Source of the DNA: Fidelibacterota bacterium | GTDB lineage: Bacteria; Fidelibacterota; UBA2242 | Direction of reading: 5' to 3' | Length of the DNA stretch: 64,000 bases | Assembly: GCA_016783665.1 (NCBI GenBank) | Contig: JADHWC010000003.1 | Coordinates: 1,959-65,958, forward strand | Part shown: positions 1 through 64,000 of the stretch, piece after piece | Layout of the letters: each line of letters opens with the position of its first letter | Numbering within the stretch: the stretch's first letter is position 1 | Notes under the pieces: model-generated | What the model saw: only the letters and a program-made list of their open reading frames with translations | Told to the model about the DNA's origin: nothing | The model's database searches: none | Made by a program: the position numbers and the translations under genes

Positions 1-540
1 AATTAAATTAATATTTTTGGATTTGAAGGTATTGATTTTAGTTGTAATAACGTGATTCTTTTTACTATAATACAGTGTTCGAAGTTCAAGAATTGCGAGT
101 TTATCATTATAGGTATGTTCCTTTAATGGTATCATATCTAAACGTTTAAGTTCGTCTATTTTTTTTATATCGTGTTTTAAAAGAAATTCATGACAGAGGG
201 GGCTGCATTTTATTGTGTCAGATAACAATATGGGCATATCTTTGAATTTTCCGACAAATAAACCGTCATACCATTTTCTTAAATAGAACAAAGCCTTTTT
301 ACCAACCCCCCTATATAACTCAAGTTCATAAAGTGATTTATTACTAATATTTCCAAGGGTTTTAAAATTTGAAATTAGTTTTTTATATGAAAAAAGTGGG
401 TTTGGATTTTCACTTTGTGAAAATAAAAATATTTTTGAAATTTCAATTTCATTTAACTCAGGGGGAATCAAAAAGACAATCTTTTTATTGTCAACTAATG
501 TCTCAGTCGATCTTCGTACTTTTTTTACTAATTGTGGCAT
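1..540 (-). CDS. Partial hypothetical protein; the 3' end runs beyond the window start and it is not in the supplied ORF track
   Basis: Hand translation of the minus strand from ATG at 540 (RBS-like AAGGGAG 7-12 nt upstream) to position 1 gives 180 codons with no stop in AT-rich DNA (MPQLVKKVRRSTETLVDNKKIVFLIPPELNEIEISK...). No recognisable family. Confidence 0.5.
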   Translation of the reverse strand, partial: MPQLVKKVRRSTETLVDNKKIVFLIPPELNEIEISKIFLFSQSENPNPLFSYKKLISNFKTLGNISNKSLYELELYRGVGKKALFYLRKWYDGLFVGKFKDMPILLSDTIKCSPLCHEFLLKHDIKKIDELKRLDMIPLKEHTYNDKLAILELRTLYYSKKNHVITTKINTFKSKNINLI

Positions 541-1102
541 GTTTTCTCCCTTTTTTAATCTATTTTCAACATTTCAAATTACTCGATAGTATTCAAAAAT
601 AAAACAGGATTTTTTATTTTTAAATGATACTTATACAGGCAATTGCAAGCATGAAATATCTTGATTGCGCGATAAAATGTTATTGATTTGTTTTGTAACC
701 GTTATACTCTCTATTTTTCCCTTTTGTTAATATAAGTCTCGTCACTGAATTTTAAAAACGTTCTGATAATATTAATTACCTGGAATCCGCCTAATAAGCC
801 TGCTATTGATTGAACTTTTAATAATGGATCCCAATCTTTACAAAATAAAAGTCCTACAATATTGAGGAGCTTTTATTTTTATAAATTTAAGTGATCAACT
901 ATTTAAAAATTGCATGAATCTATTCCTCCAAATAGCCGTGCCTTTTAAGACGTAAATTATAAATCACCCCACTAATCCAGGTTTTTACCATTGCTAAAAT
1001 GATAAATACTCAATTTTTATCCGGCGTAGATTTATCATTGACGGATGTTAATGGGCATAAGCGCCCCTCTCTCACCATTTCCGAATTCATTCGGAATATC
1101 CT

Positions 1103-2164
1103 TCAAGTACTCGAGATAAAATCGCAGATATAATCACCAATCTCTTCGGTTCCCATAATGCCGCCTATATCGATCGTGACCCAATGCTGTTCAAAATTAT
1201 TCTCGATAGCCCGATCTAACACTTCTGCTTCCGTAAATAATGATAATTCTTCCAGGATATATCGAAACGCTAAAATAGCGCCTAATGGATTTACGATATT
1301 ATGACCTGCTAATTTATGTGATGCGCTTTGCATTATCCGGTAAAGAGAAATGACATTTGGATTCACTTCAACAGACATTGCTAATCCAAACCCGCCGGTA
1401 ATTACAGTTGACAGTGTGGATAACAAATCTCCATACATACTTGTCGTTAAAATTACATCATATTTATCCGGATTATTTATTATCTCTTTAATTGCAGTGT
1501 TGATAAGTATATAATTAACCGAAATATCCGGATATTCCGACGCAATATCTTCTATAACGGATCCCCAAAGTTGATGACTGACGGGAAATAGCGTACCACG
1601 ATCGATGAAACTAATTTGCTTTCTTTCCTTCTTTTTTACAAACTCAAAGGAACCCCGAATAAACTGCTCAACATTTTTTCTTGTAAAAACAGAGGAATGC
1701 AGGACTAATTCAGTATCTTTATCTTTATTAATGTAATTTTCCAACGGTGCGGCATAACCTTCCGTATTTTCTTTGATTATCAGGAAATCTGTCTTTTTCA
1801 CTTCGGTATCTTTCACTGAAGAGAGCCAGTTTCTGTATAGTTTTACGGGCTGAATATTCAGAAACAAGTTCAACTGGTGTCTAAAGCCTAAAACAATTTC
1901 CTTAGCATTTTTCATATTGGGAATTCTCGGATCTCCCAGTGGTCCCAGCAGAATAACATCATAATTTTTTGAAAGCTGTTCGACAAATTCAGGCGGGAGC
2001 GATATTCCGGACTTCAGGTAATAATCAGCTCCATATGGAAATTTAGTTATCTCGATGCCGGAATTGTATTTAGAATTAAGCGAGTTCGCTATTTTATCAA
2101 CTTGTGCAATCAAATCAGGTCCGACGCCGTCCCCTTCAATGATCGCTATACGATTCGGCTTCAT
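1103..2164 (-). CDS. Isocitrate/isopropylmalate dehydrogenase family protein (LeuB/ICDH-like)
   Basis: 353 aa; N-terminal IAIIEGDGVGPD nucleotide-binding motif, NTEGYA and a C-terminal GD..S region typical of the beta-decarboxylating dehydrogenase family. Confidence 0.8.
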   Translation of the reverse strand: MKPNRIAIIEGDGVGPDLIAQVDKIANSLNSKYNSGIEITKFPYGADYYLKSGISLPPEFVEQLSKNYDVILLGPLGDPRIPNMKNAKEIVLGFRHQLNLFLNIQPVKLYRNWLSSVKDTEVKKTDFLIIKENTEGYAAPLENYINKDKDTELVLHSSVFTRKNVEQFIRGSFEFVKKKERKQISFIDRGTLFPVSHQLWGSVIEDIASEYPDISVNYILINTAIKEIINNPDKYDVILTTSMYGDLLSTLSTVITGGFGLAMSVEVNPNVISLYRIMQSASHKLAGHNIVNPLGAILAFRYILEELSLFTEAEVLDRAIENNFEQHWVTIDIGGIMGTEEIGDYICDFISST

Positions 2165-2281
2165 TGCTTTTCCTCTTCAACCCTACTATGTAATTTACAA
2201 ATTCACCACATAGTATGTTATGTATGTAAATTACTTTTGGGTTTATATATTGTTTAAAGTTCTTCAAATGACGTTATAAGG

Positions 2282-3556
2282 TTAATATCGGTCATAAATA
2301 TTTTCATAATAAGGCGTTAATAGCCTATAATCACCGAAACCGGTTTCATCAACAAAAACAAACGTTCGGTTAATTTCATAATAGTACCATATTTCGTAAG
2401 GTTTTGATTGGATTTCAAAAGGATGGCGTTCGATATCGTTTGGTGGACCGAACAATATAAATACCATTCCCATATCAGTCTTCCATCCATCCATAAAACC
2501 GGTGAAATGTTCGTTTGAATATTGAATGCGTTTATAATATTCGTTCATAATTTCATTTTCTGTCGTGGCAGGTGATGGATCACGCTGTTTCCAGAATTTA
2601 ATAAATTTCTCTTTCTTTTCTTTTGGTTTGGATTTTTGCAGGTCTTTGATAACTTTTGTGTTGGTGATATATTTCAGTTGTTCAATTGCATCGTCGAGGT
2701 TATCGATGAGTTTAGACATACCGAGCCAGCGTAATTGAAAGACCCGCTCGCTTGTGATCTGATCCTCTCCGATATTTATTGTGATGGAAATACGGTATTT
2801 GGCAAAACCCAATTTTGATTTGTTTATTACCAGCTGTTTTTTTGAGATTCCAGTTACAAAAGTATCTTTTTTAGTTGCAGATAATAGTACTTTTTTATCC
2901 ATATCAAAAATGGAATACTTAATGCTACCCAATCCACCTTCGGATAAGATGTCGAACGATACGGTAAATTCCGGTTTACGATCTGTTATAGTGCCTTCCA
3001 CCGATGTAATATCTTCAGTTTCACCAGCTTTATTTTTAATTTTTTGTTCGATAATATTGATATTACTCAGCGTGATTGCTTTTTCGTAAAAATGGCTGAC
3101 GTCAATTTTCTTTTTACGAAAACTGCTCTTTTTAGTGTCCAGGTCAAGTACGCCAATCGTAAGCAGAAATTTGTCAGGCAATACTTTAAATTCGACTTTA
3201 TTCACATCGAATACTTCCCGGGAGTTTGTTTCTTTATAAGATTCAGTGTTCAATTCCTGCCGCCAAATCCTTGACGCGACTTTGGCGTCGTCTTCACTTA
3301 AAAGTAATATGGAAATTTCGTAGCGACCGGTATATTTCCGACCTTTCTTAATAAACTGAATAGCGTCAAAAGGAACTTTAGTAATAACTTCAAGTCGTAT
3401 TGAATCCCTGCTTATCATTGGATAGGTAATAGCTTCATAATAGAAGAAAGGTATATCTGATTTCTCATTATTTTTTGGTTTGTGATCGTCTTTAGCAAAT
3501 CCAACTTCTAACATTGTTAAAATTATTACCGATAATGTGTAGATTTTAATTCGCAT
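2282..3556 (-). CDS. GWxTD domain-containing secreted protein (paralog 1)
   Basis: C-terminus has GWKTDMG...FILFGPP...YEIWYY. A signal peptide begins at an internal Met (MRIKIYTLSVIILTMLEVGFA), so the start is placed at 3556 rather than 3616. Confidence 0.7.
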   Translation of the reverse strand: MRIKIYTLSVIILTMLEVGFAKDDHKPKNNEKSDIPFFYYEAITYPMISRDSIRLEVITKVPFDAIQFIKKGRKYTGRYEISILLLSEDDAKVASRIWRQELNTESYKETNSREVFDVNKVEFKVLPDKFLLTIGVLDLDTKKSSFRKKKIDVSHFYEKAITLSNINIIEQKIKNKAGETEDITSVEGTITDRKPEFTVSFDILSEGGLGSIKYSIFDMDKKVLLSATKKDTFVTGISKKQLVINKSKLGFAKYRISITINIGEDQITSERVFQLRWLGMSKLIDNLDDAIEQLKYITNTKVIKDLQKSKPKEKKEKFIKFWKQRDPSPATTENEIMNEYYKRIQYSNEHFTGFMDGWKTDMGMVFILFGPPNDIERHPFEIQSKPYEIWYYYEINRTFVFVDETGFGDYRLLTPYYENIYDRY

Positions 3557-5213
3557 AGCGCCTCCATTGGTACTTGGTGAGTCCATTATCGGTTCCAAAC
3601 CATACTTGCTCACCATCTATTAAAACCTTATATATAAAATTACCTGCCAATCCATCTGACATTGTGTAATGTTCAGTATAAAAATCATCGATACGCACTA
3701 AAAATGCTCCATTATCCGTACCAACCCATAAATATTTTTTATCAACGGACATATCAAAAATATAAGAATTGGTCACAGGAATGACCTGGGGAATCGAAGT
3801 AAATATTTTTTTTGCATGATGATACATCAATAATCCGCCATACCGGGAAAAGATCGTTACCGAATCGTTTGATGCTATGGAATTCACATTCGACGCAACT
3901 GCTTCATCAATATCAATTCTTTCCCCAAACATATCGTAATGTTCGACATTATGAGTTAATTTGTCAATGGAATATAGACCATTATTTGTTCCTATCCAGA
4001 TAATATCCTTTGAACAAAGAACCTTATATATTTTCATTTTTTGTCTGTCGCGTGTCAGATAAACTCTTTTAATGGCGAAGGAAGGCAGCTTAATCTTATT
4101 AAGCCCAAGGGGCGTTCCTATCCAGGCAAGCGTGTCTTCCAGGGCGATTGTCCATACAATCTCATCCTGCAGCCCTTTTGTCATGGAATACCGTTTCCAA
4201 TAGTTCTTATGATAATTATAAATCGACAGTCCCTGATCAGTGCCAATCCACAGCCGCTTATCATTATATGCGATATCATTTACTATTTCAGATGCTAATT
4301 CGGGGATTAATTCAGTTTCTAAGTATTCCCAGCTGTCATTATCGAGATCATAGACAGAAATTCCGGATCGGTTAAATAGAGTTTGTAAATTTTTAGAACT
4401 ACTTCCCATCCAAAGTCTGTCATCGGAGAGAGTTAAGGCATTTATGGAATTTTGCATCGGACCTTTTGAATAGACGGTCATATTTTTTACATTCATATCA
4501 CCTTCAAATAGACCTAAACCCCAGGCGCCACCGTAAAGATCGAGATTGAAATCAGAATAAAAAACACTCACTGAATATTCACGGAAATCATCATCATAGA
4601 TCAAGCCATCGGCTTCAAACCGGTATGGCTGATTAATGGCAAATTTATGCAATGATGGTAACGGATCAATTCTGCTGGGAGCCCATTTGATTAGATCGGA
4701 CTGTCCGTTAGAAACACTGGAATAAAATCCCAGAGTTTTGCTGATTGATATTATATCACCTTTCGATGTCTGCAGCCATAGATAAGAATTATCCATTCCC
4801 AAGCGAATAATTGACTCAGTATCAGGAATATGGATTTGATCGTTGGAAATATTTTCCCACTTTTCCGCCGAAGGATTTAAATAACTCACACCTGAACTGT
4901 GAGCAGCCCAGATATAATTCGTTGATGGATCAAATAAAACGGCTGTCACAAAATCATCCGCCATTCCATCACTGCTAGTATAAGGTTCCTCCCAGTATCG
5001 TCCGTATTTATGATATGGAATCACGCCACCGCTTGTACCGTAATATATATACTCGTAACCTTCGCTCAGACTCGTTGGAAAATTACAATTTTTATAGCTG
5101 ATCCAATCATCCAGATTATATATTCTGACAGGCGCTGTAAATTCATCGTTAGCGAAGGTTTGTCCGCTAAAAACTAATAGAAGTGATATGATTATAGTGT
5201 ATAAGTTTCGCAT
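3546..5213 (-). CDS. Secreted beta-propeller protein with two-component-regulator-propeller-like repeats
   Basis: 555 aa with an N-terminal signal peptide and repeated W(I/V/F)GT(D)(N/Q)GL motifs (WIGTDQGL, WIGTNNGL, WVGTDNGA, WFGTDNGL). Confidence 0.65.
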   Translation of the reverse strand: MRNLYTIIISLLLVFSGQTFANDEFTAPVRIYNLDDWISYKNCNFPTSLSEGYEYIYYGTSGGVIPYHKYGRYWEEPYTSSDGMADDFVTAVLFDPSTNYIWAAHSSGVSYLNPSAEKWENISNDQIHIPDTESIIRLGMDNSYLWLQTSKGDIISISKTLGFYSSVSNGQSDLIKWAPSRIDPLPSLHKFAINQPYRFEADGLIYDDDFREYSVSVFYSDFNLDLYGGAWGLGLFEGDMNVKNMTVYSKGPMQNSINALTLSDDRLWMGSSSKNLQTLFNRSGISVYDLDNDSWEYLETELIPELASEIVNDIAYNDKRLWIGTDQGLSIYNYHKNYWKRYSMTKGLQDEIVWTIALEDTLAWIGTPLGLNKIKLPSFAIKRVYLTRDRQKMKIYKVLCSKDIIWIGTNNGLYSIDKLTHNVEHYDMFGERIDIDEAVASNVNSIASNDSVTIFSRYGGLLMYHHAKKIFTSIPQVIPVTNSYIFDMSVDKKYLWVGTDNGAFLVRIDDFYTEHYTMSDGLAGNFIYKVLIDGEQVWFGTDNGLTKYQWRRYAN

Positions 5214-5241
5214 ATAAATAAATCTTTTAAATTTAACAGAA

Positions 5242-5372
5242 CATCCCCCTTTTTATTCCCCCTTTACTAAGGGGGATTTTAATTTTCCCCTCTAATAAGA
5301 GGGGTGTCCGGCAGCTGCCGGACGGGGTGTGTTACTCCCTTCACCGAAGGAATGATCTCTTTCATAATCCTC
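5242..5372. repeat. Triple-hairpin repeat copy 1, overlapping the 3' end and stop of the DUF559 gene
   Basis: Three consecutive palindromes: ccccctttactaaggggg, cccctctaataagagggg and ccggcagctgccgg. They recur at 5767-5900 and partially at 5929-5966. Confidence 0.8.
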
Positions 5373-5714
5373 AATCCAATTTCTAATACCTTCTAATACT
5401 TCATCCATATTCTTTTTCACATCAATGTCCGAAAATCTTAAAAACTTAAGTCCAAGGGATTCAAGAAGCTTTCGACGTTTATAATCTACACCCCCTTTAA
5501 ATTCGTGACTCACTCCATCTATCTCAATTATTAAATTTAATTTTGGACAGAAGAAATCGACTATATAATTGTTAATCGGTTTTTGCCTGTGAAAATCATA
5601 GCCTTTCATTTTTTTACATTTTAGATAATTCCATAATAGAACTTCAGACAAGGTGCTATTATTACGGAGCTTTCTGGCAAGTAATTTGAGATGTGGATTG
5701 TAGTAGATTTTCAT
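5292..5714 (-). CDS. DUF559 / endonuclease-domain protein (Vsr-like fold)
   Basis: 140 aa with the typical DUF559 core (LWNYLK...FHRQKPI..YIVDFFCP...IEIDG..H). The last ~25 codons are encoded by the hairpin repeat. Confidence 0.75.
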   Translation of the reverse strand: MKIYYNPHLKLLARKLRNNSTLSEVLLWNYLKCKKMKGYDFHRQKPINNYIVDFFCPKLNLIIEIDGVSHEFKGGVDYKRRKLLESLGLKFLRFSDIDVKKNMDEVLEGIRNWIEDYERDHSFGEGSNTPRPAAAGHPSY

Positions 5715-5766
5715 TTTTGAAACTCGTTATACATTTTTAAAATAACAAGCGGTAAATAGGATATAA

Positions 5767-5966
5767 CATCCCCCTTTTTATTCCCCCTTTAATAAGGGGG
5801 ATTTTAATTTTCCCCTCTAATAAGAGGGGTGTCCGGCAGAGCTGCCGGGCGGGGTGTGTCGCTCTCTTCACCGAAAGAATGATCTCTTTCATAATCTTCG
5901 TTTTAGAAATTAGAATAAATACCAAATCACATCCCCCCTTTTATTCCCCCTTTACTAAGGGGGACT
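5767..5966. repeat. Triple-hairpin repeat copy 2 (5767-5900, including a ~40 bp duplicate of the DUF559 3' coding end) plus partial copy 3 (5929-5966)
   Basis: Near-identical to 5242-5372, ending ...caccgaaagaatgatctctttcataatc; a third truncated copy covers only the first hairpin. Confidence 0.8.
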
Positions 5967-6021
5967 TACAAAGGGTGTTACAATCAATTGTAAAAAATAT
6001 TTTCTCCATCACAAGATGTTA

Positions 6022-7110
6022 TCAATTACGAATAAACATTTTTCCTGCCAGCTGGCGCACGATGCCTTTCAATTCTAAATTGAGAAGTGCCGGAAGCACT
6101 TCGTAGGATGATTTGTGAAGAGTTTCTGCCAACGAATCAATATCTATAGGATCATTCGACAGAGCATCAAAAACTGCTTTTTCAAATCCTTCCAAATCAA
6201 ATTCGATATTCAGTTGTCGGGGCGTACTTGGAAATTTGCGAATGCGATCGATTTCTATCAGAATATCATCGATATTTGTGACAAGTTTTGCACCTTTTTG
6301 GATTAAACGATTAGTCCCTTTACTCTTGATATCATCTAATCTGCCAGGGATGGCAAACACCTCCCTGTTCTGATCAACAGCATAATAAGCAGTCAGGATT
6401 GCTCCGCTCTTTTCGCCTGCCTCAATGACCACAACTCCCAGACTCATACCGGAAATAATACGATTTCGCCGGGGAAAATTGACAGCATCCGGCTTTGTTC
6501 CGATTGGAAATTCCGTACAATATGCTCCGTTTTGAATTATCTGATTTTTTAGTTCACGATTTTCTTGCGGATATATCCTGTCGATCCCATTTCCCAAAAC
6601 TGCAATAGTGCGTCCTCCGTGAAGAAGCGCCGTTTTATGCGCGGCTGTATCAATTCCCCGCGCAAAACCACTGACAATCACGATCTGTTGTTCCACCAAT
6701 CCCTCGACTAAGTCTTCGACAACTTTCTTTCCATAGGAGCTTGGTTTTCGGGTGCCGACTACCGCGATCGCATCAACATCGATTTCAGTAAAGTCTCCCA
6801 TATAATATAGAACTATTGGCGGATCGTATATATTTTTTAATTGAGTTGGATAACTTTCATCGAAAATAGTCGTCAATTTGAATGGACTTTTCTGCAATTC
6901 TATTAACTGTGAATCAACAAAATCCGCTGTATCAGATTTTTTTATAGCTTTCGCCAGGCGATAATCAATTCCGGGAATCCGGCATAATTCATCAATGGAC
7001 GCACCGAAGAACTGCTCGATATTCTTAAAATGCCGCACGACACTCAAAATCCTTCTTGGTCCTAATCCGGGTATCGATAACAATTGCAGCGCTGTTCGTT
7101 GATTATCCAT
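6022..7110 (-). CDS. dprA: DNA processing protein DprA (Smf)
   Basis: 362 aa with the Rossmann-like DprA core GFARGIDTAAHKTAL...GNGID.IYP...SG.S.G.V..EA...SG; overlaps obg by 8 nt. Confidence 0.88.
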   Translation of the reverse strand: MDNQRTALQLLSIPGLGPRRILSVVRHFKNIEQFFGASIDELCRIPGIDYRLAKAIKKSDTADFVDSQLIELQKSPFKLTTIFDESYPTQLKNIYDPPIVLYYMGDFTEIDVDAIAVVGTRKPSSYGKKVVEDLVEGLVEQQIVIVSGFARGIDTAAHKTALLHGGRTIAVLGNGIDRIYPQENRELKNQIIQNGAYCTEFPIGTKPDAVNFPRRNRIISGMSLGVVVIEAGEKSGAILTAYYAVDQNREVFAIPGRLDDIKSKGTNRLIQKGAKLVTNIDDILIEIDRIRKFPSTPRQLNIEFDLEGFEKAVFDALSNDPIDIDSLAETLHKSSYEVLPALLNLELKGIVRQLAGKMFIRN

Positions 7111-8080
7111 TTTGCTCTAATAATTTAACAATTTTTTCGACTAAATTATTCAATCCGTCTCCGTTGATTGCCGAAATCGGAATTACATCAATCTTCGATA
7201 TTTGCGGTAAATTGATTTCAGAAATAATATCTGTTTTTGTTAATGCTATTAAGCGTGGTTTATCGGAAAATATATCAAGATATTTATCCAATTCGGCATT
7301 TAATATCTGATATTGACCGATGATATCTTCCTCGGTTGCTTCGATAAGAAAAACAAGTACCTTTGTACGTTCCAGATGCCGCAGGAACCGATGACCAAGT
7401 CCTTTCCCCTGATGCGCCCCTTCGATTAAACCGGGAATGTCAGCCATGACAAAACTTCGATATGTTCCATATTTAACAATACCTAAATTTGGCACCAAGG
7501 TTGTGAAGGGGTAGCTGGCGATCTTGGGACGAGCAGTGGTTAATTTTGAAATTAGAGTTGATTTTCCGGCGTTTGGAAAACCGACCAATCCCACATCGGA
7601 AATTACTTTCAATTCAATAACAAGGTTCTTCTCTTCTCCGGGTATTCCCTGTTCGGCATAACGAGGCGCTCGGTTAGTGGAAGTTGCAAAGTTTGCGTTT
7701 CCCCTGCCGCCTTTCCCGCCGGTCGCAACAATAAACGAATCATTCTTTTTTGTCAAATCTGCGAGAACAGCGCCGCTATCTTTATTGGATATTACCGTAC
7801 CGGGAGGAACATTTATTATCACCGGTTTTGCGTCCTGACCGGTTTTTCTACTACCCTGCCCCGCTCCTCCGTTTTTGGCTTTATAGCTTTTATGATACTT
7901 GATATCCTGAAGTGTGAACAGGTTATTATCAACGCGAATGATAATATCGCCTCCGCGACCGCCATCACCGCCACTGGGTCCTCCTTTCGGAACGTGCTTC
8001 TCCCGTCGAAATGCCACACATCCCTTACCGCCATCCCCTGATTTTACATATACTTTTGTCCAGTCAACAAACAATATCAT
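7103..8080 (-). CDS. obg: GTPase Obg
   Basis: The N-terminal Obg fold is glycine-rich (FVD...SGDGGKGCVAFRREK..PKGGPSGGDGGRGG), followed by GTPase G1 (GFPNAGKST) and DIPGLIEGA. Confidence 0.92.
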   Translation of the reverse strand: MILFVDWTKVYVKSGDGGKGCVAFRREKHVPKGGPSGGDGGRGGDIIIRVDNNLFTLQDIKYHKSYKAKNGGAGQGSRKTGQDAKPVIINVPPGTVISNKDSGAVLADLTKKNDSFIVATGGKGGRGNANFATSTNRAPRYAEQGIPGEEKNLVIELKVISDVGLVGFPNAGKSTLISKLTTARPKIASYPFTTLVPNLGIVKYGTYRSFVMADIPGLIEGAHQGKGLGHRFLRHLERTKVLVFLIEATEEDIIGQYQILNAELDKYLDIFSDKPRLIALTKTDIISEINLPQISKIDVIPISAINGDGLNNLVEKIVKLLEQNG

Positions 8081-8214
8081 TACTCCATTGGGTTTTAATC
8101 ATCCGTATTTAAACTAAATTTATTCAGTTAAGTTGCAAATATAATCTTCAAAAAAATACCTTCTATTCAATCAAGGTTAGAAGGTATTTAGAATAAAGCT
8201 AAATGGAAAGTGAA

Positions 8215-10089
8215 TTATTTTGTCGCTTCTTCCATTATTTCATTCAAGCGCTGGACGAATTCCGTCGGATTTGTCAAATTGCCATCAATTAACATCGCTG
8301 ATTCATATAGCTGCAGAATTGACTTTCTCAGAAGCGGATCCTTGCTGTCGCCTATATTCAACCGGGACAAATTTTTAATTAAATGATGGACTGGATTTAT
8401 TTCAAGAATCTTTTTCCGGGGTATAACTTCCTGATTCATGATTTTCATCATTCTTTCCATTTGCGGATCCAAGCCATCTTTCCCGACGACCAAAGTCACA
8501 GGTGAATTTACCAGGCGTTTTGAGACTGTCACATCCTCTACTTTATCGCCAAGAGTTTCCTTAAATACCGAAATCAGTGAGTTTGTCATTGTCTCGTTTA
8601 GCGAATCAGCTTCTTCACTGTCTTTATCCTTTTTCTCATCATCCAGCGTGATATCCGCTTTATCGATGGATTTTAAGGGTTTTTTATCATACTCGTTTAT
8701 TGATGGAGTGACAAAAACGTCCACCGGATCAGTCATTAACAATACTTCGATATCATTTTTCCTGAAATATTCAAGATTAGGATTTCTTTCCACAATATCC
8801 CGGTCCTCGCCTGAAAGATAATAAATCTCTCTCTGCTTTTTCTTCATTCGTGTGATATAATCGTCCAGTGATACCAATTCCCCTTTTGGTTTTGCCGTCG
8901 ATTCAAAACGAAGAAGTTTGATAATTTTATCACGGTTTCCAAAGTTACTATTAACACCTGTTTTGAATAGCATACCAAAATTCTTATAGAACTTTTCAAA
9001 TTTGCCGATATCATTTTTTGACCAATCTTCAAGCATATTGATAATTCTGGTGGTTAAAATTGTTTTGATTTTAGCCATAACCGGACTGTGCTGTGTGACT
9101 TCACGAGAGATATTTAATGGTAAATCTTCCGTATCAACAACACCACGAACAAATGTTAAATATTCCGGTAATAGATCTTTAGCATCGTCCTGAATAAAAA
9201 TACGATTTGAATAGAGATGAAGTCCTTTATCTTCAAGATCATAAAAAAGATTCATTGGAGCTTTTGGCGGTACAAACAATAAAGCCTTAAAGTTAACCGC
9301 GCCTTCGAGAGATAGATGCAGATGACCAAGCGGAGCTTCAAAATCATTAGCGACAAACTTATAAAACTCGATCAATTCATCCTCTTTTAATTCATCTTTT
9401 GACCGGCGCCATAAAGCATCAACAGTATTCGCTTTCTCTTTGCCTATTTCAATCGGGAAATCGACAAAGTTAGAATATTTTTTAATAGTCGATTTAACGC
9501 GATAATCTTCACTAAAATCTTTATGTTCATCCTTTAAACGGAAACTGATTGATGTACCCCGTTTCTTACGGTCAATTTCCTCTATTGTAAATGAACCTTG
9601 TCCGTTTGACGTCCAGCGATACCCTTTTGACCCGGGATTAGCGTGACGGGTTTCTATGACTACCTCGTCAGTTACCATAAAAACAGAATAAAATCCAACG
9701 CCAAATTGACCGATTAAATCTCCCTCAGGAACTTTCCCATTTTTCTGTATCTCTTCCAAAAACTTCAACGTACCGGAATTTGCCACCGTACCGATGTTCT
9801 TGATCAGATCTTCTTCGGTCATTCCAATACCCGAATCTTCTATCGAAAATAACTGCTTTTTAGTATCCAAATTTATCGATATTTTCAGATCAGCATCAGG
9901 ATCAGTGATTTCCTGATTCGTTATCTGTAAAAAACGTACTTTATTCAAGGCATCGGAGGCATTGGAGATTAATTCTCTTAGAAATACTTCCGGATGAGTA
10001 TAAAGGGAATGAACAATCAGATGAAGCAGTTGAGTTAATTCTGCTTTAAACTTATAGGTTTTTTTTGATTTAGTCGAATTTTTAGCCAT
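8215..10089 (-). CDS. htpG: Molecular chaperone HtpG (Hsp90)
   Basis: 624 aa with the GHKL ATPase motif LRELISNASDAL near the N-terminus and a typical Hsp90 middle and C-terminal domain. Confidence 0.95.
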   Translation of the reverse strand: MAKNSTKSKKTYKFKAELTQLLHLIVHSLYTHPEVFLRELISNASDALNKVRFLQITNQEITDPDADLKISINLDTKKQLFSIEDSGIGMTEEDLIKNIGTVANSGTLKFLEEIQKNGKVPEGDLIGQFGVGFYSVFMVTDEVVIETRHANPGSKGYRWTSNGQGSFTIEEIDRKKRGTSISFRLKDEHKDFSEDYRVKSTIKKYSNFVDFPIEIGKEKANTVDALWRRSKDELKEDELIEFYKFVANDFEAPLGHLHLSLEGAVNFKALLFVPPKAPMNLFYDLEDKGLHLYSNRIFIQDDAKDLLPEYLTFVRGVVDTEDLPLNISREVTQHSPVMAKIKTILTTRIINMLEDWSKNDIGKFEKFYKNFGMLFKTGVNSNFGNRDKIIKLLRFESTAKPKGELVSLDDYITRMKKKQREIYYLSGEDRDIVERNPNLEYFRKNDIEVLLMTDPVDVFVTPSINEYDKKPLKSIDKADITLDDEKKDKDSEEADSLNETMTNSLISVFKETLGDKVEDVTVSKRLVNSPVTLVVGKDGLDPQMERMMKIMNQEVIPRKKILEINPVHHLIKNLSRLNIGDSKDPLLRKSILQLYESAMLIDGNLTNPTEFVQRLNEIMEEATK

Positions 10090-10221
10090 TGGATAATTCC
10101 TTATATAATTTGCATAATTATTGAAAAGCGCATTGAGATGTTACGAATATCATGCCAAAATTTTTAAACGTCATATTGTCAGATATTATTTCCGGAATAC
10201 CATAAAACCTAACCTGGATAA

Positions 10222-10287
10222 ACCCCCGAAGGGGCAGGCCCGCCTGCTCCCGAACCGCTACGGCGGAGAGGGTGGGCAGGCAGAGCC
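10222..10287. repeat. GC-rich palindromic element E1 (REP-like)
   Basis: A ~65 bp segment of >65% GC in ~35% GC surroundings (cccccgaaggggcaggcccgcctgctcccgaaccgctacggcggagagggtgggcagg). It shares gctcccgaac...gagaggg(t/c)gggcagg with the element inside hsdS (19419-19497, opposite strand). Confidence 0.7.
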
Positions 10288-10340
10288 AAAAAGGAAAAGA
10301 GTTAAAAGTGAAAAATGAACAGGCTGTTCCAGTCCAGGCG

Positions 10341-10490
10341 ATTCTGGATACTGGATTCTGGATACTGGATTCTGGATTCTGGATACTGGATTCTAGATAC
10401 TGGATTCTGGATACTGGGTACTGGATTCTGGATACTGGGTACTGGATTCTGGATACTGGGTACTGGATTCTGGATACTGGGTACTGGATA
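10341..10490. repeat. Tandem heptanucleotide array (~21 x [a/t]ctgg[a/g]t) with a 21-bp higher-order unit actgggtactggattctggat x4
   Basis: Direct reading shows attctggatactggattctggat... ending in four perfect 21-mers, in the divergent region between htpG and the receiver/hydrogenase operon. The 79-aa ORF listed here is its translation. Confidence 0.9.
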
Positions 10491-10798
10491 AGAAAAAAAA
10501 CAAGAATATGATTAGTAAGGGACTAATTGTTCACGAAATACGCTATAAATTGTAAATCTTTTGGAGTTTTATGGCAAATATTGTATGCTCCTTTAGATTT
10601 CATTTATTATATTACGGCGCTTTGATGGTTTATTGAAAACACTATAGTACGTATCAGATATCTAACAGCTAAGCGTATATGATACAGTTGCAATAAATTC
10701 TCTGTAAATAAGCCCCTTTTATCAGGCTATTTTAAATAGTATGACCGGGGATAATCGTACATAAAAAATATTAGATCACATTTTAGGAGGACTGTTTA

Positions 10799-11170
10799 AT
10801 GGCGAAAATATTAATAGTCGATGATGACGAAGACTTTGTATCGGCTGTCAATCTCTTACTGAAAAGCAACGGTTTTGATGTTGCAATTGCAAATTCCCGC
10901 CAGGAAGGAATGGAAAAATTTGATGAAGATAATCCGGACCTGGTCTTATTGGACGTGATGATGGATGAACCGGATGACGGATTTGTAATGGCTCAATCGC
11001 TCAAGAAAAAAGCGAAGGACATCCCGGTTCTGATGTTAACAAATGTCGGACAGGTTACAGGTCTGGATTTTGACAAAGACAGTGAAATGGTTCCCGTCGA
11101 TGATTTTGAGCAAAAACCAATTATGCCAAATATATTACTTGATAAAATAAACCAACTTCTTGGCAAATAA
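10799..11170 (+). CDS. Stand-alone response-regulator receiver domain protein (CheY-like)
   Basis: 123 aa: ILIVDDDEDF...LVLLDVMMD (acidic pocket and phospho-acceptor Asp) with AGGAGG RBS; sits immediately upstream of the hydrogenase genes. Confidence 0.8.
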   Translation: MAKILIVDDDEDFVSAVNLLLKSNGFDVAIANSRQEGMEKFDEDNPDLVLLDVMMDEPDDGFVMAQSLKKKAKDIPVLMLTNVGQVTGLDFDKDSEMVPVDDFEQKPIMPNILLDKINQLLGK

Positions 11171-11182
11171 GGAGATAGGTCA

Positions 11183-12919
11183 ATGCAAATTATCGATAGA
11201 CAAAAAGTAAACAAACAAATTAAGGAACTGAAGAAAAAATATGGTGACGATCGCTCCGCTCTAATGCCGATACTTCAGGACCTTCAGGAAATTTACGAGT
11301 ATCTTCCGGATGTTGTAATGCAGGAGACGGCGCATTCTCTTGGAATTCACCCTGTGGAAGTTGAAGGTGTTGCCAGTTTTTACAGCTTCCTTCGCACGAA
11401 GGAAAAACAGGGCAAATATGTCATCCGGCTATGCCGGACAATTTCCTGTGATCTCGCCGGCAAATCAAATGTTGCCCGCCAGCTGGAAAATGAAATGGGC
11501 ATCAAATTCGGCGAAACAACAAAAGATGGAAAATTCACACTCGAATATACAAACTGCCTTGGAATGTGCGATCGAGGACCTGCCCTGATGATCAATGATC
11601 GTCTGTTTGCAAAGGTAGATCCTGAGAAAGCATCTCAAATCATAGCAGATTGTCGCAGGGATTTTTTAAAGAGCGACTTTCCGAAAGTTGTTCCCTCAGA
11701 TGTTAAGAAAGCCGGACCGATCCTGGATCATGGTTTAAAACCTGCTGAAGCAATAAAAAAAGCGCTTAGTATGTCACGCTCGGAAATCATTAATACTATC
11801 CGTGAATCCGATCTAAAAGGTCGCGGAGGCGCAGGTTTTCCTACTGCTGTTAAATGGCAGCTCGCCGGCGCCGCAAAAGGCGAAAACAAATATGTCGTCT
11901 GTAACGCCGATGAAGGTGAACCGGGAACTTTCAAAGATCGTATGCTGCTTTACGAACATACCGATTTTCTTCTTGATGGAATGACCATTGGCGCTTATGC
12001 AATCGGCGCTTCAAAAGGTTTCATCTACCTGCGTGGTGAATATCTCTATATGAAAAAATATCTTGAGGAAGCCCTGGAAAATCGCCGGTCGGAACATCTG
12101 CTTGGAAAAAATATCCTCGGGAAAGATGGTTTTCACTTTGATATTCGAATCCGAATGGGAGCCGGCGCTTATGTATGTGGTGAAGAGACTGCCTTAATTG
12201 AATCTCTTGAAGGCTATCGCGGTGAACCCCGCAACCGTCCGCCCTTCCCTGTCGACACAGGATTCCAGGGTAATCCGACAATCGTCAACAATGTCGAAAC
12301 TTTTATTGATTCAGCCTTGATAATTGTAAAAGGGTACGAGTGGTTCAATATTCATGGAACAGAAAAATCGAAGGGCATGAAGATCTTCAGCATCTCAGGC
12401 GATTGCGAACGTCCCGGTATTTACGAGTTTCCTTTCGGAATTAAGGTTTCCGAATTATTAAAAGAAGTTGGCGGTGAAGACGCAAAAGCAGTCCAGATTG
12501 GCGGCGCTTCCGGTCATTGTATATCACGAAAAGACTTTACCCGTACTATTGCTTTCGAAGATATCGGATCGGGCGGTTCAATTATTGTTTTCGGGCCTGA
12601 TACCGATATGCTGCAGGTAGCCAAGAACTTCCTTGAATTCTTCGTGGAAGAATCCTGCGGACAATGCACACCTTGCCGGGATGGCAATCCGAAGCTGCTC
12701 GAAGGTATCGAAATGCTCGAAAATGGACGTTGTTCCGTTACCTATCTCAATGAATTAAAAAAATTAGGCGAAACGATTCAGAATGCATCAAAATGCGGTC
12801 TTGGCCAATCAAGTCCTAACGCATTCTTATCTATTGTTGACAATTTTAAACCAGAAATCCTTGGCCCGGCAGCTGCCGGGAAGCTGACTAAGGAGGAGCG
12901 CTATGCAAGAAAAAGATAA
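11183..12919 (+). CDS. NuoE-NuoF-like fusion (HydC/HydB-like NADH-binding flavoprotein subunit of a multimeric [FeFe] hydrogenase)
   Basis: N-terminal thioredoxin-like [2Fe-2S] NuoE domain (CRTISCDLAG...CLGMCDRGPA); NuoF FMN/NADH motifs (RGRGGAGFPT, GAGAYVCGEETALIESLEG); 4Fe-4S motif ESCGQCTPCRDG. No extra C-terminal ferredoxin domains. Confidence 0.88.
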   Translation: MQIIDRQKVNKQIKELKKKYGDDRSALMPILQDLQEIYEYLPDVVMQETAHSLGIHPVEVEGVASFYSFLRTKEKQGKYVIRLCRTISCDLAGKSNVARQLENEMGIKFGETTKDGKFTLEYTNCLGMCDRGPALMINDRLFAKVDPEKASQIIADCRRDFLKSDFPKVVPSDVKKAGPILDHGLKPAEAIKKALSMSRSEIINTIRESDLKGRGGAGFPTAVKWQLAGAAKGENKYVVCNADEGEPGTFKDRMLLYEHTDFLLDGMTIGAYAIGASKGFIYLRGEYLYMKKYLEEALENRRSEHLLGKNILGKDGFHFDIRIRMGAGAYVCGEETALIESLEGYRGEPRNRPPFPVDTGFQGNPTIVNNVETFIDSALIIVKGYEWFNIHGTEKSKGMKIFSISGDCERPGIYEFPFGIKVSELLKEVGGEDAKAVQIGGASGHCISRKDFTRTIAFEDIGSGGSIIVFGPDTDMLQVAKNFLEFFVEESCGQCTPCRDGNPKLLEGIEMLENGRCSVTYLNELKKLGETIQNASKCGLGQSSPNAFLSIVDNFKPEILGPAAAGKLTKEERYARKR

Positions 12920-14831
12920 ATTATTTGAAGAAACAAACCGGTCCCCTAAAAGTACAAAAACGGCTTCCGTAAAAATACCGGTAAATACTGAGGCGATTGG
13001 TGCGCTTATTAAAGTCACTATCGACGATAAAGAGATCAGAGTTCCAATGGGAACCACAATTCTCGAAGCTGCCGGAAAGCTCGGGATAAACATTCCTACA
13101 TTATGCTATCATGAAGACCTGTGTATCAGCGGTGTCTGTCGTATATGTGTTGTAGAGATTGAAGGATATAGAACGCTTCAGGCATCTTGCGCTTTTACGA
13201 TCACTCAAGCGATTAATGTTCATACTCACACCCGTAAAGTCCGCCAGGCGCGCCGTCATATACTTGATCTTCTGCTTTCGAATCATTATGGCGAATGCTA
13301 CACTTGTGTTCGGAATAACAATTGCGAACTACAGAAATTAGCCAATGAATACGGCGTTGATTTTTACCGCTTCGGACATGTTGAAAAACCGACTTACGGT
13401 CGTGATGAATCTTCCTATGCAATTGTCCGCGATATGGATAAATGTATCATGTGCCGGCGTTGCGTACGCACCTGTATCGATCTGCAGGAAGTCGGCGTCT
13501 ATGAAGCTATGAATAAAGGCGCTGAAACCCATATCGGAACATTTATGGATAATCCCATGGCGCAGTTGATCTGCATCAATTGCGGTCAATGTATCAACCG
13601 CTGCCCAACCGGCGCATTACATGCTAACGATCCGTCAGACACAATCTGGGCGGCAATCGACGATCCGACAAAACATGTTGTAATCCAGACCGCTCCGGCC
13701 CCGCGTTCGGCGATTGGAGAATGCTTCGGACTGGAACCCGGCAAACCACTTACATTCGAAATGAATACAGCGATGCGCTATTGTGGCTTTGATAAGGTAT
13801 TTGACACAAACTTTACGGCAGACCTTACAATTATTGAAGAAGGCACTGAACTGATTCTGCGACTGTATAATGCGCTTGTGAAAAAGGAACAGCAAGCCCT
13901 GCCGCAGTTCACATCCTGTTCGCCGGGCTGGGTAAAATATATCGAACATTTTAATCCGGAAATGTTAGCACATGTCTCCTCTGTTAAAAGTCCGCAGCAG
14001 ATGTTCGGTGCGGTTATTAAAACCTATTATGCCGGACTCAATAATATCGATCCGGCTGATATTGTCACGGTGGCTTTAATGCCCTGCACGGCAAAGAAAT
14101 TCGAATGCAATCGTCCTGAAATGAACGATTCCGGTTTTAAGGATATTGATTACGGTTTAACCACACGCGAACTGGCGCAGATGTTTAAGGAAACCGGCAT
14201 AGACCTGGTAAATATGAAAAAATCGGATTTCGACGATCCTTTTGGAACTGCAACGGGTTCCGGCGTTATTTTTGGCGCAACCGGCGGTGTGATGGAATCC
14301 GCTCTCCGCTCGGTATATGAATTCATTTCCGGCGAAAAGATCGAGAATCTGTTCGATCATGCCAGGATTGTTCCGGTGCGTGGATTTGAAGGCGTTCGCT
14401 ATGTGGAATTGCCCATTGCCAAAGTCGGACCCGTGCCGGACATCCTCAAACATCTTGTTCCCGATTGGAACTGGCTGAAGGGCGTCACATTGAAAGTTGC
14501 GGTATGTCACGGTACTGCAAACGCCAAAAAAATTCTCGATGATATAAAAGCCGGCGGCAGAATGAGTGAATGCCATTTTATCGAATTCATGGCTTGCCCG
14601 GGCGGATGTCTCGGCGGCGGCGGTATGCCGATCCCGACCGATGAAAAGATCCGCGCTGCCCGCGCTAAAGCAATTTATGCCGAAGATGAATCCTCCGAAG
14701 TCCGGAAATCCTATGAGAATCCCGCTATTATAAGACTCTACTCTGAATTTCTCAGCGACGGACCATGTGGACATAAAAGCCATAAATTGCTGCATACCGG
14801 TTACACGCCGCGAGGGAAAAAACTGGTTTAA
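12903..14831 (+). CDS. hydA: [FeFe] hydrogenase catalytic subunit HydA (M3-type, with N-terminal [2Fe-2S] and accessory [4Fe-4S] domains)
   Basis: H-cluster motifs L2 MPCTAKKFE and L3 EFMACPGGCLGGGG are present; L1 reads TSCSPGW rather than the canonical TSCCPxW; N-terminal CYHEDLCISGVCRIC [2Fe-2S] and CxxCxxCxxxCP ferredoxin motifs; overlaps the upstream gene by 17 nt. Confidence 0.9.
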   Translation: MQEKDKLFEETNRSPKSTKTASVKIPVNTEAIGALIKVTIDDKEIRVPMGTTILEAAGKLGINIPTLCYHEDLCISGVCRICVVEIEGYRTLQASCAFTITQAINVHTHTRKVRQARRHILDLLLSNHYGECYTCVRNNNCELQKLANEYGVDFYRFGHVEKPTYGRDESSYAIVRDMDKCIMCRRCVRTCIDLQEVGVYEAMNKGAETHIGTFMDNPMAQLICINCGQCINRCPTGALHANDPSDTIWAAIDDPTKHVVIQTAPAPRSAIGECFGLEPGKPLTFEMNTAMRYCGFDKVFDTNFTADLTIIEEGTELILRLYNALVKKEQQALPQFTSCSPGWVKYIEHFNPEMLAHVSSVKSPQQMFGAVIKTYYAGLNNIDPADIVTVALMPCTAKKFECNRPEMNDSGFKDIDYGLTTRELAQMFKETGIDLVNMKKSDFDDPFGTATGSGVIFGATGGVMESALRSVYEFISGEKIENLFDHARIVPVRGFEGVRYVELPIAKVGPVPDILKHLVPDWNWLKGVTLKVAVCHGTANAKKILDDIKAGGRMSECHFIEFMACPGGCLGGGGMPIPTDEKIRAARAKAIYAEDESSEVRKSYENPAIIRLYSEFLSDGPCGHKSHKLLHTGYTPRGKKLV

Positions 14832-14855
14832 ATTATCTTTGCGATAAAATGAATA

Positions 14856-14883
14856 AGGCTATCCGATTGGGTAGCCTTTTTTC
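14856..14883 (+). terminator. Rho-independent terminator after hydA
   Basis: ggctatcc-gatt-gggtagcc hairpin followed by TTTTTT. Confidence 0.75.
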
Positions 14884-14939
14884 AATTTCATCTCATTCAC
14901 CTCGTTCCCAAATTTAATTTGGGAATGAGTCGAAATCCA

Positions 14940-17888
14940 TTACACTTTCTCTGAATAATCCTCAAACAACACTCTTTTCACATACTGATTCCGTTTGGGC
15001 TCAGTGAGCTTTTTGTAAAAACCCAAACTATCATCCACCAATCCTTGTAGTAATTTGTCAAATACCTTGTTGAACATAAATCTTTTATTGGATTCTGTGT
15101 TATCACCAAGATGAACTTTCCGTAGTTCCTTATCCTCATTCAACCGGGTTTGTATTTTTTCCAAATTCACTTTGTCATCGTCGTTCAAATCACTACCAAA
15201 GTTCTCATTTAGGACTTGTATGATATGGGATAGTAAATCTTTGAGTTCTTCGGGTGGAGATTCACCCACCCCGGTTGATATAGGTTGTAACTCCCCATCC
15301 TCATACATCAGGGAAATCGGATAGCTATGTTTCTTCTCAATCCTGAAATACTCCAAATCCACATAGGAAAAAACATCTGCCAATCTATCTCTTGTTCTCC
15401 TGGGGAGTTTCCTGTTCAGGAATCGCAGGAAGATATACAGTTTTTCAAGCTTTATATCTTTGAAAGTGATGATTTGAGAAATGTATCCGTACAGTCTAAT
15501 AAAACTCTGAATCTGATGACGGAAATCTTCCCTTTCTTCTTCCTCCAACCTCTTCCAATCTTCTACCACATAGTCCAAAATGGGTTGTAGTTCTTCATCG
15601 GGTATTCTGTCATCGTAGAACTTCTCTATCAACTCATTTACTGTTTCATCCCGGAATAGATTGTATTTCTTTATTTCTTGTTCAATGGAATACAGTTTGT
15701 TGGGGTCGGTTTCCTCTACAAGTAGAGTCCCTTGATAGTATGGTTGGAATGAATCCTGAATGATTTCCGGTTTATTCACAAAGTCCAATACAAGAGTGTC
15801 AGTCTTACCTGTCATCGTTCTGTTCAACCTGCTCAAAGTCTGAACGCACTGGAGTCCTTGAAGTCGTTTATCTACATACATTGTATGAAGTAACGGTTCG
15901 TCAAATCCTGTTTGAAACTTGTTACAAACAATCAGGATTCTATACTGCGGGTCTTTGAAGTTCTCCTGGGTCAATCTTTCAGGGAAACCGTTCAATGATG
16001 GCTCTGTATATTCCTTGTGAGTATCCTTATCATACACCGTTCCACTAAATCCAACCAGGACTTTGAATGGAAATTCCATTTCTTTTAACTGCTTATCAAA
16101 TTCAAGTTTGTATTTGACACAGTGAAGTCTTGAGCGGGTCACCACCATTCCGCGACTCTTGCCGCTTATTTTTAGGGAGCTATGGTTCAGGAAGTGTTCT
16201 AAAATGATTTTGGTTTTTTCAGAGATGGTATGCGGATGAATATCTACATATTTCACCAACATCTTTTTTACACGACTTTCGGGCAGTTCCTTATCCTCCT
16301 CAATCTTTTTATTTAGACGGAAATATCGCTCATAAGTGGTGTAATTCTGTAAAACATCAAGAGTAAAATTTTCTGAAATACTCTGTCTCATTGAATACAA
16401 ATCAAAAGAAACGAACTGTCCGTCCTCGTTCTTTCTGCCAAAGATTTCAAATGTTTTATTCTTCGGTGTTCCACTAAAACCGAAATAGGAAATATGAGCT
16501 TGTCTTCCCCTTGAAATAATTTCATCTAATATCAGTTTATCCACTTCGGTAAGGTCATCCCAATCCTCACCTTCCTGGAACTCATCCAATACAGATTTGG
16601 ACAGAGATTTTTTCAGGTGTTTGGATGTTTCTCCACTTTGAGATGAATGAACTTCATCGATGATAACGCCGAACTTCTTACTTTTCAGTCTGGATATGGA
16701 ATCTGATATAACAGGGAATTTCTGAACTGTGGTAATGATGATGGATTTCCCCAATTCAAGGTATTCTTTCAACTGTTGGGAATTGACATCCACAGGATTC
16801 ACTACACCTTTGGTTTGTTCTAACTGTTTAACGGTATTCCGTATTTGTTTGTCTAAAACCTTTCTGTCTGTAACTACAATTACAGAATCAAACATACCTT
16901 CCGTGTCTGCGGGAGTTCTGTAAAGAGAAGTCAATAGATGAGACAACCAACCAATAGATAAGGATTTACCACTTCCTGTGCTGTGTTGTATCAGATAATT
17001 ATTTCCAACACCTTCTTCAACTACAGATTTCTTCAAGCTCCTGATGACATTCAATTGATGGAATCGGGGGAAAATCAGAAGTTCTTTTTTCTTATCAACC
17101 ACTTTCCCAAGCTTTGAATCATACACCTTCTCTTTTTCTTCACGGATATGAACAAAGTTCTCTATCAAATCCAACATACTGTTGGGATGTAGAATATCCT
17201 CCCACAGATAATGGGTTTTATGTCCTTTAGGATTGACAGGATTTTCAATGTCTTTGTTGTAAGGAAGAAACCGTGTCTTACCACCCATCAACCGTGTCGT
17301 CATTGACACTTTTTCATTCCCTACAGAAAAATACACAAGATTCCGTTTGAATCTGAACAACGGTTCTTTGGGATCGCGGTCATACTTCCATTGTTTCTCA
17401 CCGTCGATATGGTTCTGTCCCGTGAGTGTGTTTTTCAGTTCCATCATCACGATTGGGATTCCATCGATGAAGATTCCCATATCAATAGAGTTCTCATTTT
17501 TCAGAGAGTATTTCAGTTGTCGGATGACGGTAAAACGATTCTGTTTGTATAAATCTTTATGTTCAGGATTCAGCCCGCTCCTGGGCTGGAAATATACCAG
17601 GTGAAAATCACAGCCCCTGTCCTTGACGCCATTCCGTAAGACATCGATAACCCCTCTGTTTTCAATTTCTGTGGATACTCGTTTTATCAGTTTGATTTCT
17701 GTTTCAGAACCATATTGTAATTCAAGTTTTTCAAGGGTTTTAGCCTGGGTTTCCTGAATGAATTCAATCAGTTGGGCAGGAATAAGACAGAGAGTTTTAT
17801 CATATATGGATGGGTCTGATGAAGAATAACCACTACTGACAAGATGTTCTTCAATGTGTTCTTCAAAGTCTTGTTCAAGGTAATTCAT
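14940..17888 (-). CDS. hsdR: Type I restriction enzyme R subunit HsdR
   Basis: 982 aa with an N-terminal PD-(D/E)xK nuclease motif (IDGIPIVMMELK), SF2 helicase motif I (HSTGSGKS) and motif II (DEVH); lies in an hsdM/hsdS context. Confidence 0.85.
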   Translation of the reverse strand: MNYLEQDFEEHIEEHLVSSGYSSSDPSIYDKTLCLIPAQLIEFIQETQAKTLEKLELQYGSETEIKLIKRVSTEIENRGVIDVLRNGVKDRGCDFHLVYFQPRSGLNPEHKDLYKQNRFTVIRQLKYSLKNENSIDMGIFIDGIPIVMMELKNTLTGQNHIDGEKQWKYDRDPKEPLFRFKRNLVYFSVGNEKVSMTTRLMGGKTRFLPYNKDIENPVNPKGHKTHYLWEDILHPNSMLDLIENFVHIREEKEKVYDSKLGKVVDKKKELLIFPRFHQLNVIRSLKKSVVEEGVGNNYLIQHSTGSGKSLSIGWLSHLLTSLYRTPADTEGMFDSVIVVTDRKVLDKQIRNTVKQLEQTKGVVNPVDVNSQQLKEYLELGKSIIITTVQKFPVISDSISRLKSKKFGVIIDEVHSSQSGETSKHLKKSLSKSVLDEFQEGEDWDDLTEVDKLILDEIISRGRQAHISYFGFSGTPKNKTFEIFGRKNEDGQFVSFDLYSMRQSISENFTLDVLQNYTTYERYFRLNKKIEEDKELPESRVKKMLVKYVDIHPHTISEKTKIILEHFLNHSSLKISGKSRGMVVTRSRLHCVKYKLEFDKQLKEMEFPFKVLVGFSGTVYDKDTHKEYTEPSLNGFPERLTQENFKDPQYRILIVCNKFQTGFDEPLLHTMYVDKRLQGLQCVQTLSRLNRTMTGKTDTLVLDFVNKPEIIQDSFQPYYQGTLLVEETDPNKLYSIEQEIKKYNLFRDETVNELIEKFYDDRIPDEELQPILDYVVEDWKRLEEEEREDFRHQIQSFIRLYGYISQIITFKDIKLEKLYIFLRFLNRKLPRRTRDRLADVFSYVDLEYFRIEKKHSYPISLMYEDGELQPISTGVGESPPEELKDLLSHIIQVLNENFGSDLNDDDKVNLEKIQTRLNEDKELRKVHLGDNTESNKRFMFNKVFDKLLQGLVDDSLGFYKKLTEPKRNQYVKRVLFEDYSEKV

Positions 17889-18089
17889 TTTTCCAATTCT
17901 TTTCTAAAGTTTGTCTAATTTAGTAAAGAAACTGCGTGATTCAAGTGATAATACATAATTCGAATAACTCCTTGTTATAGCGATAGATAGATGTATTCAT
18001 ATCCTGCATTTCAATCTTATTTGCTATCAATTCAACACCCTTCTTTACTAAAACTTTACTAATTCTTTACTAAAATCCATTTTCTACCA

Positions 18090-18665
18090 CGTAACCCACG
18101 AATTTATTCGTGGGTGATACAATAATGTCTAAACCAAACCGATTCATCGGTTTATCTCCAGATTATGCAACTTCATGAATTGTTCATATTCCTCTTTGAA
18201 GGTCATTTTACGATGATGCTCTTCTTGCGTTCGGATGTATCGTTCGACTTTTCCCACATCAGATTCACTAACAGAAAACGCTCCATAGCCAACCTGCCAA
18301 CTGAATTTTAATTGTACTAAATCCTCCTGATTAATCCAATGAGACGTTTCCCCTTTGATAGATTTCATTACTTGAGCAATTGAGACCTCTCTGGAAAGTA
18401 AAAATAATTGATGCACATGGTCACTTGTCCCATTGATAATTAGAACCTTACAATCCATTTCCTCCAATTTCTCGTATAAATGGGTATGTACATCTTTACG
18501 GATAGCATTAACAAGCAATGGTCTCCGATCTTTAGTTCCAAAGATGCCGTGTATCCATAATTTTGTTAGTGAGTGACTCATAACTTTCCTTTGTATAAAC
18601 CGTTAAAACGGTTTCCTTTTTGTTGTTGTTCATGCTCCCACGATTGAAATCGTGGGTTTCTAACA
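18090..18665 (-). mobile_element. IS200/IS605-family (possibly RAYT-like) element inserted between hsdR and hsdS
   Basis: A Y1/HuH tnpA gene is flanked on each side by a pair of hairpins in mirror arrangement. Left side: cccacgaatttattcgtggg then aaccgattcatcggtt; right side: aaccgttaaaacggtt then cccacgattgaaatcgtggg. Confidence 0.7.
18144..18581 (-). CDS. tnpA: IS200/IS605-family tyrosine (HuH, Y1) transposase TnpA
   Basis: 145 aa with HuH motif (SDHVHQLF) and a C-terminal catalytic Tyr region (ERYIRTQ); N-terminal WIHGIFGTKDRRPLL resembles IS200 TnpA and RAYT. Confidence 0.8.
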   Translation of the reverse strand: MSHSLTKLWIHGIFGTKDRRPLLVNAIRKDVHTHLYEKLEEMDCKVLIINGTSDHVHQLFLLSREVSIAQVMKSIKGETSHWINQEDLVQLKFSWQVGYGAFSVSESDVGKVERYIRTQEEHHRKMTFKEEYEQFMKLHNLEINR

Positions 18666-18721
18666 ATTGTTTATCATTCAGTCCTCGATTGTGATTGTGG
18701 ATTGCTTCGTATGGTTCGCAT

Positions 18722-20158
18722 TCATCTTGATTGTGTCTCTCCTTCAACCAAGACGGTTGAGTTATACCCCCTCACATCAATTTTCCCCGTCACCACTTCG
18801 GAAATAAGTGATTGACGGTATTCTTTTAAAAGTTCAATTCGTTGGGTTTCTTTTTCAATGGTAGTGTCAATCTTTTGGGTTTGTTCATCAAGATATTCAA
18901 CGATTTGGTGTTGTTCAGTATTGGTTGGTTTTGGATAAACCATATTTGAATATTTTTCACCATTCACATTTTCAATAGTTGAAGTGATTGTGTTTAGACG
19001 AATCCAATATAAATAAAAATCAGTTTTCGTTGTGTAAAAGACAAATTTTGAAGAAAAATAATCCCCAAAATTGAATCTTACTAAATAACCACCTGAAGAA
19101 TACATACCATCTTGAAGATGTAAATATGATTTGCCTACAGTATGTCCACTTCTACATAACAACAAATCATATTTATCCAATAGAAACTCTACATCCACAT
19201 CTGATTCAATTAAATATTTTCCATTATCGGGATTCAATTCTCCACAATCATCAAGGTCTGTAATCCTTATAAACCTTACACCATTTTCAGTATATCTGTC
19301 ACTACTAATATTGAGACCATAACGAACTGGTATTAGTGTATCGTATTTAAGTTTTGAAATAGTCCAACCACTCGGAATCTCCCCAATCCACTTAACACCA
19401 CTATCTTTCATCTCCACATTCCTGCCCGCCCTCTCGTCCGTTCGGGAGCCAGCCTGCTCACGGAGTGCTGGCAGGCAGGCGGGGGGGTTCAGCCCTTTGG
19501 TCACACAATGATTGATAAGGGCAGTTCGTTTTTCTTTCAGGAGTTCGATCTTCTTTTCTGTTTTTTCAATCAGTTCGTCAATCTTTTGGGTTTTGTGGTC
19601 AAGGAAGGAGACGATTTGTATTTGTTCTCTTTTTGGAGGAATCAAGAATTGAAAAGTAGAAATCTCTTCTTGACTCAACATTGGGATTGTTGTAATTGAA
19701 CCAATCAAATTAATTTGAGTAAAAATGTGATTTGATTGTAAATAGTACCAAAGAAATATTGGATTTTCTTTTATTTGATTAACCAAAACAAGACTCGGAT
19801 TGATTGTCATTTCACCATAATCTTCATCAATGAATACTACTTTCCCTAAACTTCCCCTTTGACTAATAATCATATCACCTTTTTTCACCATAATCTCGGG
19901 GGACTCATAATATTTATCCCAACTCAAAAAGTCAGGATTTGATAGGTCTATTTTTTGGGATGAGTTGATATGTTTCCCTCCAAGAACTAAACATCCTTCC
20001 CCTTCATCTACAAAATCAGTTTTCTTATATCCTTTGTATCCAATCCTACCCTGTAAATTTACAATATATCCAAGTTTTTTTCTTGCCCACCCACTCGGTA
20101 TCTCTCCAATCCACTCAACTTCACTATCTTTATATGACGGATACGGTCTCATTATCAA
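18722..20158 (-). CDS. hsdS: Type I restriction-modification specificity subunit HsdS (two target-recognition domains)
   Basis: 478 aa with duplicated EVEWIGEIPSGW / GVKWIGEIPSGW TRD starts, a central coiled-coil conserved region, and C-terminal ...LISEVVTGKIDVR. Confidence 0.85.
   Translation of the reverse strand: MIMRPYPSYKDSEVEWIGEIPSGWARKKLGYIVNLQGRIGYKGYKKTDFVDEGEGCLVLGGKHINSSQKIDLSNPDFLSWDKYYESPEIMVKKGDMIISQRGSLGKVVFIDEDYGEMTINPSLVLVNQIKENPIFLWYYLQSNHIFTQINLIGSITTIPMLSQEEISTFQFLIPPKREQIQIVSFLDHKTQKIDELIEKTEKKIELLKEKRTALINHCVTKGLNPPACLPALREQAGSRTDERAGRNVEMKDSGVKWIGEIPSGWTISKLKYDTLIPVRYGLNISSDRYTENGVRFIRITDLDDCGELNPDNGKYLIESDVDVEFLLDKYDLLLCRSGHTVGKSYLHLQDGMYSSGGYLVRFNFGDYFSSKFVFYTTKTDFYLYWIRLNTITSTIENVNGEKYSNMVYPKPTNTEQHQIVEYLDEQTQKIDTTIEKETQRIELLKEYRQSLISEVVTGKIDVRGYNSTVLVEGETQSR
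19419..19497. repeat. GC-rich palindromic element E2 inserted in-frame in the hsdS inter-TRD linker
   Basis: A ~78 bp stretch of ~70% GC inside a ~33% GC gene. It translates to ...PPACLPALREQAGSRTDERAGRNV... exactly between the central conserved helix (TKGLNP) and TRD2 (EMKDSGVKWIGEIPSGW). Its reverse complement is similar to E1 at 10222-10287. Confidence 0.7.
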
Positions 20159-20239
20159 TTCTTTTTACATAGGTTAATAACGCAAAAAATTACACATACT
20201 TTTATATCTATAGGTAAATAATCCAATTTTCTACCCATA

Positions 20240-21304
20240 CTATTCTTCGCCTGCAAATAGTGTAAATAATGGTAAGTTGACATAATAGTTACTATTTTTG
20301 ATTTTCATTTTTTTTACAAAGCCATCTTCTGATAACTGATTGAGATAACCGGATGCCGTTTTTCTTGACACCCTTAATTCATGTTCAACAAACTCTATTT
20401 TTGTATAAGGATGTTTAAACAAGTTGTTTATCAAATCCTGGCTATAAAATTTATATTGATTTCTTATTCGATGTTTATAATCCATCATCAACCGCTTAAT
20501 CTCAGAAATAATTATGACGGTGTGTTGCGATGTTTCTGCAATGCCATTTAACATCCAGATAATCCATGATTCCCAATCATTCTCCGTGCGAACACCTTGC
20601 AACAATTGATAATAATCCGTTTTGTTCTCAATAATGTATTTGCTGAGATAAAGAACCGGAATATCAAGTAGTTTTTTTTGTAGTAGATACAGAATATTGA
20701 TAATTCGCCCGGTCCTGCCATTACCATCATAAAAAGGATGAATACTTTCAAACTGATAGTGAATGATTGCCATTTTAATCAACGGATCAATATCGTGCAG
20801 TGAATCTTCATTGATATAATTTTCAAGATTGCTCATTAACGCAACAATTTCATTTGCATCCTGTGGCGGTTTGTAGATGGTTTCTCCAGCGCTGTTTTGC
20901 AATACCGTGCCAGGTATTCTTCGAAAACCTTGCTTTATCGGCTCAATTATTTTTTGAATTTCCAAAATATAATTATTTGTCAAAAGATGGTGCTTTTTGA
21001 CCAGTTTAAATCCTTTTTTCAAAGCATTTGCATAATTTTTCACCTCTTTTGCCGCTAGATTATTGAAACTATCGTCCGCATCCGCACGGTAAAGATCATC
21101 TTGAGTAGTTATTATATTTTCAATTGCAGAACTATCTTTTGCTTCTTGTAAAGCAAGTGTATTTATAAGAATTTCTTCATTAGGAATTGTTTTGGATTCT
21201 CCTTTCAACTCCCCCAACGCCCGACTGGCTTTGTTTAAATTTTCATAAATATCCGATGTTTTGACATTTATATCCAGAGGCAACTTTTGCAATGATATAT
21301 TCAT
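20240..21304 (-). CDS. fic: Fic/DOC family protein (adenylyltransferase-type Fic)
   Basis: 354 aa with Fic motif HPFYDGNGRTGR; overlaps the hsdM stop by 4 nt and lies between hsdM and hsdS. Confidence 0.85.
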   Translation of the reverse strand: MNISLQKLPLDINVKTSDIYENLNKASRALGELKGESKTIPNEEILINTLALQEAKDSSAIENIITTQDDLYRADADDSFNNLAAKEVKNYANALKKGFKLVKKHHLLTNNYILEIQKIIEPIKQGFRRIPGTVLQNSAGETIYKPPQDANEIVALMSNLENYINEDSLHDIDPLIKMAIIHYQFESIHPFYDGNGRTGRIINILYLLQKKLLDIPVLYLSKYIIENKTDYYQLLQGVRTENDWESWIIWMLNGIAETSQHTVIIISEIKRLMMDYKHRIRNQYKFYSQDLINNLFKHPYTKIEFVEHELRVSRKTASGYLNQLSEDGFVKKMKIKNSNYYVNLPLFTLFAGEE

Positions 21305-23007
21305 AATATCTCCTTCATCAATCCTTCTGTTTCCTCCTCCAATTTCAACAAATCCCGGGTGATTTCTTCCAATGACCGAAGTGGTTTATATTTGTAAAAA
21401 TACTTGGTGAAGTTGATTTCGTAGCCCACTTTGTCTTTGTCTCTATCCATCCAGGAACCCTTCAAATGGGGTATAACTTCCCGTTGGTAGTATTCCTCAA
21501 TATCATCCAACAAGGGAACACGTTCATAATCTCTTTTTGATGTGTCAGGTTTCGGATTTCCCTGCTTATCCGTTACTATTTCACCGTTTTCCATCATCGG
21601 TTGTTCTATGGTGACTTTGGTATAACCGAAAAACTCATTGGGATAAATTTTACTGTATTCACTCTCCGCAAAGTTCAGATAGTGTTCCAATAAGGTATTT
21701 CGGTTTTCCTCGGTGATTTCTTTCCGTTTATTCCCCAGTGATTTCTTCATCTGTTTGAAGAAAGCAGAACCGTTGATGAGTTGGACTTTACCTTTTCGTC
21801 TTTCTGATTTCCTGTTATTTACAATCCATATATAAGTGGAAATACCTGTGTTGAAGAACAGTTGGTCGGGAAGTGATACAATACACTCCAGCCAATCATT
21901 TTCAATAATCCATTTACGGATTTCAGATTCACCGCTGCCACTGTCCCCCGTGAATAATGGAGAACCGTTAAACACTATCCCAATCCGGCTTCTTTTTGAT
22001 TCCATCTTGGAAATCATATGTTGAAGGAATAACAAAGAACCATCAGAAGTTCGTGGTGTTCCGACGGAGAATCTTCCATAGGGATTCTGTCCCTCATTTT
22101 CAATGAACTCTTTTTCAGATTTCCAGCTAACACCAAATGGGGGATTTGTAATCATATAGTCATATTTTTTTCCTTGAAAATTGTCCTCTGATAGAGATGA
22201 ACCCAATCGGATGTTGTCAGGGTCTTCATCGGTAATCAACATATCGGACTTACAGATTGAATAGGTTTGGGGATTCAGTTCTTGTCCTAACAGACGAAGT
22301 TTCACTTTGTCGTTGATATTCTGATGGATATATTCTTTTCCGATAGTCAACATTCCGCCAGTTCCACAACAAGGGTCAAAAATGCTTCTGACTTTGCCTT
22401 CACCTTGTAAATCATCTTTATCCTCTGAAAAGACAAGGGAAACCAACAGACGAACTACATCTCTTGGGGTATAGTGTTCTCCACTTGTTTCATTGGACAT
22501 TTCAGAGAACTTCCGTAACAATTCTTCAAAGATAAGTCCCATATCACGGTTGGAAATCTTATCAGGGTGTAAATCTATTTCGGTGAGTTTGTCTATAAGA
22601 ATAAACAGACGGTTATTCTTGTTCAGTTTCTCAACCGGTTTCTCCAACTGAAAATTCTCAATAATCTCGACAACATTGTCACTGAATCCACCCAGGTAAT
22701 TCTGAAAGTTCATATATACATTCTGTGGGTCGGATTTCAGTCTTTTCAAATCATACTTGGAATGATTGAAAAAGCTGGTGTTGATTCGGTTTAGAATGAT
22801 TGGGGTGGGGTCATCTACTTTGGTTCTGTATTCTTCGTAGATGTTGAACACATCGTCTTTGTGAGGTTCTAAAACACAATCCAATCTCCGTAGAACGGTG
22901 AACGGTAGAATCACATCGCCGTATTCGTGTGGTTTGAATAATCCCCGAAGGACATCATCACAGACATTCCAGATGAAGGATGATATTTGGTTATAGTTAT
23001 TTGACAT
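21301..23007 (-). CDS. hsdM: Type I restriction-modification N6-adenine DNA methyltransferase HsdM
   Basis: 568 aa with SAM-binding FDPCCGTGGML and catalytic NPPFG (ITNPPFGVSW). Confidence 0.9.
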   Translation of the reverse strand: MSNNYNQISSFIWNVCDDVLRGLFKPHEYGDVILPFTVLRRLDCVLEPHKDDVFNIYEEYRTKVDDPTPIILNRINTSFFNHSKYDLKRLKSDPQNVYMNFQNYLGGFSDNVVEIIENFQLEKPVEKLNKNNRLFILIDKLTEIDLHPDKISNRDMGLIFEELLRKFSEMSNETSGEHYTPRDVVRLLVSLVFSEDKDDLQGEGKVRSIFDPCCGTGGMLTIGKEYIHQNINDKVKLRLLGQELNPQTYSICKSDMLITDEDPDNIRLGSSLSEDNFQGKKYDYMITNPPFGVSWKSEKEFIENEGQNPYGRFSVGTPRTSDGSLLFLQHMISKMESKRSRIGIVFNGSPLFTGDSGSGESEIRKWIIENDWLECIVSLPDQLFFNTGISTYIWIVNNRKSERRKGKVQLINGSAFFKQMKKSLGNKRKEITEENRNTLLEHYLNFAESEYSKIYPNEFFGYTKVTIEQPMMENGEIVTDKQGNPKPDTSKRDYERVPLLDDIEEYYQREVIPHLKGSWMDRDKDKVGYEINFTKYFYKYKPLRSLEEITRDLLKLEEETEGLMKEIL

Positions 23008-23090
23008 ATTTTATTTCCCTTTTTATCGGCTGTATCAAGTCGGCGTTGAAGCGCTTGTTATGTGTTTTCTCACTTAATTATTTATCAATC

Positions 23091-24752
23091 TTAAATTTCT
23101 TCTATTCTATCTTTATTTATCCATTGTAAAAATGTTGGATATTTTTGCACTGATGAAATTAGGTATACTTTTTTCTTTGTTCTAGTTAGTGCAACAAGAA
23201 AATTACATATATCTCGATCAGTATTTTTAGTTTTGTCATTATCTTTTATAAAATAACGATCATCGAAATGAGTAATAAATACTAGATCTCCTGAAAGACC
23301 TTTTGAGCTTTGTATTGTTGTAGTTTTAATCGGTATTTTTCTGATAGCAGGAATACCTACGGGTTGAAAAACATTATTTATTTTTTCACGTGCGAATTCA
23401 TTTAATATGGCATAAGGATCTATGTTAATTTTTTTCATAATGTCAATAAATTCATCATTATCAATAGGCTTTTTATCTTTTATCTTTTTTAGTATTTTTA
23501 AAATACTTTTTACTTCTTTTTTAAAATCCTTATCAACTATTTCATAAATCATTTTACTAGAATTTGAATATGTAGCACTTAATAAAGTACTAAAATCATC
23601 ATTCGATAATAGATATTTTGAAACTATACGCCAACCGAGGTTATCATTGATATTGTTAAGTAGAAGTTTAAAACCATCTAAAAGGGATACTTCTTTTTCA
23701 TCCTTTATCTTACACTCAATATTTTGCATCCCTTTTTTCTTCAATGCCTCGGCAATAAAATTAGATTGTTTTCTATAAGGAGAAATAATTAATACTGAAA
23801 ATTTATTTCTTAAATCTTTTGCCATTTCGCTTATCTTTTTTTCAATAAACCAAGGTATTTGACTTGCGAATATCTGTTTGTATCCAATAGTTGAATATTT
23901 TTCACTTTCTTTATCTTTTTCTTTTTCGTGAAAATATTGAAATGGTTTATTAATACGTTGATCAAGAAAATCAAATTTTTTAGCAGCAATTATAATGTCA
24001 TTTGTTGCATCGACGATAACTTGTGTACACCGAGCACAAAATGGTAATTTGAATGATTCATAATCGGGTACATCATCTCCAAACCTTTCTCGTATATGTC
24101 GAGTACTAGCATTTTTAAATTCATAAAGCGCCTGATCATCATCACCTGCTAATAATATCGAACTTTTTTCAGATAGTAAATCGATAAGGGATACTTCAAG
24201 TTTATTAAAATCCTGAAATTCATCTATTAAAATTTGATCATATGATGGTATTCTTTCTCTATATTTTTCAAAATACTTTACTAATGCATAGATAATACTT
24301 GAATAACCATAGTAATTATAATAATCGACTCGCTTTTTATAAAACTGAAGTAATTCATCATTATCTTTTCTATTATGAAATAGATATTCGAAATCAACTT
24401 CTTTTCTAAGAATATATTGGGTATCCTCTTTTATAACATTTGTAAGTTTCGGAAAAATATTAATACTTCTACTCTTGACAGCACTAAGCGTACTTCGGGC
24501 GAAACTGTGAAGTGTTTTGACGTCTGACATACCATATAATTCTAAGGATAAATCTTCAACAAGAGAATTAATAAAGGTTAGTGTCAATGAATTTTTTTTA
24601 CCCTCAAGTATTTTTCTAAATAGAAAGGTCTTCCCTGTACCTGGTCCGGCAACAACAACCTTTTTGAATGATTTTGAATTTAATATCGCATCAACATGTT
24701 TTTTCCTATCATTTATTGCTTTGGAATAAACTGATCCGTCTAGCTCTGACAT
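23091..24752 (-). CDS. UvrD/Rep-like superfamily-1 DNA helicase (stand-alone, very AT-rich gene)
   Basis: 553 aa with Walker A (AGPGTGKTF), motif II-like (LIDEFQDFN), GDDDQALYEF, and C-terminal motif VI-like (VALTRTKKKVYL). Confidence 0.75.
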   Translation of the reverse strand: MSELDGSVYSKAINDRKKHVDAILNSKSFKKVVVAGPGTGKTFLFRKILEGKKNSLTLTFINSLVEDLSLELYGMSDVKTLHSFARSTLSAVKSRSINIFPKLTNVIKEDTQYILRKEVDFEYLFHNRKDNDELLQFYKKRVDYYNYYGYSSIIYALVKYFEKYRERIPSYDQILIDEFQDFNKLEVSLIDLLSEKSSILLAGDDDQALYEFKNASTRHIRERFGDDVPDYESFKLPFCARCTQVIVDATNDIIIAAKKFDFLDQRINKPFQYFHEKEKDKESEKYSTIGYKQIFASQIPWFIEKKISEMAKDLRNKFSVLIISPYRKQSNFIAEALKKKGMQNIECKIKDEKEVSLLDGFKLLLNNINDNLGWRIVSKYLLSNDDFSTLLSATYSNSSKMIYEIVDKDFKKEVKSILKILKKIKDKKPIDNDEFIDIMKKINIDPYAILNEFAREKINNVFQPVGIPAIRKIPIKTTTIQSSKGLSGDLVFITHFDDRYFIKDNDKTKNTDRDICNFLVALTRTKKKVYLISSVQKYPTFLQWINKDRIEEI

Positions 24753-24797
24753 ATTATTTCCTTTGATTAGTTATTATACACAAAACATATGATTAGC

Positions 24798-25079
24798 CTA
24801 TATATTTATGCACTTTTGAGTTTTCTGCATGTAGAAAAATATTGCTACCTGTCGTATTGTTAAGCGGTATTGTCCTTCGAATTGAACTCCGGTTATGCCG
24901 GTTTCTTCCTGAATGACTTCTAAGGCATAACGGTTGTTTAAAATATTCTGACGGTCAATAACCGAAGTTGTTAAGCTTTTCTTATTTGGGAATTGAGAAT
25001 TGACAGTTGATAATTTTTTATTTTTTTTGTTCATTTTTTTCTCTTTGGACTTTTTTATGATAGAAATTAAAAGTTTCAA
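24798..25079 (-). CDS. Hypothetical small protein
   Basis: 93-aa ORF with a lysine-rich N-terminus; no recognisable motif. Confidence 0.3.
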   Translation of the reverse strand: MKLLISIIKKSKEKKMNKKNKKLSTVNSQFPNKKSLTTSVIDRQNILNNRYALEVIQEETGITGVQFEGQYRLTIRQVAIFFYMQKTQKCINI

Positions 25080-25118
25080 TAGTTCTTCAATATCCGCTTA
25101 CTGTTTTCAATTCAATGA

Positions 25119-25565
25119 TCACAAAGAATCACCATGGTTGAACCCAATTTCCCATTGTTTATTAATTAAGCCCCAGATGAGATATCCGATTCCCGGCGCC
25201 ATGCCAACGATAAAACTGCCATGTGTCAAATGTTCGGTTTTATACATCATCAACAAATAAGTACTGAATCCGGCAATAACAGCAACGGCAATCACCATGT
25301 ACCAATATTTTAAAACCAGATGTTCGAATGTCATAAACAGACCGACGGATATTCCGGTTGTGATCAGATACAGATAAAATCCGACGCTGTCGATCGCAGA
25401 CAGCCTGTGCAGGATGAGACCGGTTAATAAAGCAAACAACAGGTTTATAAAAAGTAATTTTATTGTCTTTCGCCGGATTTGTTTTGGATCAGTCTGGTAT
25501 CGAAACTGAATCCTGGCAATAAAAACACCGATTAATGCGGATAATAAAAATATTTTGGTTATCAT
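25119..25565 (-). CDS. Hypothetical integral membrane protein (about 4 TM helices)
   Basis: 148 aa, hydrophobic throughout; overlaps the next gene by 4 nt. Confidence 0.5.
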   Translation of the reverse strand: MITKIFLLSALIGVFIARIQFRYQTDPKQIRRKTIKLLFINLLFALLTGLILHRLSAIDSVGFYLYLITTGISVGLFMTFEHLVLKYWYMVIAVAVIAGFSTYLLMMYKTEHLTHGSFIVGMAPGIGYLIWGLINKQWEIGFNHGDSL

Positions 25566-26182
25566 GGTGATTTCTTATCATTCCATTTTTCACTTTCCCA
25601 TACTTTTCGGGAAACAACTCGATAAGATGGGGAATACTTTTCAATATAATCTCTCGAATGATGGATAACGGGATAATTGTTTTCAATAATGTATTGATTG
25701 AATTTGGCGAATGCACCCTGATCAATTGACAGCTTGCCGCTTTCGACCCGTTTCGCAATTCCGATCCAGATATCTCTAAAAGGCTCTATATTTTCGGGCG
25801 AATTCCGGGCTGATTTAGTGATGATCGCAGCCAATTTATCCGAAGATAAACCGTCATATTTAAAGCGTTTCAGGTTTATTCGAATATAGGAAGAATCAGG
25901 CGCAATATTTTCAACCAGTTTTATCTGTTGGGTGGCTTCTGTCTGAGACATTTCTCGGTTCAGATAATTCAATATTTTCTGAAAATCAGTCCCAAGATGC
26001 CCGGGTCCCAGCACTCCCTGATAGACCAATTTATAAATATCATCCACCTGCATGTCCGGGTAATGCATCAGATGCATTTTGATCAACGATTCCCATGCGC
26101 GAATGGTCTCGTCAACTTTCATGGAATTACAGGAAAATAAAATCATCGCCGACATCGTGGTTATAATTAAGATATTTTTCAT
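25562..26182 (-). CDS. Hypothetical lipoprotein
   Basis: 206 aa with a signal peptide and lipobox-like LFSCNS. Confidence 0.5.
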   Translation of the reverse strand: MKNILIITTMSAMILFSCNSMKVDETIRAWESLIKMHLMHYPDMQVDDIYKLVYQGVLGPGHLGTDFQKILNYLNREMSQTEATQQIKLVENIAPDSSYIRINLKRFKYDGLSSDKLAAIITKSARNSPENIEPFRDIWIGIAKRVESGKLSIDQGAFAKFNQYIIENNYPVIHHSRDYIEKYSPSYRVVSRKVWESEKWNDKKSP

Positions 26183-26203
26183 CCTGGGGCAATAATGAAA
26201 TCG

Positions 26204-26392
26204 CTAAGACTTGTCCTGATCGTCAATGTCTTTAAACTTGGCGTCTTCAATTTTATCAGGATCGATATGAAGGTTTTTTTGAGTCCTCTTTCCTTTTACA
26301 TCAAATTTATCAGTAGAAGATTTCTTCAAATATGGCTCAATTATTTTCCAAATTATGTATGCAACGAACAGAATTAATAAAAACCGGAACAT
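26204..26392 (-). CDS. Small membrane-anchored hypothetical protein
   Basis: 62 aa with a single N-terminal TM helix and charged tail; fills the gap exactly between flanking genes. Confidence 0.35.
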   Translation of the reverse strand: MFRFLLILFVAYIIWKIIEPYLKKSSTDKFDVKGKRTQKNLHIDPDKIEDAKFKDIDDQDKS

Positions 26393-27036
26393 TATATTGC
26401 CTTTCGTTCCGGATTATAATATACGGTTCCGGATATCGGCTTTTTCAATAATGATAACAGATCGTTTAAATCATCTTCATTCTGAACGAAATCAATTTCA
26501 TTCGTGTTTATTATCAGCAGCGGACTGGCTTTATATCGGAAGAAATGTTCATTATATATCTGGTTCAGGGATTCTATGTATTCCCTTGATATTTCCCTTT
26601 CGTAGCTTCTACCCCGCTTTTTGATATTCGCCATCAATCTGTCAGTGCTTGCCTGGAGAAATACAACCAGGTCAGGTTTGGGAATTTCCTTTTCCAACAA
26701 CCGGGCGATTAAATTGTACAGCACAAGTTCTTTTTCGTTCAGGTTAAGATGAGCAAAAAGTTTATCTTTATCGAACATATAATCGCTGATGAGCAAACTA
26801 TGGAATAAATCCACCTGCTTTAATTCAAGTTGCTGACGATAGCGGCTAAGTACAAAATACAGCTGTGTTTGAAAAGCATAGCGTTCCGGATCAACGTAAA
26901 AATCTTCCAGAAACGGATTTTCTTCGAATTTCTCTGTGACCAGTCTGGCAGACATCCGTTCTGATAAGATTTTTGCGAAACTGGTTTTTCCCACTCCAAT
27001 CGCACCTTCTATGGCAATATAGTATAAATGCTTCAT
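26392..27036 (-). CDS. Deoxynucleoside kinase
   Basis: 214 aa with P-loop IEGAIGVGKTS, the dNK-family ERS-like segment and LID-region arginines. Confidence 0.85.
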   Translation of the reverse strand: MKHLYYIAIEGAIGVGKTSFAKILSERMSARLVTEKFEENPFLEDFYVDPERYAFQTQLYFVLSRYRQQLELKQVDLFHSLLISDYMFDKDKLFAHLNLNEKELVLYNLIARLLEKEIPKPDLVVFLQASTDRLMANIKKRGRSYEREISREYIESLNQIYNEHFFRYKASPLLIINTNEIDFVQNEDDLNDLLSLLKKPISGTVYYNPERKAI

Positions 27037-27062
27037 AAATACTGTAATTCCTCACTCATAAT

Positions 27063-27614
27063 TTAATGACTTATCCAGGATTTAATATCTTTAATTTTTT
27101 CAACTTGGTCGGTATCGCTGCAGTTATTAAGCAATTCCTGCATTGTTCTATTTTTAACCGGATGGATATAATCCGGAGCAATATCCGTTATCGGCTGTAA
27201 GACAAATCGTCTTTCTTCTATTTTTGGATGCGGAATCGTCAACAGCGCAGATGATATCACCTGGTCCGAAAAAAATAGTATATCGATATCTATTTTTCTG
27301 GGACCATTTCGCTTCTGTTGAAAATCTCTTCCTGATTGTGCTTCGATATGTTTGTTAAAATCTAAAAGATCATCGGCGGTCAATTCAGAGACACCTTCTA
27401 ATACAAGATTATAGAACCGGGCTTGTTCTCTGAGATATTTAGGTTCCGTTTCATAGAGACAGGAAATATTGCTGACCTGAAAGTTATCTGAAGTATTGAG
27501 ACTCTGCACTGCTTCTTTTAAAAATTGTTCCCTGTCGCCAATATTTGATCCAAGCCCGAGAAATATGGGGTAATAGCTCAAAGTAGTTCCTCGATCTCGT
27601 CGCGCGTTCTGCAA
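27063..27614 (-). CDS. folK: 2-amino-4-hydroxy-6-hydroxymethyldihydropteridine pyrophosphokinase (HPPK)
   Basis: Typical HPPK N-terminus YYPIFLGLGSNIGDR and DIDILFF; adjacent to folB. Confidence 0.88.
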   Translation of the reverse strand: MQNARRDRGTTLSYYPIFLGLGSNIGDREQFLKEAVQSLNTSDNFQVSNISCLYETEPKYLREQARFYNLVLEGVSELTADDLLDFNKHIEAQSGRDFQQKRNGPRKIDIDILFFSDQVISSALLTIPHPKIEERRFVLQPITDIAPDYIHPVKNRTMQELLNNCSDTDQVEKIKDIKSWISH

Positions 27615-27955
27615 ATCTCAACTTCAACCGTATCCAAAACGCCTTTTACCGGAGCGTTGGGTTTGCGAATTCTGATCAACACTTTTTCGGGCGAAAACTT
27701 TAAAAACACTTCTTTAATAATTTTTCCCGCAAGCGCTTCAAGCAGGTAATATTTGGAATCTGTAACAACATTATGAACGAGTTTATACAAATCTTCATAA
27801 CTGATCGTATCTTTAAGGTGATCTGATTTAATGGCGGGTGTCATATCGAAAACCAGGCTGAGGTCAACCTCAAATCTGCCGCCCAATATTTTTTCCTGCT
27901 CGGCAACTCCGTGATAACCGTAAAACACCATATTTTTTAAACTGACTCTGCCCAT
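27578..27955 (-). CDS. folB: Dihydroneopterin aldolase
   Basis: 125 aa with GYHGV.E.E...GQ.F.VD core; overlaps folK by 37 nt. Confidence 0.85.
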   Translation of the reverse strand: MGRVSLKNMVFYGYHGVAEQEKILGGRFEVDLSLVFDMTPAIKSDHLKDTISYEDLYKLVHNVVTDSKYYLLEALAGKIIKEVFLKFSPEKVLIRIRKPNAPVKGVLDTVEVEICRTRDEIEELL

Positions 27956-28227
27956 TTAACTACTCTCCCGAATACTGACATGAAATTTACCGAACCAGCT
28001 TTTGATTGTCAAGAACGCCCGGTATGCATAATTGACGAATCGGCAAACACTATGACAATGATGCATGACAAAATAGTATAAACGGACATGGCGGCACTGT
28101 TATGACGACAGAATTTCTTTTCCATATGACAAAATTATTACTATCAAACTCCGGCACAGCTATTGTCACTTTAATAAGCGGTTTTTGAAGAAAATGAAAA
28201 ATAACGAACAAAAAAGGAGGTGTTATT

Positions 28228-28668
28228 ATGACACTCGTAAGATGGACCCCCAGAAGTATGCTGGGATTTCGAAATGAAATCGATCAACTATTCAACTCAT
28301 GCTTCAACACGCCTGTTAAAGAAGAGACAACCATTGCCACCTTTGCTCCTGCGGTAGATATTGAGGAAAAAGATAAAGAATTCCGGATCACTATCGAATT
28401 GCCAGGTATTAAAAAGGAAGAAGTATCAATCAAAATTAAAGATAACCTGCTCACGATTACCGGCGACAAGAAAAAGGGAAAGAAAACCGAAGATGAAAAT
28501 TATCATCGTACAGAACGAATTTATGGATCCTTTCAGAGAACCTTCAGATTACCGGAATATGCCGACCAGGACAATATCGCTGCAGAATATAAAGATGGTA
28601 TTTTAATTGTCTCGATTCCAAAATTGAAAGAATCTATCTCAAAAAATGTTGAGATTAAGATTAAGTGA
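28228..28668 (+). CDS. Small heat-shock protein (Hsp20 / alpha-crystallin family)
   Basis: 146 aa with an alpha-crystallin domain (FRITIELPGIKKEEVSIKI...LLTITG...GILIVSIPK); RBS AAGGAGG. Confidence 0.92.
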   Translation: MTLVRWTPRSMLGFRNEIDQLFNSCFNTPVKEETTIATFAPAVDIEEKDKEFRITIELPGIKKEEVSIKIKDNLLTITGDKKKGKKTEDENYHRTERIYGSFQRTFRLPEYADQDNIAAEYKDGILIVSIPKLKESISKNVEIKIK

Positions 28669-28685
28669 CGAAATCTTCAGCATAC

Positions 28686-28718
28686 TAAAAAGCCGGTTGA
28701 CAACCGGCTTTTTTATTG
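28686..28718. terminator. Bidirectional rho-independent terminator between hsp20 (+) and the EF-G gene (-)
   Basis: AAAAA-gccggtt-gaca-aaccggc-TTTTTTATT: a perfect 7-bp stem flanked by A and T runs. Confidence 0.8.
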
Positions 28719-28728
28719 TCAAAATATA

Positions 28729-30837
28729 TCAGTTCTTCCCAGCCTTTTTTGCTCTCACTTCGGCAATGACTTCTTCCTCGATGGTCTTTGGCAAAGCGGC
28801 ATAATTAAGAAATTCCATCGAAAATGCAGCTCTACCACTGGATATTGTTCGCAATGCCGAAGCGTAACCGAACATTTCCATTAATGGCACGGTTCCGGTA
28901 AGTTTCTGAGATCCTTTTCGATGTCGACGCATATTATCAATTTTACCGCGACGCCGGTTTATATCTCCGATGACGTCCCCCATATAATTGTCGGGAGTAT
29001 TTACCTCAATTTTCATAATCGGTTCCAACAACTGAGGCGCCGCTTTATGGATGACTTCTCTCAGAGCCTGTTTCGTACAGGTCCGAAATGCCATTTCACT
29101 GGAGTCCACAGGATGGTAGTTTCCATCAATTAATACAAACCTTACATCCACCATTGGATAATCTGCGTAAAGACCTCGCTCAGCACTTTCACGAAACGCC
29201 TTTTCGACTGACGGTATATATTCCCTTGGGATATTGCCACCTTTGATCAGATTGGTAAATTCCAAGCCATTTTTCTTATTAGGTTCTAAGCGAAAGATAA
29301 TATGAGCATATTGTCCCCTGCCGCCGGTTTGTTTTTTTAACTTGTAGTTATATTCCACTTCCTTCGTGATCGATTCACGAAAAGCGACGGCGGGCTTTCC
29401 AACATTTACGACCATTTTATGCTCTGATTCTAAGCGATCAACGATCACTTCAAGATGAAGTTCACCCATCCCGGATATTACTGTTTCTTCGGTTTCGTCA
29501 TTAAAACGAACCTTGAAGGAAGGATCTTCCAATGCCATTTTACCTAATGCTATTGACAGTCGATCCCGGTCTTTTTTTATTTCCGGCTCAATTTTCATAT
29601 CAAGTACTGTTTCCGGATATTTGATACTTTCCAATAAAATCGGATCCCGGTCATCACAAAGCGTATCGCCTGTCGTTGTAAATTTGACGCCGATTAGCGC
29701 GCCAATATCACCGGCTCGCAATGTTTTTACTTCCTGCCGGTTATTCGCATGAATTCTTAAAATCCTTCCAATGCGTTCCTTCTTACCTTTTGTAGAATTT
29801 AAAATGTAACTGCCGGACTCCAGCTCACCTGAATAAACCCTGACAAATGTTTGCTGCCCGACAAATGCATCGTTTGTAATTTTAAACGCTAATGCGGAAA
29901 ATGGGCGTTTATATGAAGGTTTTCTCGACAATGTAATTTCCGGGTCTCGTGTATCTAGTCCGGTTATAATTCCACGATCAATTGGAGAAGGAAGATAATC
30001 AACAACTGCGTCCAGCAATAATCGAACACCTTTATTTTTAAATGCGGCGCCGCAAAAAACAGGCGTTATACAAAGGCTCAAAACAGCATGGCGCGCAGCG
30101 GCTTTAATGTCATTAACTGTGACTTCATCTTCTGCAAGATATTTTTCCATCAGGGGCTTGTCAAAATCAGCCAGTTTTTCGATCATGATTTCCCGGAATT
30201 TTTCTGCCCGTTGTTGAAGATTCGTTGGAATATCCGATATAATCATATCCAGATCATCGTATGTAACGGCTTTCATCGTGATCAGATCGATAACGCCCTT
30301 AAAATCCGCCTCTTTACCAATTGGCAGTTGAAACAATACGGCATTGGCGCCCAGCATTTCATTCATCTGTTCCATGGTATGGAAAACGTCTGCTCCCTGC
30401 CGGTCCATTTTATTAATAAATGCAATCCTGGGAACTTTATAACGGTCAGCCTGGTGCCACACGGTTTCACTCTGAGGTTCGACTCCACCAACAGCACAAA
30501 ATACCATGACAATGCCGTCCAATACCCGCAAGGATCGTTCAACTTCAAGAGTAAAGTCGATATGTCCGGGAGTATCGATAAGATTTATCTGGTGATTTTT
30601 CCACTCCGTCGTAATCGCAGCCGACGTGATTGTAATGCCTCGCTCCTGCTCCTGTTTCATAAAGTCCATGACAGCCTGACCATCATGCACTTCACCTAAC
30701 TTGTGCGTTATTCCCGTAAAAAACAGGATGCGTTCACTGGTCGTGGTTTTACCAGCATCAATGTGGGCAACAATTCCAATATTACGTATTCGTTGTATTT
30801 CTGCATTTTCCATAAATAAATAATTCCTTAAGTTCAT
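28729..30837 (-). CDS. fusA: Elongation factor G family GTPase (EF-G / EF-G2-like)
   Basis: G1 [17 protein letters not shown] and NKMD motifs plus full EF-G domains II-V; the likely true start is the internal Met ([14 protein letters not shown]) at about 30813. Confidence 0.9.
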
Positions 30838-31954
30838 TCGGACGGCGAATTTAAGATTTTAATCCATAAAAGCAAACTCATTTTCGAGGACTTTTACTTC
30901 ATATATCGTGCAAATATTGCGTTTATCGTTCCGGGAAGATCTCCCTTGTACCAGAACCATCCCCTTTCTCGTCTCAATGACCCTGCGTTGATACGGAGCT
31001 TTTTTCAGTGTCTCCTACTGGAACGAAGACACGAGTGGTGTAACACAAACACTCTTGTTTGTGAGCAATTATTTTACCGCGACCAATCTGCTGAGTAATA
31101 TCGTTCCGAAGCACCTGCCCGACCTGTCAGGCGGGGAACCCCGGAACGAGAAATGCGAGAATCCTCACTAATCTGGCTACGGGGTTGTACTCCGTAGCCT
31201 TCATACGTTCCGTAGCAAAGCCACGGAACGAGATTCAACGAGACGCGCTCCCAATCTCTGGCTACAGTGCCCCCCCCCGCCTGAAGGTCGGACAGGCTGC
31301 TCTTTAGCCTATTTAACCGCCCGGAGCGATGCGCTCCGCATACTGTCATTCCTACATTATTTTGTACTTTATCATTGCATCTGACATGAATTTGTCCTGT
31401 TATATTTCATCATGGCTGGGAACCTCGAAAAACGTCACCGCACAACTCTCTGGGAAATGCTCAGAGATTTGCCGAATCTGGCAAAAGTGAACGGTTCCAG
31501 TCATTGGCACGTTTTTCCGAACCATCAGAAAAGACGGCTGAGAATAAAGCAAAACACTAATCATCCGGTCATTGTAAATACCCGTGGACCGCCTGTGATC
31601 GAAGCATCCTTCCGAAGGTTCGGAACCTTCGGAAGGTTTAAAGCAACGTAACGAGATGTATTATTTTACTCTGGCTGCGGGATTGTACTCCGCAGCCATT
31701 TTACACTCTTGTTTGTGAGCGGTAATCTGGCTACAGGGTAGCCAGGTAATAACGCAAACCCGTCTTCTATGAAACGAAGTGGAATCAAACGGGTTTCGCG
31801 GATTTATGGGGAAACATTCTGAGTTTATGACGATGTGCTTTAGTTTTGCTTCGGGGGCGCTGAAACCCATACCGAAAGTTTCTTCGGATTACGCGAAAGA
31901 TTCAAGTAATATCGTGAAGTATGTTAGATAACTTTTGCAAAGTTATCCTTAAAC
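30838..31954. repeat. ~1.1 kb non-coding region dense in GC-rich palindromic/REP-like repeats (possible structured ncRNA locus)
   Basis: Repeated units aatctggctac (x4) and the hairpin ggctacggggttgtactccgtagcc (31178; variant at 31671) occur with stems cgttccgt...acggaacg, two copies of acactcttgtttgtgagc, and a 29-nt near-perfect palindrome ccttccgaaggttcggaaccttcggaagg (31598-31626). The only ORFs are short and GC-skewed. Confidence 0.6.
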
Positions 31955-32503
31955 TTACACCTCGAAATATCGCCGGATTGTATCCAGCTCTTTACGTTTC
32001 TTGGGTTTTGGAGAGGGATATGATTTCTCAGGGTATCCCAGACTGATCAATATATCAATTTGGGTTAATCGGGGAAGATTCAATACTTTTTTTACCTGTT
32101 TTGCATTAAACCAGCCCAGCCAGCAGGTTCCGAGTCCAAGTTCCTCCGCCTGCAATATCAGATGCTCACAGGCGATCCCGATATCGATCAGGCTGTATTT
32201 TACGTTACGGATTTGAGTCCCAAGCCTGGTAATATAGTCCACTTTTTCAGTTATAACGACGATCAGCACCGGCGCTTTTCCGGCGAAACTTGTACTTGCA
32301 TAAATTCCTCTAAAGGCATTTTTCGCCAGTTTTTGTATCATGTTATGATCATCAATCACGATAAATGACCAGGGCTGGGAATTACGCGCAGACGGAGCCA
32401 GGCGGGCCGCTTCTATGCATTGATCAATTAATTTCCTGCTAACCGGTCTGGAAGAGTATTTCCGGGTTGATTGTCGTTTTTGAACCAGTTCAGTGAAATT
32501 CAT
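31955..32503 (-). CDS. Nitroreductase family protein
   Basis: 182 aa with the FMN-binding N-terminus (RQSTRKYS...P) and nitroreductase fold motif PSARNSQPW. Confidence 0.8.
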   Translation of the reverse strand: MNFTELVQKRQSTRKYSSRPVSRKLIDQCIEAARLAPSARNSQPWSFIVIDDHNMIQKLAKNAFRGIYASTSFAGKAPVLIVVITEKVDYITRLGTQIRNVKYSLIDIGIACEHLILQAEELGLGTCWLGWFNAKQVKKVLNLPRLTQIDILISLGYPEKSYPSPKPKKRKELDTIRRYFEV

Positions 32504-32511
32504 AGCAATAT

Positions 32512-34236
32512 TTACCCCGACATTAATAATTCACGCGCTTGCCGCAAAGCCGTATCGGTAATCGATGCGCCGCCAATCAGCGCTGCAATCTCCTCCACTC
32601 TTTGCATCTCATTCAATTTAATAATTTTAGTATAACTGCGACCATCTTCTGAAACTTTATATACTCTATAATGGTGATCACCCAGACCGGCAATCTGGGG
32701 AAGGTGCGTTATGCAGACCACCTGATGGGTGTCTGCAAGAGACTTGAGTTCTTTACCAACAACCCGGGCTACTTTACCGGATATTCCCGTATCAATCTCA
32801 TCAAAAATAACAACGGGAATATGATCTTTTCCGGCAAGAATCGATTTCATTGCTAACATAATCCGCGATACTTCGCCACCGGATACAATACTGGCAAGAG
32901 GACGAAGTGGTTCCCCCGGGTTTGTGCTGATTTCAAAGACGATATTGTCAATACCGTCACTTTCGCCTTTTACCTTCCTGCCGTCCAAATCAACCCAGCC
33001 ATCAGCGGCGTCGATATATCGTATAGATACTTTGAATTTACTGCCGGAAATCCCAAGTCTTGATAAGGTCTGGTCAACTTGTTTTTCAAACGATTCTGCA
33101 AATTTCTTGCGCTGACGGGATAATTCCACAGCCACTGTTGCGTATCCCTTCCGAACAGAATCGATCTCCCTTTCAACTTTGGCTATTTCTGCATCAAGTC
33201 CATCATCTTCATTGAGGTAATGCTTTACTTTTTCTCTATACTCAATGACTTCTGCAACGGTTTTTCCATACTTCTTCATCAGTTGTTGAAGATGATAAAG
33301 TCGTTGGTTTACAGCTTCCATTCTCGCTGAATCGAATTGGATATTATCGGTATATTTGGAAAGATGATTGGATAGGTCCTGAATAAAAAACTGTGTTTCC
33401 TCTAATTTATTTAATTCCCCGGAAAATTCAGGATCTATTCCATTTAATATTGATAATTTTTTAATTATCGTCAGTACTTGCCGGTAGAGAGTATCATCTT
33501 CGGCTTCATATAATTGCTCAGTCAACTCATCGGCAATTTGATGGATCTTCTCAAAATTTTCCAGGACAGTTTTTTCCTTTATCAGTTGTTCATATTCATT
33601 TTCTTTAGGGTCAATTTTTTCAATCTCATTCAACTGAAATTCCCACAGTTCTCGTTTTTCCAGGTTAAGGTTCCGCTTCTCTTTCATAAATTTATGCCGT
33701 TCCGATAAATTACTTAATTTCAAAAAAGAATCATGAACTTCTATCAATAAATCCCGATAGCCGCCATATGCATCGAGAAACTGAATATGGCTTTCTTCCC
33801 GAAGTAAAGATTGGTGATCGTGTTGTCCATGAAGATCAACCAGAAGGTCTCCGGCAGATTTCAGCAGATTAATTGTACAAGGCGAGTCGTTTATCCACGC
33901 TTTTGATCTGCCGTTTACATACAGCTGCCGCCTCAGCTTCAATCGTTCCGGCACAAACTGGAGCTGATTATCTTTTATAAACTGAATTACCGGATGCGAC
34001 TTATCAATACCCGTAAATATACATTCGATATAAGCACTTTCTGAGCCGGATCGTATCATCGTCGGTGACGCCTTTTCACCTAATGCCAGATTTAACGCAT
34101 CAATGATTATCGATTTCCCGGCGCCGGTCTCACCGGTGATCGTAGTAAAACCGGACCCAAAATAGACCGTAATATTGTCAATTATCGCAAAACTATCTAT
34201 TTTTAATGTATGCAGAACCATAGAACCTTTATACAA
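32512..34236 (-). CDS. recN: DNA repair protein RecN
   Basis: SMC-like protein with Walker A GETGAGKSIIIDAL, a coiled-coil middle, and C-terminal signature/Walker B (VVIFDEIDTGISG); the true start is probably MVLHTLKI at about 34221. Confidence 0.9.
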   Translation of the reverse strand: MYKGSMVLHTLKIDSFAIIDNITVYFGSGFTTITGETGAGKSIIIDALNLALGEKASPTMIRSGSESAYIECIFTGIDKSHPVIQFIKDNQLQFVPERLKLRRQLYVNGRSKAWINDSPCTINLLKSAGDLLVDLHGQHDHQSLLREESHIQFLDAYGGYRDLLIEVHDSFLKLSNLSERHKFMKEKRNLNLEKRELWEFQLNEIEKIDPKENEYEQLIKEKTVLENFEKIHQIADELTEQLYEAEDDTLYRQVLTIIKKLSILNGIDPEFSGELNKLEETQFFIQDLSNHLSKYTDNIQFDSARMEAVNQRLYHLQQLMKKYGKTVAEVIEYREKVKHYLNEDDGLDAEIAKVEREIDSVRKGYATVAVELSRQRKKFAESFEKQVDQTLSRLGISGSKFKVSIRYIDAADGWVDLDGRKVKGESDGIDNIVFEISTNPGEPLRPLASIVSGGEVSRIMLAMKSILAGKDHIPVVIFDEIDTGISGKVARVVGKELKSLADTHQVVCITHLPQIAGLGDHHYRVYKVSEDGRSYTKIIKLNEMQRVEEIAALIGGASITDTALRQARELLMSG

Positions 34237-34239
34237 ATT

Positions 34240-34644
34240 TTACTTATGAGTTGTACTCTGATAGATTAATTCTTCAGGATCGGTTTTATGCTTTATTATT
34301 TTAGTGAACAAATATACCCCTAAAAAAACTCCTGCTGCATCTGCGGCGAAGTCAAATATACTAAAATCTCTGCCAGGAACGTACAGTTGGTGAATCTCAT
34401 CAGTTGCCGCATAAATAATTCCCGTTATCAGGCTTAATTTAAACGCATTATTAATAATTTTATCGGAAGTTGAGCGTGAGAATGCCAGCATTAATGTCAT
34501 ACCATATAATAAATATTCGATTAAATGAGCGATTTTATCAAAACTAATCAAGCGCACCGGTGGTAATTTACTCTGTGGTATAGACGATAGAAAAAATATC
34601 AATATGCTATAGAGTATTGCAGGAATTTTATATTTTATATTCAC
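34240..34644 (-). CDS. VanZ-like small membrane protein (tentative)
   Basis: 134 aa with about 4 TM helices and a DKIAH motif; family assignment from memory only. Confidence 0.4.
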   Translation of the reverse strand: MNIKYKIPAILYSILIFFLSSIPQSKLPPVRLISFDKIAHLIEYLLYGMTLMLAFSRSTSDKIINNAFKLSLITGIIYAATDEIHQLYVPGRDFSIFDFAADAAGVFLGVYLFTKIIKHKTDPEELIYQSTTHK

Positions 34645-34646
34645 AA

Positions 34647-36203
34647 TTACACAACCCGTTCATAGTCTTTCATTATTCCGGGAATCATATCCAGCAGATC
34701 ACCGGCTATTAAGCCCCTGACGCCAAATTTTTCCTTTCCTAAATCGCCAGCCAGCCCGTGAAAATAAACGGCAATCATACTTGCATCAAATGAGTCTATT
34801 TTCTGGGCTCGTAGTCCTGCAATCAGGCCCGTCAGGACATCCCCGGTTCCGCCGGTCGCCAGTGCCGGATTTCCGGTACTGTTCACAGCAACTTTTCCAT
34901 CACGGCTTACCACCACAGTAGGCGCTCCTTTTAGAACAAGAGTACAGGGATGTTTTTCCACAAACTCACGGCAAACGTCAATAACATTCTCTTTTATAGC
35001 ACTAACATTCATCCCGGTCATTTGTGAAAATTCACCAATATGGGGCGTTATTATCAAATCGTCAATTGAATTTATCAGATCGAGATTTTCATGGAATACA
35101 CGTAATCCATCGGCATCGATAATCATAGGTTTTTTCAGGGATTCTATCAGTTTTTTTCCGAAAGCTTCTACTTCCGCACTATCTGAGACACCCGGACCAA
35201 AAACAATGACGTCACTCCAGTCAATGCGTTCCTTTGCAGAATTTAATGATTCCTTGCAAAATGTGTGGTTCAATGACTCCGTTAATGGTAGCGAAAGTGT
35301 TTCAGTCGATTTTATTTCAATTATAGAATTAAGACTTTCCGGTATGGCATTGATTACCAGTCCGGCTCCGCTTCTCAGGGCGGCTTTTGACGTCAATATA
35401 GCAGCGCCGGTCATTCCGGGTGAACCGGCAAATATCAGCACCTTACCCTGTTTATGCTTATAAGTATCATCAAAAATTGACGGAAATAATTGTTTGATAA
35501 TTTGCTTATCAATTAAAAACGTTTCGTTATGGAGAACTTTATATGCCTTTGCAGGATATTTCAGGTCAACAAGCACCACATCTCCAGCCTTGCGCTTACC
35601 GGGCTGAAACATTAATCCCCGTTTTAAAAATCCCATTGTAACTGTTCGTGTCGCCTGAATTGCCACTCCTCCTATCTGAGCAGTATCTCCATTAATCCCC
35701 GATGGAATATCTACGGATAAAACAGGTCTTTTGGATGAATTAATTAATTCTATCAATTTTTTTATTACGCCACGAACTTCGCCGCTGAAACCGGTGCCAA
35801 GTAGTGCATCTATAATCAAATCACTTTGACAAATCTGTTTATGCGTTGGAATAGTGTCTGAATTCTCAACTATCGTTATTTTTATCCGTTTTGTATTACA
35901 CCGTTCAAAATAATGTCGGGCGTCGCCTTTGATTTTATTCGGTTTTCCGGCAAGCCAGATAAATACATTTGCTCCCCAATCAGAAAGATCCCTGGCCGTG
36001 ACAAAACCATCTCCACCATTATTCCCTGTTCCGCAGAATATATCAACATGACTGCCAGGCACATCTTTCAGGAATTTTTTCGCTTTTAATGAAACAAATG
36101 AACCGGCTCGTTTCATTAAATCAATACCCGATATTCCCAATGTATCAATTGTATAACGATCTACAAGCCGGGCTTCAAGATTGGTTAGAATATATTCTTT
36201 CAT
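34647..36203 (-). CDS. nnr: Bifunctional NAD(P)H-hydrate repair enzyme Nnr (YjeF_N epimerase + YjeF_C ADP-dependent dehydratase)
   Basis: N-terminal GTGNNGGDGFV and a C-terminal ribokinase-like domain with GGTGDVLTGLIAGL. Confidence 0.88.
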   Translation of the reverse strand: MKEYILTNLEARLVDRYTIDTLGISGIDLMKRAGSFVSLKAKKFLKDVPGSHVDIFCGTGNNGGDGFVTARDLSDWGANVFIWLAGKPNKIKGDARHYFERCNTKRIKITIVENSDTIPTHKQICQSDLIIDALLGTGFSGEVRGVIKKLIELINSSKRPVLSVDIPSGINGDTAQIGGVAIQATRTVTMGFLKRGLMFQPGKRKAGDVVLVDLKYPAKAYKVLHNETFLIDKQIIKQLFPSIFDDTYKHKQGKVLIFAGSPGMTGAAILTSKAALRSGAGLVINAIPESLNSIIEIKSTETLSLPLTESLNHTFCKESLNSAKERIDWSDVIVFGPGVSDSAEVEAFGKKLIESLKKPMIIDADGLRVFHENLDLINSIDDLIITPHIGEFSQMTGMNVSAIKENVIDVCREFVEKHPCTLVLKGAPTVVVSRDGKVAVNSTGNPALATGGTGDVLTGLIAGLRAQKIDSFDASMIAVYFHGLAGDLGKEKFGVRGLIAGDLLDMIPGIMKDYERVV

Positions 36204-36354
36204 CTTATCATCTTCTTATTTTCTATTTTACTTCGTTTCATGCAGTCACAAATATTTCATATTAAAATAATAAGAATTTTCAATTCATGCAATGTCGATT
36301 CTAAATAAAAAAGGGCGAGAGTATTCTCACCCTTTTTTAAATATGAAAGAGATT

Positions 36355-37668
36355 TTACTGAACAGTTTTCAATTCGTATTCAGCAGCGGCTTTCCATTTG
36401 GGATCGCGTGCAGCCATCTGAAATGCCTGGCGAGCTGCCGTACGATTGCCCATGCATCTCTCGGCAGTACCCAGTTCGAAAAGAACAGGCGCCCAATTTG
36501 GTTTTAACTTTAAGGCTTTTTGAGCAGTCTCTTTAGCTTTATCACATTTCCCCGTTTTGTTATATGCCTGTGATAAACGGTATAAGCTGTTATTATCTCT
36601 GGGATTTAATTCAGTGGCTTTACTCAAACTTGGGATAGCAGTACTAAATTTTTCCTGTTGGATATAGATAGCTCCCATATTGGCATACGCTGATGCATAT
36701 TGGGGCTGTAATTTAGTAACTTCTTTGTAAGCCGGGATTGCTTCGTCATATTTTTTTGTTTTATAATAAATGTAGCCAATATTTTTCCATGCATCTACAT
36801 ATTCGGCGTCAAGCTCGATTGCCTTTTTAAATGCTTCTACTGCGCCATTTACATTATTCATACCGGAAAATATTTTCCCTTTTACTAAATGTGCTTTGGG
36901 ATACTCAGGATCTAACTGAATACTTTTATTAATAGCATCAAGCGCATCCTGTGATTTTTTCTCTTCCAGATATACTACAGCGCTGTAATAGTACGCCAAT
37001 GGATTATCCGGGTTCAAACTGATAGCCTGTTTAAATTTTTCTAATGCTGCGCCATAGCTCTTGCGCTGCATCAATTGCGAACCCTCATGAATATAACGAC
37101 GAGTAATTCCTTCAAACTCCTTTTTATAGCTTTCATTTTCAGGATCTTTCTCGATGGCTTTACGGAAATTTACGGCAGCCTGTTCCAGATCATTTAAACG
37201 TACCAAAACCCGACCGAGATTCACATAGGCATCAACAAAGTTTGGATTTTCATTGATGACATCCAGATATATTTTCTTCGCATTTTCATAATCAGCGTTT
37301 GTGGATAGGCGAGATGCCTCTGTTAGCTTACTGGCAAAAGCTGCCATTTCGTTGCGAACCTCCCGGTAATCCGGATTACTCAGATCAAGTTCAATGGCTT
37401 TATCAATGAGTTCCTTTGCTTTATCAAGATCGCCAAGTTTATAATATACACGACCAAGCAGGAAAACGGCGCCAGCATATTCCGGATCATTTTCAACAAT
37501 TGGTTCAACAACTGTTTTAGCTTCTGAGTATTTCCCGGCAAGATACAATTCATTAGCCTCAATCAGGGAGTCTGAAGCCTGTGCCCAAACCAGAGTTGAG
37601 AAGAGCAAAAAAGCAGCCGTTATCTTTAGGATGTTCTTTCTGTTCAACAAGTTCATATTTTTCCTCAT
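36355..37668 (-). CDS. Secreted tetratricopeptide-repeat protein
   Basis: 437 aa with a signal peptide and many ~34-aa TPR units (A..Y..G......A...Y..A..L.P). Confidence 0.7.
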   Translation of the reverse strand: MRKNMNLLNRKNILKITAAFLLFSTLVWAQASDSLIEANELYLAGKYSEAKTVVEPIVENDPEYAGAVFLLGRVYYKLGDLDKAKELIDKAIELDLSNPDYREVRNEMAAFASKLTEASRLSTNADYENAKKIYLDVINENPNFVDAYVNLGRVLVRLNDLEQAAVNFRKAIEKDPENESYKKEFEGITRRYIHEGSQLMQRKSYGAALEKFKQAISLNPDNPLAYYYSAVVYLEEKKSQDALDAINKSIQLDPEYPKAHLVKGKIFSGMNNVNGAVEAFKKAIELDAEYVDAWKNIGYIYYKTKKYDEAIPAYKEVTKLQPQYASAYANMGAIYIQQEKFSTAIPSLSKATELNPRDNNSLYRLSQAYNKTGKCDKAKETAQKALKLKPNWAPVLFELGTAERCMGNRTAARQAFQMAARDPKWKAAAEYELKTVQ

Positions 37669-37689
37669 TCTTTTTCAATAAAACAATAG

Positions 37690-37773
37690 TGCCGAAGACG
37701 GGACTCGAACCCGTACAGGCTAACGCCCACATGGCCCTCAACCATGCGTGTCTACCAGTTCCACCACCTCGGC
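37690..37773 (-). tRNA. tRNA-Leu (anticodon GAG)
   Basis: Minus-strand RNA GCCGAGGUGGUGGAACUGGUAGACACGCAUGGUUGAGGGCCAUG...ACGGGUUCGAGUCCCGUCUUCGGCA: 7-bp acceptor, T-loop UUCGAGU, long variable arm, anticodon loop UUGAGGG. Confidence 0.9.
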
Positions 37774-37818
37774 AATGTAGGATCAGTCAAAAAGCGCTAA
37801 AATAATTTACTGATTGGT

Positions 37819-38169
37819 CTATTCAGTTATCGGTAATTCAGAAGAACCTTCTTCGAAACTTCCTTCCGGCACCGGCAGATTTGCCGACGGGACAACCCGC
37901 TTATTAGCCTCCCGTTTGATAATACTGGTTGGTTCGCCACGCGGCGCCGACATCAAACCGATTAAGATTGAGATAACCATAAACGCAACCGCTAAACCAG
38001 TGGTCATTTTAGAAAGAAACGTGGCAGCACCACGACCGCCAAAGATAGCGCTACCTCCACCACCTCCAAAAGTACCGGATAGACCACCACCTTTGCTGGA
38101 TTGCATTAATATCGTCAATGTTAATAAAGCTGCAACTAATACATGAATGACAATAAAAAATGTATACAC
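37819..38169 (-). CDS. secG: Preprotein translocase subunit SecG
   Basis: 116 aa with two TM helices and a glycine-rich loop (LMQSSKGGGLSGTFGGGGGS); conserved position next to tpiA. Confidence 0.85.
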   Translation of the reverse strand: MYTFFIVIHVLVAALLTLTILMQSSKGGGLSGTFGGGGGSAIFGGRGAATFLSKMTTGLAVAFMVISILIGLMSAPRGEPTSIIKREANKRVVPSANLPVPEGSFEEGSSELPITE

Positions 38170-38948
38170 TATTTCTCCTGTTTTGCTAAGTAATCTTCAA
38201 CAGTGTCTGCAATTGATACGAATTGTTCTTCTACCAGGCTTGCACCACCGATCAAAAATCCATCGATATCATCTGTCGCGATTAATTCCGCCGCATTTTC
38301 CGGTTTCACACTGCCACCATATAAAATCGCCATCTCAGTAGCCATTTTATAACTGAACTGACTGGCAACGAGGGATCTGATTTCCTTATGTGCTTCAGAT
38401 GCCTGCTCCGGAGTCGCCACAATCCCGGTTCCGATTGCCCAGACCGGTTCGTAGGCGATAATACAGTTTCGCATTTGTGATTCCGATAAGTTTCTGAACG
38501 CAGCAACATACTGTTTTTTTAAAATATTGACTGTGCGTCCACTCTGCCGTTCCTCAAGCGTTTCTCCGATACACAAGATTGGTTTTAGTCCGGTCTCTAG
38601 CGCTGCTGCCAATTTTTTATGAATCAGGTCATCCGATTCATTAAAAATATGCCTTCTCTCCGAATGTCCAAGGATAACATATTGGCAGGATGTAGATTTC
38701 AGCATATCAGCGGATATCTCGCCGGTATAGGCTCCGGAAGCCTCAAAATACATATTCTGGGCGCCCAAATAAATATCTGTTTTATTTAAAATTTCACCAA
38801 TGTTAAAAAGCGACGTATAAGGCGGGCATAATATAATGTCGGTTCGTCTGAGATTCAACAGATTTTTCGATAAACGCTCAGTGAAAACGATGGATTCGGG
38901 AACATTCTTATTCATTTTCCAGTTTGCGGCAACAATTAAACGTTTCAT
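38169..38948 (-). CDS. tpiA: Triosephosphate isomerase
   Basis: VAANWKMN N-terminus, active-site GHSERR, and YEPVWAIGTG; start set at internal Met MKRLIV (the ORF track extends to 38999). Confidence 0.93.
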   Translation of the reverse strand: MKRLIVAANWKMNKNVPESIVFTERLSKNLLNLRRTDIILCPPYTSLFNIGEILNKTDIYLGAQNMYFEASGAYTGEISADMLKSTSCQYVILGHSERRHIFNESDDLIHKKLAAALETGLKPILCIGETLEERQSGRTVNILKKQYVAAFRNLSESQMRNCIIAYEPVWAIGTGIVATPEQASEAHKEIRSLVASQFSYKMATEMAILYGGSVKPENAAELIATDDIDGFLIGGASLVEEQFVSIADTVEDYLAKQEK

Positions 38949-38955
38949 AATGCCT

Positions 38956-40152
38956 CTATTTTGTTGAAATAAGGTTAACGGGCAATAATTCGAGACCACT
39001 TAACAGCTCCAGCGATGCGCCACCGCCGGTCGATACGTGAGTAACCTTATCCATCAATTTGAATTTTTTCATAGCGGATGCCGAATCTCCTCCGCCAACA
39101 ACCGTTACGGCATCTCTAGAAGTAATATCTGCTAATTTTCTGGCGATAGATTCAGTTCCCGTCGAAAACTGCTGGATCTCAAATACTCCCATTGGTCCGT
39201 TCCAAAGTACGGTTTTACTTTCATCGATAATATTGGTAAAAATCATCGTCGTTTCAGGTCCGATATCAACACCCATTTTATCTTCAGGTATCTGATCAGC
39301 TCCAACAATTGTCATTTCAGCATCTTCGGAAATTTCCGTAACGGTAACGACATCGGTTGGCAAATAGATATTACAACCATGCTGTTTGGCGTTTTCAAGC
39401 GTTTCACAGGCAAGCTCGATCTTATCTTCTTCAAGCAGCGATTTTCCAATCTGGTAGCCTTTGGCTTTTAGAAAGGTATAAGCCAATCCACCGCCAATTA
39501 AAATATTATCAACCTTTCCGAATAATTTCTCAATAATTTCGATTTTACCTGTTACTTTTGCTCCACCGAGAATAGCGGTGTAGGGCTTTTCCGGTTTATC
39601 AAGATAATCCCGCAGATAATGCAGTTCTTTTTCAAGTAAATATCCGGCTGCGCGTTGTTTAAAATATTCAGCGACCCCAGCCATTGAAGCGTGAGTGCGA
39701 TGGCTGGTTCCAAAAGCGTCGTTAACGTAAATATCAGCTAATTCAGCCAATTGAGCTGAAAATTCAGGATCATTTTTTGTTTCTGCTGCATGAAACCTTA
39801 AATTTTCGAGTAACAGCACTTCACCATCTTTTAACAACCCGACCATTTTTTTCACTTCTTCGCCAATACAATCAGGAGCAAAATACACTTTATTATTAAT
39901 CAGATCGCCAAGTTTGTCAGCAACCGGTTTTAAACTGTACTTCGGATCCTTTTTCCCTTTTGGTCGTCCAAGATGGGACATTAATATAACTCTACCGCCA
40001 TCATTTAACAATTTAATGATTGTTGGAAGAGCAGCCCGAATTCGAAAATCATCAGTAACATTTTGTTTTTCATCCAGTGGCACATTAAAATCCACGCGTA
40101 CCAATATTTTTTTACCATTCACTTGTAAATCATCGATTGTTAGCCGTGCCAT
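38956..40152 (-). CDS. pgk: Phosphoglycerate kinase
   Basis: 398 aa with RVDFNVP near the N-terminus and a C-terminal GGGA..LE.L.G motif; canonical pgk-tpiA-secG order. Confidence 0.95.
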   Translation of the reverse strand: MARLTIDDLQVNGKKILVRVDFNVPLDEKQNVTDDFRIRAALPTIIKLLNDGGRVILMSHLGRPKGKKDPKYSLKPVADKLGDLINNKVYFAPDCIGEEVKKMVGLLKDGEVLLLENLRFHAAETKNDPEFSAQLAELADIYVNDAFGTSHRTHASMAGVAEYFKQRAAGYLLEKELHYLRDYLDKPEKPYTAILGGAKVTGKIEIIEKLFGKVDNILIGGGLAYTFLKAKGYQIGKSLLEEDKIELACETLENAKQHGCNIYLPTDVVTVTEISEDAEMTIVGADQIPEDKMGVDIGPETTMIFTNIIDESKTVLWNGPMGVFEIQQFSTGTESIARKLADITSRDAVTVVGGGDSASAMKKFKLMDKVTHVSTGGGASLELLSGLELLPVNLISTK

Positions 40153-40232
40153 ATTTCACCTTTAATTAGAATTTTAAACAACCGGAATTTTACCTTATTC
40201 AACGATATTATTCAAGAAAAATATGGAGAATT

Positions 40233-40982
40233 TTATACCGGAGCTGCAACTGTTACACCAATCACTTTTTTTACGCCGCGTTTCTTCAGGACGCCTGCAG
40301 CGGAATTTAATGTCGATCCGGTCGTGAATACATCATCGATAAGAACAGCGCAGTGTATCCCTGATAAATCAACCCCATCGGCAATTTCAAACGCATCCTG
40401 CATGTTTTTTTGTCTTTCAGTCGCCGATAATTGGGTTTGGGTTTCAGTGTTTTTAATACGCTTGAGCAAGCGCCTATGAATAGTTAAACCAAGGATTTCA
40501 GCAATTCCAATTGCAATGTAATTGGATTGATTATATCCGCGTTCGCGGTATTTAACCGGATGTAACGGAACCGGTATCAATACAGTTTCATTAGAAACAG
40601 GAATCTGGTTTTTCACTTTTGTTGAGACCTTTTTACCAAGTTCGATACCAAGTGATTTGAAACCATTATACTTTAAAAAATGAATAATTGTTTGAACTAA
40701 TTCATCAAATACAAATACCGGAATCATCATATCTATATTATCCGGGACAGGCTTGCTTTTAATGATATCGGGACTAAGGTATGATATATTACGCCAGCAT
40801 GATTCGCAAACTAAAGATTGTGTTTCGTTCATTCTGCGCTTGCATACAATACACGCTACCGGAAATAATAACGAAGAAATACCCCGAAAAATGTCATTGA
40901 TAAATCTGATTTTCATATTCCCGGTCAATTTTAACAGGAGTAAAGAATTTACATCTGTTCTGTGAATACCTGGTAATTCCAT
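40233..40982 (-). CDS. comF: ComF family protein (phosphoribosyltransferase domain, competence-related)
   Basis: N-terminal CxxC...CxxC zinc finger (CIVCKRR...CESCW) and C-terminal PRTase motif VLIDDVFTTGSTL; the start is likely at the internal Met (MKIRF). Confidence 0.75.
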   Translation of the reverse strand: MELPGIHRTDVNSLLLLKLTGNMKIRFINDIFRGISSLLFPVACIVCKRRMNETQSLVCESCWRNISYLSPDIIKSKPVPDNIDMMIPVFVFDELVQTIIHFLKYNGFKSLGIELGKKVSTKVKNQIPVSNETVLIPVPLHPVKYRERGYNQSNYIAIGIAEILGLTIHRRLLKRIKNTETQTQLSATERQKNMQDAFEIADGVDLSGIHCAVLIDDVFTTGSTLNSAAGVLKKRGVKKVIGVTVAAPV

Positions 40983-41039
40983 TTATTTAGTGTCTACGGC
41001 TGTTACCCGTCGTATCTCAGTCAATTCTTAATGACAGTG

Positions 41040-42419
41040 TTAATAACCATATTGATCCATAGAACTTGATGTCGGAGAAACCCAGCGTTGCCATTGATAA
41101 TCCTGCAGCTCATTACGGGCAGTAGAATGAACTAATTCCATTTGTCCAAATCCGCTTTTATCTACAAAAATAAATTGAACGCCACCTTCAATCTCATAGT
41201 AATGCCAGATCTGGTATGGTTTGGATTCGATTGAGCTCGGATATCGTTCAATTTCGGAGGGCGCCCCATAGATCAAGAAGACGCGTCCCAGGTCCGTCTT
41301 CCAGCCTTTTTGACGGTGAGTTGAAAATTGTCCGTCAACATATTGAAGACGTTGCTGAAATTCAGCCTGTGCTTCGTTAATTGGAGTGGAAGGATTCGGA
41401 TCCCGCTTAATCCAGAATTTTGCAATGATATTGCGTTTCCCTTCAATATCGGATTTTCGATACTGTCTAATCTCTTTATCGATGGCATAATATTTCATCG
41501 GTCCAAACATCTCATCCAACTGTTTTTCTGTTAATGTTGACAGGTTTGCCTCTTCAAGAGTCTTTGTGAACAATTCTTCACGATCATCTTTCATTATATA
41601 GAAACGCTTCACGGACTCGGATTGTTGATTTACGGATTCATCAATAACAGTTATTTTAAAATCATAAAGACCGGAACTCAGGTCTTGAATGTCTATCGAA
41701 TTCAACTCAACAGCGGATGTGCCAGGTTTTTTCTTTGGCATCCAATCGAGCGAAGTAACAACATTACCATTCAAATCCGTAATGGAATACTGCACTTTAT
41801 ATTTACTATCACTGGATTTATCATAATCTAAATTGTACACCTCGCAGAATCCATAGATCTTTTTGTTTTGTGATCCATATATATTACTTGCATTTGGAAT
41901 AATATCATATCCGAAGTATTTGCTGAATTTATTTTGTTTCGCTGTTTTTGAAACCTGAGCGCTTAATTGGATATCACTTATTTGTAATTCTGAATGGGAA
42001 TATTTTTTCAGATCGATAAGTTTTTTCTTCCTGTATATTTTCTTCGAGGTTAGATCCATCACTATCGCAATTATTTGATATTGCCCTTCCGGTATCGACA
42101 CTGTTATCATTTCGGGAATTTTCTGAGCATCGGAAATATTTGTTAATTCATTTGTTTGATCAACAATACTCCATTCCTTCATATCTCTGACGGTATCGTT
42201 TTGGGCAAATGCTATCCTGATATGTCCATTAGATCGATAAGTGTTTTCAACTTTGGAAAATTCAAACAAGGTCCTCGGAATCATCAAATATACTTCAACG
42301 ATATCATTATTATCGGATCCGCGAAATATCGCGTAATCAAGATCAAAATCAACGGCAAATACCGGCGTTATAATCGATACAAACATTATCATAGCAATTA
42401 GGCAGGTTTTTGTTTTCAT
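41040..42419 (-). CDS. GWxTD domain-containing secreted protein (paralog 2)
   Basis: 459 aa with a signal peptide and C-terminal KGWKTDLGRVFLIYGAPSE...YQIWHYY, paralogous to 2282-3556. Confidence 0.75.
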   Translation of the reverse strand: MKTKTCLIAMIMFVSIITPVFAVDFDLDYAIFRGSDNNDIVEVYLMIPRTLFEFSKVENTYRSNGHIRIAFAQNDTVRDMKEWSIVDQTNELTNISDAQKIPEMITVSIPEGQYQIIAIVMDLTSKKIYRKKKLIDLKKYSHSELQISDIQLSAQVSKTAKQNKFSKYFGYDIIPNASNIYGSQNKKIYGFCEVYNLDYDKSSDSKYKVQYSITDLNGNVVTSLDWMPKKKPGTSAVELNSIDIQDLSSGLYDFKITVIDESVNQQSESVKRFYIMKDDREELFTKTLEEANLSTLTEKQLDEMFGPMKYYAIDKEIRQYRKSDIEGKRNIIAKFWIKRDPNPSTPINEAQAEFQQRLQYVDGQFSTHRQKGWKTDLGRVFLIYGAPSEIERYPSSIESKPYQIWHYYEIEGGVQFIFVDKSGFGQMELVHSTARNELQDYQWQRWVSPTSSSMDQYGY

Positions 42420-42421
42420 AA

Positions 42422-45400
42422 CTACTCCAATTTTACGGATACAATCTGAGAAATCCCACTTTCCGCCATTGTAACGCCATAAAGGGAATCGGCAATACTC
42501 ATTGTTGATTTATTATGGGTGACAATGATAAACTGGGTTTTTTCAGAAAACGTTTTTATAACATTCGTAAACCGCTGGGTATTCTGATCATCCAGCGGCG
42601 CATCTACTTCATCAAGAATACAAAAGGGGCTGGGTTTTACCTGATAGATACCAAACAGCAGCGCAATCGCCGTTAATGCTTTTTCACCACCGGATAACAT
42701 TTTCAACGACCGCATCTTTTTTCCGCTGGGACATGCCCATATTTCAATCTGAGCTTCCAGTGGATCGCTGTCACCGATTATTTTCAGGTCAGCTTCTCCC
42801 CCATCAAAAAATATAGAAAATGTTGATTTGAAATTTTGTCTGATTTTCTCAAAGGTTTCAAGGAACTGTTCCCGGGCAATTTTATCAATTTGAAGAATAA
42901 CTTCGTTGAGTCCTTTTTCCGACTTGATCAAATCGTCACGTTGTTCTATCAGAAACTTGAGACGTGAATTTTCTTCCTCGTATTCATCTTTAACCGCCAT
43001 GTTGACCATTCCGATCAATTCGAGATTCCGTTTATGACGGTCAACAGCGCGCTGGATTTCTTCAACAGAAGAAAGTTCTTCCGGAAGCTGCTCCGGAATT
43101 TGTTGATTGTATTTCTCAAAAAGTACCGATTGAATCTCATTAATTGTCGCATTAAATCCTGATTTTTTTAATTCCTGCTGACTGATTGAATCGGTCAGTA
43201 TCTCCTTGTTGCGACGTAACTGGTACAACTGTTCATTTAATTCTTGAATACTCGATCTAATTCCCTGAAAGGCATTACGAAACTCTTCAATATGTTTTTC
43301 CGTAGCAGTCACCTTTTCCTGAAACTCATTCAGCTGTAGTTGATTCGTCTGGATTTTAGATTGAATATCAACTGCAATCTTTTCATTCTTCTCTTTTTCG
43401 ATTAACGAAATTTCTTTATTTTCTATCGCCTTCCGGATAGATCTTCCTGCAATTTCCTGGCTATCGGCAACATTTCTGAATTTATTCTCAAGATTAATCA
43501 GTTCGATTCTCCGATTTTGTCGCTCGGAAACAACTTGATCCAATTCAGTCTTGACAGATGATGCAGCCTCTCTCTTTTCCGCGATTTTTCCTTCGATTGC
43601 CTTTATGTCCGTATCAAGACTTGATTTCTCCGGATCTTCTCTCGTCATTCTCTCTTTGAAATTTTCAATCAGCACTTTCAGAGAGATGTGATTATCCTCA
43701 AGGGTTTTTTGAATGCTTTTGGTTTCCAGATATTTGGATTCATTCTGACGTGATTGCTCCTGAAGATCACGAAGTTTTTGTTCCTGCTCTTTTATATTCT
43801 GTGATAGCATCTTCTTTTCATTCAATGTTTTCGCAATATCGCGCTGAACGCTTTCTAATTGGGCTTGAATTCCCCGCAACTCATTTCCAACCGAATCTGC
43901 TTCTCGCTCAAACCGGTACAATTTTTCTGAACGCCCGATCAGCATACCGGATTCCGAAGATTCCGAACCTCCTGAGAAGAAGCCGTTGGCATCCCGGAAT
44001 CGTCCTTTATCAGAGACAAGAGAAACGTCTTGTAGCGCCGGATCTTCGATCAATTGATCAAATTTGCCATCTTCACAACAAAATATTTGCTGGAATAAAA
44101 ATTCTTTCAGTGAATTAAGTGAGTTATCACATTTTATATATGATGTCAGCGGAGTCAGATTCTTAACTGACGCGCTTGACTCTACCTGAAATTTTACATC
44201 AAGTGGAATTATAGAAACCCGACCCTTTCCGGTCAGCGTCAGTTTTTCGAGTGTTTCGAGCGCCGCTTTCTTATGATCGGCTACCAGTAATCGTGAAATA
44301 TCCTTGATAACGGCTTCGACAGCCAGGTAATATTTTGGATCGACCGACAAGAGATCCGATAACGCGCCTCTGATTCCTGAAAAATCGCTCAGATTATCGA
44401 GCACATATTGTAATCCGGGACTAAACCCTTCTTTTGTTTGGATAATACCGCTGTAAAACTGAATTTGATTATTTAAACGGTCTAATTTTGATTCTACCTG
44501 GCGTCGTTCATTCTGCAAATCACGTTCGGAATCTAGGAGTTGACTATACCGTATTTCAAATTTATCGAAATTTTCTCGATAATTATCAAGGTCATTCGTA
44601 AGGACTTCAATGGATTTTCGTACCTGATCGAGTATAACGGAAAAATTTTGCTCATTATCCTTCTCAACGTTGAGCTGTTTTTCTACCGACGTCAGCTCAT
44701 TTTCCCGTTGGGTAATATTATCCTGAAGACTGCCGTGACGGGCGCTGTATTCAGCCTGTTGCTTTAATAAGCCAAAACGTTTTTCCTGCAAAACCTGGAT
44801 TTCAGAATTTATTACGGAATATTGTTGCTCAATTTCCTCACTTTTTCCTTCTGTTATTTCAAACGATTCACGTTTGTATTCCAGCGTTTTCTTAATCTCT
44901 ATATATTGTTCTTTCAGCTGAGCTTCTCTCTGCCGGTTATCTGATACTGTTTTTTCAGATTGCCGAATGTCATTTTGAAGACGGGATATGGTTTGGTGAA
45001 TGTTACGAAGTTGTTCTTTTAAAACCAGTTCACTGGACAGATATTTATTATGTTCCTCCCTGATTTCAGCCAGTTCACTGTTTTTCTCGTCCAGGATATT
45101 TTCCTGTTCTTCAAATTCTTTCTGCCTGGTGTTCCAGATTTCTTCTTTGCTGCTCAGATCGGTTATTATCTGATTAAATTTCTGCCGTTCATTTTTCAGG
45201 TGTTCCTCAATGGGATCCAGGGAAGTCTTGATATTAGCGACTTTCCGGCTTGCCAGCTGCACTTCGGATTCAATCAATTTCTGAGTAATTTCCTGATGTT
45301 TTTCATATCGCTTAAGTTGTCGTCGTAAATTTTTGACTTTTGAATCAACTTCGGAGATGATATCATATAAGCGGGTTAAATCGTCTTTGGTCGCTTCCAG

Positions 45401-45940
45401 CTTACGCAAGGCAGATTTACGCTGGATACGGTATTTATTGACGCCGGCGGCTTCTTCAAAGAGACGTTTCCGTTCCTCCGGGTTTTCACTGAGGATATCT
45501 TCGATCATCTTTAATTCGATGATGGAATAAGCATTTGCCCCCATGCCGGTATCAATAAACAGATCGGTTATATCTTTCAGGCGGCAGAGATTGTTATTGA
45601 TAAAATATTCGCTTTCACCATTGCGATAGACACGACGTGAAATAACGATATCCGAATAAGGCAGAGAAAGTTTACCGCTGACGTTATGAATGGTCAGCGA
45701 AACTTCCGCCAGATTCAGCTGGCGGCGGGTAGCAGTCCCGTTAAAAATTATATCGGTATTCCGGTCAGCCCTGAGAACACTCGATTTCTGTTCGCCGATT
45801 ACCCAGCGTATGGCATCGACGATATTGGTTTTACCGCAACCATTCGGTCCAACAACTGTTGTTATTCCTTTACCGAAATGGATTTCCGATTTTCTGGAAA
45901 ACGATTTGAAGCCGTAAAGAGAAAGTTTTGAAATATACAT
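42422..45940 (-). CDS. smc: Chromosome segregation protein SMC
   Basis: 1172 aa with N-terminal Walker A (GPNGCGKTN), long coiled coils with a central hinge, and C-terminal signature (LSGGEKALTAIALLF) and Walker B (FCILDEVDAPLD). Confidence 0.93.
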   Translation of the reverse strand: MYISKLSLYGFKSFSRKSEIHFGKGITTVVGPNGCGKTNIVDAIRWVIGEQKSSVLRADRNTDIIFNGTATRRQLNLAEVSLTIHNVSGKLSLPYSDIVISRRVYRNGESEYFINNNLCRLKDITDLFIDTGMGANAYSIIELKMIEDILSENPEERKRLFEEAAGVNKYRIQRKSALRKLEATKDDLTRLYDIISEVDSKVKNLRRQLKRYEKHQEITQKLIESEVQLASRKVANIKTSLDPIEEHLKNERQKFNQIITDLSSKEEIWNTRQKEFEEQENILDEKNSELAEIREEHNKYLSSELVLKEQLRNIHQTISRLQNDIRQSEKTVSDNRQREAQLKEQYIEIKKTLEYKRESFEITEGKSEEIEQQYSVINSEIQVLQEKRFGLLKQQAEYSARHGSLQDNITQRENELTSVEKQLNVEKDNEQNFSVILDQVRKSIEVLTNDLDNYRENFDKFEIRYSQLLDSERDLQNERRQVESKLDRLNNQIQFYSGIIQTKEGFSPGLQYVLDNLSDFSGIRGALSDLLSVDPKYYLAVEAVIKDISRLLVADHKKAALETLEKLTLTGKGRVSIIPLDVKFQVESSASVKNLTPLTSYIKCDNSLNSLKEFLFQQIFCCEDGKFDQLIEDPALQDVSLVSDKGRFRDANGFFSGGSESSESGMLIGRSEKLYRFEREADSVGNELRGIQAQLESVQRDIAKTLNEKKMLSQNIKEQEQKLRDLQEQSRQNESKYLETKSIQKTLEDNHISLKVLIENFKERMTREDPEKSSLDTDIKAIEGKIAEKREAASSVKTELDQVVSERQNRRIELINLENKFRNVADSQEIAGRSIRKAIENKEISLIEKEKNEKIAVDIQSKIQTNQLQLNEFQEKVTATEKHIEEFRNAFQGIRSSIQELNEQLYQLRRNKEILTDSISQQELKKSGFNATINEIQSVLFEKYNQQIPEQLPEELSSVEEIQRAVDRHKRNLELIGMVNMAVKDEYEEENSRLKFLIEQRDDLIKSEKGLNEVILQIDKIAREQFLETFEKIRQNFKSTFSIFFDGGEADLKIIGDSDPLEAQIEIWACPSGKKMRSLKMLSGGEKALTAIALLFGIYQVKPSPFCILDEVDAPLDDQNTQRFTNVIKTFSEKTQFIIVTHNKSTMSIADSLYGVTMAESGISQIVSVKLE

Positions 45941-46075
45941 TAGCGAATTATTCAGTATTATGTGTTTACAAAGAACGCACGATTAATATATTCAATTTTA
46001 CTCTTATATGTAACGTGAAATTTGATAAACGGACAGAATCACAGACAAGCGGTCTCTATCATCTTCAAACATTCA

Positions 46076-46423
46076 TTAGCCCGGCGGCCAGGTCATTTTC
46101 CGTCCGCCAAACAGATGCAGGTGAATGTGATCGACTTCCTGTCCCCCGTCAGGACCACAATTAAACACTAAGCGGTATCCGTTTTTCGATATATTTTCCT
46201 GTTTAGCTATAGCATTCGCAGCCAAAACCATTCTTCCCGCCAGCTCACTATTCGAATCAGTCAGTTGATCGATCCTGGCAATATGCTCTCTCGGAATAAT
46301 CAGGATGTGGGTTGGCGCTTGCGGATTGATATCACGAATTGCCACGAGTTCATCGCTTTCAAAGATAAACCGGGTGTTCAACTCTCCCCGGGCAATTTTA
46401 CAAAAGATGCAACTGTCTTCCAC
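46076..46423 (-). CDS. HIT-family (histidine triad) nucleotide-binding protein
   Basis: 115 aa with CIFCKI and the triad HIHLHLFGG. Confidence 0.85.
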   Translation of the reverse strand: MEDSCIFCKIARGELNTRFIFESDELVAIRDINPQAPTHILIIPREHIARIDQLTDSNSELAGRMVLAANAIAKQENISKNGYRLVFNCGPDGGQEVDHIHLHLFGGRKMTWPPG

Positions 46424-46437
46424 TCTTACCTCTTTCT

Positions 46438-47154
46438 CTAATTTATATAAGCGTAAATACCTGTTATTGCTACAATGGCAGCCAGTTCCGTCCGCAACCT
46501 GTACGGATGAATACTGACCGGCGTGAACCCTTTTATAACAGCGGATTCAATCTCATCCGAATGTAAACCACCTTCAGGTCCGATAAGGATAGCGACTGTT
46601 TTATGATCGATTTGTTTTGTCAGAGCCGTTTGTAACGATATAGAATGATCTTGTTCAGCGACAAGTTTTACCGGAACGTTCGCTGCCATATCCAACCAGT
46701 CAGGCAATTCAACCGGCTCATGAATTTCCGGTAAATAGAAGCTGCCGCTCTGTTTTAACGACTCTATTGCGATCTTTTGCATCCGGTCAGAATTAAATCC
46801 CTGTTTGACAGAATGCTGAGTAAGTAACGGAACGAATTGACTGACGCCAAGGGCTGATGCTTCACGAATTAACAGATCCAGCGCTTTACTTTTAATCAGT
46901 CCAAATGCCAGAACGATATCAGTTGATATTGGTTTGTTAATTTTTTCGGTGGAAATGATACGGCACTCACAATATTTTTTTGATATCCGATCTATAACAG
47001 CCGTGAATACTTCTCCCCTGCCGTTGAAAAGCGAAACCTCATCACCTGTTTTTTGCCTCAGAACGTAAATGCAATGCCTGAATTCATCGCCTTCCAAGAT
47101 TGCGGTATCATTCTGTATTTTACCGGGAGAAACGTAAAAGAAATATCGATGCAT
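46438..47154 (-). CDS. rsmE: 16S rRNA (uracil1498-N3)-methyltransferase RsmE
   Basis: 238 aa with an N-terminal PUA-like domain and C-terminal SPOUT motifs (ILIGPEGGL...E....GF....LG..ILR.ETA) typical of RsmE. Confidence 0.8.
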   Translation of the reverse strand: MHRYFFYVSPGKIQNDTAILEGDEFRHCIYVLRQKTGDEVSLFNGRGEVFTAVIDRISKKYCECRIISTEKINKPISTDIVLAFGLIKSKALDLLIREASALGVSQFVPLLTQHSVKQGFNSDRMQKIAIESLKQSGSFYLPEIHEPVELPDWLDMAANVPVKLVAEQDHSISLQTALTKQIDHKTVAILIGPEGGLHSDEIESAVIKGFTPVSIHPYRLRTELAAIVAITGIYAYIN

Positions 47155-47825
47155 TAAAACTTTTTCCCGATACTCACCTTTATCGTAATTCCGTTGAAAT
47201 CCTTCCTGCCGGTATAATATTTATCCGGTTCCTCAGGAAACTCATAAGGCAGGTCTATTTTATTAGCGAATTTCAAATACTCATATCCGACAAAAACCGA
47301 TATTAATGTTCGGGGTGTTGTCGCGAAATCCATCCCGGCGCCGAATCTGAAGATACCTGTAAAATACACTTCCATATTTTTCATCCTGTCTGAGAAATCA
47401 GGTACATTCGCCGGGTCAAGAGCAGTGACAAATCCACCATCAAGATGCAAATAGGGACGAAAGTTATTTGAAAGTTTATCAACGAATAGAATGCGTTTAT
47501 AGCCTACAAGAACCGGAATAAAGCTCAACCGGGTTTTATCAGATCGTTCATACGTATAACCATACGGGTCATAGGGATTGTATATGGGATAATCATTTTT
47601 CCCGCGTACGATCAACAGATGAATATTAGCCGTCAGTCTGTTCGAAGCGTTGATTGCATATTCATAAAATCCGCCAAATCCGGCGCCGTTGTTTGACTGA
47701 ATGATCGAAAAACCGCCGTATTTTGCATCGGGATCATCGATTCCTTTATTTGTCTGCCCAATAACCGGTTTAAAACACAATAAACCAGCCATTAAACCAA
47801 GCGCAATATAATATTTGTATTTCAT
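47154..47825 (-). CDS. Outer-membrane beta-barrel protein (hypothetical)
   Basis: 223 aa with a signal peptide, alternating amphipathic strands rich in Y/G, and a C-terminal Phe. Confidence 0.5.
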   Translation of the reverse strand: MKYKYYIALGLMAGLLCFKPVIGQTNKGIDDPDAKYGGFSIIQSNNGAGFGGFYEYAINASNRLTANIHLLIVRGKNDYPIYNPYDPYGYTYERSDKTRLSFIPVLVGYKRILFVDKLSNNFRPYLHLDGGFVTALDPANVPDFSDRMKNMEVYFTGIFRFGAGMDFATTPRTLISVFVGYEYLKFANKIDLPYEFPEEPDKYYTGRKDFNGITIKVSIGKKF

Positions 47826-47992
47826 AATGTCTCACTATTTTCTTACTGAAATTTACATTTCTATTCGTGAAAGCAAAAGTATTTTACTGTATTTTCAGAT
47901 GAATGTTTCGTGTTTTTTCTATTATGTTCATTCCTGATATTGAATTTTAGTAATTTTAAAGTATATTCCGGGAGATAATTACATAGGAATTT

Positions 47993-49069
47993 ATGAAAAA
48001 CACCATCTACTTAATGCGATTTCATCATACTGATCGGGTTGATCAAACCAAAAACCGGCTGAAAAAATTATTCAAAACCGCCGGATTTGATAAAATAGTC
48101 GCAGCCAATGATATCACCGCCGTGAAAGTTCATTTCGGCGAACCGGGAAACACGACTTATCTCTCACCTCATTATGTCGAACCAATCGTACGGATGATCA
48201 AAAGTTGCGGCGCAAAACCTTTTGTTACCGATACAAATGTCCTATATAAAAGCCGTCGTGATAATGCCATCGATCATCTTTCCGTCGCAACTGAACATGG
48301 ATTTACTTCCAAAAAATTGGGCGCTCCGGTCATCATCGCGGACGGAATTATGGGCAGGAATGAGACGGAGATCGAGATTGCGGCGCCGCTCAATAAAACC
48401 ATTTCGCTGGCAACGGAAATTGTCTCTGCAAATTCAGCGATTGTCATTTCTCACGCCACCGGTCATCTGGCAACCGGGTTGGCGGCAACCATCAAAAATC
48501 TGGGCATGGGGATGTCCAGCCGCAAAGGCAAACTAACCCAGCATTCCGTCTCCAAGCCGATAATCAGCGAAAGAAAGTGTACAGCCTGCGGTATCTGCGC
48601 CAATTGGTGCCCTGTCGATGCTATTATTGTCGGAGATGAGTTTGCGGTGATCAACGAAGATATCTGTATCGGCTGCGGTGAATGCCTGGCGGTTTGCCGG
48701 TTCAATGCCGTGAAGTTCAAATGGGACAGTTCATCGGAATTGCTACAGAAACAGGTTGCCGAACACGCCCTCGGGATCGTAAAGCAGAAAAATGGCAAAA
48801 TAGCGTACATGACTTTCATGATCAAAATGACTAAAGATTGCGACTGCCTGGCGCAGAAACCTGAAATTGTACTGGACGACATTGGCGTCCTGGCGGGAAC
48901 CGATCCGGTGGCAATCGACCAGGCGGTTTACGATCTGACAAAACAACGATCTGATAAATCTCTCTCAGAACTTTCCTACCCTTCACTGGATGCCAATGTG
49001 CAATTAGAATATGGCGAAAAGATTGGGTTGGGGAGCCGGGAATATCGGCTGGTGGAAACGGAGTTTTGA
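47993..49069 (+). CDS. DUF362-domain protein fused to a 2x[4Fe-4S] ferredoxin domain
   Basis: 358 aa with two CxxCxxCxxxCP motifs (CTACGICANWCP; CIGCGECLAVCR) embedded in a DUF362-like scaffold. Confidence 0.65.
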   Translation: MKNTIYLMRFHHTDRVDQTKNRLKKLFKTAGFDKIVAANDITAVKVHFGEPGNTTYLSPHYVEPIVRMIKSCGAKPFVTDTNVLYKSRRDNAIDHLSVATEHGFTSKKLGAPVIIADGIMGRNETEIEIAAPLNKTISLATEIVSANSAIVISHATGHLATGLAATIKNLGMGMSSRKGKLTQHSVSKPIISERKCTACGICANWCPVDAIIVGDEFAVINEDICIGCGECLAVCRFNAVKFKWDSSSELLQKQVAEHALGIVKQKNGKIAYMTFMIKMTKDCDCLAQKPEIVLDDIGVLAGTDPVAIDQAVYDLTKQRSDKSLSELSYPSLDANVQLEYGEKIGLGSREYRLVETEF

Positions 49070-49092
49070 TTACAATTCCAGATTTCCCACAG

Positions 49093-49160
49093 AACACCTG
49101 TCAGGTTTAGTCGATTAATCTTTTTCAGACGCGACCATTCTCATAAACCTGACAGGTGTT
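49093..49160. terminator. Perfect 17-bp inverted repeat (aacacctgtcaggttta ... taaacctgacaggtgtt) with ~34-nt loop between convergent genes
   Basis: Read directly; followed by TTTT on the plus strand, so it is a possible terminator for the DUF362 gene, though the loop is unusually long. Confidence 0.45.
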
Positions 49161-49326
49161 TTAACAACCCTTTTTACATCTCTTTCCTCATACCATTAAA
49201 GGTTTTTTCGCCGTATTTATTGCCATGATTACCTCTATTATTGCTTAACTATTCATTCAGCCCTATTCATATCCGTCAGGTCTGAGGACCTTACGGAACT
49301 GAAAATATTCAGTCGGCAGAATCACT

Positions 49327-51720
49327 TCATTTTCTAAATTTATAGGAAATCGAAATAAACCCATTCCGCGTCGCTCCGGGCCAATAATAGGCATAATAAC
49401 CGCCCCATTCATAGCCATACCCGTATGTTGAATACAATTTATTCAGGATATTATTCACCTTACAATTAACTTCAATATTCTTAAATACATACCGGATGCC
49501 GCCGTCCAGCAGCCAAAAAGCGTCATTGGTTCCGAGGTTTTGTTTGTCGAGATACTGTTTCCCCACATAGCGCATCGCAATGAAAAACGTCAGCTGATCA
49601 ATCGGATTCAATCGCAGACTGCCGTTAAATAATATCGATGGAACATTGGGAATGACCTTATCCTTACAGCTACCGCTCTGAAAAATATGCCGGCTTATGC
49701 TGCTGTTCAGGTTCACTGCCCAGAATGATGACGGCTGATAATTCAGTTCCAGTTCAATTCCCTGGTGCAATGTCGCGTCGGAATGATAATAGATGTACTC
49801 TCCCTCCTGTTCAACATCGATGTTTTTCAACTGCTCGTTTTTATAATTAATCCTATACAGGTTCAGGTCGAACTCGAATTGGCGGCTTCGATAACTGCCG
49901 CCTAATTCATAATCGTTTATCAATTCAGCTGACGCCTTCCGGGGAGTGCTCCATACATCGTCGGCTTCGATGATCTGATCGTCTGCCGGTTCGCGCTGGG
50001 CTTTCCCGTAATTCGCAAAGACGGATAACTCATCGGTAAATGAATATATCGCTCCAAAGCGTGGATTCACGAATCTCCACACCGCATCCAATTGATACCC
50101 GACGGCATGTCCGATCTTCTTCTGATCCATATTCCAGTGAATGTATTGATACTGCAGATCGGCAATCAGTTTCAATTTTTCAAGCGGTTCAAAAGCAAAG
50201 TGAGCGAAACCTGTTGTGATCAATTTTTCACCAATATAGTTATAATACCGATACCAGTCTTCGGAAATTAGAGACGATAAATCAGGATCGGAGAAATCAG
50301 CGATTTCACCGTAGTGATCACCGGTATAGAAACGAATCTCACCGCCGATATCCAGTCGATATTTATTACGAATATATGTCAGTGTCGGAATCATCCCGAA
50401 ATAGTTATTGACGATCCATTTCCTACGAGTAAAGCCCAATTCGCGGCTACTATATAAATCCCACGGGTAATCCGGATAATAATTATCAAGATTATAGGAA
50501 AACAGGAAATCTCTGAAATCGTCCCGGTCATCAGTTCCAATGTCATTGGTAAGATCATAACCGGATGACTTTTCGGTCTCGTAATACCCCTCGCCCATCA
50601 CAAGGTAAGCGACATTACTGAAGTGAAGACGATCGCTGATCCGCCAGAAGCTGTTCAAAGAATAGACCTGTTGTAAAAAGTCATCGATATAAGATTGATA
50701 ACCAGCGCGCCGCTTTTTACGGTCATTGATATCATCAGCAGAAACGCCGTCCCACATCAGATGACTTCGTTCATAGCCTATCAATGCCCTGAATTGATGA
50801 GTGAATTTAACACCGTCGTATTCAATCCCGACAGATCCGGCTTTCTGATCGGTATCATGAAAATCACGATAGCCTTCGGATTTAATCTGTGAAAGCCTTG
50901 CCGATAGTTTTACTCTTTTATTGAAAAGCGCTCCACTAGCGGCTTTTAGATGGATTTTCGACGTATTATACGAACCCGCGCCCACATTCAGTGACAATTC
51001 CGGTTTATCGGATCCAATCGATGTAATCACATTTATCGATCCTCCAAAAGCCGAAGCGCCGTAAAGGCTGTTGCCAATCCCGCGCTGTATCTGAACATCT
51101 TCGGCATCACTGAGAACATCGCCATGATCTACCCAATAGACCTGATGACTTTCATTATCGTTCAATGGCACATTATTCATCATCACGGCGATGCGGCTCT
51201 GATCGAATCCCCTAATCTGGACATAGGAATAACCGGTTCCGTTGCCGCTTTCACTGTAGGAATAAACACCCGGTTCCATAGCAAGTATCATCGGTAAATC
51301 TTCGACAGTGTAGCGGTTTTGAATTTCCTCAGCAGTAAGTTCCGAAAAGGCGACCGGTGTTTTTCCTTTCACGGCTCGTGTGGCAGTCACAAAGACATCT
51401 TTGCCCGTTAATACTTCCGGAACAAGATATATATCGCCGACAGTACTTTTTTTTACTAAAAATGTCGTATCCCTGAACGCAATGTGGGAAACGGTTATTT
51501 TACAGGGCAATATTGTGTAATTCAGCACAAAATCGCCGGACTCATTGGAGTAAGTTCCCTCACCGGTTTCAAGAAATATATTGGCATAATCAATCGGTTT
51601 TCCCGTTGACCGGGATACTATTTTACCGGTTATGAGATTTTCATTGCTGAATCCCACACTTGTGAAAAAAAGCGTAATTAGAATAAAAATGAAAAATGCG
51701 GAGAATGTTTTTTGGGTCAT
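49327..51720 (-). CDS. TonB-dependent outer-membrane receptor with N-terminal carboxypeptidase-regulatory-like domain
   Basis: 797 aa with a signal peptide, a CarboxypepD_reg-like beta-sandwich (GKIVSRSTGKPIDYANIF...SGDFVL), plug domain and a long beta-barrel. Confidence 0.8.
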   Translation of the reverse strand: MTQKTFSAFFIFILITLFFTSVGFSNENLITGKIVSRSTGKPIDYANIFLETGEGTYSNESGDFVLNYTILPCKITVSHIAFRDTTFLVKKSTVGDIYLVPEVLTGKDVFVTATRAVKGKTPVAFSELTAEEIQNRYTVEDLPMILAMEPGVYSYSESGNGTGYSYVQIRGFDQSRIAVMMNNVPLNDNESHQVYWVDHGDVLSDAEDVQIQRGIGNSLYGASAFGGSINVITSIGSDKPELSLNVGAGSYNTSKIHLKAASGALFNKRVKLSARLSQIKSEGYRDFHDTDQKAGSVGIEYDGVKFTHQFRALIGYERSHLMWDGVSADDINDRKKRRAGYQSYIDDFLQQVYSLNSFWRISDRLHFSNVAYLVMGEGYYETEKSSGYDLTNDIGTDDRDDFRDFLFSYNLDNYYPDYPWDLYSSRELGFTRRKWIVNNYFGMIPTLTYIRNKYRLDIGGEIRFYTGDHYGEIADFSDPDLSSLISEDWYRYYNYIGEKLITTGFAHFAFEPLEKLKLIADLQYQYIHWNMDQKKIGHAVGYQLDAVWRFVNPRFGAIYSFTDELSVFANYGKAQREPADDQIIEADDVWSTPRKASAELINDYELGGSYRSRQFEFDLNLYRINYKNEQLKNIDVEQEGEYIYYHSDATLHQGIELELNYQPSSFWAVNLNSSISRHIFQSGSCKDKVIPNVPSILFNGSLRLNPIDQLTFFIAMRYVGKQYLDKQNLGTNDAFWLLDGGIRYVFKNIEVNCKVNNILNKLYSTYGYGYEWGGYYAYYWPGATRNGFISISYKFRK

Positions 51721-51886
51721 GATAAGCTCCCTTCGCTGGTATTATCCAGATCAGGTTCAAAGGGTATTTTCTCAGCCGTTCACGTGTTAGTGAAAAGCAC
51801 CCCCAGAACTTCAGTTTTTAAATATCACAATTACAATTTAATAACTATTTATTACTAAAATCAAATAGTTTTCATAACAATATTAG

Positions 51887-51979
51887 CGGGAACGCCTGGG
51901 AGTCGAACCCAGCTCCCCGATTGTATCGGGGACAGCGATTTTGAAGACCGCGACACCCACCGGGGTTGCATTCATTCCC
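51887..51979 (-). tRNA. selC: Probable selenocysteine tRNA (tRNA-Sec, anticodon UCA)
   Basis: Minus-strand RNA GGGAAUGAAUGCAACCCCGGUGGGUGUCGCGGUCUUCAAAAUCGCUGUCCCCGAUACAAUCGGGGAGCUGGGUUCGACUCCCAGGCGUUCCCG, ~93 nt. It has a long variable arm (CCCCGAU-ACA-AUCGGGG), T-loop UUCGACU, anticodon loop CUUCAAA, discriminator G, and an extended acceptor stem with one G.U pair. Confidence 0.72.
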
Positions 51980-52796
51980 ATTGATTCCTTTGAATAACGA
52001 TATAATCAATATTATGCAATGCTTTGAGACGATTCCCCGCTTCTACGGCGTCTGCACGGGAATCATATCTTCCCACTCTGACGGATAACAGGTCCTGGCG
52101 ACCACCTTTGATTTTCTGAACGTAGGAATCATATCCGTAGGACTTCAACCTGTTTTTCAATATCAACGCATTCTGGGAATTTCCAAATGCTCCGACCTGA
52201 AGAGCATATTTTGGTTTGGAAACTTGTCGTTCAGGCGGTTTCACTCGTTCGACTTGTTTTACTTTTGTCGCGAATTGGTCTCCGGTAACATATGATGGCA
52301 CAGATTGATAATCATAAAACTGCAGGTCAAGATCGGGATATTTTTCCAGATAATGAGCATAATAATAATCAACGGAATCCTTTTTATTCATTACGTTGAA
52401 ACTGCACATTAACATATACACACAATTCCCGACATTTTCGCTGTCCGGATATTTCGAAATTAACTGTTTAGAGTATGTAATTGTCTTTTTGTATAAGCCT
52501 TTTGTATAAAGATACTCAATAATTTTTGTCAGGGCGTTATCGGCTTTTTTACTGTTCGGATACTGACTTAAGACATCTTTATAAATTAACAAAGCCTTAT
52601 CGCCTTCCGGTTCCACTAGAGCAGAAAGATACAAAACATCCGGATTATTGGGATAGTTGCTAATCAGCTGTGGTATCGCCAGTTTGACCAAATCAGCCTT
52701 ATCCTGATTTACATAATCATAATACTTCGTCAAATCCTGAGAAACCAGAATAAATGGAATAAGCAAGCAGATAATTATTGCGATTACATTTTTCAT
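51972..52796 (-). CDS. SPOR-domain protein with TPR-like N-terminal region
   Basis: C-terminal SPOR peptidoglycan-binding domain (YALQVGAFGNSQNA..L..RLK..GY.....K......RV..G...A); start set at internal Met MKNVIAII (TM/signal). Confidence 0.7.
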   Translation of the reverse strand: MKNVIAIIICLLIPFILVSQDLTKYYDYVNQDKADLVKLAIPQLISNYPNNPDVLYLSALVEPEGDKALLIYKDVLSQYPNSKKADNALTKIIEYLYTKGLYKKTITYSKQLISKYPDSENVGNCVYMLMCSFNVMNKKDSVDYYYAHYLEKYPDLDLQFYDYQSVPSYVTGDQFATKVKQVERVKPPERQVSKPKYALQVGAFGNSQNALILKNRLKSYGYDSYVQKIKGGRQDLLSVRVGRYDSRADAVEAGNRLKALHNIDYIVIQRNQWE

Positions 52797-53938
52797 AATT
52801 GATCTAAAATGGGGTCCTCTTTTCCACAAACCGGGCAAATCCAGAGAATGTCTTTGACCACATGTCCGCAATTCGTGCAGCGAACCTGGTTGATCGTACC
52901 AAATTTATATAAAATATCATTCAGCACATCACTGACTTCTTGTTCACGTTTCTGTGCAACTAATAATTTACAATATGCAATTTTGGCAATTACGGAAGTC
53001 GGGTTTGTTTCGATAAGATCTTCAACAAGTTCCGACGCTTTTTGTAGATCACCTTTTCTCTCATAAAAATTCGCCAGAGCAGTAATTGTCCGAACATCTC
53101 CCGGCTTACGTTTCAGGATATTCAGGTAAAAATTTTCGATATTGCCAAAATTTCCCAAGTTAAACAGAACTTTCTGAAGTGGATCAAATATCAGCCAGGC
53201 TTTGTCCGGCGCAACTTCCGCAAATTTCACCCACCATTCGACGGCATCCACTTCACGTCGATCTTTTACATAAGATTCCGCCATATAATAGTACGGCGCT
53301 TCACAAGCAGGATCAATCTTTATGGCTTTACGGAAAACCAATCTCGCATCGTGGTTTGCGCCACTTTCAAATTTCTCCAAACCTTCCTGAACTTTATAAA
53401 TCGCCATCAGACGTTTATTGGATTCTTTGCGAAAACGCAGAACCATTTCCATATATTCGGATGCTTTAGTCCATTTTCTGAGATCCCGGTATAAATGCCA
53501 GATTCTTTCCAGCGCCCACATATTTTTCTTTTCCACATCCAAAATAGTTAAGGCAACCGATAAAGCAATCCCTTTTTCGTCCAGTTCTACATAATCATCA
53601 ACGAGATTCCGCATAATATCCAGTTTTTGGGTTTTATCGATGTCCTGCCGGTAGAGCAAACCCTGATGCACTTTTACAGCGGCTTTTAATTTTCCGGTTA
53701 TACGAAGCAGATTTCCCAATTTGATATAGGCATCGATGTGGCTGGTGTCCTTATTTATGATTGCCTTCAATTCTTTAATGGCGGGTTCATATTCACCCTG
53801 AAGAATGTGGTTTAATGCCTGAGTATATAGGGAGGATTTCGGTTTTGTTACTGTTTTTCTACGACCAAAGATCATTCCAAATATTATCACCAGAAAAAAC
53901 AGTAATCCGACTGCAAAAACAATTTCAATGGTAGCCAT
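52793..53938 (-). CDS. LapB(YciM)-like protein: N-terminal TM helix, TPR repeats, C-terminal rubredoxin-like zinc ribbon
   Basis: 381 aa with TM, multiple TPRs, and terminal CTNCGH...CPVCGK, matching LapB domain order; lies downstream of a LapA-like gene. Confidence 0.6.
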   Translation of the reverse strand: MATIEIVFAVGLLFFLVIIFGMIFGRRKTVTKPKSSLYTQALNHILQGEYEPAIKELKAIINKDTSHIDAYIKLGNLLRITGKLKAAVKVHQGLLYRQDIDKTQKLDIMRNLVDDYVELDEKGIALSVALTILDVEKKNMWALERIWHLYRDLRKWTKASEYMEMVLRFRKESNKRLMAIYKVQEGLEKFESGANHDARLVFRKAIKIDPACEAPYYYMAESYVKDRREVDAVEWWVKFAEVAPDKAWLIFDPLQKVLFNLGNFGNIENFYLNILKRKPGDVRTITALANFYERKGDLQKASELVEDLIETNPTSVIAKIAYCKLLVAQKREQEVSDVLNDILYKFGTINQVRCTNCGHVVKDILWICPVCGKEDPILDQL

Positions 53939-53961
53939 AAATAGTACCTTTTATCCTTAGA

Positions 53962-54270
53962 TTATTCGTTTTCCTCGACGTCTTCAAGTTCCTTGTTTCT
54001 GAGTAAATCGACTTCTTTTTTTAATTTTTTATATTCCGAGTTTAACACGCGCTGTTTGTTTTTTTGTTCCAGAATTTGAACACCGGCAAGTAAATATCCA
54101 ATTAAAAATCCAATGACAAGCGATATCAGCAACACAATAATCATTTCTGTCGAAAATGAGTAGGAGTCAGTGAAAAATTTCAACGTAATTTTCTGACCAA
54201 CGTTTTGAACGACAAAAACCAAAAGAATTAAAATAACAAGGATTAGCGCCAAGAGTTTTAAATATTTCAT
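53962..54270 (-). CDS. LapA-like (DUF1049) small inner-membrane protein
   Basis: 102 aa with two TM helices and a C-terminal coiled-coil charged tail; immediately upstream of the LapB-like gene. Confidence 0.5.
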   Translation of the reverse strand: MKYLKLLALILVILILLVFVVQNVGQKITLKFFTDSYSFSTEMIIVLLISLVIGFLIGYLLAGVQILEQKNKQRVLNSEYKKLKKEVDLLRNKELEDVEENE

Positions 54271-54284
54271 ATCTCCCTCATGAA

Positions 54285-55583
54285 TTATTGAATTTTGCCA
54301 AATAAACTTACGCCTGCTGCATCGATAATTTGTACATTGACAATATTCCCAATGTCGGCGTTTCCTCCCTTTAAAATTACCAGTTTATTTGTATCAGTTC
54401 TACCAATTTTTTCATTACTATCTTTTTTACTGATGCCATCAACCAGGACAGATTGAACGGTTCCGATCAAGGCTCTGTTCTTTTGAAGAGTATGAACTTT
54501 CTGTTTTTCAATAACGGTATTAAGCCGCTCTGATTTCTCTTTTCCCGGAATGTCGTCTGGTAATTTAACGGCTTGTGTATTTGGTCTTGGTGAGTATTTA
54601 AACATATAAGCATTGTCAAATACCACCTGATCCATAACATAAAGCGTATCATTAAAATCATCCTGCGTTTCTCCGGGAAAACCGACAATGATATCAGTCG
54701 TAATACCACAACCCGGCATATATTTCCTGATTTTATCAACGACATTGAGATATTTTTCCTGTGTATATGTCCGGTTCATCGATTTTAATATTTTCGTTGA
54801 TCCGGCTTGAAGTGGAAGATGGACGTGTTTACAGATATTTTCATGTTCCCGCATGACTTCCAGCATCGCATCATCGATATCTTCAGGATGAGGTGATGTA
54901 AATCGTATCCGTTTAACACCGGGGATTTCAGCAACAGTAAGAAGCAAGTCCGGAAACCGGTTTTCTTCATAACAGTACGAATTAACATTTTGACCTAAAA
55001 GAGTGACTTCAACGTATCCGTCATTAACTGCCTGCCTCACTTCTTCAACAATACTTTTAACAGAGCGGCTTCTTTCTCTTCCCCGAGTGAAAGGGACAAT
55101 ACAATAGGAACAGAATTTATCACAACCCCGCATTATCGATATCCAGGCATTTACCCGGGTGTTCCTAAACGGCGTTAATCCATCGTAAACTTCCTGTTTT
55201 GATAAATGGACGTCAACAAACGGTAATTCATGTTTGTTTAGTAATTCCGGAATCTGTCTGTATGTGTCAGGCCCAAGAACCAGATCGATGAAAGGTTTCT
55301 CTTCTAATATTTTTCCTTTATCACGCTGGGCTACACAACCTACCAGTCCGAGTAATAAATCCGGATTTTGTTTTTTTAAATGTTTAAACTGTGATAGACG
55401 TGCTATCGCACGATTATCGGCGCCATGGCGTACACTACAAGTATTAACGAGAATAATATCGGCTTCTTCCGGTAAATATGTTGAAGTGTAATTCACTCTT
55501 TCCAGCAGACCTGCCATAATTTCCGAATCTGCTTCATTCATCTGACAACCATAGGTTTCTATATAATACTTCTTAGAATTCAT
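54285..55583 (-). CDS. miaB: tRNA-2-methylthio-N6-dimethylallyladenosine synthase MiaB (radical-SAM methylthiotransferase)
   Basis: N-terminal YIETYGCQMNEADSE, radical-SAM CDKFCSYC, and a C-terminal TRAM domain. Confidence 0.9.
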   Translation of the reverse strand: MNSKKYYIETYGCQMNEADSEIMAGLLERVNYTSTYLPEEADIILVNTCSVRHGADNRAIARLSQFKHLKKQNPDLLLGLVGCVAQRDKGKILEEKPFIDLVLGPDTYRQIPELLNKHELPFVDVHLSKQEVYDGLTPFRNTRVNAWISIMRGCDKFCSYCIVPFTRGRERSRSVKSIVEEVRQAVNDGYVEVTLLGQNVNSYCYEENRFPDLLLTVAEIPGVKRIRFTSPHPEDIDDAMLEVMREHENICKHVHLPLQAGSTKILKSMNRTYTQEKYLNVVDKIRKYMPGCGITTDIIVGFPGETQDDFNDTLYVMDQVVFDNAYMFKYSPRPNTQAVKLPDDIPGKEKSERLNTVIEKQKVHTLQKNRALIGTVQSVLVDGISKKDSNEKIGRTDTNKLVILKGGNADIGNIVNVQIIDAAGVSLFGKIQ

Positions 55584-55659
55584 ACACTGCGAAAATTAAG
55601 CAAATACAACTTATTATTAAAGCTGAATTAAATAATGAATAAAATTTGGATGAAGCTAT

Positions 55660-56580
55660 TTAGCGAATATAACCGGTAAAATAATAATCCAGAGGATTTT
55701 TATTTATATCATATTGACGAATCTCATAATGTAAATGGGAAGCTGTGCTTCGCCCGGTGCAACCGACTTCGGCGATTTTCTGACCACGTTTGACAACATC
55801 ACCCGGCTTTACTACTATTTTAGATAAATGCGCATAGAAGGTTGAATAACCATATCCATGGTCAATTTTAACAATTTTTCCGTATGTCCCGCCGCGGTTA
55901 GAACTTCTAACAACACCATCGGCAGTGGCATACACGGGGGTACCTGTTGGCGATGAAATATCAATACCATAATGAAATTGACGTGTTCCGGAGATGGGAT
56001 CTCTTCTGTAACCATAACCATCTGAAATGTACCCGGTATTTACCGGTCGGATCGACGGCGTCGACTTTATTTGAGGAGAACGATGCTTGACCGCATTGTA
56101 TATCTCCTCATAACTGATCCGTTCTAACTTGATTTCACGCGTCAAACGGTCAAGATCATTTGCTAAGTCAGATACTTTTATATTACCATCAGGTAAAAGG
56201 TTATCAATCTCATCACCTTGAAAAGTATATTTACCACCAATACCTAGTTTGCGAATATCTTTATCAATAACGGGGAGATCAGCGTAGGTGCGTAGAGCCT
56301 GGTCTTTTTCGGCAAGTATCTGAATTTCCGATTCAATTTGTTGGATTCTGTTTTTCAAATCATACAAAGTACCAACCAACTTACTATTATTCCTTTGTAA
56401 CCGGACAACTTTCGTTTTATAGATGATATCGGAAAATACATTGATACTAATTATAACGACAATGCTGAATAAAATAACAGAAACAACCCCAAATCCAATT
56501 AATTGACGATGGCTTAAGCTAACGGACTTTGGAGTTCTTTTTGTGTTCCAGATTAGAACAAACCGTGACTGTTTCTTCAT
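55660..56580 (-). CDS. M23-family peptidoglycan DD-metalloendopeptidase
   Basis: 306 aa with an N-terminal TM/coiled coil and C-terminal HxxxD...H.H LytM motifs (HYGIDI...HLHYEI). Confidence 0.8.
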   Translation of the reverse strand: MKKQSRFVLIWNTKRTPKSVSLSHRQLIGFGVVSVILFSIVVIISINVFSDIIYKTKVVRLQRNNSKLVGTLYDLKNRIQQIESEIQILAEKDQALRTYADLPVIDKDIRKLGIGGKYTFQGDEIDNLLPDGNIKVSDLANDLDRLTREIKLERISYEEIYNAVKHRSPQIKSTPSIRPVNTGYISDGYGYRRDPISGTRQFHYGIDISSPTGTPVYATADGVVRSSNRGGTYGKIVKIDHGYGYSTFYAHLSKIVVKPGDVVKRGQKIAEVGCTGRSTASHLHYEIRQYDINKNPLDYYFTGYIR

Positions 56581-56670
56581 TCTCCTGCTACAATTAAATT
56601 TATCTTTGACCTCGTGTTTTTTTTCAACACCTCATTTTAACAATTCAAAAACACATTGTCAATATTTTTA

Positions 56671-57534
56671 TTAACCTAAATATCCTTTTAATAATAGCGC
56701 TCGGGAAGCATGACGCAATTTTCTTAATGCTTTTTCCTTTATTTGCCGAACTCTTTCGCGAGTCAAATGCTGATGATTTCCAATCTCCTCCAACGTCATC
56801 GGAAGTTCTTGTCCGATACCGAAATACAAACGTATCACCGTTGCTTCTCGATCATCAAGACTTCGGAGCGCCCTTTCTATCTCCAGATGAAACGACTCTT
56901 CTTGCAATAATCTGCCCGGATCATTTTCATCCATACCGCTTAGGATATCCTGCAGAGTTCCGCTCCCGTCATGACCGATGGGCGTATTTATACTCATAAT
57001 CCCTTCGTTTAATTGTCTTGCAACCTCTAAATCAATATTCTCCTTTTCCAGGATCTCTTCAATCTCTTCTGCTGTCGGCTCTCGTTCATATTCCTGTTCA
57101 AATTCGTACGTGATTTTTGAAATCTTGTTTAAATTACCCACTACATTAAGCGGAAGACGTACTAATCGAGAATATTCAGATATCGATTGTAAAATTGTCT
57201 GACGTATCCACCACACTGCATATGATATAAATTTGAACCCACGGGTTTCATCAAACCTTTGAGCGGCTTTTATCAGACCGATATTTCCTTCATTGATCAG
57301 ATCTTCCAGTGAAAGCCCCTGATTTTGGTATTTCTTCGCGACAGATACAACAAACCGTAAGTTAGCGCGTAATAATTTATCAAGAGCCTGAGAGTCCCCC
57401 TGTCGAACTTTTGCCGCCAGTTCAATTTCTTCCTCGGGTGTCAACGGTTCTTCATGACTTATTTCTTCGAAATATTTCTGAAGAATGTGACTATATAAAT
57501 GAGGAAGGCTTTTTGATGACCTGCTCTTTACCAT
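56671..57534 (-). CDS. Sigma-70 family RNA polymerase sigma factor (compact RpoD-like, no region 1.1 or non-conserved region)
   Basis: 287 aa with region 2 (...YAVWWIRQTI...), region 3, and the region 4 helix-turn-helix (LTLEEIGNHQHLTRERVRQIKEKALRKLR). Confidence 0.85.
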   Translation of the reverse strand: MVKSRSSKSLPHLYSHILQKYFEEISHEEPLTPEEEIELAAKVRQGDSQALDKLLRANLRFVVSVAKKYQNQGLSLEDLINEGNIGLIKAAQRFDETRGFKFISYAVWWIRQTILQSISEYSRLVRLPLNVVGNLNKISKITYEFEQEYEREPTAEEIEEILEKENIDLEVARQLNEGIMSINTPIGHDGSGTLQDILSGMDENDPGRLLQEESFHLEIERALRSLDDREATVIRLYFGIGQELPMTLEEIGNHQHLTRERVRQIKEKALRKLRHASRALLLKGYLG

Positions 57535-57554
57535 TAAAATTGTTTTTTAGGGAA

Positions 57555-57941
57555 TTATTCTTTTTTGTCTTTGACATCAGTTTCGGTTGACTGCTCTTTT
57601 TTAGCCTGACTGGTTTTTTGAATGGTCTTATACAGTTTTTCTTTTTCCTTGAGTTTTTTTTCAAGATCTTGAATTACGGTCAAACAGGATTTAACAGTTT
57701 CATTTTTCTCGAAGTCTTTGGTTTTCTTATCAAGTATCAATTGATAAACCATACCACCGAGCTCAGCGAATTGTTTTTCAATATCTCTTTTAATCTGGAA
57801 GATGTCCAATTTTACTTTTCCTAATTTCGTGACTTCTTCGGCTTTATCGGCTGCTTCCCGAGTCAATTCACCGGCTTTATCGGCTGCTTTGCTAGCCCAT
57901 TCACCAAGACTTTTTTTTATGTCACCCCATAAATCAGTCAT
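57555..57941 (-). CDS. Hypothetical coiled-coil protein
   Basis: 128 aa, highly charged K/E-rich alpha-helical; upstream of the sigma factor gene. Confidence 0.4.
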   Translation of the reverse strand: MTDLWGDIKKSLGEWASKAADKAGELTREAADKAEEVTKLGKVKLDIFQIKRDIEKQFAELGGMVYQLILDKKTKDFEKNETVKSCLTVIQDLEKKLKEKEKLYKTIQKTSQAKKEQSTETDVKDKKE

Positions 57942-58027
57942 TTTTCCTCCTTTTTATTTTCCATTCGCAATATATCTTTAAAGATGATTTAAATCAAGTA
58001 TTTCATTGAATATTAAATATGTCGGAA

Positions 58028-58068
58028 CCAAATAAAAATGGGCTACCCCATATTTGGAATAGCCCATT
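58028..58068 (-). terminator. Rho-independent terminator after groEL
   Basis: On the minus strand: atgggcta...tagcccat hairpin followed by TTTTTATTTGG. Confidence 0.7.
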
Positions 58069-58085
58069 ATCTGATTATCTACCAA

Positions 58086-60025
<1,940 letters not shown>

Positions 60026-60047
60026 ATCATTTCTCCTTTCAAATTTT

Positions 60048-60074
60048 TTAGCACTCTAATATTTAAACTGCTAA
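60048..60074. promoter_or_regulatory. CIRCE-like inverted repeat (putative HrcA operator) upstream of groES
   Basis: TTAGCACTC-N9-AACTGCTAA matches the CIRCE consensus TTAGCACTC-N9-GAGTGCTAA at 15/18 positions (right arm AACTGCTAA 6/9); lies 23-50 bp upstream of the groES start. Confidence 0.55.
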
Positions 60075-60350
60075 AGTTACTTCTATTATTAACGTCAAGT
60101 CAACTGTTTTTCTCAGTATCTATTTTAATAATTAAAACGATTATTCTTGTGTATTATTTCAAAAAAGCGCTGTGTTACATACAAAGGTTGTGCCATTAAT
60201 TGTGCGGGACATTTAGTCATGCCGCTTTTAATATTTCATCAAGCAATGTGACAATTGGGCATCATAGACCTATAGATAATCCAACTAATATCGATTCATT
60301 CAGGACAGCGATATTCAACATTTTAATGAAAGTTATCATATGAAGGTTTG

Positions 60351-60423
60351 TACCCCCAACAGGACTCGAACCTGTGCTTCCGGCTCCGGAGGCCGGCGCT
60401 CTATCCAACTGAGCTATGGGGGC
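60351..60423 (-). tRNA. tRNA-Arg (anticodon CCG)
   Basis: Minus-strand RNA GCCCCCAUAGCUCAGUUGGAUAGAGCGCCGGCCUCCGGAGCCGGAAGCACAGGUUCGAGUCCUGUUGGGGGUA: canonical D-arm, anticodon loop CUCCGGA, T-loop UUCGAGU. Confidence 0.88.
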
Positions 60424-60595
60424 GTCAAATATCGAGCTAAAATTAATTGTTATTATTAAAACTCCCAAAAGAATTCCAGAATCAAAATTATAGCTAAATG
60501 AAAAACTCCAATTCAAAATCTCGAAAATCGCTATGAATTTTAACGATTTTTCTCTATCTTAAGCTGATTTTAGATAGTTAAATAAGGAGTTTACA

Positions 60596-61612
60596 ATGAA
60601 AAAGTTTTTAGTTTTGCTTTCACTATTATTAATAATTATTTCTTCCTGTACTAAAAAGGAACCGAGTTTAATCCTTGAAAAGGATACTCCTGCTTTTTTA
60701 CTGGCTCAGGAAATTACCCAAAAAATTCCCTATCTTGACCCTGTAAAGAATAATGCTCTCATTAAGACCAAACATTTCAATATCGCCACTGGCGATGTTT
60801 TTAATGCAATTCATAATAATTTTGGTAACCGCGCCAGACAATTATCCTCATTTGACGAAACACGAATAAAATCAATTGTCTCACAACATGCCAAACAACT
60901 TACCGAAATAAAATTACTGCTTAACGCCGCGGAACGCTTCCAAATTGAGGTTACAGAAGAAGAAGTTGATAGTCTCATCGATGCGCGCTACATCAGAAAT
61001 GGTGGTAAAGACCGATTTTTAGGTTGGTTACAAAGTAATGAAATTAAATATGAAACGGTTCATAATGATTCAAAAAACGGATTAATCATACAAAAATACA
61101 TCGAGAAATCCTTAGCGAAAGATCTTGCCGTAACCGAAGAAGAATTACTGGAAATGTACAACCAGGATAAGTATGCATCTGTCCGCCATATTTTACTAAA
61201 AACTCAGGGAGTCAGCGATTCGACGAAAAATGAGATATATAAAAAAATGGATTCGCTATTAGTACGTGCAAAAAAAGGTGAAGATTTTACTGCGCTTGCA
61301 AATGAGTACTCCGAAGATCCCGGATCCAGTAATAAAGGCGGGCTGTACGAAAACATCACCCGCGGACAAATGGTTAAACCATTTGAAGACGCTTCATTTA
61401 ACATACCAGTTGGTGAAATAAGCGATATCGTCGAAACCACTTATGGATATCATATAATTAAAGTTATTGACCGAAAAAGAGACGAGCGTTCTTTTGAAGA
61501 GGTTAAAAACGGAATAGAAACAAAATTGAAAAACAAGAAACGCAATGAAGCTTACGAAAACCATATTAAAAAGTTAAAATCAAAAGCAAAGTATAAAGAA
61601 ATCGAATATTAG
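60596..61612 (+). CDS. Parvulin-type peptidyl-prolyl cis-trans isomerase (SurA/PrsA-like lipoprotein)
   Basis: 338 aa with signal/lipobox (IISSCTK), SurA-like N-terminal domain, and C-terminal parvulin domain (VRHILLK...GGLYENITRGQMVKPFEDA...GYHIIKV). Confidence 0.85.
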   Translation: MKKFLVLLSLLLIIISSCTKKEPSLILEKDTPAFLLAQEITQKIPYLDPVKNNALIKTKHFNIATGDVFNAIHNNFGNRARQLSSFDETRIKSIVSQHAKQLTEIKLLLNAAERFQIEVTEEEVDSLIDARYIRNGGKDRFLGWLQSNEIKYETVHNDSKNGLIIQKYIEKSLAKDLAVTEEELLEMYNQDKYASVRHILLKTQGVSDSTKNEIYKKMDSLLVRAKKGEDFTALANEYSEDPGSSNKGGLYENITRGQMVKPFEDASFNIPVGEISDIVETTYGYHIIKVIDRKRDERSFEEVKNGIETKLKNKKRNEAYENHIKKLKSKAKYKEIEY

Positions 61613-61688
61613 AGTATTACTTTTTTTTATAAATAAGCCGTCCATTCAGTTGAGTGGGCGGCTTTTCCATTGTAAGCGATTATAAACT

Positions 61689-62681
61689 TTAAAAATCAGC
61701 AGTACCAAAGAACTTCCCATCATACCGAACGATCAGCCCGTCACAGCCAGGTAAGGAATTTAAAATCTCAAGTCCTTTTGATACACCCGCAACAAAAATA
61801 CCGGTCGCTAATGCATCTGCCATTTCTGCGGTAGGCGCCAGAATTGTCACAGACTGACAGGAGTCAGCCGGTAAACCTGTTTTTGGATTGATAAGATGGT
61901 GATAGCGTTTGCCCTTATAAATAAAGTATTTCTGGTAATCACCTGAAGTAATAACTGCGCCGCTGTCAACTTCAATAATTTTCAGCATTTTTTTCAAATC
62001 CCTGGGATCCTGGATACCAACTCTCCATTTCTTACCATCGCCCCTTGGAAGCGCCCTGAGATCGCCGCCGGCATTCACCAATGCGCCTTTTATACCTTTG
62101 TCTTTTAGAATTTCAATCGCCTGGTCAACACCATATCCTTTTGCAATTCCACCTGTCGTCAACATCGTTTTGGGAGAGGCTGACATTAATACTCCACACT
62201 CCAAATCCACGGTTAGTGACCGGTAATCAACATAAGGAAGTAATGCATTTATTTCCCCTAATGCCGGTGGCACTGGTGATTCAGTCTTAAAATTATACAG
62301 TGGTAAAATAATCCCAACCGTCATATCGAAACAACCATCTGTCAATTCTGAGATTTTCAAGCCTCTCTGTATTAACCGAAGAACTTCATTCGGCATCGGC
62401 ACATTATTCGAAGTCCTGTGGCTAAACTCATACAGCGGACTTTCCGGGTTGCCTTCATAGAACAACGTTCCAATGCGGCTAATCTCTTCAAAAGCAGCAT
62501 CTATCGATTCATAAGCATGTTTTTCAGAGTAGTCCAATATAGTAATTTCAATCACCGTGCCCATTGCAAACCGGATTACCTGATAGGATTGTAACTTCGA
62601 CTTCGGAGAGCAGACGGAAAAAAGAACAAGAATCAGGAGTAAAATGAAAATCAGTGATTGAATAACATAATGTTTTTTCAT
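61689..62681 (-). CDS. apbE: FAD:protein FMN transferase ApbE
   Basis: 330 aa with signal peptide, IAKGYGVD and TSGDY motifs typical of ApbE flavin transferases; next to Rnf genes. Confidence 0.88.
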   Translation of the reverse strand: MKKHYVIQSLIFILLLILVLFSVCSPKSKLQSYQVIRFAMGTVIEITILDYSEKHAYESIDAAFEEISRIGTLFYEGNPESPLYEFSHRTSNNVPMPNEVLRLIQRGLKISELTDGCFDMTVGIILPLYNFKTESPVPPALGEINALLPYVDYRSLTVDLECGVLMSASPKTMLTTGGIAKGYGVDQAIEILKDKGIKGALVNAGGDLRALPRGDGKKWRVGIQDPRDLKKMLKIIEVDSGAVITSGDYQKYFIYKGKRYHHLINPKTGLPADSCQSVTILAPTAEMADALATGIFVAGVSKGLEILNSLPGCDGLIVRYDGKFFGTADF

Positions 62682-62727
62682 AATACTACATCTTAAATAT
62701 CTTTTATGTATTTATAAAATATATCAC

Positions 62728-63168
62728 TTATTTACAGATTTCTTTCATCGAAAAGACTGAGAAACCACCGGCGGCTTTTCTTTTAGCCCAATAGCGGGAT
62801 ATTAATCCGGCAATTGCAAGAACAGCTAATCCAATGCCGAACTGAAGAATATCAGATGGAATGCCAAGAAAAGAATCAGAAATCAGGTTATTGGCTACGA
62901 CCACAGCAAGCAGGAAACTCAATAGCGGTAATCCGTATTGCATAAATGCCAGCTTTAGTTGGTTTTTATCTGATTGTTCAATCAGTATCCGGTCTCCGAT
63001 CTGTGTATTAAGTGTATTGTTAAGGTATAATATTCGTTTACCCGAATCGCCGGGTCGGCAGACCATACGGGCGCCACAGCTGTGGCAATTATCGCTCTCC
63101 GCTAGTTCAATGCTGGCTCTATCACCTTTAATTTCGACTACTTTACCGATTTCAAAATCCTGATCCAA
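62728..63168 (-). CDS. rseC: RseC/MucC-family protein (SoxR-reducing-system component, common Rnf-operon accessory)
   Basis: 146 aa with an N-terminal Cys cluster (CHSCGARMVC) and two C-terminal TM helices. Confidence 0.7.
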   Translation of the reverse strand: MDQDFEIGKVVEIKGDRASIELAESDNCHSCGARMVCRPGDSGKRILYLNNTLNTQIGDRILIEQSDKNQLKLAFMQYGLPLLSFLLAVVVANNLISDSFLGIPSDILQFGIGLAVLAIAGLISRYWAKRKAAGGFSVFSMKEICK

Positions 63169-63987
63169 TTATGCCTCGTCCGCCTCTCCAACAATTACGA
63201 TGCATTTCGTTGGACATTTTTCTGTCGGTAATACAAGTTCTTTAGTGTATCTATCGTGATCAACGATTACCAAATTATTTTCAACTGTAAAACCGACGCC
63301 GTCAACCGCCTTTTCACAGATTTTACAGGCGATACAAGCAGCTTTACAAACCGCCCTGGAGTTTTTTCCGGAATCTTCATTTCGGCAAAGAACAAAAACA
63401 TGATGGCTTATTGGATGCATCTCGATAACATTTCGGGGACAGGCTTCGACACAATTGCCACAGCCTGTACATTTAACACGATCCACTACGGGAATGCCCT
63501 TGTCATTCATATAAATAGCGTCAAAAGGACATACAGCCACACAGTCACCATAACCAATACAACCGTAATTACAGGCTCGTTCACCACCACTCACGAAAGT
63601 TGCACCAATGCAGGATTGAATACCCTCATAATCCGCTTTTTTCTTTACGACGCCGTCGCCACCCTGGCACATCACAATTGCAACTTTTCTTTCACCTGTT
63701 TCAACATCCACTCCGAGAATTTGGGCTATTTTTTCTGCCGCTTCCGCACCACAAACAGGACAATCACTCAGTTGAGATTTTTCACCGGCGAGATTCTCTG
63801 CAAAATTAGCGCAGCCTCCATATCCGCAACTCCCGCAATTTGCTCCCGGTAATAAATCATTGATCAGTTCTATACGAGGATCCTCCTCAACATGCAATTT
63901 TTTATTGGCTAAAGTAATTAATATTGAGAAAAACAGACCAATTCCGCCCATACTTAAAACCGCATATACAAGGAATGTATAATTCAT
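63169..63987 (-). CDS. rnfB: Rnf electron-transport complex subunit B (RnfB)
   Basis: 272 aa with an N-terminal TM helix, a CGSCGYGGC...CPVCG cluster, and several CxxCxxCxxxCP 4Fe-4S ferredoxin motifs. Confidence 0.85.
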   Translation of the reverse strand: MNYTFLVYAVLSMGGIGLFFSILITLANKKLHVEEDPRIELINDLLPGANCGSCGYGGCANFAENLAGEKSQLSDCPVCGAEAAEKIAQILGVDVETGERKVAIVMCQGGDGVVKKKADYEGIQSCIGATFVSGGERACNYGCIGYGDCVAVCPFDAIYMNDKGIPVVDRVKCTGCGNCVEACPRNVIEMHPISHHVFVLCRNEDSGKNSRAVCKAACIACKICEKAVDGVGFTVENNLVIVDHDRYTKELVLPTEKCPTKCIVIVGEADEA

Positions 63988-64000
63988 TCCGATACTCCTT

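Follow-up and report, generated by a model that had tools for sequence, protein, structure and literature searches.

Positions 5202-5966 of the window (the whole 64,000-nucleotide stretch of DNA that was analysed) are probably occupied by a very small selfish element, present as three tandem copies that were inserted into the spacer between dprA and a beta-propeller gene in one Marinimicrobia lineage. Within the array, 5812-5963 reads as a unit that has lost its interior but kept both ends, 5287-5800 as an intact unit, and 5202-5275 as a left end with its leader. The intact unit consists of an inward-headed left hairpin module, a ~50-nt leader, a ~115-codon DUF559 nuclease gene and an oppositely oriented right module. 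This architecture of a gene between inverted modules recurs across bacterial phyla together with its deletion derivatives, which suggests that the DUF559 gene-plus-hairpin design is a mobile DNA family that has not been described. The best reading is a selfish nuclease-plus-hairpin element, whose movement, module binding and module cutting we infer from sequence comparison. The dprA, DUF559 and propeller genes all lie on the minus strand of 3546-7110, and the features of the locus are as follows.

6022..7110, minus strand: dprA (Pfam DNA_processg_A, 1.7e-80), the upstream host gene, whose stop codon borders the insertion
5967..6021, minus strand: eroded left junction from the dprA stop to the first module, missing from empty sites
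5929..5963, plus strand: module 0 (copy 3 of the original prediction), left end of the deleted unit, antisense to the genes
5900..5928, minus strand: 29-nt fragment like the start of the element leader, within the internally deleted unit
5860..5899, minus strand: remnant of the DUF559 3' coding end (EDYERDHSFGEES), matching residues 114-126 of the intact gene
5812..5859, minus strand: sense module of the deleted unit, with head ACACACCCC, insert hairpin and main hairpin
5766..5800, plus strand: antisense module upstream of the intact gene, its left end, with the head complement GGGGGATGT toward the gene
5715..5765, minus strand: 51-nt leader from the left module to the ATG, conserved with copies at other loci
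5292..5714, minus strand: intact DUF559 / Vsr-like PD-(D/E)xK nuclease gene, 140 codons (Pfam PF04480, 7.3e-31)
5287..5332, minus strand: sense module at the DUF559 3' end (hairpins 3 and 2 of the original prediction), right end of the intact unit
5241..5275, plus strand: antisense module past the DUF559 gene (hairpin 1, in copy 1), left end of the third, truncated unit
5202..5240, minus strand: trailing leader-like sequence, overlapping the propeller gene at its start codon and first four codons
3546..5213, minus strand: beta-propeller gene (Pfam Reg_prop), the downstream host gene, syntenic in empty-site relatives

The original prediction, made from this sequence alone, had described a DUF559 gene bracketed by direct copies of a ~130-nt triple-hairpin repeat, and direct hairpin repeats do bracket the gene. 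Copy 1 (5228-5372) and copy 2 (5753-5899) are ~145-nt repeats with 90-93% identity and a 2-bp indel between them near 5839, and a truncated copy 3 lies at 5916-5967. As had been proposed, copy 1 overlaps the 3' end of the gene, beginning at codon 114/115 and spanning the last ~27 codons and the stop codon, which hairpin 2 holds in its loop. The end of copy 2 lies 51 nt before the ATG, and this copy includes the duplicated coding fragment, EDYERDHSFGEES, matching the gene's own EDYERDHSFGEGS. Each repeat is a composite of ~13 codons of the DUF559 3' end and two ~35-45-nt modules, and what had been taken for one direct repeat is the junction between units, made up of the 3' coding end, the right module, a 10-nt spacer and the left module of the next unit. 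The triple hairpin does not hold up as a single unit, being two oppositely oriented modules: a sense module at 5287-5332, with hairpin 3 as an optional insert and hairpin 2 as the main stem, and an antisense module at 5241-5275 that is hairpin 1. The sense/antisense pair is repeated at 5812-5859 and 5766-5800, and a lone antisense module stands at 5929-5963.

All of these modules follow one grammar, in which a head (ACAC or ACAT plus a C-run) is followed by a short spacer or an insert hairpin and then by a main hairpin whose left arm opens in the same C-run. On the plus strand, module 0 has the head ACATCCCCCC, a spacer and the hairpin CCCCCTT-TACT-AAGGGGG, and folds alone at -8.5 kcal/mol. 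The right module of the intact unit carries the head ACACACCCC, the insert hairpin GTCCGGCAG-CTGCCGGAC and the main hairpin CCCCTCT-TATT-AGAGGGG; the sense module of the deleted unit has the same main hairpin and the insert hairpin CCGGCAG-AGCT-CTGCCGG, with a 2-bp insertion, and strains L008 and L094 have GGCTAAAGCC in place of the insert hairpin at 5287..5332. The two ends of the intact unit differ in type, with a C5 stem on the left and a C4 stem with insert hairpin on the right, under the same grammar. Shuffles of the 64-kb window gave only 0.00-0.02 expected matches to each hairpin pattern, excluding chance, and the 110-nt unit folded with z = -5.2 to -5.6 relative to shuffles, with the copy 2 fold displaying an alternative pairing of head with stem. 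No repeat copies or solo modules were found beyond this locus within the 64-kb window, so the module copy number in this genome may be low. A 951-nt region is base-for-base identical in contigs of two other samples, which rules out an assembly artefact.

Between the end modules at 5929-5963 and 5812-5859 lie solely the 29 leader-like nucleotides and the last DUF559 codons, indicating an internally deleted unit that has kept both its ends. In strain L095 the same 29-nt fragment and the same deletion junction (tctaaaacGRAGATTATGAAAGAG) are found downstream of the intact gene, whereas in the window the deleted unit lies upstream. The ORF of the intact unit reads into its right module, and this bears on the earlier suggestion that the protein has a repeat-derived tail. 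The DUF559 domain occupies codons 1-114, the next ~13 codons (EDYERDHSFGEGS) are real coding sequence common to close homologues, and codons ~127-140 plus the stop derive from the downstream module. The suggestion therefore holds for the last ~13 residues (NTPRPAAAGHPSY), which are a translated hairpin module and no conserved tail, but not for the preceding EDYERDHSFG, which is genuine coding sequence.

By the source names of its DprA and DUF559 homologues, the organism belongs with the Marinimicrobia (Fidelibacterota). Marinimicrobia relatives with DprA proteins 70-73% identical to that of the window keep the gene order htpG-obg-dprA-propeller-GWxTD-icd. From the dprA stop to the propeller start these relatives have 11 nt (L089-L091) or 63 nt (L092), and neither a DUF559 gene nor modules occur in those four spacers. 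The ~0.8-kb block in the window is therefore an insertion relative to these empty sites. At the occupied dprA locus, one intact unit is present in L094, and single units also occur in L008 and L009, where the insert hairpins differ or a further insert is present; L008 also has a degenerate module end at the position equivalent to the eroded left junction. A frameshift was considered for the L008 gene and rejected, as its 114-codon domain is intact and the 90-residue protein is a short gene call.

The element is also present at other loci, in copies 82-90% identical to the window at the nucleotide level. One copy (L097) lies between an unrelated gene and sucC, and L099 likewise adjoins sucC; both are 89% identical. 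The two have the gene, its flanking modules and >3 kb of sequence downstream in common, and in L099 the contig breaks off within a second DUF559 gene, leaving the 3' end of that gene immediately upstream of the intact one. Homology of L097 and L099 to the window is limited to about -118 to +166 around the gene. A further copy beside a sigma-54 regulator (L003) gives a main alignment of 84% nucleotide identity from -114 to +25, modules further downstream that align as separate segments, and a decayed unit upstream. In L101 a right end adjoins yet another gene, and L102 is an array of deleted units without the gene. Homology between unrelated loci extends through the 51-nt leader (5715..5765), and dS between the window and the sucC-locus copy is 0.118, within the range of strains at the same locus (0.08-0.19). 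A metagenome scan with a lineage-specific end motif returned 7 stretches only; L096 and L100 were set aside because the motif had matched by chance in a high-GC organism.

The repeat family is thus not confined to one locus, since it is also found at L003, L097, L101 and L102, and unit number and order vary between strains. The condition that the original prediction had set for its own refutation, a locus-specific repeat with a C-terminal tail shared by orthologues, therefore does not hold. The idea that recombination acts between the repeats is borne out by L094, L095, L099, L008 and L009, which differ in unit number or order as such recombination would produce. Whole-unit differences of this kind are also what unequal crossing-over predicts, and a purely local tandem duplication, by slippage or unequal crossing-over followed by ORF decay, with no mobility and no involvement of the nuclease, would in addition account for a head-to-tail array whose repeats are ~91% identical. 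We regard this purely local origin as improbable. It leaves entry into an 11-63-nt dprA-propeller spacer unexplained, gives no account of copies that are 82-90% identical, adjoin unrelated genes and share no homology outside the element, and does not predict the repeats that flank most DUF559 genes in other phyla.

The comparison also took in DUF559 genes across bacteria. A one-genome-per-species scan found at least 550 relatives, and the best 80 loci, from more than 15 phyla and with 49-91% amino-acid identity, were taken. When the upstream flank was compared with the sequence past the domain, a direct repeat was found for 51 of 82 non-redundant DUF559 genes (62%) versus 5 of 148 control ORFs (3%) in the same loci, and the flanking repeats never reach into the nuclease domain. 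Up to 500 nt from the gene, C4/G4-clamped hairpins have a density of 2.27 per kb, 23 times the 0.098 per kb found elsewhere in 631 kb. Tandem duplication and decay, as originally proposed, describes the local anatomy well (adjacent copies, one internally deleted, one an end); the flanking repeats themselves are general across phyla and no local accident.

Modules of ~32 nt are 90-100% identical between phyla, for example ACACACCCCTAACCCCTCTCAAGAGGGGAATT, and C5, C6 and insert-hairpin versions all occur. On the upstream side, the module closest to the gene is mostly antisense (41 antisense, 11 sense); on the downstream side it is mostly sense (42, against 17 antisense). The commonest layout places an antisense module just before the ATG and a sense module just past the domain, forming inverted ends with heads toward the gene, and stem type is matched in 21 of 24 clean inverted pairs. 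No convincing target-site duplication was found around these 24 inverted-end elements; the ATT or AATT beside the hairpins could belong to the end or be a palindromic target. Another 17 heads-inward pairs lack a gene, including 5811-5963 of the window, and look like MITE-like deletion derivatives. Gene-less pairs in L044 retain YYNPKLK codons, L047 has three gene-less copies across two intergenic regions, and in other genomes solo modules and deleted units are found at distances of 1-4 kb from the gene.

The length of the C-run is equal in head and stem in 161 of 189 modules. Among distinct long spacers, 37 of 49 form hairpins of their own from unrelated sequences, with a mean of -6.3 kcal/mol versus -1.7 kcal/mol for shuffles. 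We argue that this combination of matched C-runs and spacer hairpins of unrelated sequence means that the structure itself is selected. Co-evolution between protein clade and module type was also considered and is not claimed here, as protein similarity gives almost no signal (61% vs 58% identity).

More distant members (35-42% identity) also have flanking repeats. They flank a Neisseria gonorrhoeae gene related to PDB 3HRL and a Picosynechococcus plasmid gene, the last codons of E. coli ycjD are repeated 106 nt downstream of it, and the same layout is present in cultured Runella, Pontibacter and Desulfoferrobacter. A clean empty site could not be claimed for ycjD, because genomes without it carry another island (TetR and RND efflux genes) upstream of fabI. 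Across plasmid and phage collections, the DUF559 genes are all distant (<=45% identity), so there is no obvious vector.

Genes bracketed by structured repeats, direct or inverted, in strains that gain and lose whole units also bring to mind cassettes moved by a host site-specific recombinase, with the modules as recombination sites and the nuclease as cargo, as for integron attC sites or the Xer-dependent pdif modules of Acinetobacter plasmids. This seems to us very improbable. Such cassette systems carry diverse cargo, whereas the cargo here is always DUF559, and no integrase or recombinase gene was found among the neighbours (dprA, obg, propeller, GWxTD). Furthermore, the modules accompany the gene over more than 15 phyla while their heads co-vary with their stems, which points to a dedicated partner rather than many host recombinases.

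The DUF559 protein matches Pfam DUF559 (PF04480) at 106.7 bits against a cut-off of 20.6, over residues 9-113 of 140, and PDB entry 3HRL_A with E = 1.2e-17 over residues 21-119. Its score of 76 bits against the NCBIfam DUF559 equivalog PRK09767 is under the 218-bit cut-off, so the window protein is not an orthologue of E. coli YcjD. Residues D53, E64, D66, H70 and D96 are invariant in an alignment of 36 homologous sequences and correspond to the catalytic set described for Vsr and EDxHD enzymes (PMC3239194); VSR, DUF559 and 3r3p have been placed in one group (PMC3424549). T:G mismatch nicking relies on this fold and catalytic pattern, as does one family of homing endonucleases (PMC3239194, PMC3424549). 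The dN/dS values of 0.06-0.55, and ~0.1 in deeper comparisons, show purifying selection on the gene, whose catalytic residues are retained; together with the Pfam and PDB matches, this makes an active nuclease likely. Assignment to a defence system was tried and dropped, as PADLOC models gave just weak matches to unrelated nuclease models.

Purifying selection is also what would be expected of a host-beneficial, domesticated Vsr-like nuclease in repair or DNA processing, its REP-like regulatory hairpins (as mRNA stabilisers, insulators or antisense terminators) co-inherited as with RAYT genes and the array incidental. Synteny of the gene is preserved across 71-78% diverged flanks in Cytophagales and related Bacteroidota, indicating long vertical residence as for domesticated genes (cf. 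RAYTs), and a Caulobacter DUF559 protein has been proposed as a Vsr-type mismatch nuclease (PMC12907096). Hairpin 1, in addition, resembles a terminator of antisense transcription. Even so, a domesticated role is an unlikely explanation, given that across loci matched, inverted modules abut the ATG and the end of the domain, internally deleted derivatives with both ends are dispersed, and several insertion sites and an empty site are seen. It also counts against this role that no methyltransferase gene lies adjacent to DUF559 among the annotated neighbours.

The strand-specific layout of the hairpins bears on the same question. The original prediction had offered the hairpins as stacked terminators or insulators between dprA, DUF559 and the propeller gene, but on the gene-sense (minus) strand no T-run stands behind any hairpin, leaving insulation between the three co-oriented genes unsupported and counting also against the domesticated-nuclease reading. 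Hairpin 1 is terminator-like solely on the plus strand, at 5257-5276 and 5782-5801, where the 5241..5275 module is followed by TTTTAATTTT, and it is possible that it blocks antisense transcription.

Short structured repeats directly upstream of a potentially toxic nuclease gene also recall type III toxin-antitoxin loci, in which case transcripts of the hairpins would serve the nuclease as regulatory or antitoxin RNAs. We give this RNA-level reading hardly any weight. With modules on both sides of the gene and in either orientation, the transcripts expected from them are complementary and not identical; dispersed derivatives lack the gene; the protein has a DNA-nuclease fold; and an Rfam scan of 5100-6100 at a permissive threshold brought no family near its gathering score.

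We return to the selfish nuclease-plus-hairpin element. A PD-(D/E)xK nuclease alone is incapable of strand transfer, and the protein is therefore no transposase in the classical sense. The simplest model for an enzyme that lacks DNA-joining chemistry has it nick or cut its own modules and leaves the remaining steps to host recombination. The nuclease would recognise its own modules, probably as extruded or single-stranded hairpins, and the module grammar supports recognition of this kind, since the head repeats the sequence of the stem's left arm and would thereby allow two pairing registers. After nicking or cutting, host recombination or gap repair would copy or reshuffle units. Gap repair from a gene-bearing copy would place the gene between modules, incomplete or abortive gap repair would give internally deleted units with both ends, and recombination between repeated junctions would give tandem arrays and strain variants. 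With both flanking repeat copies intact, a simple homing model would have no obvious self-immunity. Further points that tell against a mobile element are the lack of an evident target-site duplication, the differing module types at the two ends of the intact unit, the absence of solo modules elsewhere in the 64-kb window, the weak correlation of module type with protein similarity, and the syntenic position in Cytophagales and related Bacteroidota.

Several features of this arrangement resemble the REP/RAYT and REPIN systems (summarised in PMC3733652), including short units of 30-45 nt, a conserved unpaired tag beside a GC-rich hairpin, frequent inverted doublets, a position flanking the gene of a small nuclease-type protein, and solo copies elsewhere. 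As with RAYT genes, the gene is vertically inherited in some lineages. However, the protein here is a Vsr-like PD-(D/E)xK nuclease with no HUH/Y1 match, whereas RAYTs are HUH tyrosine transposases, and the tag is ACAC or ACAT with a C-run mirroring the stem, in contrast to the GTAG or CGTC of REPs. DUF559 modules are also nearly identical across phyla, and copies are few here (in the 64-kb window) compared to hundreds of REPs per genome.

Insertion sequences and MITEs, especially small IS200/IS605 elements with hairpin ends, likewise have a single small gene between structured ends, and the likeness extends to terminal modules in inverted orientation, insertion at more than one site, an empty site, and non-autonomous copies that have lost their interior while both ends survive. 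Unlike insertion sequences, the element encodes no known type of transposase, be it DDE, HUH, serine or tyrosine, its sole ORF being the PD-(D/E)xK nuclease; no consistent target-site duplication was seen, and tandem arrays are common. To our knowledge, the unit of ~0.45-0.55 kb is smaller than any known insertion sequence. Integron cassettes differ in having an integrase, which is absent from the neighbourhood here, and in not being limited to DUF559 as cargo.

Among nucleases, the Vsr-like EDxHD homing endonuclease I-Bth0305I (PDB 3R3P) shares the fold and the E/D/H/D pattern (PMC3239194), and it is likewise a selfish gene whose spread would need cleavage followed by host repair. The DUF559 element differs in being intergenic and free-standing, not in an intron, intein or conserved gene; its protein lacks an N-terminal NUMOD/HTH DNA-binding region, and intact hairpin modules stand on both sides, with no single recognition site that is split. 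Vsr mismatch endonucleases (E. coli Vsr and the proposed, DUF559-containing Caulobacter VsrA) belong to the same superfamily and have the same conserved catalytic residues, but the DUF559 gene has no cytosine methyltransferase gene adjacent to it and, unlike repair genes, is an insertion with repeated ends.

A literature search on DUF559/COG2852/PF04480, the module sequences and links to REP, RAYT and MITE elements, covering few subscription journals, found no account of the association. The element can be seen as a combination of known kinds, selfish nuclease genes with REP- or MITE-like hairpin repeats; that it forms a distinct class is the stronger reading, and we keep it open. More tentatively still, all DUF559 nucleases, including E. 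coli YcjD and the solved Neisseria protein, could be dedicated enzymes of an unrecognised class of hairpin-module elements across bacteria, a functional counterpart to REP/RAYT or IS200-type systems based on a Vsr-like PD-(D/E)xK fold; the nuclease would recognise a slipped or extruded hairpin with a 5' head repeating the stem's left arm, and the element would spread by break-induced copying instead of transposase chemistry. We hold this generalisation to be possible but doubtful.

DUF559 is a large family without an accepted function, and if its members are nucleases of their own flanking modules, the family would gain a testable role. A nuclease-only element with unusually small units would then be added to bacterial mobile DNA. 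It would also explain an annotation nuisance, in that odd proline- and glycine-rich tails and spurious short ORFs would be translated hairpins, and it would explain assemblies that break at DUF559 genes. The question is experimentally tractable because the layout occurs at E. coli ycjD, in Neisseria gonorrhoeae and in the cultured Runella, Pontibacter and Desulfoferrobacter.

At the downstream edge of the array, the trailing sequence (TCTGTTGAATTTTAAAGATTTATTTATATGCGAAACTTA) also follows the last module by unrelated genes in L101, and it is diverged in L097 and shorter in L102. The insertion lies within an apparent operon, and the propeller gene may owe its start codon to it.

Direct repeats carrying C-run/G-run hairpins also bracket distant DUF559 genes, one in Neisseria gonorrhoeae and one on a plasmid of Picosynechococcus sp. 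PCC 7003.

L103:1029-1755, Neisseria gonorrhoeae DUF559 locus, with the homologue of PDB 3HRL inside the repeats
L104:1052-1679, Picosynechococcus sp. PCC 7003 plasmid DUF559 locus

The Neisseria repeats span ~110 nt and comprise segments of 35 nt and 72 nt that are 91-93% identical, and the plasmid locus has a 38-nt repeat together with three tandem modules. E. coli ycjD (L106:1836-1980), whose neighbours are sapF and fabI, has a second copy of its final ~13 codons 106 nt downstream at 90% identity, a 3'-end duplication of the same kind as that at the DUF559 gene of the window. Of 5426 complete E. coli genomes, 3378 carry the ycjD 3' segment; H57, an E. coli genome without it, instead has a TetR/RND-efflux island upstream of fabI.

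Comparison of the sequences that trail the last module suggested that the inserted element may have contributed the start of its downstream host gene, which encodes the propeller protein. The ATG and first four codons of this gene (window 5202-5213) read ATGCGAAACTTA, and the same sequence occurs within the trailing sequence of L101, a right end of the element where the adjoining gene is unrelated. There the trailing sequence runs on into the hairpin CGAAAC-TTAAATTATTAA-GTTTCG. Beside sucC, the trailing sequence of the L097 copy (compared over L097:2790-2850) is a diverged version, TATACGAAACTTA, without the ATG.

Contigs with close DUF559 homologues were mostly under 2 kb in the homologue match table, and several contigs (among L093, L003-L007 and L009) terminate within modules or directly beside them. 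The L093 contig ends 38 nt past the dprA stop codon, and the contigs of L004-L007 start 254 nt ahead of the DUF559 gene. DUF559 elements appear to break short-read assemblies.

The orthologous DUF559 copy at the same dprA-propeller locus of a related MAG (L009:4001-4342) carries the substitutions D66N, which changes EIDG to EING, and P46Q. Since both fall on positions that are otherwise invariant among the aligned DUF559 homologues, this copy may be inactive despite its intact ORF. Separately, one Roseivirgaceae contig (L023) encodes two DUF559 genes, at 4001-4342 and 5293-5637, 1.3 kb apart. The two are mutually divergent, with 61% and 38% identity to the window protein, and each has modules of its own. 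The pair appears to have arisen by separate arrivals at neighbouring sites and not by duplication.

Elsewhere in the window, the 7-nt unit GATACTG is repeated in tandem for 21.6 copies, an array that also scores as a repeat of 21-nt period, with 93% matches.

8215-10089, minus strand, htpG
10340-10490, GATACTG array, intergenic between htpG and the response-regulator gene
10799-11170, plus strand, response-regulator gene

ORFs that run across the array are purely repeat-derived.

Follow-up and report, generated by a model that had tools for sequence, protein, structure and literature searches.

The htpG spacer and its G+C-rich island

The window analysed here, the whole stretch of 64,000 nucleotides, carries htpG on the minus strand (8215-10089), divergent from a receiver-only response regulator gene (10799-11170); 3' of the latter come genes for a NuoF-like protein and an [FeFe]-hydrogenase. 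We found the G+C-rich palindromic element that had been predicted at 10222-10287 (CCCCGAAGGGGCAGGCCCGCCTGCTCCCGAACCGCTACGGCGGAGAGGGTGGGCAGGCAGAGCC), hereafter called A, some 130 nt upstream of the htpG gene, where a conserved promoter-proximal segment flanks it on either side. Its G+C content of 0.77 is the highest of all 60-nt stretches in the window, compared with 0.39 overall. The spacer contains the following features:

10209..10522, plus strand: hypervariable block (A, spacer, array and tail), absent or replaced in relatives; boundaries approximate, within about 15 nt
10214..10221, plus strand: single CTGGATAA unit immediately on the 5' side of A, with the sequence of the array's final unit
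10216..10290, plus strand: element A as a whole (AACCCCCGAAGGGGCAGGCCCGCCTGCTCCCGAACCGCTACGGCGGAGAGGGTGGGCAGGCAGAGCC), a G+C-rich palindromic island, from the G+C peak and two-strand folding
10223..10234, plus strand: small 5' hairpin of A, CCCC-CGAA-GGGG, ahead of the core, from the fold
10239..10280, plus strand: core of A, a 42-nt family member, CCCGCCTGC...GGGTGGGCAGG, from the termini scan and the alignment to copy B
10291..10339, plus strand: A-rich spacer from A to the array, its first 40 nt with a weak period of 7 (lag-7 identity 0.58)
10340..10490, plus strand: heptamer array CTGGATA / CTGGATT / CTGGGTA, 21.6 units with a 21-nt super-period, from TRF

Folded as RNA, A reached -38.9 kcal/mol on the plus strand (z -2.8 against dinucleotide shuffles) and -41.3 kcal/mol on the minus strand (z -2.6). 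On either strand a small CCCC/GGGG hairpin comes first in the fold, then a long stem within which a CCGC/GCGG hairpin is enclosed. The fold includes the short hairpins named in the original prediction together with a longer stem, and it is more stable than that of the shuffled sequences on both strands. As DNA, the core alone folds at -10.9 kcal/mol. Its inner loop (CTCCCGAAC..GAGAGGG) is common to copy B in hsdS, and its extended termini (GGCCCGCCTGCT...GGGCAGGCAG) are also found on a hairpin in the htpG spacer of one relative, L154. A search of Rfam (gathering thresholds and E <= 10) returned nothing relevant to A, the sole weak match being STnc590 (E = 8.2) elsewhere in the htpG spacer, and Pfam gave no match for the ORFs crossing A. 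A also differs from an intrinsic terminator: there is no terminator-like site in 10000-10900, and the genes flanking A diverge from the spacer.

A had been described as abutting the heptamer array. The two are separated by the 50-nt A-rich spacer, whose lag-7 identity was reached by 21 of 5000 shuffles. A second CTGGATAA unit, however, ends the array at 10484-10491 and forms with the lone unit at 10214-10221 an 8-nt direct repeat around A, spacer and array, which places A inside the footprint of the array rather than beside it. No second CTGGATA array occurs in the window. The length of the array varies among assemblies of one strain, being 42 nt shorter in L001 and interrupted by a scaffold gap in L002, and the contigs of four samples (L003-L006) end inside A (two) or 68 nt from htpG (two). 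Either strains differ at the htpG spacer, or assemblies fail there. The sequence of A is identical in six metagenome contigs of the same strain, two of which end inside it.

Presence and absence of the block in close relatives

The source databases assign the exact HsdS protein and the HtpG relatives (80-82% identity) to Candidatus Marinimicrobia. Gene order around the htpG spacer is kept in the relatives. Across the spacer, about 100 nt on the htpG side and about 290 nt on the response-regulator side hold in the alignment; the centre does not:

L152/L153, HtpG identity 95%: spacer centre empty, spacer of 398 nt
L158, HtpG identity 79%: spacer centre empty
L154, HtpG identity 98%: ATTTGAA heptamers and a G+C cluster containing GGCCCGCCTGCTTGTCGGGCAGGCAG
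L155-157, HtpG identity 82%: other small hairpin families, also present at 31100-31700 of the window

The L154 hairpin GGCCCGCCTGCTTGTCGGGCAGGCAG combines the extended termini of A with a loop of 4 nt, compared with 25 nt in A, and is itself nested inside GTCCGG..CCGGAC. In both L154 and the window, the flanking sequence has been replaced by the block and not merely added to. The relatives at 95% and 79% HtpG identity retain the same genes and flanks without any block. Judged from these alignments, the spacer upstream of htpG has a hot spot at its centre, both dispensable and hypervariable. The mobility implied by the original prediction of a composite mobile or regulatory element is borne out by the absence of the element at 95% HtpG identity and its replacement by a different block at 98%; the composite part did not stand, as described below for the heptamer arrays.

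Two further observations concern this spacer. A 12-mer, GAGACACAAAGA, follows a hairpin in L152 (4880-4907) and opens the variable block of L154, where it adjoins CGCAGAGGCGCAGAG-type 7-nt periodic sequence; its position beside the hairpin or block in both suggests that mini-repeats may travel with short flanking motifs. At 10143-10158 of the window, the minus strand reads TTGGCATGATATTCGT, whose core ATATCATGCCA is invariant in all five aligned relatives and precedes the htpG start by about 55-70 nt. Read on the strand of htpG, this core resembles a sigma-54 -24/-12 element (TGGCAT-N5-TCGT) and is a candidate for one, in which case the hypervariable block would lie where an upstream activator site is expected.

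A family of hairpins with shared termini

The original prediction regarded A as related to an element inside hsdS. This relation was confirmed. A and the hsdS element (copy B) are collinear on opposite strands, with a local alignment score of 34 compared with 16.8 +/- 3.0 for dinucleotide shuffles, and none of 2000 shuffles reached that score. A scan for the family termini, CCCGCCTG...YGGGCAGG, yielded four copies in the window. Three of them have exact termini, whereas 300 block shuffles keeping local composition yielded none. Because A and B defined the termini pattern, C and D are independent finds. Beside A, the copies are:

19421..19483, minus strand: copy B, an in-frame addition of 63 nt (21 codons, PACLPALREQAGSRTDERAGR) to hsdS at the KGLNP / NVEMKDSG junction; exact termini, absent from homologues
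19449..19475, plus strand: 27-nt hairpin (CCAGCCTGC..TGGCAGG) nested in B in opposite orientation, from the A/B sequence comparison
31114..31135, minus strand: copy C, a 22-nt member (CCCGCCTGACAGGTCGGGCAGG) in the loop of a GTTCCG..CGGAAC hairpin (31103-31147); its excision restores the hairpin
31276..31296, plus strand: copy D, a 21-nt member (CCCGCCTGAAGGTCGGACAGG) with one mismatch in the right arm, from the termini scan

The boundaries of these copies are exact. Thirteen HsdS homologues lack precisely the 21 residues of B, and B without its nested 27-nt hairpin is a 36-nt unit collinear with A. Excision of C leaves a 23-nt GTTCCG..CGGAAC hairpin that matches L155 (31/36) and positions 31207-31229 of the window (24/28). 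For C, as for the viral loci L131 and L138 below, the boundaries were set by explicit excision and pairwise alignment, since the gap placement of MAFFT was misleading. D is inverted relative to C, 140 nt away. The density in the window is four copies per 64 kb. A family of four with common termini agrees with the earlier judgement that A is not random sequence.

C and D lie in a second mini-repeat hot spot, at 30840-31950, which extends for more than 1 kb without a convincing gene and is dense in small hairpin families: C and D themselves, CTGGCTRCGGG..CCGYAGCC (two copies), GTTCCG..CGGAAC (two) and ACACTCTTGTTTGTGAGC (two). Two of these families fill the htpG spacer of L155-157.

Exact insertions were also found elsewhere. 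One of the thirteen HsdS homologues, P0002, has a near-identical first half and bears, in frame, a member of 33 nt that is oriented opposite to B and lies five codons beyond the position of B. On a Shewanella baltica IncC plasmid, hsdS carries a 21-nt member (CCTGCCAGTCCGGCAGGCGGG) in frame after LLSFP, and an E. coli plasmid hsdS allele, 92% identical to it, lacks exactly those 21 nt. The BLAST match that led to the Shewanella gene (E = 0.5) is not significant alone; the alignment with the empty site carries the weight. With copies in Marinimicrobia and on the Shewanella plasmid, the family is present in at least two phyla. On the viral contigs L122, L131 and L138, the flanks of the hairpin rejoin in phase with AACTCGY, CATTCACG and GGCAAAG repeats, and the homologous loci L131 and L138 carry both orientations at neighbouring positions. 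Overall, B and at least eight other copies are in frame inside genes, including genes matching DegT, glycosyltransferase 4 (GT4), KdtA, DHH/RecJ-like and UDG domains across the insertion. The flanks of the viral and metagenome matches listed showed no apparent conserved target sequence beside the insertions.

These copies bear on the possibility that A is a functional regulatory or structural DNA or RNA element of the divergent promoter region. Such an element could be a cruciform, a protein-binding site, an insulator or terminator separating htpG from the hydrogenase operon, or, in combination with the length-variable array, a spacer subject to phase variation that determines how far upstream sites lie from the promoters. 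The position of A between the conserved promoter-proximal segments would fit a role of this kind, as would the array-length differences among assemblies of one strain and the different heptamer array with a sister hairpin at the same place in the 98% relative. However, whichever variant is chosen, we consider this reading unlikely: the whole block is missing from relatives with 95% and 79% identical HtpG that have the same genes and flanks, family members also occur within other hairpins and, with the frame kept, within unrelated genes, and neither a terminator-like site nor an Rfam match was found. Close relatives that lack the block, and copies that lie in frame, both speak against a regulatory function that is required, and we infer that A is selfish or neutral at htpG. 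The locus can do without the block, which is not to be taken for a conserved regulator of either htpG or the hydrogenase operon.

Wider distribution of the family

Viral contigs were searched with the pattern CCCGCCTGA N1-14 GTCGGGCAGG, which matched 26 loci, and metagenome contigs with GGCCCGCCTGC N3-33 GGGCAGGCAG, which gave at least 120 matches. As the arms of these matches were fixed by the search patterns, the conservation of their arms is not evidence. Four features of the matches listed do not follow from the patterns: identical forms, a recurring left flank, tandem units, and the in-frame position within the genes named above. Identical 26-nt (..CCGGAC..) and 41-nt (..AACGCTATGCGTAGCATTGC..) forms occurred with unrelated flanks on contigs whose G+C content ranged over 33-68%. 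The extended left flank that recurs, CCTGCCTGCCGGCA, completes a 41-nt hairpin (z -3.6). Part of the matches in G+C-rich contigs are probably due to chance.

Tandem units were present in L047, L249 and L190, head to tail at 10329-10391, about 8960-9045 and about 10190-10300, respectively. Those of L190 share a conserved junction, GGGCAGGCCCGCCTGCC, with 15-nt variable loops between, superficially like a miniature repeat-spacer array. A BLAST search of the tandem units against cultured phages gave no meaningful match.

Among the matches listed, the lengths of distinct members were multiples of three in 16 of 18 cases in the viral set and in 55 of 95 in the metagenome set. The same bias appeared even outside recognisable genes, at 36 of 48 non-ORF sites. 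This bias could stem from passage through coding regions or from ORFs that escaped annotation.

Beyond the seed hits the density was low, with 2 extra members per 198 kb; the Marinimicrobia loci, a biased sample, gave roughly one copy per 20-30 kb. The A/B-specific pattern TCCCGAAC N3-11 GAGAGGGYGGGCAGG had one match in species-representative genomes, in Streptomyces, which we took as chance; accordingly, the source species is not among the representatives, or its copies differ. The A-type pattern had no match on viral contigs. A loose termini pattern on viral contigs, dominated among the matches listed by G+C-rich chance matches, was of use only in bringing out the GA..GTC subtype. A protein search with a composite 84-aa query of in-frame peptides gave no match, and a literature search for the family sequences and encoded peptides found no paper.

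Arms of the family and comparison with REP elements

The arms of the family, CCCG-CCTG and CGGG-CAGG, can pair in either of two registers that lie 4 nt apart and exclude one another, and each of the resulting stems has a 4-nt single-stranded end. Pairing of the full arms places one C.A and one G.T mismatch in the stem on either strand. The basic units of the family are 21-28 nt long (21, 22, 24, 27 and 28 nt), and compound or nested forms, among them A and B, extend to about 63 nt. Short members were no stabler than composition-matched shuffles (z -0.2 to -2.3), and compound members were stabler (z about -3 to -3.6). What the members conserve is the sequence of the ends together with the capacity for hairpin formation, a combination more indicative of protein recognition than of a thermodynamic role.

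REP elements are defined by a conserved unpaired GTAG or CGTC at one end (PMC3733652), and REP, BIME and REPIN elements are mobilised by RAYT (Y1 HUH) transposases (PMC3116915, PMC3733652). They are imperfect palindromes of 20-40 nt in tandem or inverted clusters, non-autonomous and presumably acting as single-stranded hairpins, and the A family is the same in these respects. As a rule, REPs are lineage-specific; they are extragenic, mostly near gene 3' ends, and number tens to hundreds per genome. A could be a classical REP/BIME moved by a RAYT (Y1), possibly by the IS200-like gene at 18144-18581, a reading to which we attach a low probability. In its favour are the size, the imperfect palindrome with a 4-nt unpaired end in either folding register, the tandem and inverted clusters, and the Y1_Tnp gene 140 nt from hsdS. 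On the other hand, all members of the A family end in CCCG... and ...CAGG without the GTAG/CGTC tag, A-family copies do not flank the Y1_Tnp gene of the window, whose flanking hairpins (CCCACGA..TCGTGGG) are of another family, and near-identical forms occur in very different genomes rather than in one lineage. Nor are the copies confined to extragenic sites or gene 3' ends, the placement for which the original prediction had proposed a check as REP/BIME-like behaviour: they lie in a divergent promoter region, inside hairpins and, in many cases, in frame within genes.

The IS200-like Y1 transposase gene, which encodes 145 aa on the minus strand, is located in the interval from hsdS to hsdR. A pair of similar CCCACGA-N6-TCGTGGG hairpins, at 18095-18114 and 18637-18656, flanks the gene, and an 11-nt tandem repeat (18043-18075) follows the gene and its hairpins. 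As the mobiliser of the A family this transposase was not supported, on account of its flanking hairpins and because the 2.2 Mb fetched around copies at 270 other loci contained no Y1 homologue.

Relation to heptamer arrays

The original prediction had asked whether copies are systematically associated with the heptamer array. On contigs of less than 50% G+C, a tandem repeat of period 6-9 lay within 120 nt of 12 of 46 hairpin sites (26%), compared with 35 of 296 controls placed at intergenic positions (12%; p = 0.019). Copies are thus enriched near such arrays, but the association is not systematic: B, C and D have no array, and the heptamer sequence is different at every locus. The hairpin and the heptamer array are not one travelling unit, and their association is statistical only.

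At the homologous viral loci L131 and L138, the hairpin occupies different positions in different orientations. The occupied site has extra local repeat units: CTTTGCC is present twice and CATTCACG three times, each compared with once in the empty allele. Extra units of 7-8 nt occur at L131, L138 and L122, and no duplication is present at B, C or the hsdS copies. The extra units at L131 and L138, the CTGGATAA bracket around A and the weak period of 7 in the A-rich spacer suggest that insertion may be coupled with a 7-8-nt duplication.

The same facts could be turned around. If the hairpins are not self-mobile, they could be by-products of replication slippage, template switching or repair at fragile tandem-repeat sites, or else patches that recombination has spread. 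The sequence they have in common would then reflect a preference of the process, or descent of a few patches through horizontal transfer. The co-location of copies with slippage-prone 7-8-nt arrays, the extra repeat units at occupied sites and the replacement of flanking sequence, instead of simple addition, in L154 and the window are all compatible with such an origin. It leaves unexplained the exact and identical boundaries in unrelated contexts, including genes without nearby repeats, the identical 26-41-nt forms in unrelated flanks (among the matches listed), and the two orientations at neighbouring positions of homologous loci, and we hold it to be improbable in both versions. That A is a chance G+C-rich sequence, or a foreign G+C-rich remnant without relatives, would account for its unusual composition and nothing more, and is refuted by the related copies with shared termini, which leave it next to no probability.

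Proposed nature and movement of the element

We consider it probable that A belongs to a family of non-coding, G+C-rich repeats, ultra-small and shaped as imperfect hairpins, that are inserted as exact units by a function acting in trans. A would be a non-autonomous, SDR/REP-like mini-element, probably selfish, with its mobilising function supplied from elsewhere. Its targets would include the loops of other hairpins, short tandem arrays, intergenic hot spots and protein-coding genes, where an insertion would be tolerated when the frame is kept. In the window, a compound copy would have entered the centre of the spacer between htpG and the divergent hydrogenase operon, within the footprint of a slippage-prone array. 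Insertion may proceed via single-stranded DNA structures such as hairpin tips and slipped repeats, with the register-shifted conserved arms recognised by an enzyme specific for both structure and sequence, and may sometimes be coupled to a 7-8-nt duplication that seeds or extends neighbouring arrays. REP/RAYT and IS200/IS605 systems use imperfect hairpins, adjacent tetranucleotides and single-stranded targets; by analogy with them, the leading candidate for the enzyme would be a transposase of the HUH/Y1 type.

A broader proposal is tentative: a class of transposable units of about 21 nt may exist across bacterial phyla, with arms (CCCG-CCTG ... CGGG-CAGG) read by a widespread enzyme and insertion into single-stranded loops. 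Coupled 7-8-nt duplications could then seed bacterial heptamer arrays, and lengths in multiples of three could turn insertions into peptide loops of housekeeping proteins.

Elements of this size have no room for a gene. Pairs of filled and empty sites in Marinimicrobia, viral contigs and plasmids of culturable Gammaproteobacteria offer a concrete route to the enzyme, and also allow the generation of heptamer arrays by insertion to be tested. For annotators, such hairpins are worth recognising: they cause breaks in assemblies, give rise to spurious ORFs and furnish real proteins with G+C-rich peptide loops.

Comparison with other small repeats

The small dispersed repeats SDR1-8 of heterocystous cyanobacteria were reportedly described by Elhai et al. 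(2008, Genome Res 18:1484). SDR5 inserts precisely within HIP1 (PMC4390886), and in the Nostoc trnL intron side stem-loop insertions occur in a seven-nucleotide repeat region (PMC4476775). SDRs have units of about 21-27 nt that form hairpins or compound hairpins (A family, 21-28 nt), insert exactly and nest in other repeats (as do C in the GTTCCG loop, the 27-nt hairpin in B and the L154 copy), and occur inside tandem heptamer repeats (as do the in-phase copies of L122, L131 and L138). Neither group encodes a protein or has a known mobilising enzyme. By contrast, the A family is hosted not by cyanobacteria but by Marinimicrobia, by a plasmid of Gammaproteobacteria and by many uncultured lineages whose G+C content is 33-68%, near-identical forms of the family occur in very different genomes, and in-frame copies in housekeeping genes are frequent. 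Compared by description, the behaviour of the A family appears to match that of the cyanobacterial SDRs most closely, in size, exact insertion, nesting and heptamer context. To our knowledge, SDRs are the only described analogues of elements this small, and we know of no means by which they move.

The Rickettsia palindromic elements (RPE, reviewed in PMC10969869) are likewise palindromic selfish repeats kept in frame in unrelated genes, to which they add a peptide segment. They are, however, about 100-150 bp long, restricted to Rickettsia and of other sequence; A-family units are 5-7 times smaller.

The G+C clusters of yeast mitochondria are short, palindromic and mobile in an A+T-rich genome, polymorphic among strains and occasionally in frame (var1). 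The A family shares with them short G+C-rich palindromic units in an A+T-rich genome, polymorphism and some in-frame copies. The clusters differ in their organellar eukaryotic setting, their sequence classes and the lack of a link to heptamer arrays.

MITEs are IS-derived elements of 70-300 bp with terminal inverted repeats and a target-site duplication. The arms of the A family amount to inverted repeats shifted by 4 nt. The size is below the MITE range, and no parent IS was seen. A duplication is absent at B, C and the hsdS copies, whereas 7-8-nt extra units are present at L131, L138 and L122.

As for the array, intergenic, length-variable 7-nt tandem repeats, including the cyanobacterial STRR, have been reported to be more frequent than any other long simple repeat in many bacteria. 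The Beggiatoaceae have TAACTGA tandem heptamers (PMC4679880). The CTGGATA array is likewise intergenic, length-variable and of 7 nt, a likeness that concerns the array and not the hairpin, but its unit is unique to the htpG locus within the window, where no motif of a genome-wide type such as TAACTGA was seen.

Other features of the window

A DUF559 (Vsr-like endonuclease) gene at about 5292-5714, minus strand, has a direct repeat of 145 nt on each side (5228-5372 and 5753-5899, 90-93% identical), with a third, partial copy at 5916-5967. Each repeat is built of the G+C-rich hairpins CCCCCTTTAMTAAGGGGG, CCCCTCTAATAAGAGGGG and GTCCGGCAGCTGCCGGAC. L154 has the gene, and L152, L155 and L158 lack it in the interval from dprA to the gene that follows, so that the cassette looks mobile.

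Between hsdM and hsdS lies an ORF (20240-21304) that is putatively Fic-like from the look of its sequence. The type I restriction-modification operon with the 21-nt hairpin on the Shewanella plasmid (L279) has an annotated Fic family gene (1883-2884) in the interval between hsdS and hsdR.

Finally, a TPP riboswitch (51709-51814, minus strand) adjoins a selenocysteine tRNA gene (51888-51979, minus strand).

Follow-up and report, generated by a model that had tools for sequence, protein, structure and literature searches.

The tandem heptanucleotide array located between htpG and a receiver-hydrogenase operon in the window (the whole 64,000-nucleotide stretch of DNA considered here) is most probably, with a probability that we put at roughly 0.6, a long heptanucleotide repeat that was generated by slippage, is specific to its lineage, has expanded recently and sits as a passive spacer in a dispensable segment upstream of both promoters. 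Heptamer-repeat excess in bacteria is already known, and this locus adds another array of that kind. The host organism is Marinimicrobia-like as judged by its HtpG protein, which is 82% identical to proteins labelled Candidatus Marinimicrobia, and the G+C content of the window is 39%.

Anatomy of the array

When cut in register, window positions 10341-10490 resolve into 21 heptamers arranged head to tail and followed by ATA, as can be read directly in the sequence. The plus strand is the G-rich strand of the array (CTGGAT), and the units belong to the variants ATTCTGG, ATACTGG and GTACTGG, with ATTCTAG occurring once. Counted from 10341, units 1-9 are ATTCTGG, ATACTGG, ATTCTGG, ATACTGG, ATTCTGG, ATTCTGG, ATACTGG, ATTCTAG and ATACTGG; after unit 9, the set ATTCTGG ATACTGG GTACTGG is repeated four times before the closing ATA. 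Tandem Repeats Finder (TRF) detects the array both with period 7 (10340-10490, 21.6 copies, 82% matches, score 204) and with period 21 (10341-10489, 7.1 copies, 93% matches, score 228). The description given in the earlier note, namely about 21 heptamers with a 21-bp super-period and a last 84 bp made of four perfect 21-mers, is confirmed by TRF and by in-register cutting. Since the four 21-mers are identical, a recent block amplification is indicated. The elements of the array and of its immediate surroundings are as follows.

10341..10490, no strand assigned: heptanucleotide tandem array, 21 full units plus ATA
10341..10403, no strand assigned: older part of the array, nine units of ATTCTGG/ATACTGG with one ATTCTAG, the same in strain locus L002 (99.2% identity)
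10404..10487, no strand assigned: most recently amplified block, the 21-mer ATTCTGG ATACTGG GTACTGG four times, all copies identical
10326..10340, no strand assigned: GTTCCAGTCCAGGCG, two inverted complementary-type units (CCAGT, CCAGG) touching the left end of the array, read from the sequence
10214..10221, no strand assigned: CTGGATAA, a direct repeat of the right end of the array (10484-10491)

A search of the 64-kb window for WCTGGRTWCTGGRT, a two-unit degenerate pattern, with at most one mismatch returned 20 matches, where shuffled sequences lead one to expect 0.27, and every match lies within the array. The search for further arrays of the same unit, advocated in the earlier note, hence yields no other array in the 64-kb window.

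Flanking genes and conserved blocks of the spacer

The array lies in a 709-bp spacer between divergent genes, the features of which are given here in the order of their coordinates.

8215..10089, minus strand: htpG (Hsp90 family), 624 aa; PF00183, E = 2.5e-123
10090..10208, minus strand: htpG-proximal conserved block, ~119 bp, recognized by conservation in relatives
10144-10117: sigma-70-like site GTAACA-16-AATAAT in the htpG block, from a weak consensus scan
10141..10159: TTACGAATATCATGCCAAA, in the htpG-proximal block
10209..10524, no strand assigned: lineage-specific segment of 316 bp, delimited by BLAST breakpoints at 10208 and 10525; it contains a GC-rich element and the array and has an A-rich tail
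10525..10798, plus strand: receiver-proximal conserved block, ~274 bp, recognized by conservation in relatives, with a Shine-Dalgarno sequence AGGAGG
Within 10720-10745: conserved palindrome CTATTTTAAATAG, in the receiver block
10799..11170, plus strand: stand-alone receiver (response regulator), 123 aa; PF00072 only, without DNA-binding output domain
11183..12919, plus strand: NuoE/NuoF-fusion gene
12903..14831, plus strand: [FeFe]-hydrogenase large-subunit gene, HydA

The distance is 251 nt from the htpG start codon to the start of the array and 308 nt from its end to the receiver start codon, in agreement with the earlier note (~250 bp and ~300 bp), whose gene identities also hold. Promoter positions were deduced from conservation and the weak consensus scan, according to which block 10090-10208 is the probable promoter and operator region of htpG, and block 10525-10798 probably contains the promoter and leader of the receiver-hydrogenase operon. 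The same type of scan picked out a -35-like TGGATA contributed by the last array unit, 16 nt before TATGAT (10485-10512). A terminator scan detected no intrinsic terminators in the spacer.

The locus in strains and relatives

Strain loci were obtained by exact-protein look-ups in metagenome assemblies and relatives by look-ups of HtpG homologues. Gene order is kept in the relatives, with hydA, nuoEF and the receiver gene on one side and htpG, obg and dprA on the other, and alignment of the spacers reveals two conserved blocks around an unalignable middle. Spacer lengths are listed below with DNA identities to the window.

Window: spacer 709 bp
L141: about 96% DNA identity, spacer 628 bp
L138-L140: 93% DNA identity (measured on L138), spacer 398 bp
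L142-L144: about 74% DNA identity (measured on L142), spacer 505 bp
L145: about 72% DNA identity, spacer 344 bp

The GC-rich element and the array, including its ATTCTAG variant unit, are present in three strain loci that are ~100% (L001, L003) or 99.2% (L002) identical in DNA to the window, and among the relatives compared the array is shared only by these strains (at least 99% identical; 99.2-100%). No CTGGRTN array was found at the orthologous spacer in five related lineages that keep the genes. In L138, the GC-rich element and the array are absent (316 bp missing) and the two conserved blocks are directly joined, so that the promoters most likely lie outside the array; if this is right, the array cannot set -35/-10 spacing. 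Elsewhere, segment 10209-10524 is replaced by other inserts (L141, L160 and L142). The insert of L141, at the same spot, is ~270 bp long, has imperfect terminal inverted repeats and combines a heptamer array of its own, (CAAATTT) x 5, with a long GC-rich palindromic stretch. L160 (92% identity) is a mosaic that starts like L141, with two heptamers instead of five, and continues like the L142 insert. The change of (CAAATTT)n from five copies in L141 to two in L160 means that heptamer copy number varies between relatives at this spot. These observations do not favour the proposal that the array is a control element for the hsp90 or hydrogenase locus: it is absent in the 93% relative, other inserts are found elsewhere and the adjacent regulator has no DNA-binding domain.

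Two scans of metagenomes were also made. One scan for the left junction of the array gave 0 matches, and the conserved 19-mer of the htpG block gave chance matches only, plus one contig already in the set. Some other contigs end within the spacer.

Copy number was compared across strains, as the earlier note had recommended. L002 contains two 21-mers instead of four, and its spacer accordingly measures 667 bp versus 709 bp. In both L001 and L003, a 100-N gap is located exactly at the array, and the pieces flanking the gap overlap by exactly 55 nt, which suggests an assembly k of 55. Five 56-mers specific to the 2-copy allele are present in these gap-flanking pieces. The 2-copy allele may truly coexist with longer alleles in the L001 and L003 samples, or the 2-copy form could be a collapsed lower-k path carried into the final graph; SPAdes passes contigs of earlier k rounds into later rounds. 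A difference of 2 versus 4 21-mers between same-species assemblies is on record, for which assembly collapse may account.

These data bear on the view, put forward in the earlier note, that the array is a copy-number-variable promoter spacer. In its full form this view sees a contingency or phase-variation element, whose slippage-driven copy number would tune the expression of htpG or of the receiver-hydrogenase operon via distance or helical phase, either between divergent promoters or from an upstream site to a promoter, like the 7-bp repeats of the Haemophilus influenzae adhesin genes hmw1A/hmw2A. The perfect repeat block, the two allele lengths with their gaps and 2-copy-specific 56-mers, the preservation of helical phase that 21-bp steps would ensure and the functional heptamer precedents (PMC8262952, PMC12721329) are all consistent with it. 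However, the array lies outside both conserved blocks, is wholly missing in close relatives with the same genes and, being 251 and 308 nt off the start codons, probably does not take the position of the hmw1A/2A type (between promoter elements or between promoter and start codon). Furthermore, htpG and a fermentative hydrogenase are unlike the usual phase-varied surface or host-interaction genes, the organism is free-living and environmental, the 2-copy form could be a collapse, and phase variation was judged unlikely by Rehm et al. for the abundant heptamers of Xanthomonas and Nostoc (PMC4692102). What stands from the original view is a slippage-prone type of repeat, possibly of variable length; its role as a promoter spacer does not fit the location outside the conserved promoter blocks, and we regard a contingency element as quite unlikely.

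GC-rich element and lineage-specific segment

The array shares the lineage-specific segment with a GC-rich element composed of hairpins.

10222..10290, no strand assigned: GC-rich hairpin element; G+C reaches 61% in the 100-nt stretch 10200-10299, against 39% in the genome
10223-10234: hairpin CCCC-CGAA-GGGG, in the GC-rich element
10237-10287: long imperfect hairpin, in the GC-rich element

Copies of CTGGATAA enclose the GC-rich element together with the array. The most serious rival to the slippage-generated repeat, although an unlikely one, is that the array came as cargo of a small module, mobile or recombining, GC-rich and palindromic (MITE- or REP-like), with this spacer as its target; it would then be part of that element and not a repeat born locally. 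Several findings point towards it: the array adjoins an element of 61% G+C in a genome of 39% G+C; the direct repeats bracket element and array together; the L141 insert occupies the same spot with imperfect terminal inverted repeats, heptamers of its own and the shared GGCCCGCCTGCT...GGGCAGGCAG, which is the only sequence common to the L141 GC-rich stretch and the window element; L160 combines modules resembling those of L141 with others resembling those of L142; both notable heptamer arrays of ~104 kb are in this spacer; and a Y1 (IS200-like) transposase gene with flanking REP-like hairpins lies 8 kb from the spacer. On the other hand, neither the window nor 160 loci nor viral contigs yielded a further copy of the GC-rich element or of the L141 end sequence, and the flanks of the element likewise lack a second copy in the window and the loci. 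MITEs, REPs and REPINs are marked by terminal inverted repeats or a REP hairpin and by multiple genomic copies; the window insert has no terminal inverted repeats, and that of L141 has imperfect ones. Y1 transposase hairpins were considered as the source of the spacer element and discarded, as their sequence (CCCACGA...TCGTGGG) is unrelated to it. Homology between the three GC-rich inserts (window, L141, L142) was likewise rejected, since they have only short motifs in common. GC-rich flanks as the usual companion of such arrays in AT-rich genomes did not prove general. Even if the cargo explanation were true, the four identical 21-mers would still need local amplification.

The aligned spacers indicate that GC-rich palindromic inserts, like heptamer repeats, accumulate preferentially in the middle of the spacer. 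In the ~104 kb sampled from the lineage, there are only two notable heptamer arrays, both in this spacer and each beside GC-rich palindromes. Two arrays in one spacer are more clustered than a genome-wide slippage bias by itself predicts, which hints at a link with the GC-rich modules. Taken further, the middle of the spacer would be a preferred landing or recombination site of an undescribed class of small palindromic modules, rich in G+C, which bring heptamer arrays with them or seed them, a proposal that we hold to be very unlikely. If true, the 7-nt arrays that recur across phyla, often as inverted G-/C-type pairs beside hairpins, would reflect a shared active mechanism and not passive slippage, for instance a mobile module or else a conserved protein reading a 7-nt lattice.

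Period-7 arrays in other genomes

The wide occurrence of similar arrays was seen directly in a scan for at least three CTGGRTW units, made in the part read of a collection of 185,579 species-representative genomes. It returned at least 120 loci in MAGs and genomes from more than 15 phyla, as compared with a chance expectation, by our own calculation, of ~35 matches over the whole collection. Among the matches listed, arrays reach 5 units or more in 81 loci and 10 or more in 33, and the longest has 43. The matches listed include Bacteroidota, Ignavibacteriota, Calditrichia, Planctomycetota, Verrucomicrobiota, Acidobacteriota and Gemmatimonadota, as well as Chloroflexota, Desulfobacterota, Nitrospirota, Armatimonadota, Patescibacteria, Cyanobacteria (Nostoc), Gammaproteobacteria and others. 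Units drift along the arrays, for example from CTGGATA via CTGAATG to CTGAAAA, and inverted pairs of G-type and C-type heptamer arrays occur in other phyla. With a crude longest-ORF gene model, no bias of orientation or position with respect to neighbouring genes was seen among the at least 120 loci.

A census of 842 kb around the matches listed counted 473 tandem arrays, 296 of them with a period of 7, 14, 21 or 28. Once the searched-for arrays and the 500 bp on either side of them are set aside, the period is still a multiple of 7 in 111 of 252 arrays, with very diverse units, and CTGG or CCAG is found in only 10 of these 111 (random expectation, 5.6%). In viral contigs, the real unit accounts for 105 stretches, of which about half come from a single sample, versus 41 and 32 for permuted control heptamers, which are thus within about 2-3-fold of it. 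The diversity of units together with the excess of period 7 suggests that the general feature is the 7-nt period and not the CTGGRTN unit, and because super-periods of 14, 21 and 28 are frequent in arrays elsewhere, the 21-bp period of this array carries no special meaning. The earlier note had spoken of an unusual control element; as a class of sequence, the array is not unusual, given the widespread unit family and the heptamer excess already published for bacteria (PMC4692102).

Structure, transcription and coding capacity

The DNA single strands of the array are predicted to be unstructured, so that neither hairpins nor slipped structures are expected from them. As RNA, the plus strand is predicted to fold with -51.8 kcal/mol versus -39.1 +/- 4.0 kcal/mol for shuffled sequences, via G-U pairs. 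A G-quadruplex was considered and dismissed: ViennaRNA with the G-quadruplex option chose none, and the control GGGGACU x 8 did form one. The units carry GG, and there are just four GGG runs, 21 nt apart, which falls short of the G-tracts emphasized by Rehm et al. 2015. Coding was also rejected: neither the two ORFs that cross the array (58 and 79 aa) nor one of 68 aa called in L142 has a Pfam match; the frames through the array are open because its unit is stop-free.

The excess stability of the RNA, the two ORFs that cross the array and the fact that most Xanthomonas heptamer repeats are transcribed (PMC4692102) could nevertheless suggest a transcribed element, which might belong to a long leader of htpG or of the receiver gene, or to a small RNA, and act at the RNA level by way of a G-U-rich hairpin or as a sponge for an RNA-binding protein, or else a small ORF for a (WILDTGY)n peptide. 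Comparisons with Rfam gave nothing relevant for the spacer (E <= 1) or for five related loci (E <= 0.1), and Pfam gave no match either; on reading of the sequence, the ATG at 10315 has no suitably spaced Shine-Dalgarno sequence, and the open frames are mechanical. With no G-quadruplex predicted and the element missing in close relatives, a transcribed element is extremely improbable.

Comparison with known heptamer repeats

Cyanobacterial STRR sequences, reportedly described by Mazel et al. in 1990, are short tandemly repeated repetitive heptamers such as CCCCAGT. The reverse complement of STRR1, ACTGGGG, is one base from the array unit ACTGGGT. Similar mixtures exist among the loci collected here, since the L091 array combines GGGGACT, the STRR1 reverse complement, with GGGTACT, and Nostoc arrays of GGGTACT occur in L053, L064 and L098. 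However, STRRs form abundant dispersed families in heterocystous cyanobacteria, whereas a single array of its unit is found here in 64 kb of a Marinimicrobia-like host. Three tandem heptanucleotides are mentioned for Calothrix PCC 7601 in PMC4692102.

One close parallel in general properties is with LSSR5-11 repeats, long simple-sequence repeats known from non-pathogenic bacteria. Heptameric repeats are over-represented among the simple-sequence repeats of many bacterial genomes and were barely characterised, according to Rehm et al. (PMC4692102, citing Mrazek 2007). The repeats of this type discussed for Xanthomonas and Nostoc share with the array (Mrazek et al. 2007, as cited in PMC4692102) head-to-tail 7-nt units, an intergenic location and up to tens of copies. 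A unit in the range of 5-11 nt is iterated here far beyond chance (21.6 copies, TRF score 204-228), and the array is non-coding, within the 709-bp spacer between htpG and the receiver gene and with no family match for its ORFs. The Xanthomonas GGGAATC and Nostoc GGGGA(C/T)T repeats vary in length between close relatives, and no regulatory role was identified for them (Rehm et al. 2015, PMC4692102). Inverted G-/C-type arrays, the lack of a demonstrated function and polymerase slippage as the proposed origin are common to those repeats and the present one. As to variation between close relatives, the array is present in some lineages and absent from others at 93-100% identity, and its 2 versus 4 21-mers could be an artefact of assembly. 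Unlike those repeats, the array has GG and rarely GGG and so misses the G-quadruplex rule stressed there, it stands between divergent genes, a position under-represented there (PMC4692102), and such arrays are not abundant in the portion of this genome that was sampled. In a Nostoc preprint, deletion of heptamer repeats is reported to have changed the activity of a recO promoter reporter (10.1101/2022.06.06.494920).

Direct repeats of TAACTGA are scattered over marine Beggiatoaceae, Cyanobacteria and some Bacteroidetes (MacGregor 2015, PMC4679880). They resemble the array in being tandem heptamers with a shared ACTG core, in occurring in unrelated phyla with up to 43 copies in some genomes and in having no known function. 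In Beggiatoaceae, however, they mostly number 2-6 copies and stand a few nt upstream of start codons in a fixed orientation, whereas the array is 251 and 308 nt from start codons and its unit displays no orientation bias among at least 120 loci.

Sequence-specific recognition is suggested for Geobacter metallireducens, in which five tandem MTYCTGA heptamers are putative regulator sites (PMC2700814). Its ATTCTGA is one base from ATTCTGG, the repeats are likewise tandem and largely intergenic, and mixed ATTCTGA/ATTCTGG arrays occur in L074, L125 and L134. Unlike the single 21-unit array described here, there are 16 similar sites in one genome, 15 of them with a fixed five copies, for which binding of a regulator was proposed. 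The similarity of units across phyla, including the MTYCTGA of G. metallireducens, leaves room for a shared binding factor.

A protein-binding array that recruits a regulator to the divergent promoter region would take the form of an iteron-like or nucleoid-protein lattice on double-stranded DNA, or of OB-fold proteins of the cold-shock type, each occupying one heptamer of single-stranded DNA or RNA. The unit is regular, near-identical units exist in many phyla, and the predicted lack of structure would leave single strands accessible. Beyond the 15 five-copy sites of G. metallireducens, putatively bound by a global regulator (PMC2700814), further precedents are the TTTTGAT repeats of Vibrio cholerae ctxAB, reported to recruit transcriptional regulators (bioRxiv 10.1101/2021.05.14.444153), and CspB, which reportedly binds heptamer direct repeats with one protein per heptamer (PMC4679880). 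However, an iteron or regulator array usually goes together with a cognate DNA-binding protein and with sites conserved along with the gene, and here the neighbour is receiver-only and the array is missing in five lineages. Diverse units in the same genomes and control units that are about as frequent argue against sequence-specific recognition, and no bias of strand or orientation relative to genes was observed. The more specific suggestion of binding sites on one DNA face fails on geometry, as a 7-bp step amounts to a turn of ~240 degrees and only the G-variant unit recurs every 21 bp. Altogether, we deem a binding array highly unlikely.

Proven functional heptamers are the ATCTTTC repeats of H. 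influenzae hmw1A/hmw2A (PMC8262952, PMC12721329), and the TTTTGAT heptads of V. cholerae ctxAB are comparable. They have in common with the array that 7-bp tandem repeats are located upstream of a gene and that their number can vary by slippage. Those repeats are inside the promoter or 5' leader of the regulated gene, are present in all strains in varying number and have measured effects on expression, whereas the array is outside conserved blocks and is missing in close relatives.

Origin and likely effect of the array

The slippage-generated, lineage-specific repeat accounts for the locus as follows. We infer that replication slippage, or else unequal recombination, would have made the array grow where it now lies. 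About nine alternating ATTCTGG/ATACTGG units would have been produced first; in a second phase, a three-unit block with point changes would have been amplified to four identical 21-mers. In different lineages, the insert spot gathers GC-rich palindromic inserts and heptamer repeats. Placed upstream of the two divergent promoters, the array would most likely serve as a passive spacer of unstable length and have no dedicated role in regulation; in individual strains it may have a modulatory effect on these promoters.

At the level of the locus, annotating the array as a control element for heat shock or hydrogenase is not warranted. More generally, CTGGRTN-family and period-7 arrays are common in uncultured members of many phyla, which extends the old and still unexplained preference for 7-nt units in long bacterial microsatellites, although this locus gives no answer to why. 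What the lineage does offer is a natural series for tests of promoter effects, in which identical conserved blocks enclose no insert, other inserts, or two or four 21-mers.

Inserts between conserved blocks of the htpG–receiver spacer

The spacer between htpG and the receiver gene has orthologues in relatives, among them loci at about 96% (L141), 92% (L160) and about 74% (L142) DNA identity:

L141:2873-3500, orthologous spacer
L160:1-310, orthologous spacer
L142:2996-3500, orthologous spacer

Between the conserved blocks (10090-10208 on the htpG side, 10525-10798 on the receiver side), all three carry unrelated inserts at the position equivalent to the lineage-specific segment of the window. 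In L141 the insert is MITE-like and about 270 bp long; its terminal inverted repeats are imperfect, and it contains (CAAATTT) x 5 and palindromes rich in GCCTGCC/GGCAGGC. L160 combines L141-like and L142-like modules in a mosaic, in which the CAAATTT heptamer occurs just twice. The GC-richer L142 insert holds a 68-aa ORF for which no family match was found. The middle of the spacer is an insertion or recombination hot spot.

Two motifs in the conserved blocks, themselves conserved in the relatives, are candidate operator or promoter elements:

10141-10159, TTACGAATATCATGCCAAA, upstream of htpG
10720-10745, palindrome CTATTTTAAATAG, about 60-70 nt upstream of the receiver gene

Read on the minus strand, the former is TTTGGCATGATATTCGTAA, which loosely resembles a -24/-12 type promoter.

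GC-rich element beside the heptamer array

The following element, present as a single copy within the window, lies beside the array:

10222-10290, GC-rich element (G+C content 61% over the 100 nt at 10200-10299, 39% for the genome)

It contains two hairpins, one of sequence CCCC-CGAA-GGGG and the other long and imperfect, with folding z-scores of about -2.8 to -3.0; on the minus strand they read as a long stem followed by CCCCUUCGGGGG-UUUAU. An Rfam search gave no match for the element. Two independent assemblies (L016, L017) break within it.

Neighbouring genes

In a strain at 99.2% identity (L002:3385-5123), a GG insertion at window position ~11777, checked in the ENA assembly, frameshifts the NuoE/NuoF-fusion gene (578 aa in the window). 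The result is two separate ORFs, a NuoE-like one of 211 aa and a NuoF-like one of 325 aa. Two assemblies, ENA (SPAdes) and Logan, have the split gene among their gene calls (loci L002, L004), the Logan support being this gene call.

Further along, a Y1 transposase gene and two REP-like hairpins (18093-18658) form a RAYT-like arrangement amid a type I restriction-modification system, with hsdR and hsdS on either side; no further copies of the hairpins occur elsewhere within the window.

14940-17888, hsdR
18093-18115, REP-like hairpin ACCCACGAATTTATTCGTGGGT
18144-18581, minus strand, Y1 (IS200-like) transposase gene, 145 aa
18637-18658, REP-like hairpin CCCACGATTGAAATCGTGGGTT
18722-20158, hsdS
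20240-21304, Fic/DOC-family gene between hsdS and hsdM
23091-24752, UvrD-like helicase gene, following these

Inverted heptamer pairs and viral arrays

In other phyla, an array of G-type heptamers often has a complementary array of C-type heptamers no more than tens of bases after it (L137:1012-1173; L036; L064:158-314; L098; L128), and inverted arrays of this kind could pair into long, imperfect hairpins. The window shows this arrangement in miniature at 10326-10340. Among the 105 viral loci with at least three CTGGRTW units (L161-L265), 83 have arrays of at least five. One sample, IMG 3300045988, supplies about half of the viral contigs with at least three units, which suggests a family of related phages carrying such an array.

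Follow-up and report, generated by a model that had tools for sequence, protein, structure and literature searches.

The characterised precedent for the hydrogenase described here is HydAB of Syntrophus aciditrophicus (SYN_01370/SYN_01369; Losey et al. 2020, PMC7311640), a two-gene, NADH-dependent, non-bifurcating enzyme. Its HydB has a NuoE-like (gamma) domain fused N-terminal to a NuoF-like (beta) part without extra Fe-S domains, and its HydA is an M3-type subunit. Syntrophomonas wolfei Hyd1ABC and the predicted HydABC of Ignavibacterium album have the same short HydB without C-terminal clusters, but with the NuoE-like HydC and the NuoF-like HydB as separate genes (Losey 2017, 2020). The bifurcating HydABC enzymes (T. 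maritima 7p5h, A. woodii 7q4v, T. kivui 8a6t) possess a HydB with ~70 additional C-terminal residues carrying two [4Fe-4S] clusters, and with extra [2Fe-2S] clusters. NuoE-NuoF fusions of ~570-590 aa that end after the N3 cluster also occur in HoxF of the NAD+-reducing soluble [NiFe] hydrogenase (5xf9_A) and in FdsB of the NAD-dependent formate dehydrogenase (7e5z_B), whose catalytic partners are a [NiFe] or a Mo/W-pterin enzyme.

H2-sensing control systems include HoxBC-HoxJ-HoxA of Cupriavidus necator and HupUV-HupT-HupR of Rhodobacter capsulatus, in which the output is a DNA-binding NtrC-type regulator. Here, we describe an operon from a Marinimicrobia (Fidelibacterota) genome in which an enzyme like that of S. 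aciditrophicus, a host of a different phylum, is headed by a conserved receiver gene, of which the S. aciditrophicus paper makes no mention (PMC7311640). The receiver is the more interesting part of this operon than the enzyme architecture.

Layout of the operon

The window analysed is the whole stretch of 64,000 nucleotides, and all positions are counted within it. The features discussed below are as follows.

10785-10790, + strand: Shine-Dalgarno AGGAGG of the receiver gene, 8 nt ahead of the ATG at 10799 (direct sequence reading)
10799-11170, + strand: CheY-like stand-alone receiver without output domain, 123 aa (Pfam Response_reg)
11171-11182, + strand: 12-nt spacer between the receiver gene and hydB, with the GGAG ribosome-binding site of hydB (sequence reading, terminator scan)
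11183-12919, + strand: hydB, fused NuoE-like and NuoF-like diaphorase subunit, 578 aa (Pfam, NCBIfam, structure alignments)
11219-11653, + strand: NuoE/HydC-like thioredoxin-fold [2Fe-2S] domain, aa 13-157, with Cys84, 89, 125 and 129 (PF01257)
11747-12859, + strand: NuoF-like FMN/NADH-binding domain, SLBB and N3-type [4Fe-4S] domain, aa 189-559 (PF01512, PF10531, PF10589)
12890-12896, + strand: Shine-Dalgarno AAGGAGG of hydA within the 3' end of hydB, 6 nt ahead of the hydA ATG (direct reading)
12903-14831, + strand: hydA, M3-type [FeFe] hydrogenase catalytic subunit, 642 aa (NCBIfam NF040763, Pfam)
13920-13922, + strand: codon of Ser340 in the P1 motif TSCSPGW (alignment to CpI and A. woodii HydA1)
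14855-14888, + strand: intrinsic terminator with a 10-bp GC-rich stem (14855-14878, with a 4-nt loop) and a T-run (terminator scan, folding)

The three co-oriented genes form a single operon. Each is preceded by its own ribosome-binding site, and hydB and hydA overlap by 17 nt. The terminator scan found nothing within the receiver gene, in the 12-nt spacer or just past the receiver gene, and the only good intrinsic terminator that it returned lies after hydA (-20.9 kcal/mol, z = -5.1, with 0 of 200 shuffled sequences folding as well). The sequence-only reading had placed the receiver at the head of the operon with a 12-bp gap and its own ribosome-binding site, and the coordinates and the two sites agree with this. 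The terminator sits between hydA and a convergent hsdR gene.

Class of the hydrogenase

Within HydB, the thioredoxin-like [2Fe-2S] model PF01257 matched over its full length (1.5e-46), the NuoE model PRK07539.1-2 scored 144.8 bits against a cut-off of 141, and the four Cys residues of this domain are invariant in the alignment examined. Complex1_51K was placed at aa 206-375, followed by SLBB and by NADH_4Fe-4S at aa 479-559; the N3-type [4Fe-4S] cysteines are Cys492, 495, 498 and 538, and this part of the protein also aligned to NuoF and HydB structures. Only 19 residues remain past the N3 domain, and the Pfam search of the 578-aa protein detected no Fer4 and no additional 2Fe-2S domain. A NuoE-NuoF fusion ending right after N3, as had been read from the sequence, is thus what the domain search found. 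The protein can be aligned end to end with the fused HoxF and FdsB, and it has the motifs EPGTFKDR and GAGAYVCGEE in common with HoxF; its catalytic partner, in contrast to theirs, is of the [FeFe] type. Homologues numbered in the thousands, the best of them ~567 aa long with identical domains, and the fused or split state of NuoE and NuoF varies freely between close relatives.

HydA comprises Fer2_4, NADH-G_4Fe-4S_3, 2x[4Fe-4S] and H-cluster domains and a small-subunit-like tail, and the domains indicate a [2Fe-2S], a His-ligated [4Fe-4S] and two further [4Fe-4S] accessory centres. The model NF040763, "NADH-dependent [FeFe] hydrogenase, group A6", matched aa 36-637 with 781.4 bits, a narrow margin over its cut-off of 765, and the relatives of HydA bear the same name at NCBI. 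All three H-cluster motifs are present (P1 TSCSPGW, P2 MPCTAKKFE, P3 EFMACPGGCLGGGGMP). In P1, Ser340 aligns with CpI Cys300, which coordinates the [4Fe-4S] moiety of the H-cluster, and this Ser is kept in 119 of 120 homologues. The active A. woodii HydA1 shows the equivalent Ser-for-Cys ligand at the H-cluster cubane in its structure (PMC10021017).

The criteria of Losey for a non-bifurcating HydB, in T. maritima (Tm) HydB numbering, are Thr/Ser at 232, Lys/Ser/Ala at 234, Tyr at the FMN site at ~312 and no GGPSG at 427-431. HydB has T and K at Tm232/234 (in EPGTFKDR), Y at ~Tm312 (in GAGAYVCGEE) and GGASG replacing GGPSG, and so agrees with every one of them, whereas the four bifurcating structures aligned have A, M, F and GGPSG at the diagnostic positions. 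The T, K, Y and non-GGPSG pattern is also that of S. aciditrophicus HydB, and I. album HydB, with the same T/K/Y/GGASG signature, is listed as non-bifurcating (PMC7311640). HydB and HydA are therefore predicted, by homology to the characterised enzyme, to form an NADH-dependent [FeFe] hydrogenase of the dimeric type that neither bifurcates electrons nor depends on ferredoxin.

We also considered that the complex might still be a ferredoxin-dependent bifurcating or confurcating enzyme, whose ferredoxin-binding clusters are dispensable or come from another subunit. HydA itself is close kin to the catalytic subunits of bifurcating enzymes: its closest solved relatives are those of A. woodii (HydA1, 7q4v_A, the nearest at 560 bits) and T. 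kivui HydABC, and a HydDB-style classification would probably place it with group A3. HydB, however, lacks the C-terminal 2x[4Fe-4S] (B3, B4) and the extra [2Fe-2S] domains of the bifurcating HydABC (group A3/BfuABC), departs from bifurcating beta subunits in 3 of 3 residue criteria, and has no further Fe-S subunit gene beside it in the operon. Deletion of the HydB C-terminus lowers the bifurcation activity of T. kivui HydABC (PMC10021017). A bifurcating complex is thus very improbable. The architecture, which had been taken as atypical for a multimeric [FeFe] hydrogenase, proved to be the published dimeric HydAB type; it has its own NCBIfam model, is very common and is not new.

The receiver and its genomic neighbours

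The 123-aa protein matched Response_reg with 5.4e-18 (65.6 bits against a cut-off of 30.2), and Pfam found no DNA-binding domain in it. It has the phospho-acceptor D52, an acidic pocket of D8/D9/D10, T81 and K106. Across 121 receiver sequences, D8, D9, D52, T/S81 and K106 are invariant (with D10 included, the set is at least nearly so), and the key residues are also invariant in 15 operon-linked orthologues. Two signatures, LDVMM[DEQ][EQ]PDDG and PVDxFxxKP, mark the subfamily.

In 30 loci, which represent five phyla or more, an orthologue of the receiver gene precedes HydB, or split HydC and HydB, with a spacing of -14 to +16 nt. Of the 80 genome loci retrieved with HydB, 14 have it immediately in front of HydB or HydC, among them loci of Acidobacteriota, Phycisphaerae, Ignavibacteriota, Kapabacteria and unclassified MAGs; Ignavibacteria-type loci carry it too. 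It also precedes the hydrogenase in L161/L162, from a closer relative that is probably a member of Marinimicrobia, and in L164. Searching from the receiver side gave the same association: a hydrogenase, formate dehydrogenase (FDH) or NuoEF gene lay within 5 kb in 41 of 80 receiver-selected metagenome loci, and such a gene was present in 15 of the 20 loci of at least 8 kb. In a further tally of 49 receiver homologues (longest contig at least 10 kb), 35 were on a contig equal in size to one giving a HydB/HydA match. The gene orders were diverse, including REC-NuoEF-FdhA (L003), HoxFUYH-W-REC with Rex (L008), 3b-like NiFe-REC-GAF-HK (L132) and FDH-REC-REC-HK (L105), and the accompanying enzymes differ in their diaphorase module, with NuoEF at certain loci and a HyhBG-like module at others. 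Among the loci examined, the receiver was absent from some clades with the same enzyme, namely Fusobacteria (L002 and L007), Leptospiraceae (L163) and all Bacteroidales-type loci. The receiver belongs to a conserved subfamily that accompanies cytoplasmic, NAD(P)-linked enzymes acting on H2 or formate.

A phmmer search of the 64-kb window with four kinase queries detected no histidine kinase, so the search for a cognate kinase was negative there; no second receiver turned up in the window either, and the Marinimicrobia relative L161 has no kinase within 10 kb of the locus. The lack of a nearby kinase, together with the generic look of the receiver against solved structures (its best matches are OmpR/PhoB-type receiver domains), would suit an unrelated neighbour that shares the promoter by accident in this genome. 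We regard such an accident as barely credible, and the synteny data already contradict it. The same order and tight spacing recur in 30 independent loci of several phyla, which argues against a chance juxtaposition; the association is seen both from enzyme to receiver and from receiver to enzyme; the tally matches 35 of 49 receiver homologues to HydB/HydA contigs by length; and the subfamily has invariant motifs of its own. The proposal of a two-component-regulated or receiver-gated hydrogenase, made in the sequence-only reading, is strengthened by these comparisons and is plausible.

A histidine kinase, often hybrid and sometimes a HydS-type sensor kinase, is present in 36 of the 80 receiver-selected metagenome loci, and the commonest neighbour of the subfamily is a REC-(PAS/GAF)-HisKA-HATPase kinase. 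These adjacent kinases were seen in relatives belonging to other phyla. The order in L006 is HydS::HisKA-HATPase, REC', REC-PAS-HK, REC, HydC, HydB, HydA, HK. As in HoxJ/HoxA, HupT/HupR and the putative sensory group C [FeFe] (HydS) systems, L006 and L083 have a hydrogenase-like sensor, a kinase and a receiver near catalytic genes; HydS fused to HisKA-HATPase was seen in these related loci and not in the window. Unlike the HoxA/HupR systems, the receiver here is devoid of an output domain and is encoded within the enzyme operon, and the window contains neither sensor nor kinase.

Possible roles of the receiver

Taken as a whole, we read the locus as an S. aciditrophicus-type HydAB joined by a receiver that serves as the local output of an H2/redox His-Asp pathway and acts by protein contact, and we consider this somewhat probable. 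In the enzyme, NADH would reduce the FMN in the NuoF-like part of HydB, and electrons would travel by way of the N3-type [4Fe-4S] and then HydA's four accessory clusters to the H-cluster, the site of proton reduction; the NuoE-like [2Fe-2S] is probably a side or relay cluster. The reaction should be reversible, and H2 would form only while its partial pressure is very low. Recombinant S. aciditrophicus HydAB works in the absence of a receiver (PMC7311640), which indicates that the receiver is dispensable for catalysis. This result, the lack of a kinase near the locus and the clades that have the enzyme but no receiver weigh against the overall reading.

Through tight translational coupling, the receiver would be made along with the enzyme, and its sensing input is inferred to be H2 or redox state. 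In its phosphorylated or unphosphorylated form, it may contact a protein partner, most likely the co-made hydrogenase, and restrain NADH-H2 exchange as H2 rises. The receiver thus probably links the enzyme with an H2/redox phosphorelay without binding DNA; the protein-level mode of action, taken alone, is a tentative suggestion with somewhat less than an even chance. That such receivers accompany H2 and formate enzymes in many phyla hints at an undescribed mode of control.

More specifically, the receiver might be a regulatory subunit whose docking on the co-translated hydrogenase depends on phosphorylation, its paralogues doing likewise on [NiFe] hydrogenases and formate dehydrogenases linked to NAD(P), and which so gates NAD(P)H-H2/formate exchange upon H2 sensing by HydS-type kinases. 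We think this specific version quite unlikely. If true, a redox enzyme would here be under post-translational control by a two-component system, and the output that has long been missing for the "sensory" group C [FeFe] hydrogenases would be identified.

Stand-alone receivers often act on kinases, as DivK and CheY-type proteins do. With the same enzyme, the receiver might accordingly work only within the signalling pathway, with DivK-/CheY-like logic, serving as a sink for phosphate or as a shuttle, or modulating a hybrid kinase allosterically, the final output being transcriptional through a DNA-binding regulator elsewhere. The frequency of kinases beside the receiver, described above, favours this possibility, and the unrelated diaphorase modules of the partner enzymes speak against one conserved docking surface and for a partner inside the pathway. 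We nevertheless judge it unlikely, if a serious contender. Fully read clusters such as L006 encode no DNA-binding regulator; Marinimicrobia keep the receiver with the enzyme despite having no kinase nearby; and across phyla the receiver gene keeps its stop-start coupling with that of the first enzyme subunit, which is unusual for a pure relay protein. The paralogues speak against it too: L006 has one for each hydrogenase gene set, which fits enzyme-specific adaptors, and one stands beside each set in L016, L024 and L005 as well.

The receiver-hydrogenase operon and its flanks

The operon consists of a receiver gene (rec), hydB and hydA, and is followed by a restriction-modification island:

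10799-11170, + strand: receiver gene, ORF of 123 aa
11183-12919, + strand: hydB, NuoE-NuoF fusion, ORF of 578 aa
12903-14831, + strand: hydA, catalytic subunit of an [FeFe] hydrogenase, ORF of 642 aa
13920-13922, + strand: Ser340 of HydA in the P1 motif TSCSPGW, in place of the Cys ligand of the H-cluster cubane
14940-24752: type I restriction-modification island (HsdR, Y1 transposase, HsdS, Fic-domain protein, HsdM)

Three co-oriented genes had been claimed from the bare sequence, and ORFs were found at precisely these coordinates. The 12-nt gap between the receiver stop and the hydB ATG and the receiver's own ribosome-binding site were also seen, with AGGAGG located 8 nt ahead of the receiver ATG and GGAG within the spacer. 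The hydB and hydA genes overlap by 17 nt, and AAGGAGG lies 6 nt ahead of the hydA ATG. A terminator scan showed no terminator inside or directly 3' of the receiver gene; the sole convincing intrinsic terminator was located at 14855-14888 (10-bp stem and T-run; folding energy -20.9 kcal/mol, z = -5.1, equalled by 0 of 200 shuffles). The receiver gene, hydB and hydA form a single operon. The 17-nt overlap exists because the C-terminus of HydB (12887-12919) is 11 aa longer than that of its usual 567-aa relatives; in the syntenic relative L161, the distance between hydB and hydA is 10 nt.

Upstream of the receiver gene, a 709-nt intergenic region is followed by the divergent genes htpG, obg and dprA, while the restriction-modification island lies convergently downstream of hydA. 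This island contains an IS200-like Y1 transposase at 18144-18581, and a UvrD-like helicase is encoded after HsdM. In L161, hydA is followed by NifS/NifU-like genes and not by such an island; the island of the window is probably an insertion.

Enzyme type of HydB and HydA

Pfam analysis of HydB revealed a complete N-terminal NuoE-type thioredoxin-like [2Fe-2S] domain (aa 13-157), a NuoF FMN/NADH domain (aa 206-375) followed by an SLBB domain, and an N3 [4Fe-4S] domain (aa 479-559). No Pfam domain beyond these four was found in the protein, and only 19 residues are left after N3. The sequence-only reading had described a NuoE-NuoF fusion stopping directly after N3 and lacking C-terminal ferredoxin-type domains, and the Pfam results agree with it on both points. 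HoxF (5xf9_A) and FdsB (7e5z_B) are also NuoE-NuoF fusions ending after N3, and both align end to end with HydB. Since Ignavibacteria-type relatives carry the NuoE and NuoF domains in separate adjoining genes (157 and 412 aa), fusion or splitting is a minor variable.

Residue criteria distinguishing non-bifurcating from bifurcating beta subunits were given by Losey et al. 2020 (PMC7311640), and we located the diagnostic positions by aligning HydB with solved structures in HMMER. T. maritima HydB, like three further subunits of the bifurcating type, possesses A232, M234, F312 and GGPSG; HydB of the window has T, K, Y and GGASG at these four positions. The same T/K/Y/GGASG signature is found in Ignavibacterium album HydB (Losey Table S1), and that of the non-bifurcating HoxF from a soluble [NiFe] hydrogenase resembles it. 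The FMN-site residue is numbered Tm367 in the text of that paper and about 312 in its supplement (PMC7311640); our own alignment count agrees with the supplement. The signature motifs were nearly invariant in the best 120 of at least 8000 candidate homologues. These best 120 share 61-96% identity with HydB, are nearly all 558-581 aa long and have the same domains; their named sources include Marinimicrobia, KSB1, Cloacimonetes, Zixibacteria, Gemmatimonadota, Leptospiraceae, Fibrobacterales, Firmicutes and Deltaproteobacteria, and the close relatives are labelled Marinimicrobia, Neomarinimicrobiota or Fidelibacterota. The predicted cofactor set of the enzyme is non-bifurcating, and a bifurcating HydABC identity was ruled out, as tests for the HydB features that define this type showed them to be absent.

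HydA has the M3-type domain layout (Pfam) and scored 781 bits against the NCBIfam model "NADH-dependent [FeFe] hydrogenase, group A6" (curated cut-off 765). Many of its relatives have already been given this name by NCBI, and a deposited 'Candidatus Marinimicrobia bacterium' protein matches HydA itself at 100% identity. The purified dimeric HydAB of Syntrophus aciditrophicus (SYN_01370/SYN_01369) produces H2 from NADH without ferredoxin, and its beta subunit unites the counterparts of two S. wolfei subunits in one chain, gamma at the N-terminus and then beta (Losey et al. 2020, PMC7311640). Every sequence-level feature of this type that we tested was present, and HydB-HydA is, as judged from sequence, a S. 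aciditrophicus HydAB-type NADH-dependent hydrogenase (NCBIfam A6) of a known kind. The proposed reduced electron-transfer chain is real, but the architecture, which had been called atypical, is published and common. By analogy with the characterised homologue, NADH would reduce FMN, and electrons would pass via N3 (with the NuoE-type 2Fe-2S cluster) to the HydA clusters and the H-cluster; the NADH-H2 reaction would be reversible and would yield H2 only while its level stays very low. For the enzyme itself the gain is small: it is a further Marinimicrobia member of the NADH-only hydrogenases, through which fermentation and syntrophy become sensitive to the pressure of H2.

The P1 Ser of HydA was kept in 119 of 120 HydA homologues. 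In the fetched loci it occurred mostly in HydA genes paired with a short, non-bifurcating-type HydB; the 575-aa second HydA copies in Ignavibacteria-type loci retain TSCCP. Alignment showed the same Ser in A. woodii HydA1, an active enzyme of solved structure, where it was reported to have no spectroscopic effect (PMC10021017). As the residue is both present and described there, we rejected it as a new active-site variant. Relative to the HydA proteins of A. woodii, T. kivui and CpI, about 20 extra residues (PVPDILKHLVPDWNWLKG) are inserted in the H-domain around aa 500-525 (window 14400-14480), and the N-terminus is extended by 35 aa.

The receiver: conservation, partners and possible role

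The receiver is a canonical Response_reg protein (Pfam, 5e-18) with D8/D9/D10, D52, T81 and K106 and without an output domain (Pfam). Against named NCBIfam families it gave only sub-threshold matches, such as DVU0259/DivK-like (50 bits, cut-off 160). For a forward test, 80 genome loci were fetched by HydB alignment, and the three window proteins were blasted against the ORFs of each locus. A receiver orthologue (35-59% identity) was encoded directly 5' of HydB, or of HydC (a separate NuoE-like subunit) plus HydB, in 14 of them:

Acidobacteriota: L003, L009
Phycisphaerae: L010
Kapabacteria: L025
Ignavibacteriota and Melioribacteraceae: L004, L005, L012, L016, L024, L042
MAG filed as Bacteroidetes: L006
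MAG filed as Hyphomicrobiales: L015
Unclassified MAGs: L001, L058

Further look-ups found the same trio in L161/L162, where HydB is 79% identical and the dprA-obg-htpG flank is shared, and in a 7.6-Mb genome (L164). The receiver was absent from two Fusobacteria loci (L002, L007), L023, a Leptospiraceae genome (L163) and all Bacteroidales-type loci, in which HydA is about 50% identical. Across 30 loci, the distance from the receiver stop to the NuoE/HydB start ranged from -14 to +16 nt, with about one third overlapping. The phosphorylation residues and a subfamily signature, LDVMM[DEQ][EQ]PDDG ... PVDxFxxKP, were invariant in 121 receiver homologues (>=53% identity), and the key residues were equally invariant in 15 operon-linked orthologues. 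The receiver is thus shown to be conserved, phosphorylatable as judged by its residues, and tightly coupled to the first enzyme gene. The tie between receiver and hydrogenase genes, first suggested from the sequence, is real and recurs in relatives.

In a reverse test, metagenome contigs were scanned with the receiver alignment alone, and genes within 5 kb were tallied. A hydrogenase, formate-dehydrogenase or NuoEF gene was present in 41 of 80 receiver-selected loci, many of the remaining contigs being too short to judge, and in 15 of the 20 loci of at least 8 kb. By category (n = 80), we counted NuoE/NuoF in 23 loci, a HydA or NuoG-type N-terminal match in 11, a [NiFe] large subunit in 11, Mo-pterin FdhA in 7, a HydS-like sensor (HydS being a putative sensory, group C [FeFe] hydrogenase) in 6 and a histidine kinase in 36. 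We infer that such enzyme genes would occur in less than a few percent of 10-kb neighbourhoods picked at random in an anaerobe, so the enrichment is large. Example clusters (Pfam; REC, receiver; HK, histidine kinase; primes, second copies) are as follows:

L003, 2385-7265: REC-NuoEF-FdhA, NAD-linked formate dehydrogenase
L008, 6194-12459: Rex and REC-HK divergent from HoxF-U-Y-H-W-REC
L132, 422-6622: group-3b-like [NiFe] hydrogenase (HyhB/G-like subunits), then REC, then GAF-HK
L105, 992-7050: formate dehydrogenase with HyhBG-like subunits, then REC, then REC-HK
L006, first half: bifurcating HydB'-HydA', then sensory-type [FeFe] domain::HisKA-HATPase, then REC'
L006, second half: REC-PAS-HisKA-HATPase, then REC-HydC-HydB-HydA, then membrane kinase

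Given the forward and reverse associations and these clusters, the receiver belongs to a subfamily devoted to NAD(P)-linked enzymes of H2 and formate in the cytoplasm. At one metagenome locus (L106, 133-2656), receivers flank NuoE-NuoF on both sides (REC-NuoE-NuoF-REC). A sensory-type [FeFe] domain (Fe_hyd_lg_C and FeS) fused to HisKA-HATPase was seen at L006 (2648-4636) and L083 (1025-2284); in L006, the fusion lies between the bifurcating HydB'A' and receiver-HydCBA sets, in a cluster where a REC-PAS-HK and two stand-alone receivers are also encoded.

No cognate histidine kinase or second receiver was detectable in the 64-kb window, whose genes downstream of the operon are the restriction-modification island and housekeeping genes, and no histidine kinase was found within 10 kb in L161. 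A HoxJ/HoxA-type regulatory system was ruled out since the window encodes neither a DNA-binding regulator nor a sensor or kinase.

The receiver would connect the enzyme to a His-Asp pathway which, where locally encoded, comprises hybrid kinases with PAS or GAF domains and a sensor kinase that resembles a hydrogenase; given these local components, the input would be H2 or redox state. As output, we favour a protein-protein action on the enzyme, because the receiver has no DNA-binding domain, the complete clusters encode no transcription factor, each hydrogenase gene set has one receiver paralogue (L005, L006, L016, L024), and stop-start coupling implies synthesis in step with the enzyme. A receiver acting purely within the phosphorelay is a serious rival, since the subfamily also accompanies enzymes with non-homologous diaphorase modules, its commonest neighbour is a kinase, and S. 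aciditrophicus HydAB shows activity with no receiver present (Losey et al. 2020, PMC7311640). Beyond the favoured action on the enzyme, that the phospho-receiver is both a gating subunit and the output of HydS-type H2 sensors seems rather unlikely to us.

Within the partial coverage of the literature searched, the association of this receiver with NAD(P)-linked H2 or formate enzymes is not described. Searches for receiver-hydrogenase operons and for the neighbours of SYN_01369/01370 returned nothing, and the receiver-headed operon is unmentioned in the Losey papers and in a survey from 2024 that covers group C sensors and A3 hydrogenases. The observation made from the sequence is thus upheld, and of its interpretation the receiver linkage stands, while the reduced chain is already explained and common. 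This real and conserved linkage is the only part worth further work. The lead is an output-less, phosphorylatable receiver found across phyla in or beside NAD(P)-coupled H2 and formate operons, which in some genomes neighbours a histidine kinase fused with a HydS-type sensor. It touches two questions in the field, namely by which route putative H2-sensing [FeFe] hydrogenases signal and how NADH-linked hydrogenases are kept from running backwards as H2 accumulates, and the receiver clusters offer a compact system amenable to genetic and biochemical tests.

Possible signals upstream of the operon

No Rex operator match was found in 10090-10798, and matches across the window were at chance level. 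Neither within the operon nor in the 709 nt preceding it did Rfam give a credible leader RNA or riboswitch. The alignment of the upstream region with relatives begins at window 10520, 3' of a 21-nt repeat. Its best-conserved part (with L081, L161 and L001) is a stretch at 10727-10739 holding a near-perfect palindrome, CTATTT-T-AAATAG, about 60 nt 5' of the receiver ATG; because of this conservation, the palindrome is a possible operator or promoter element. The repeat itself, at 10341-10489 in the htpG-receiver intergenic region and without an Rfam match, comprises 7.1 copies of the unit ATTCTGGATACTGGGTACTGG (93% match) with a 7-nt sub-period, GATACTG.
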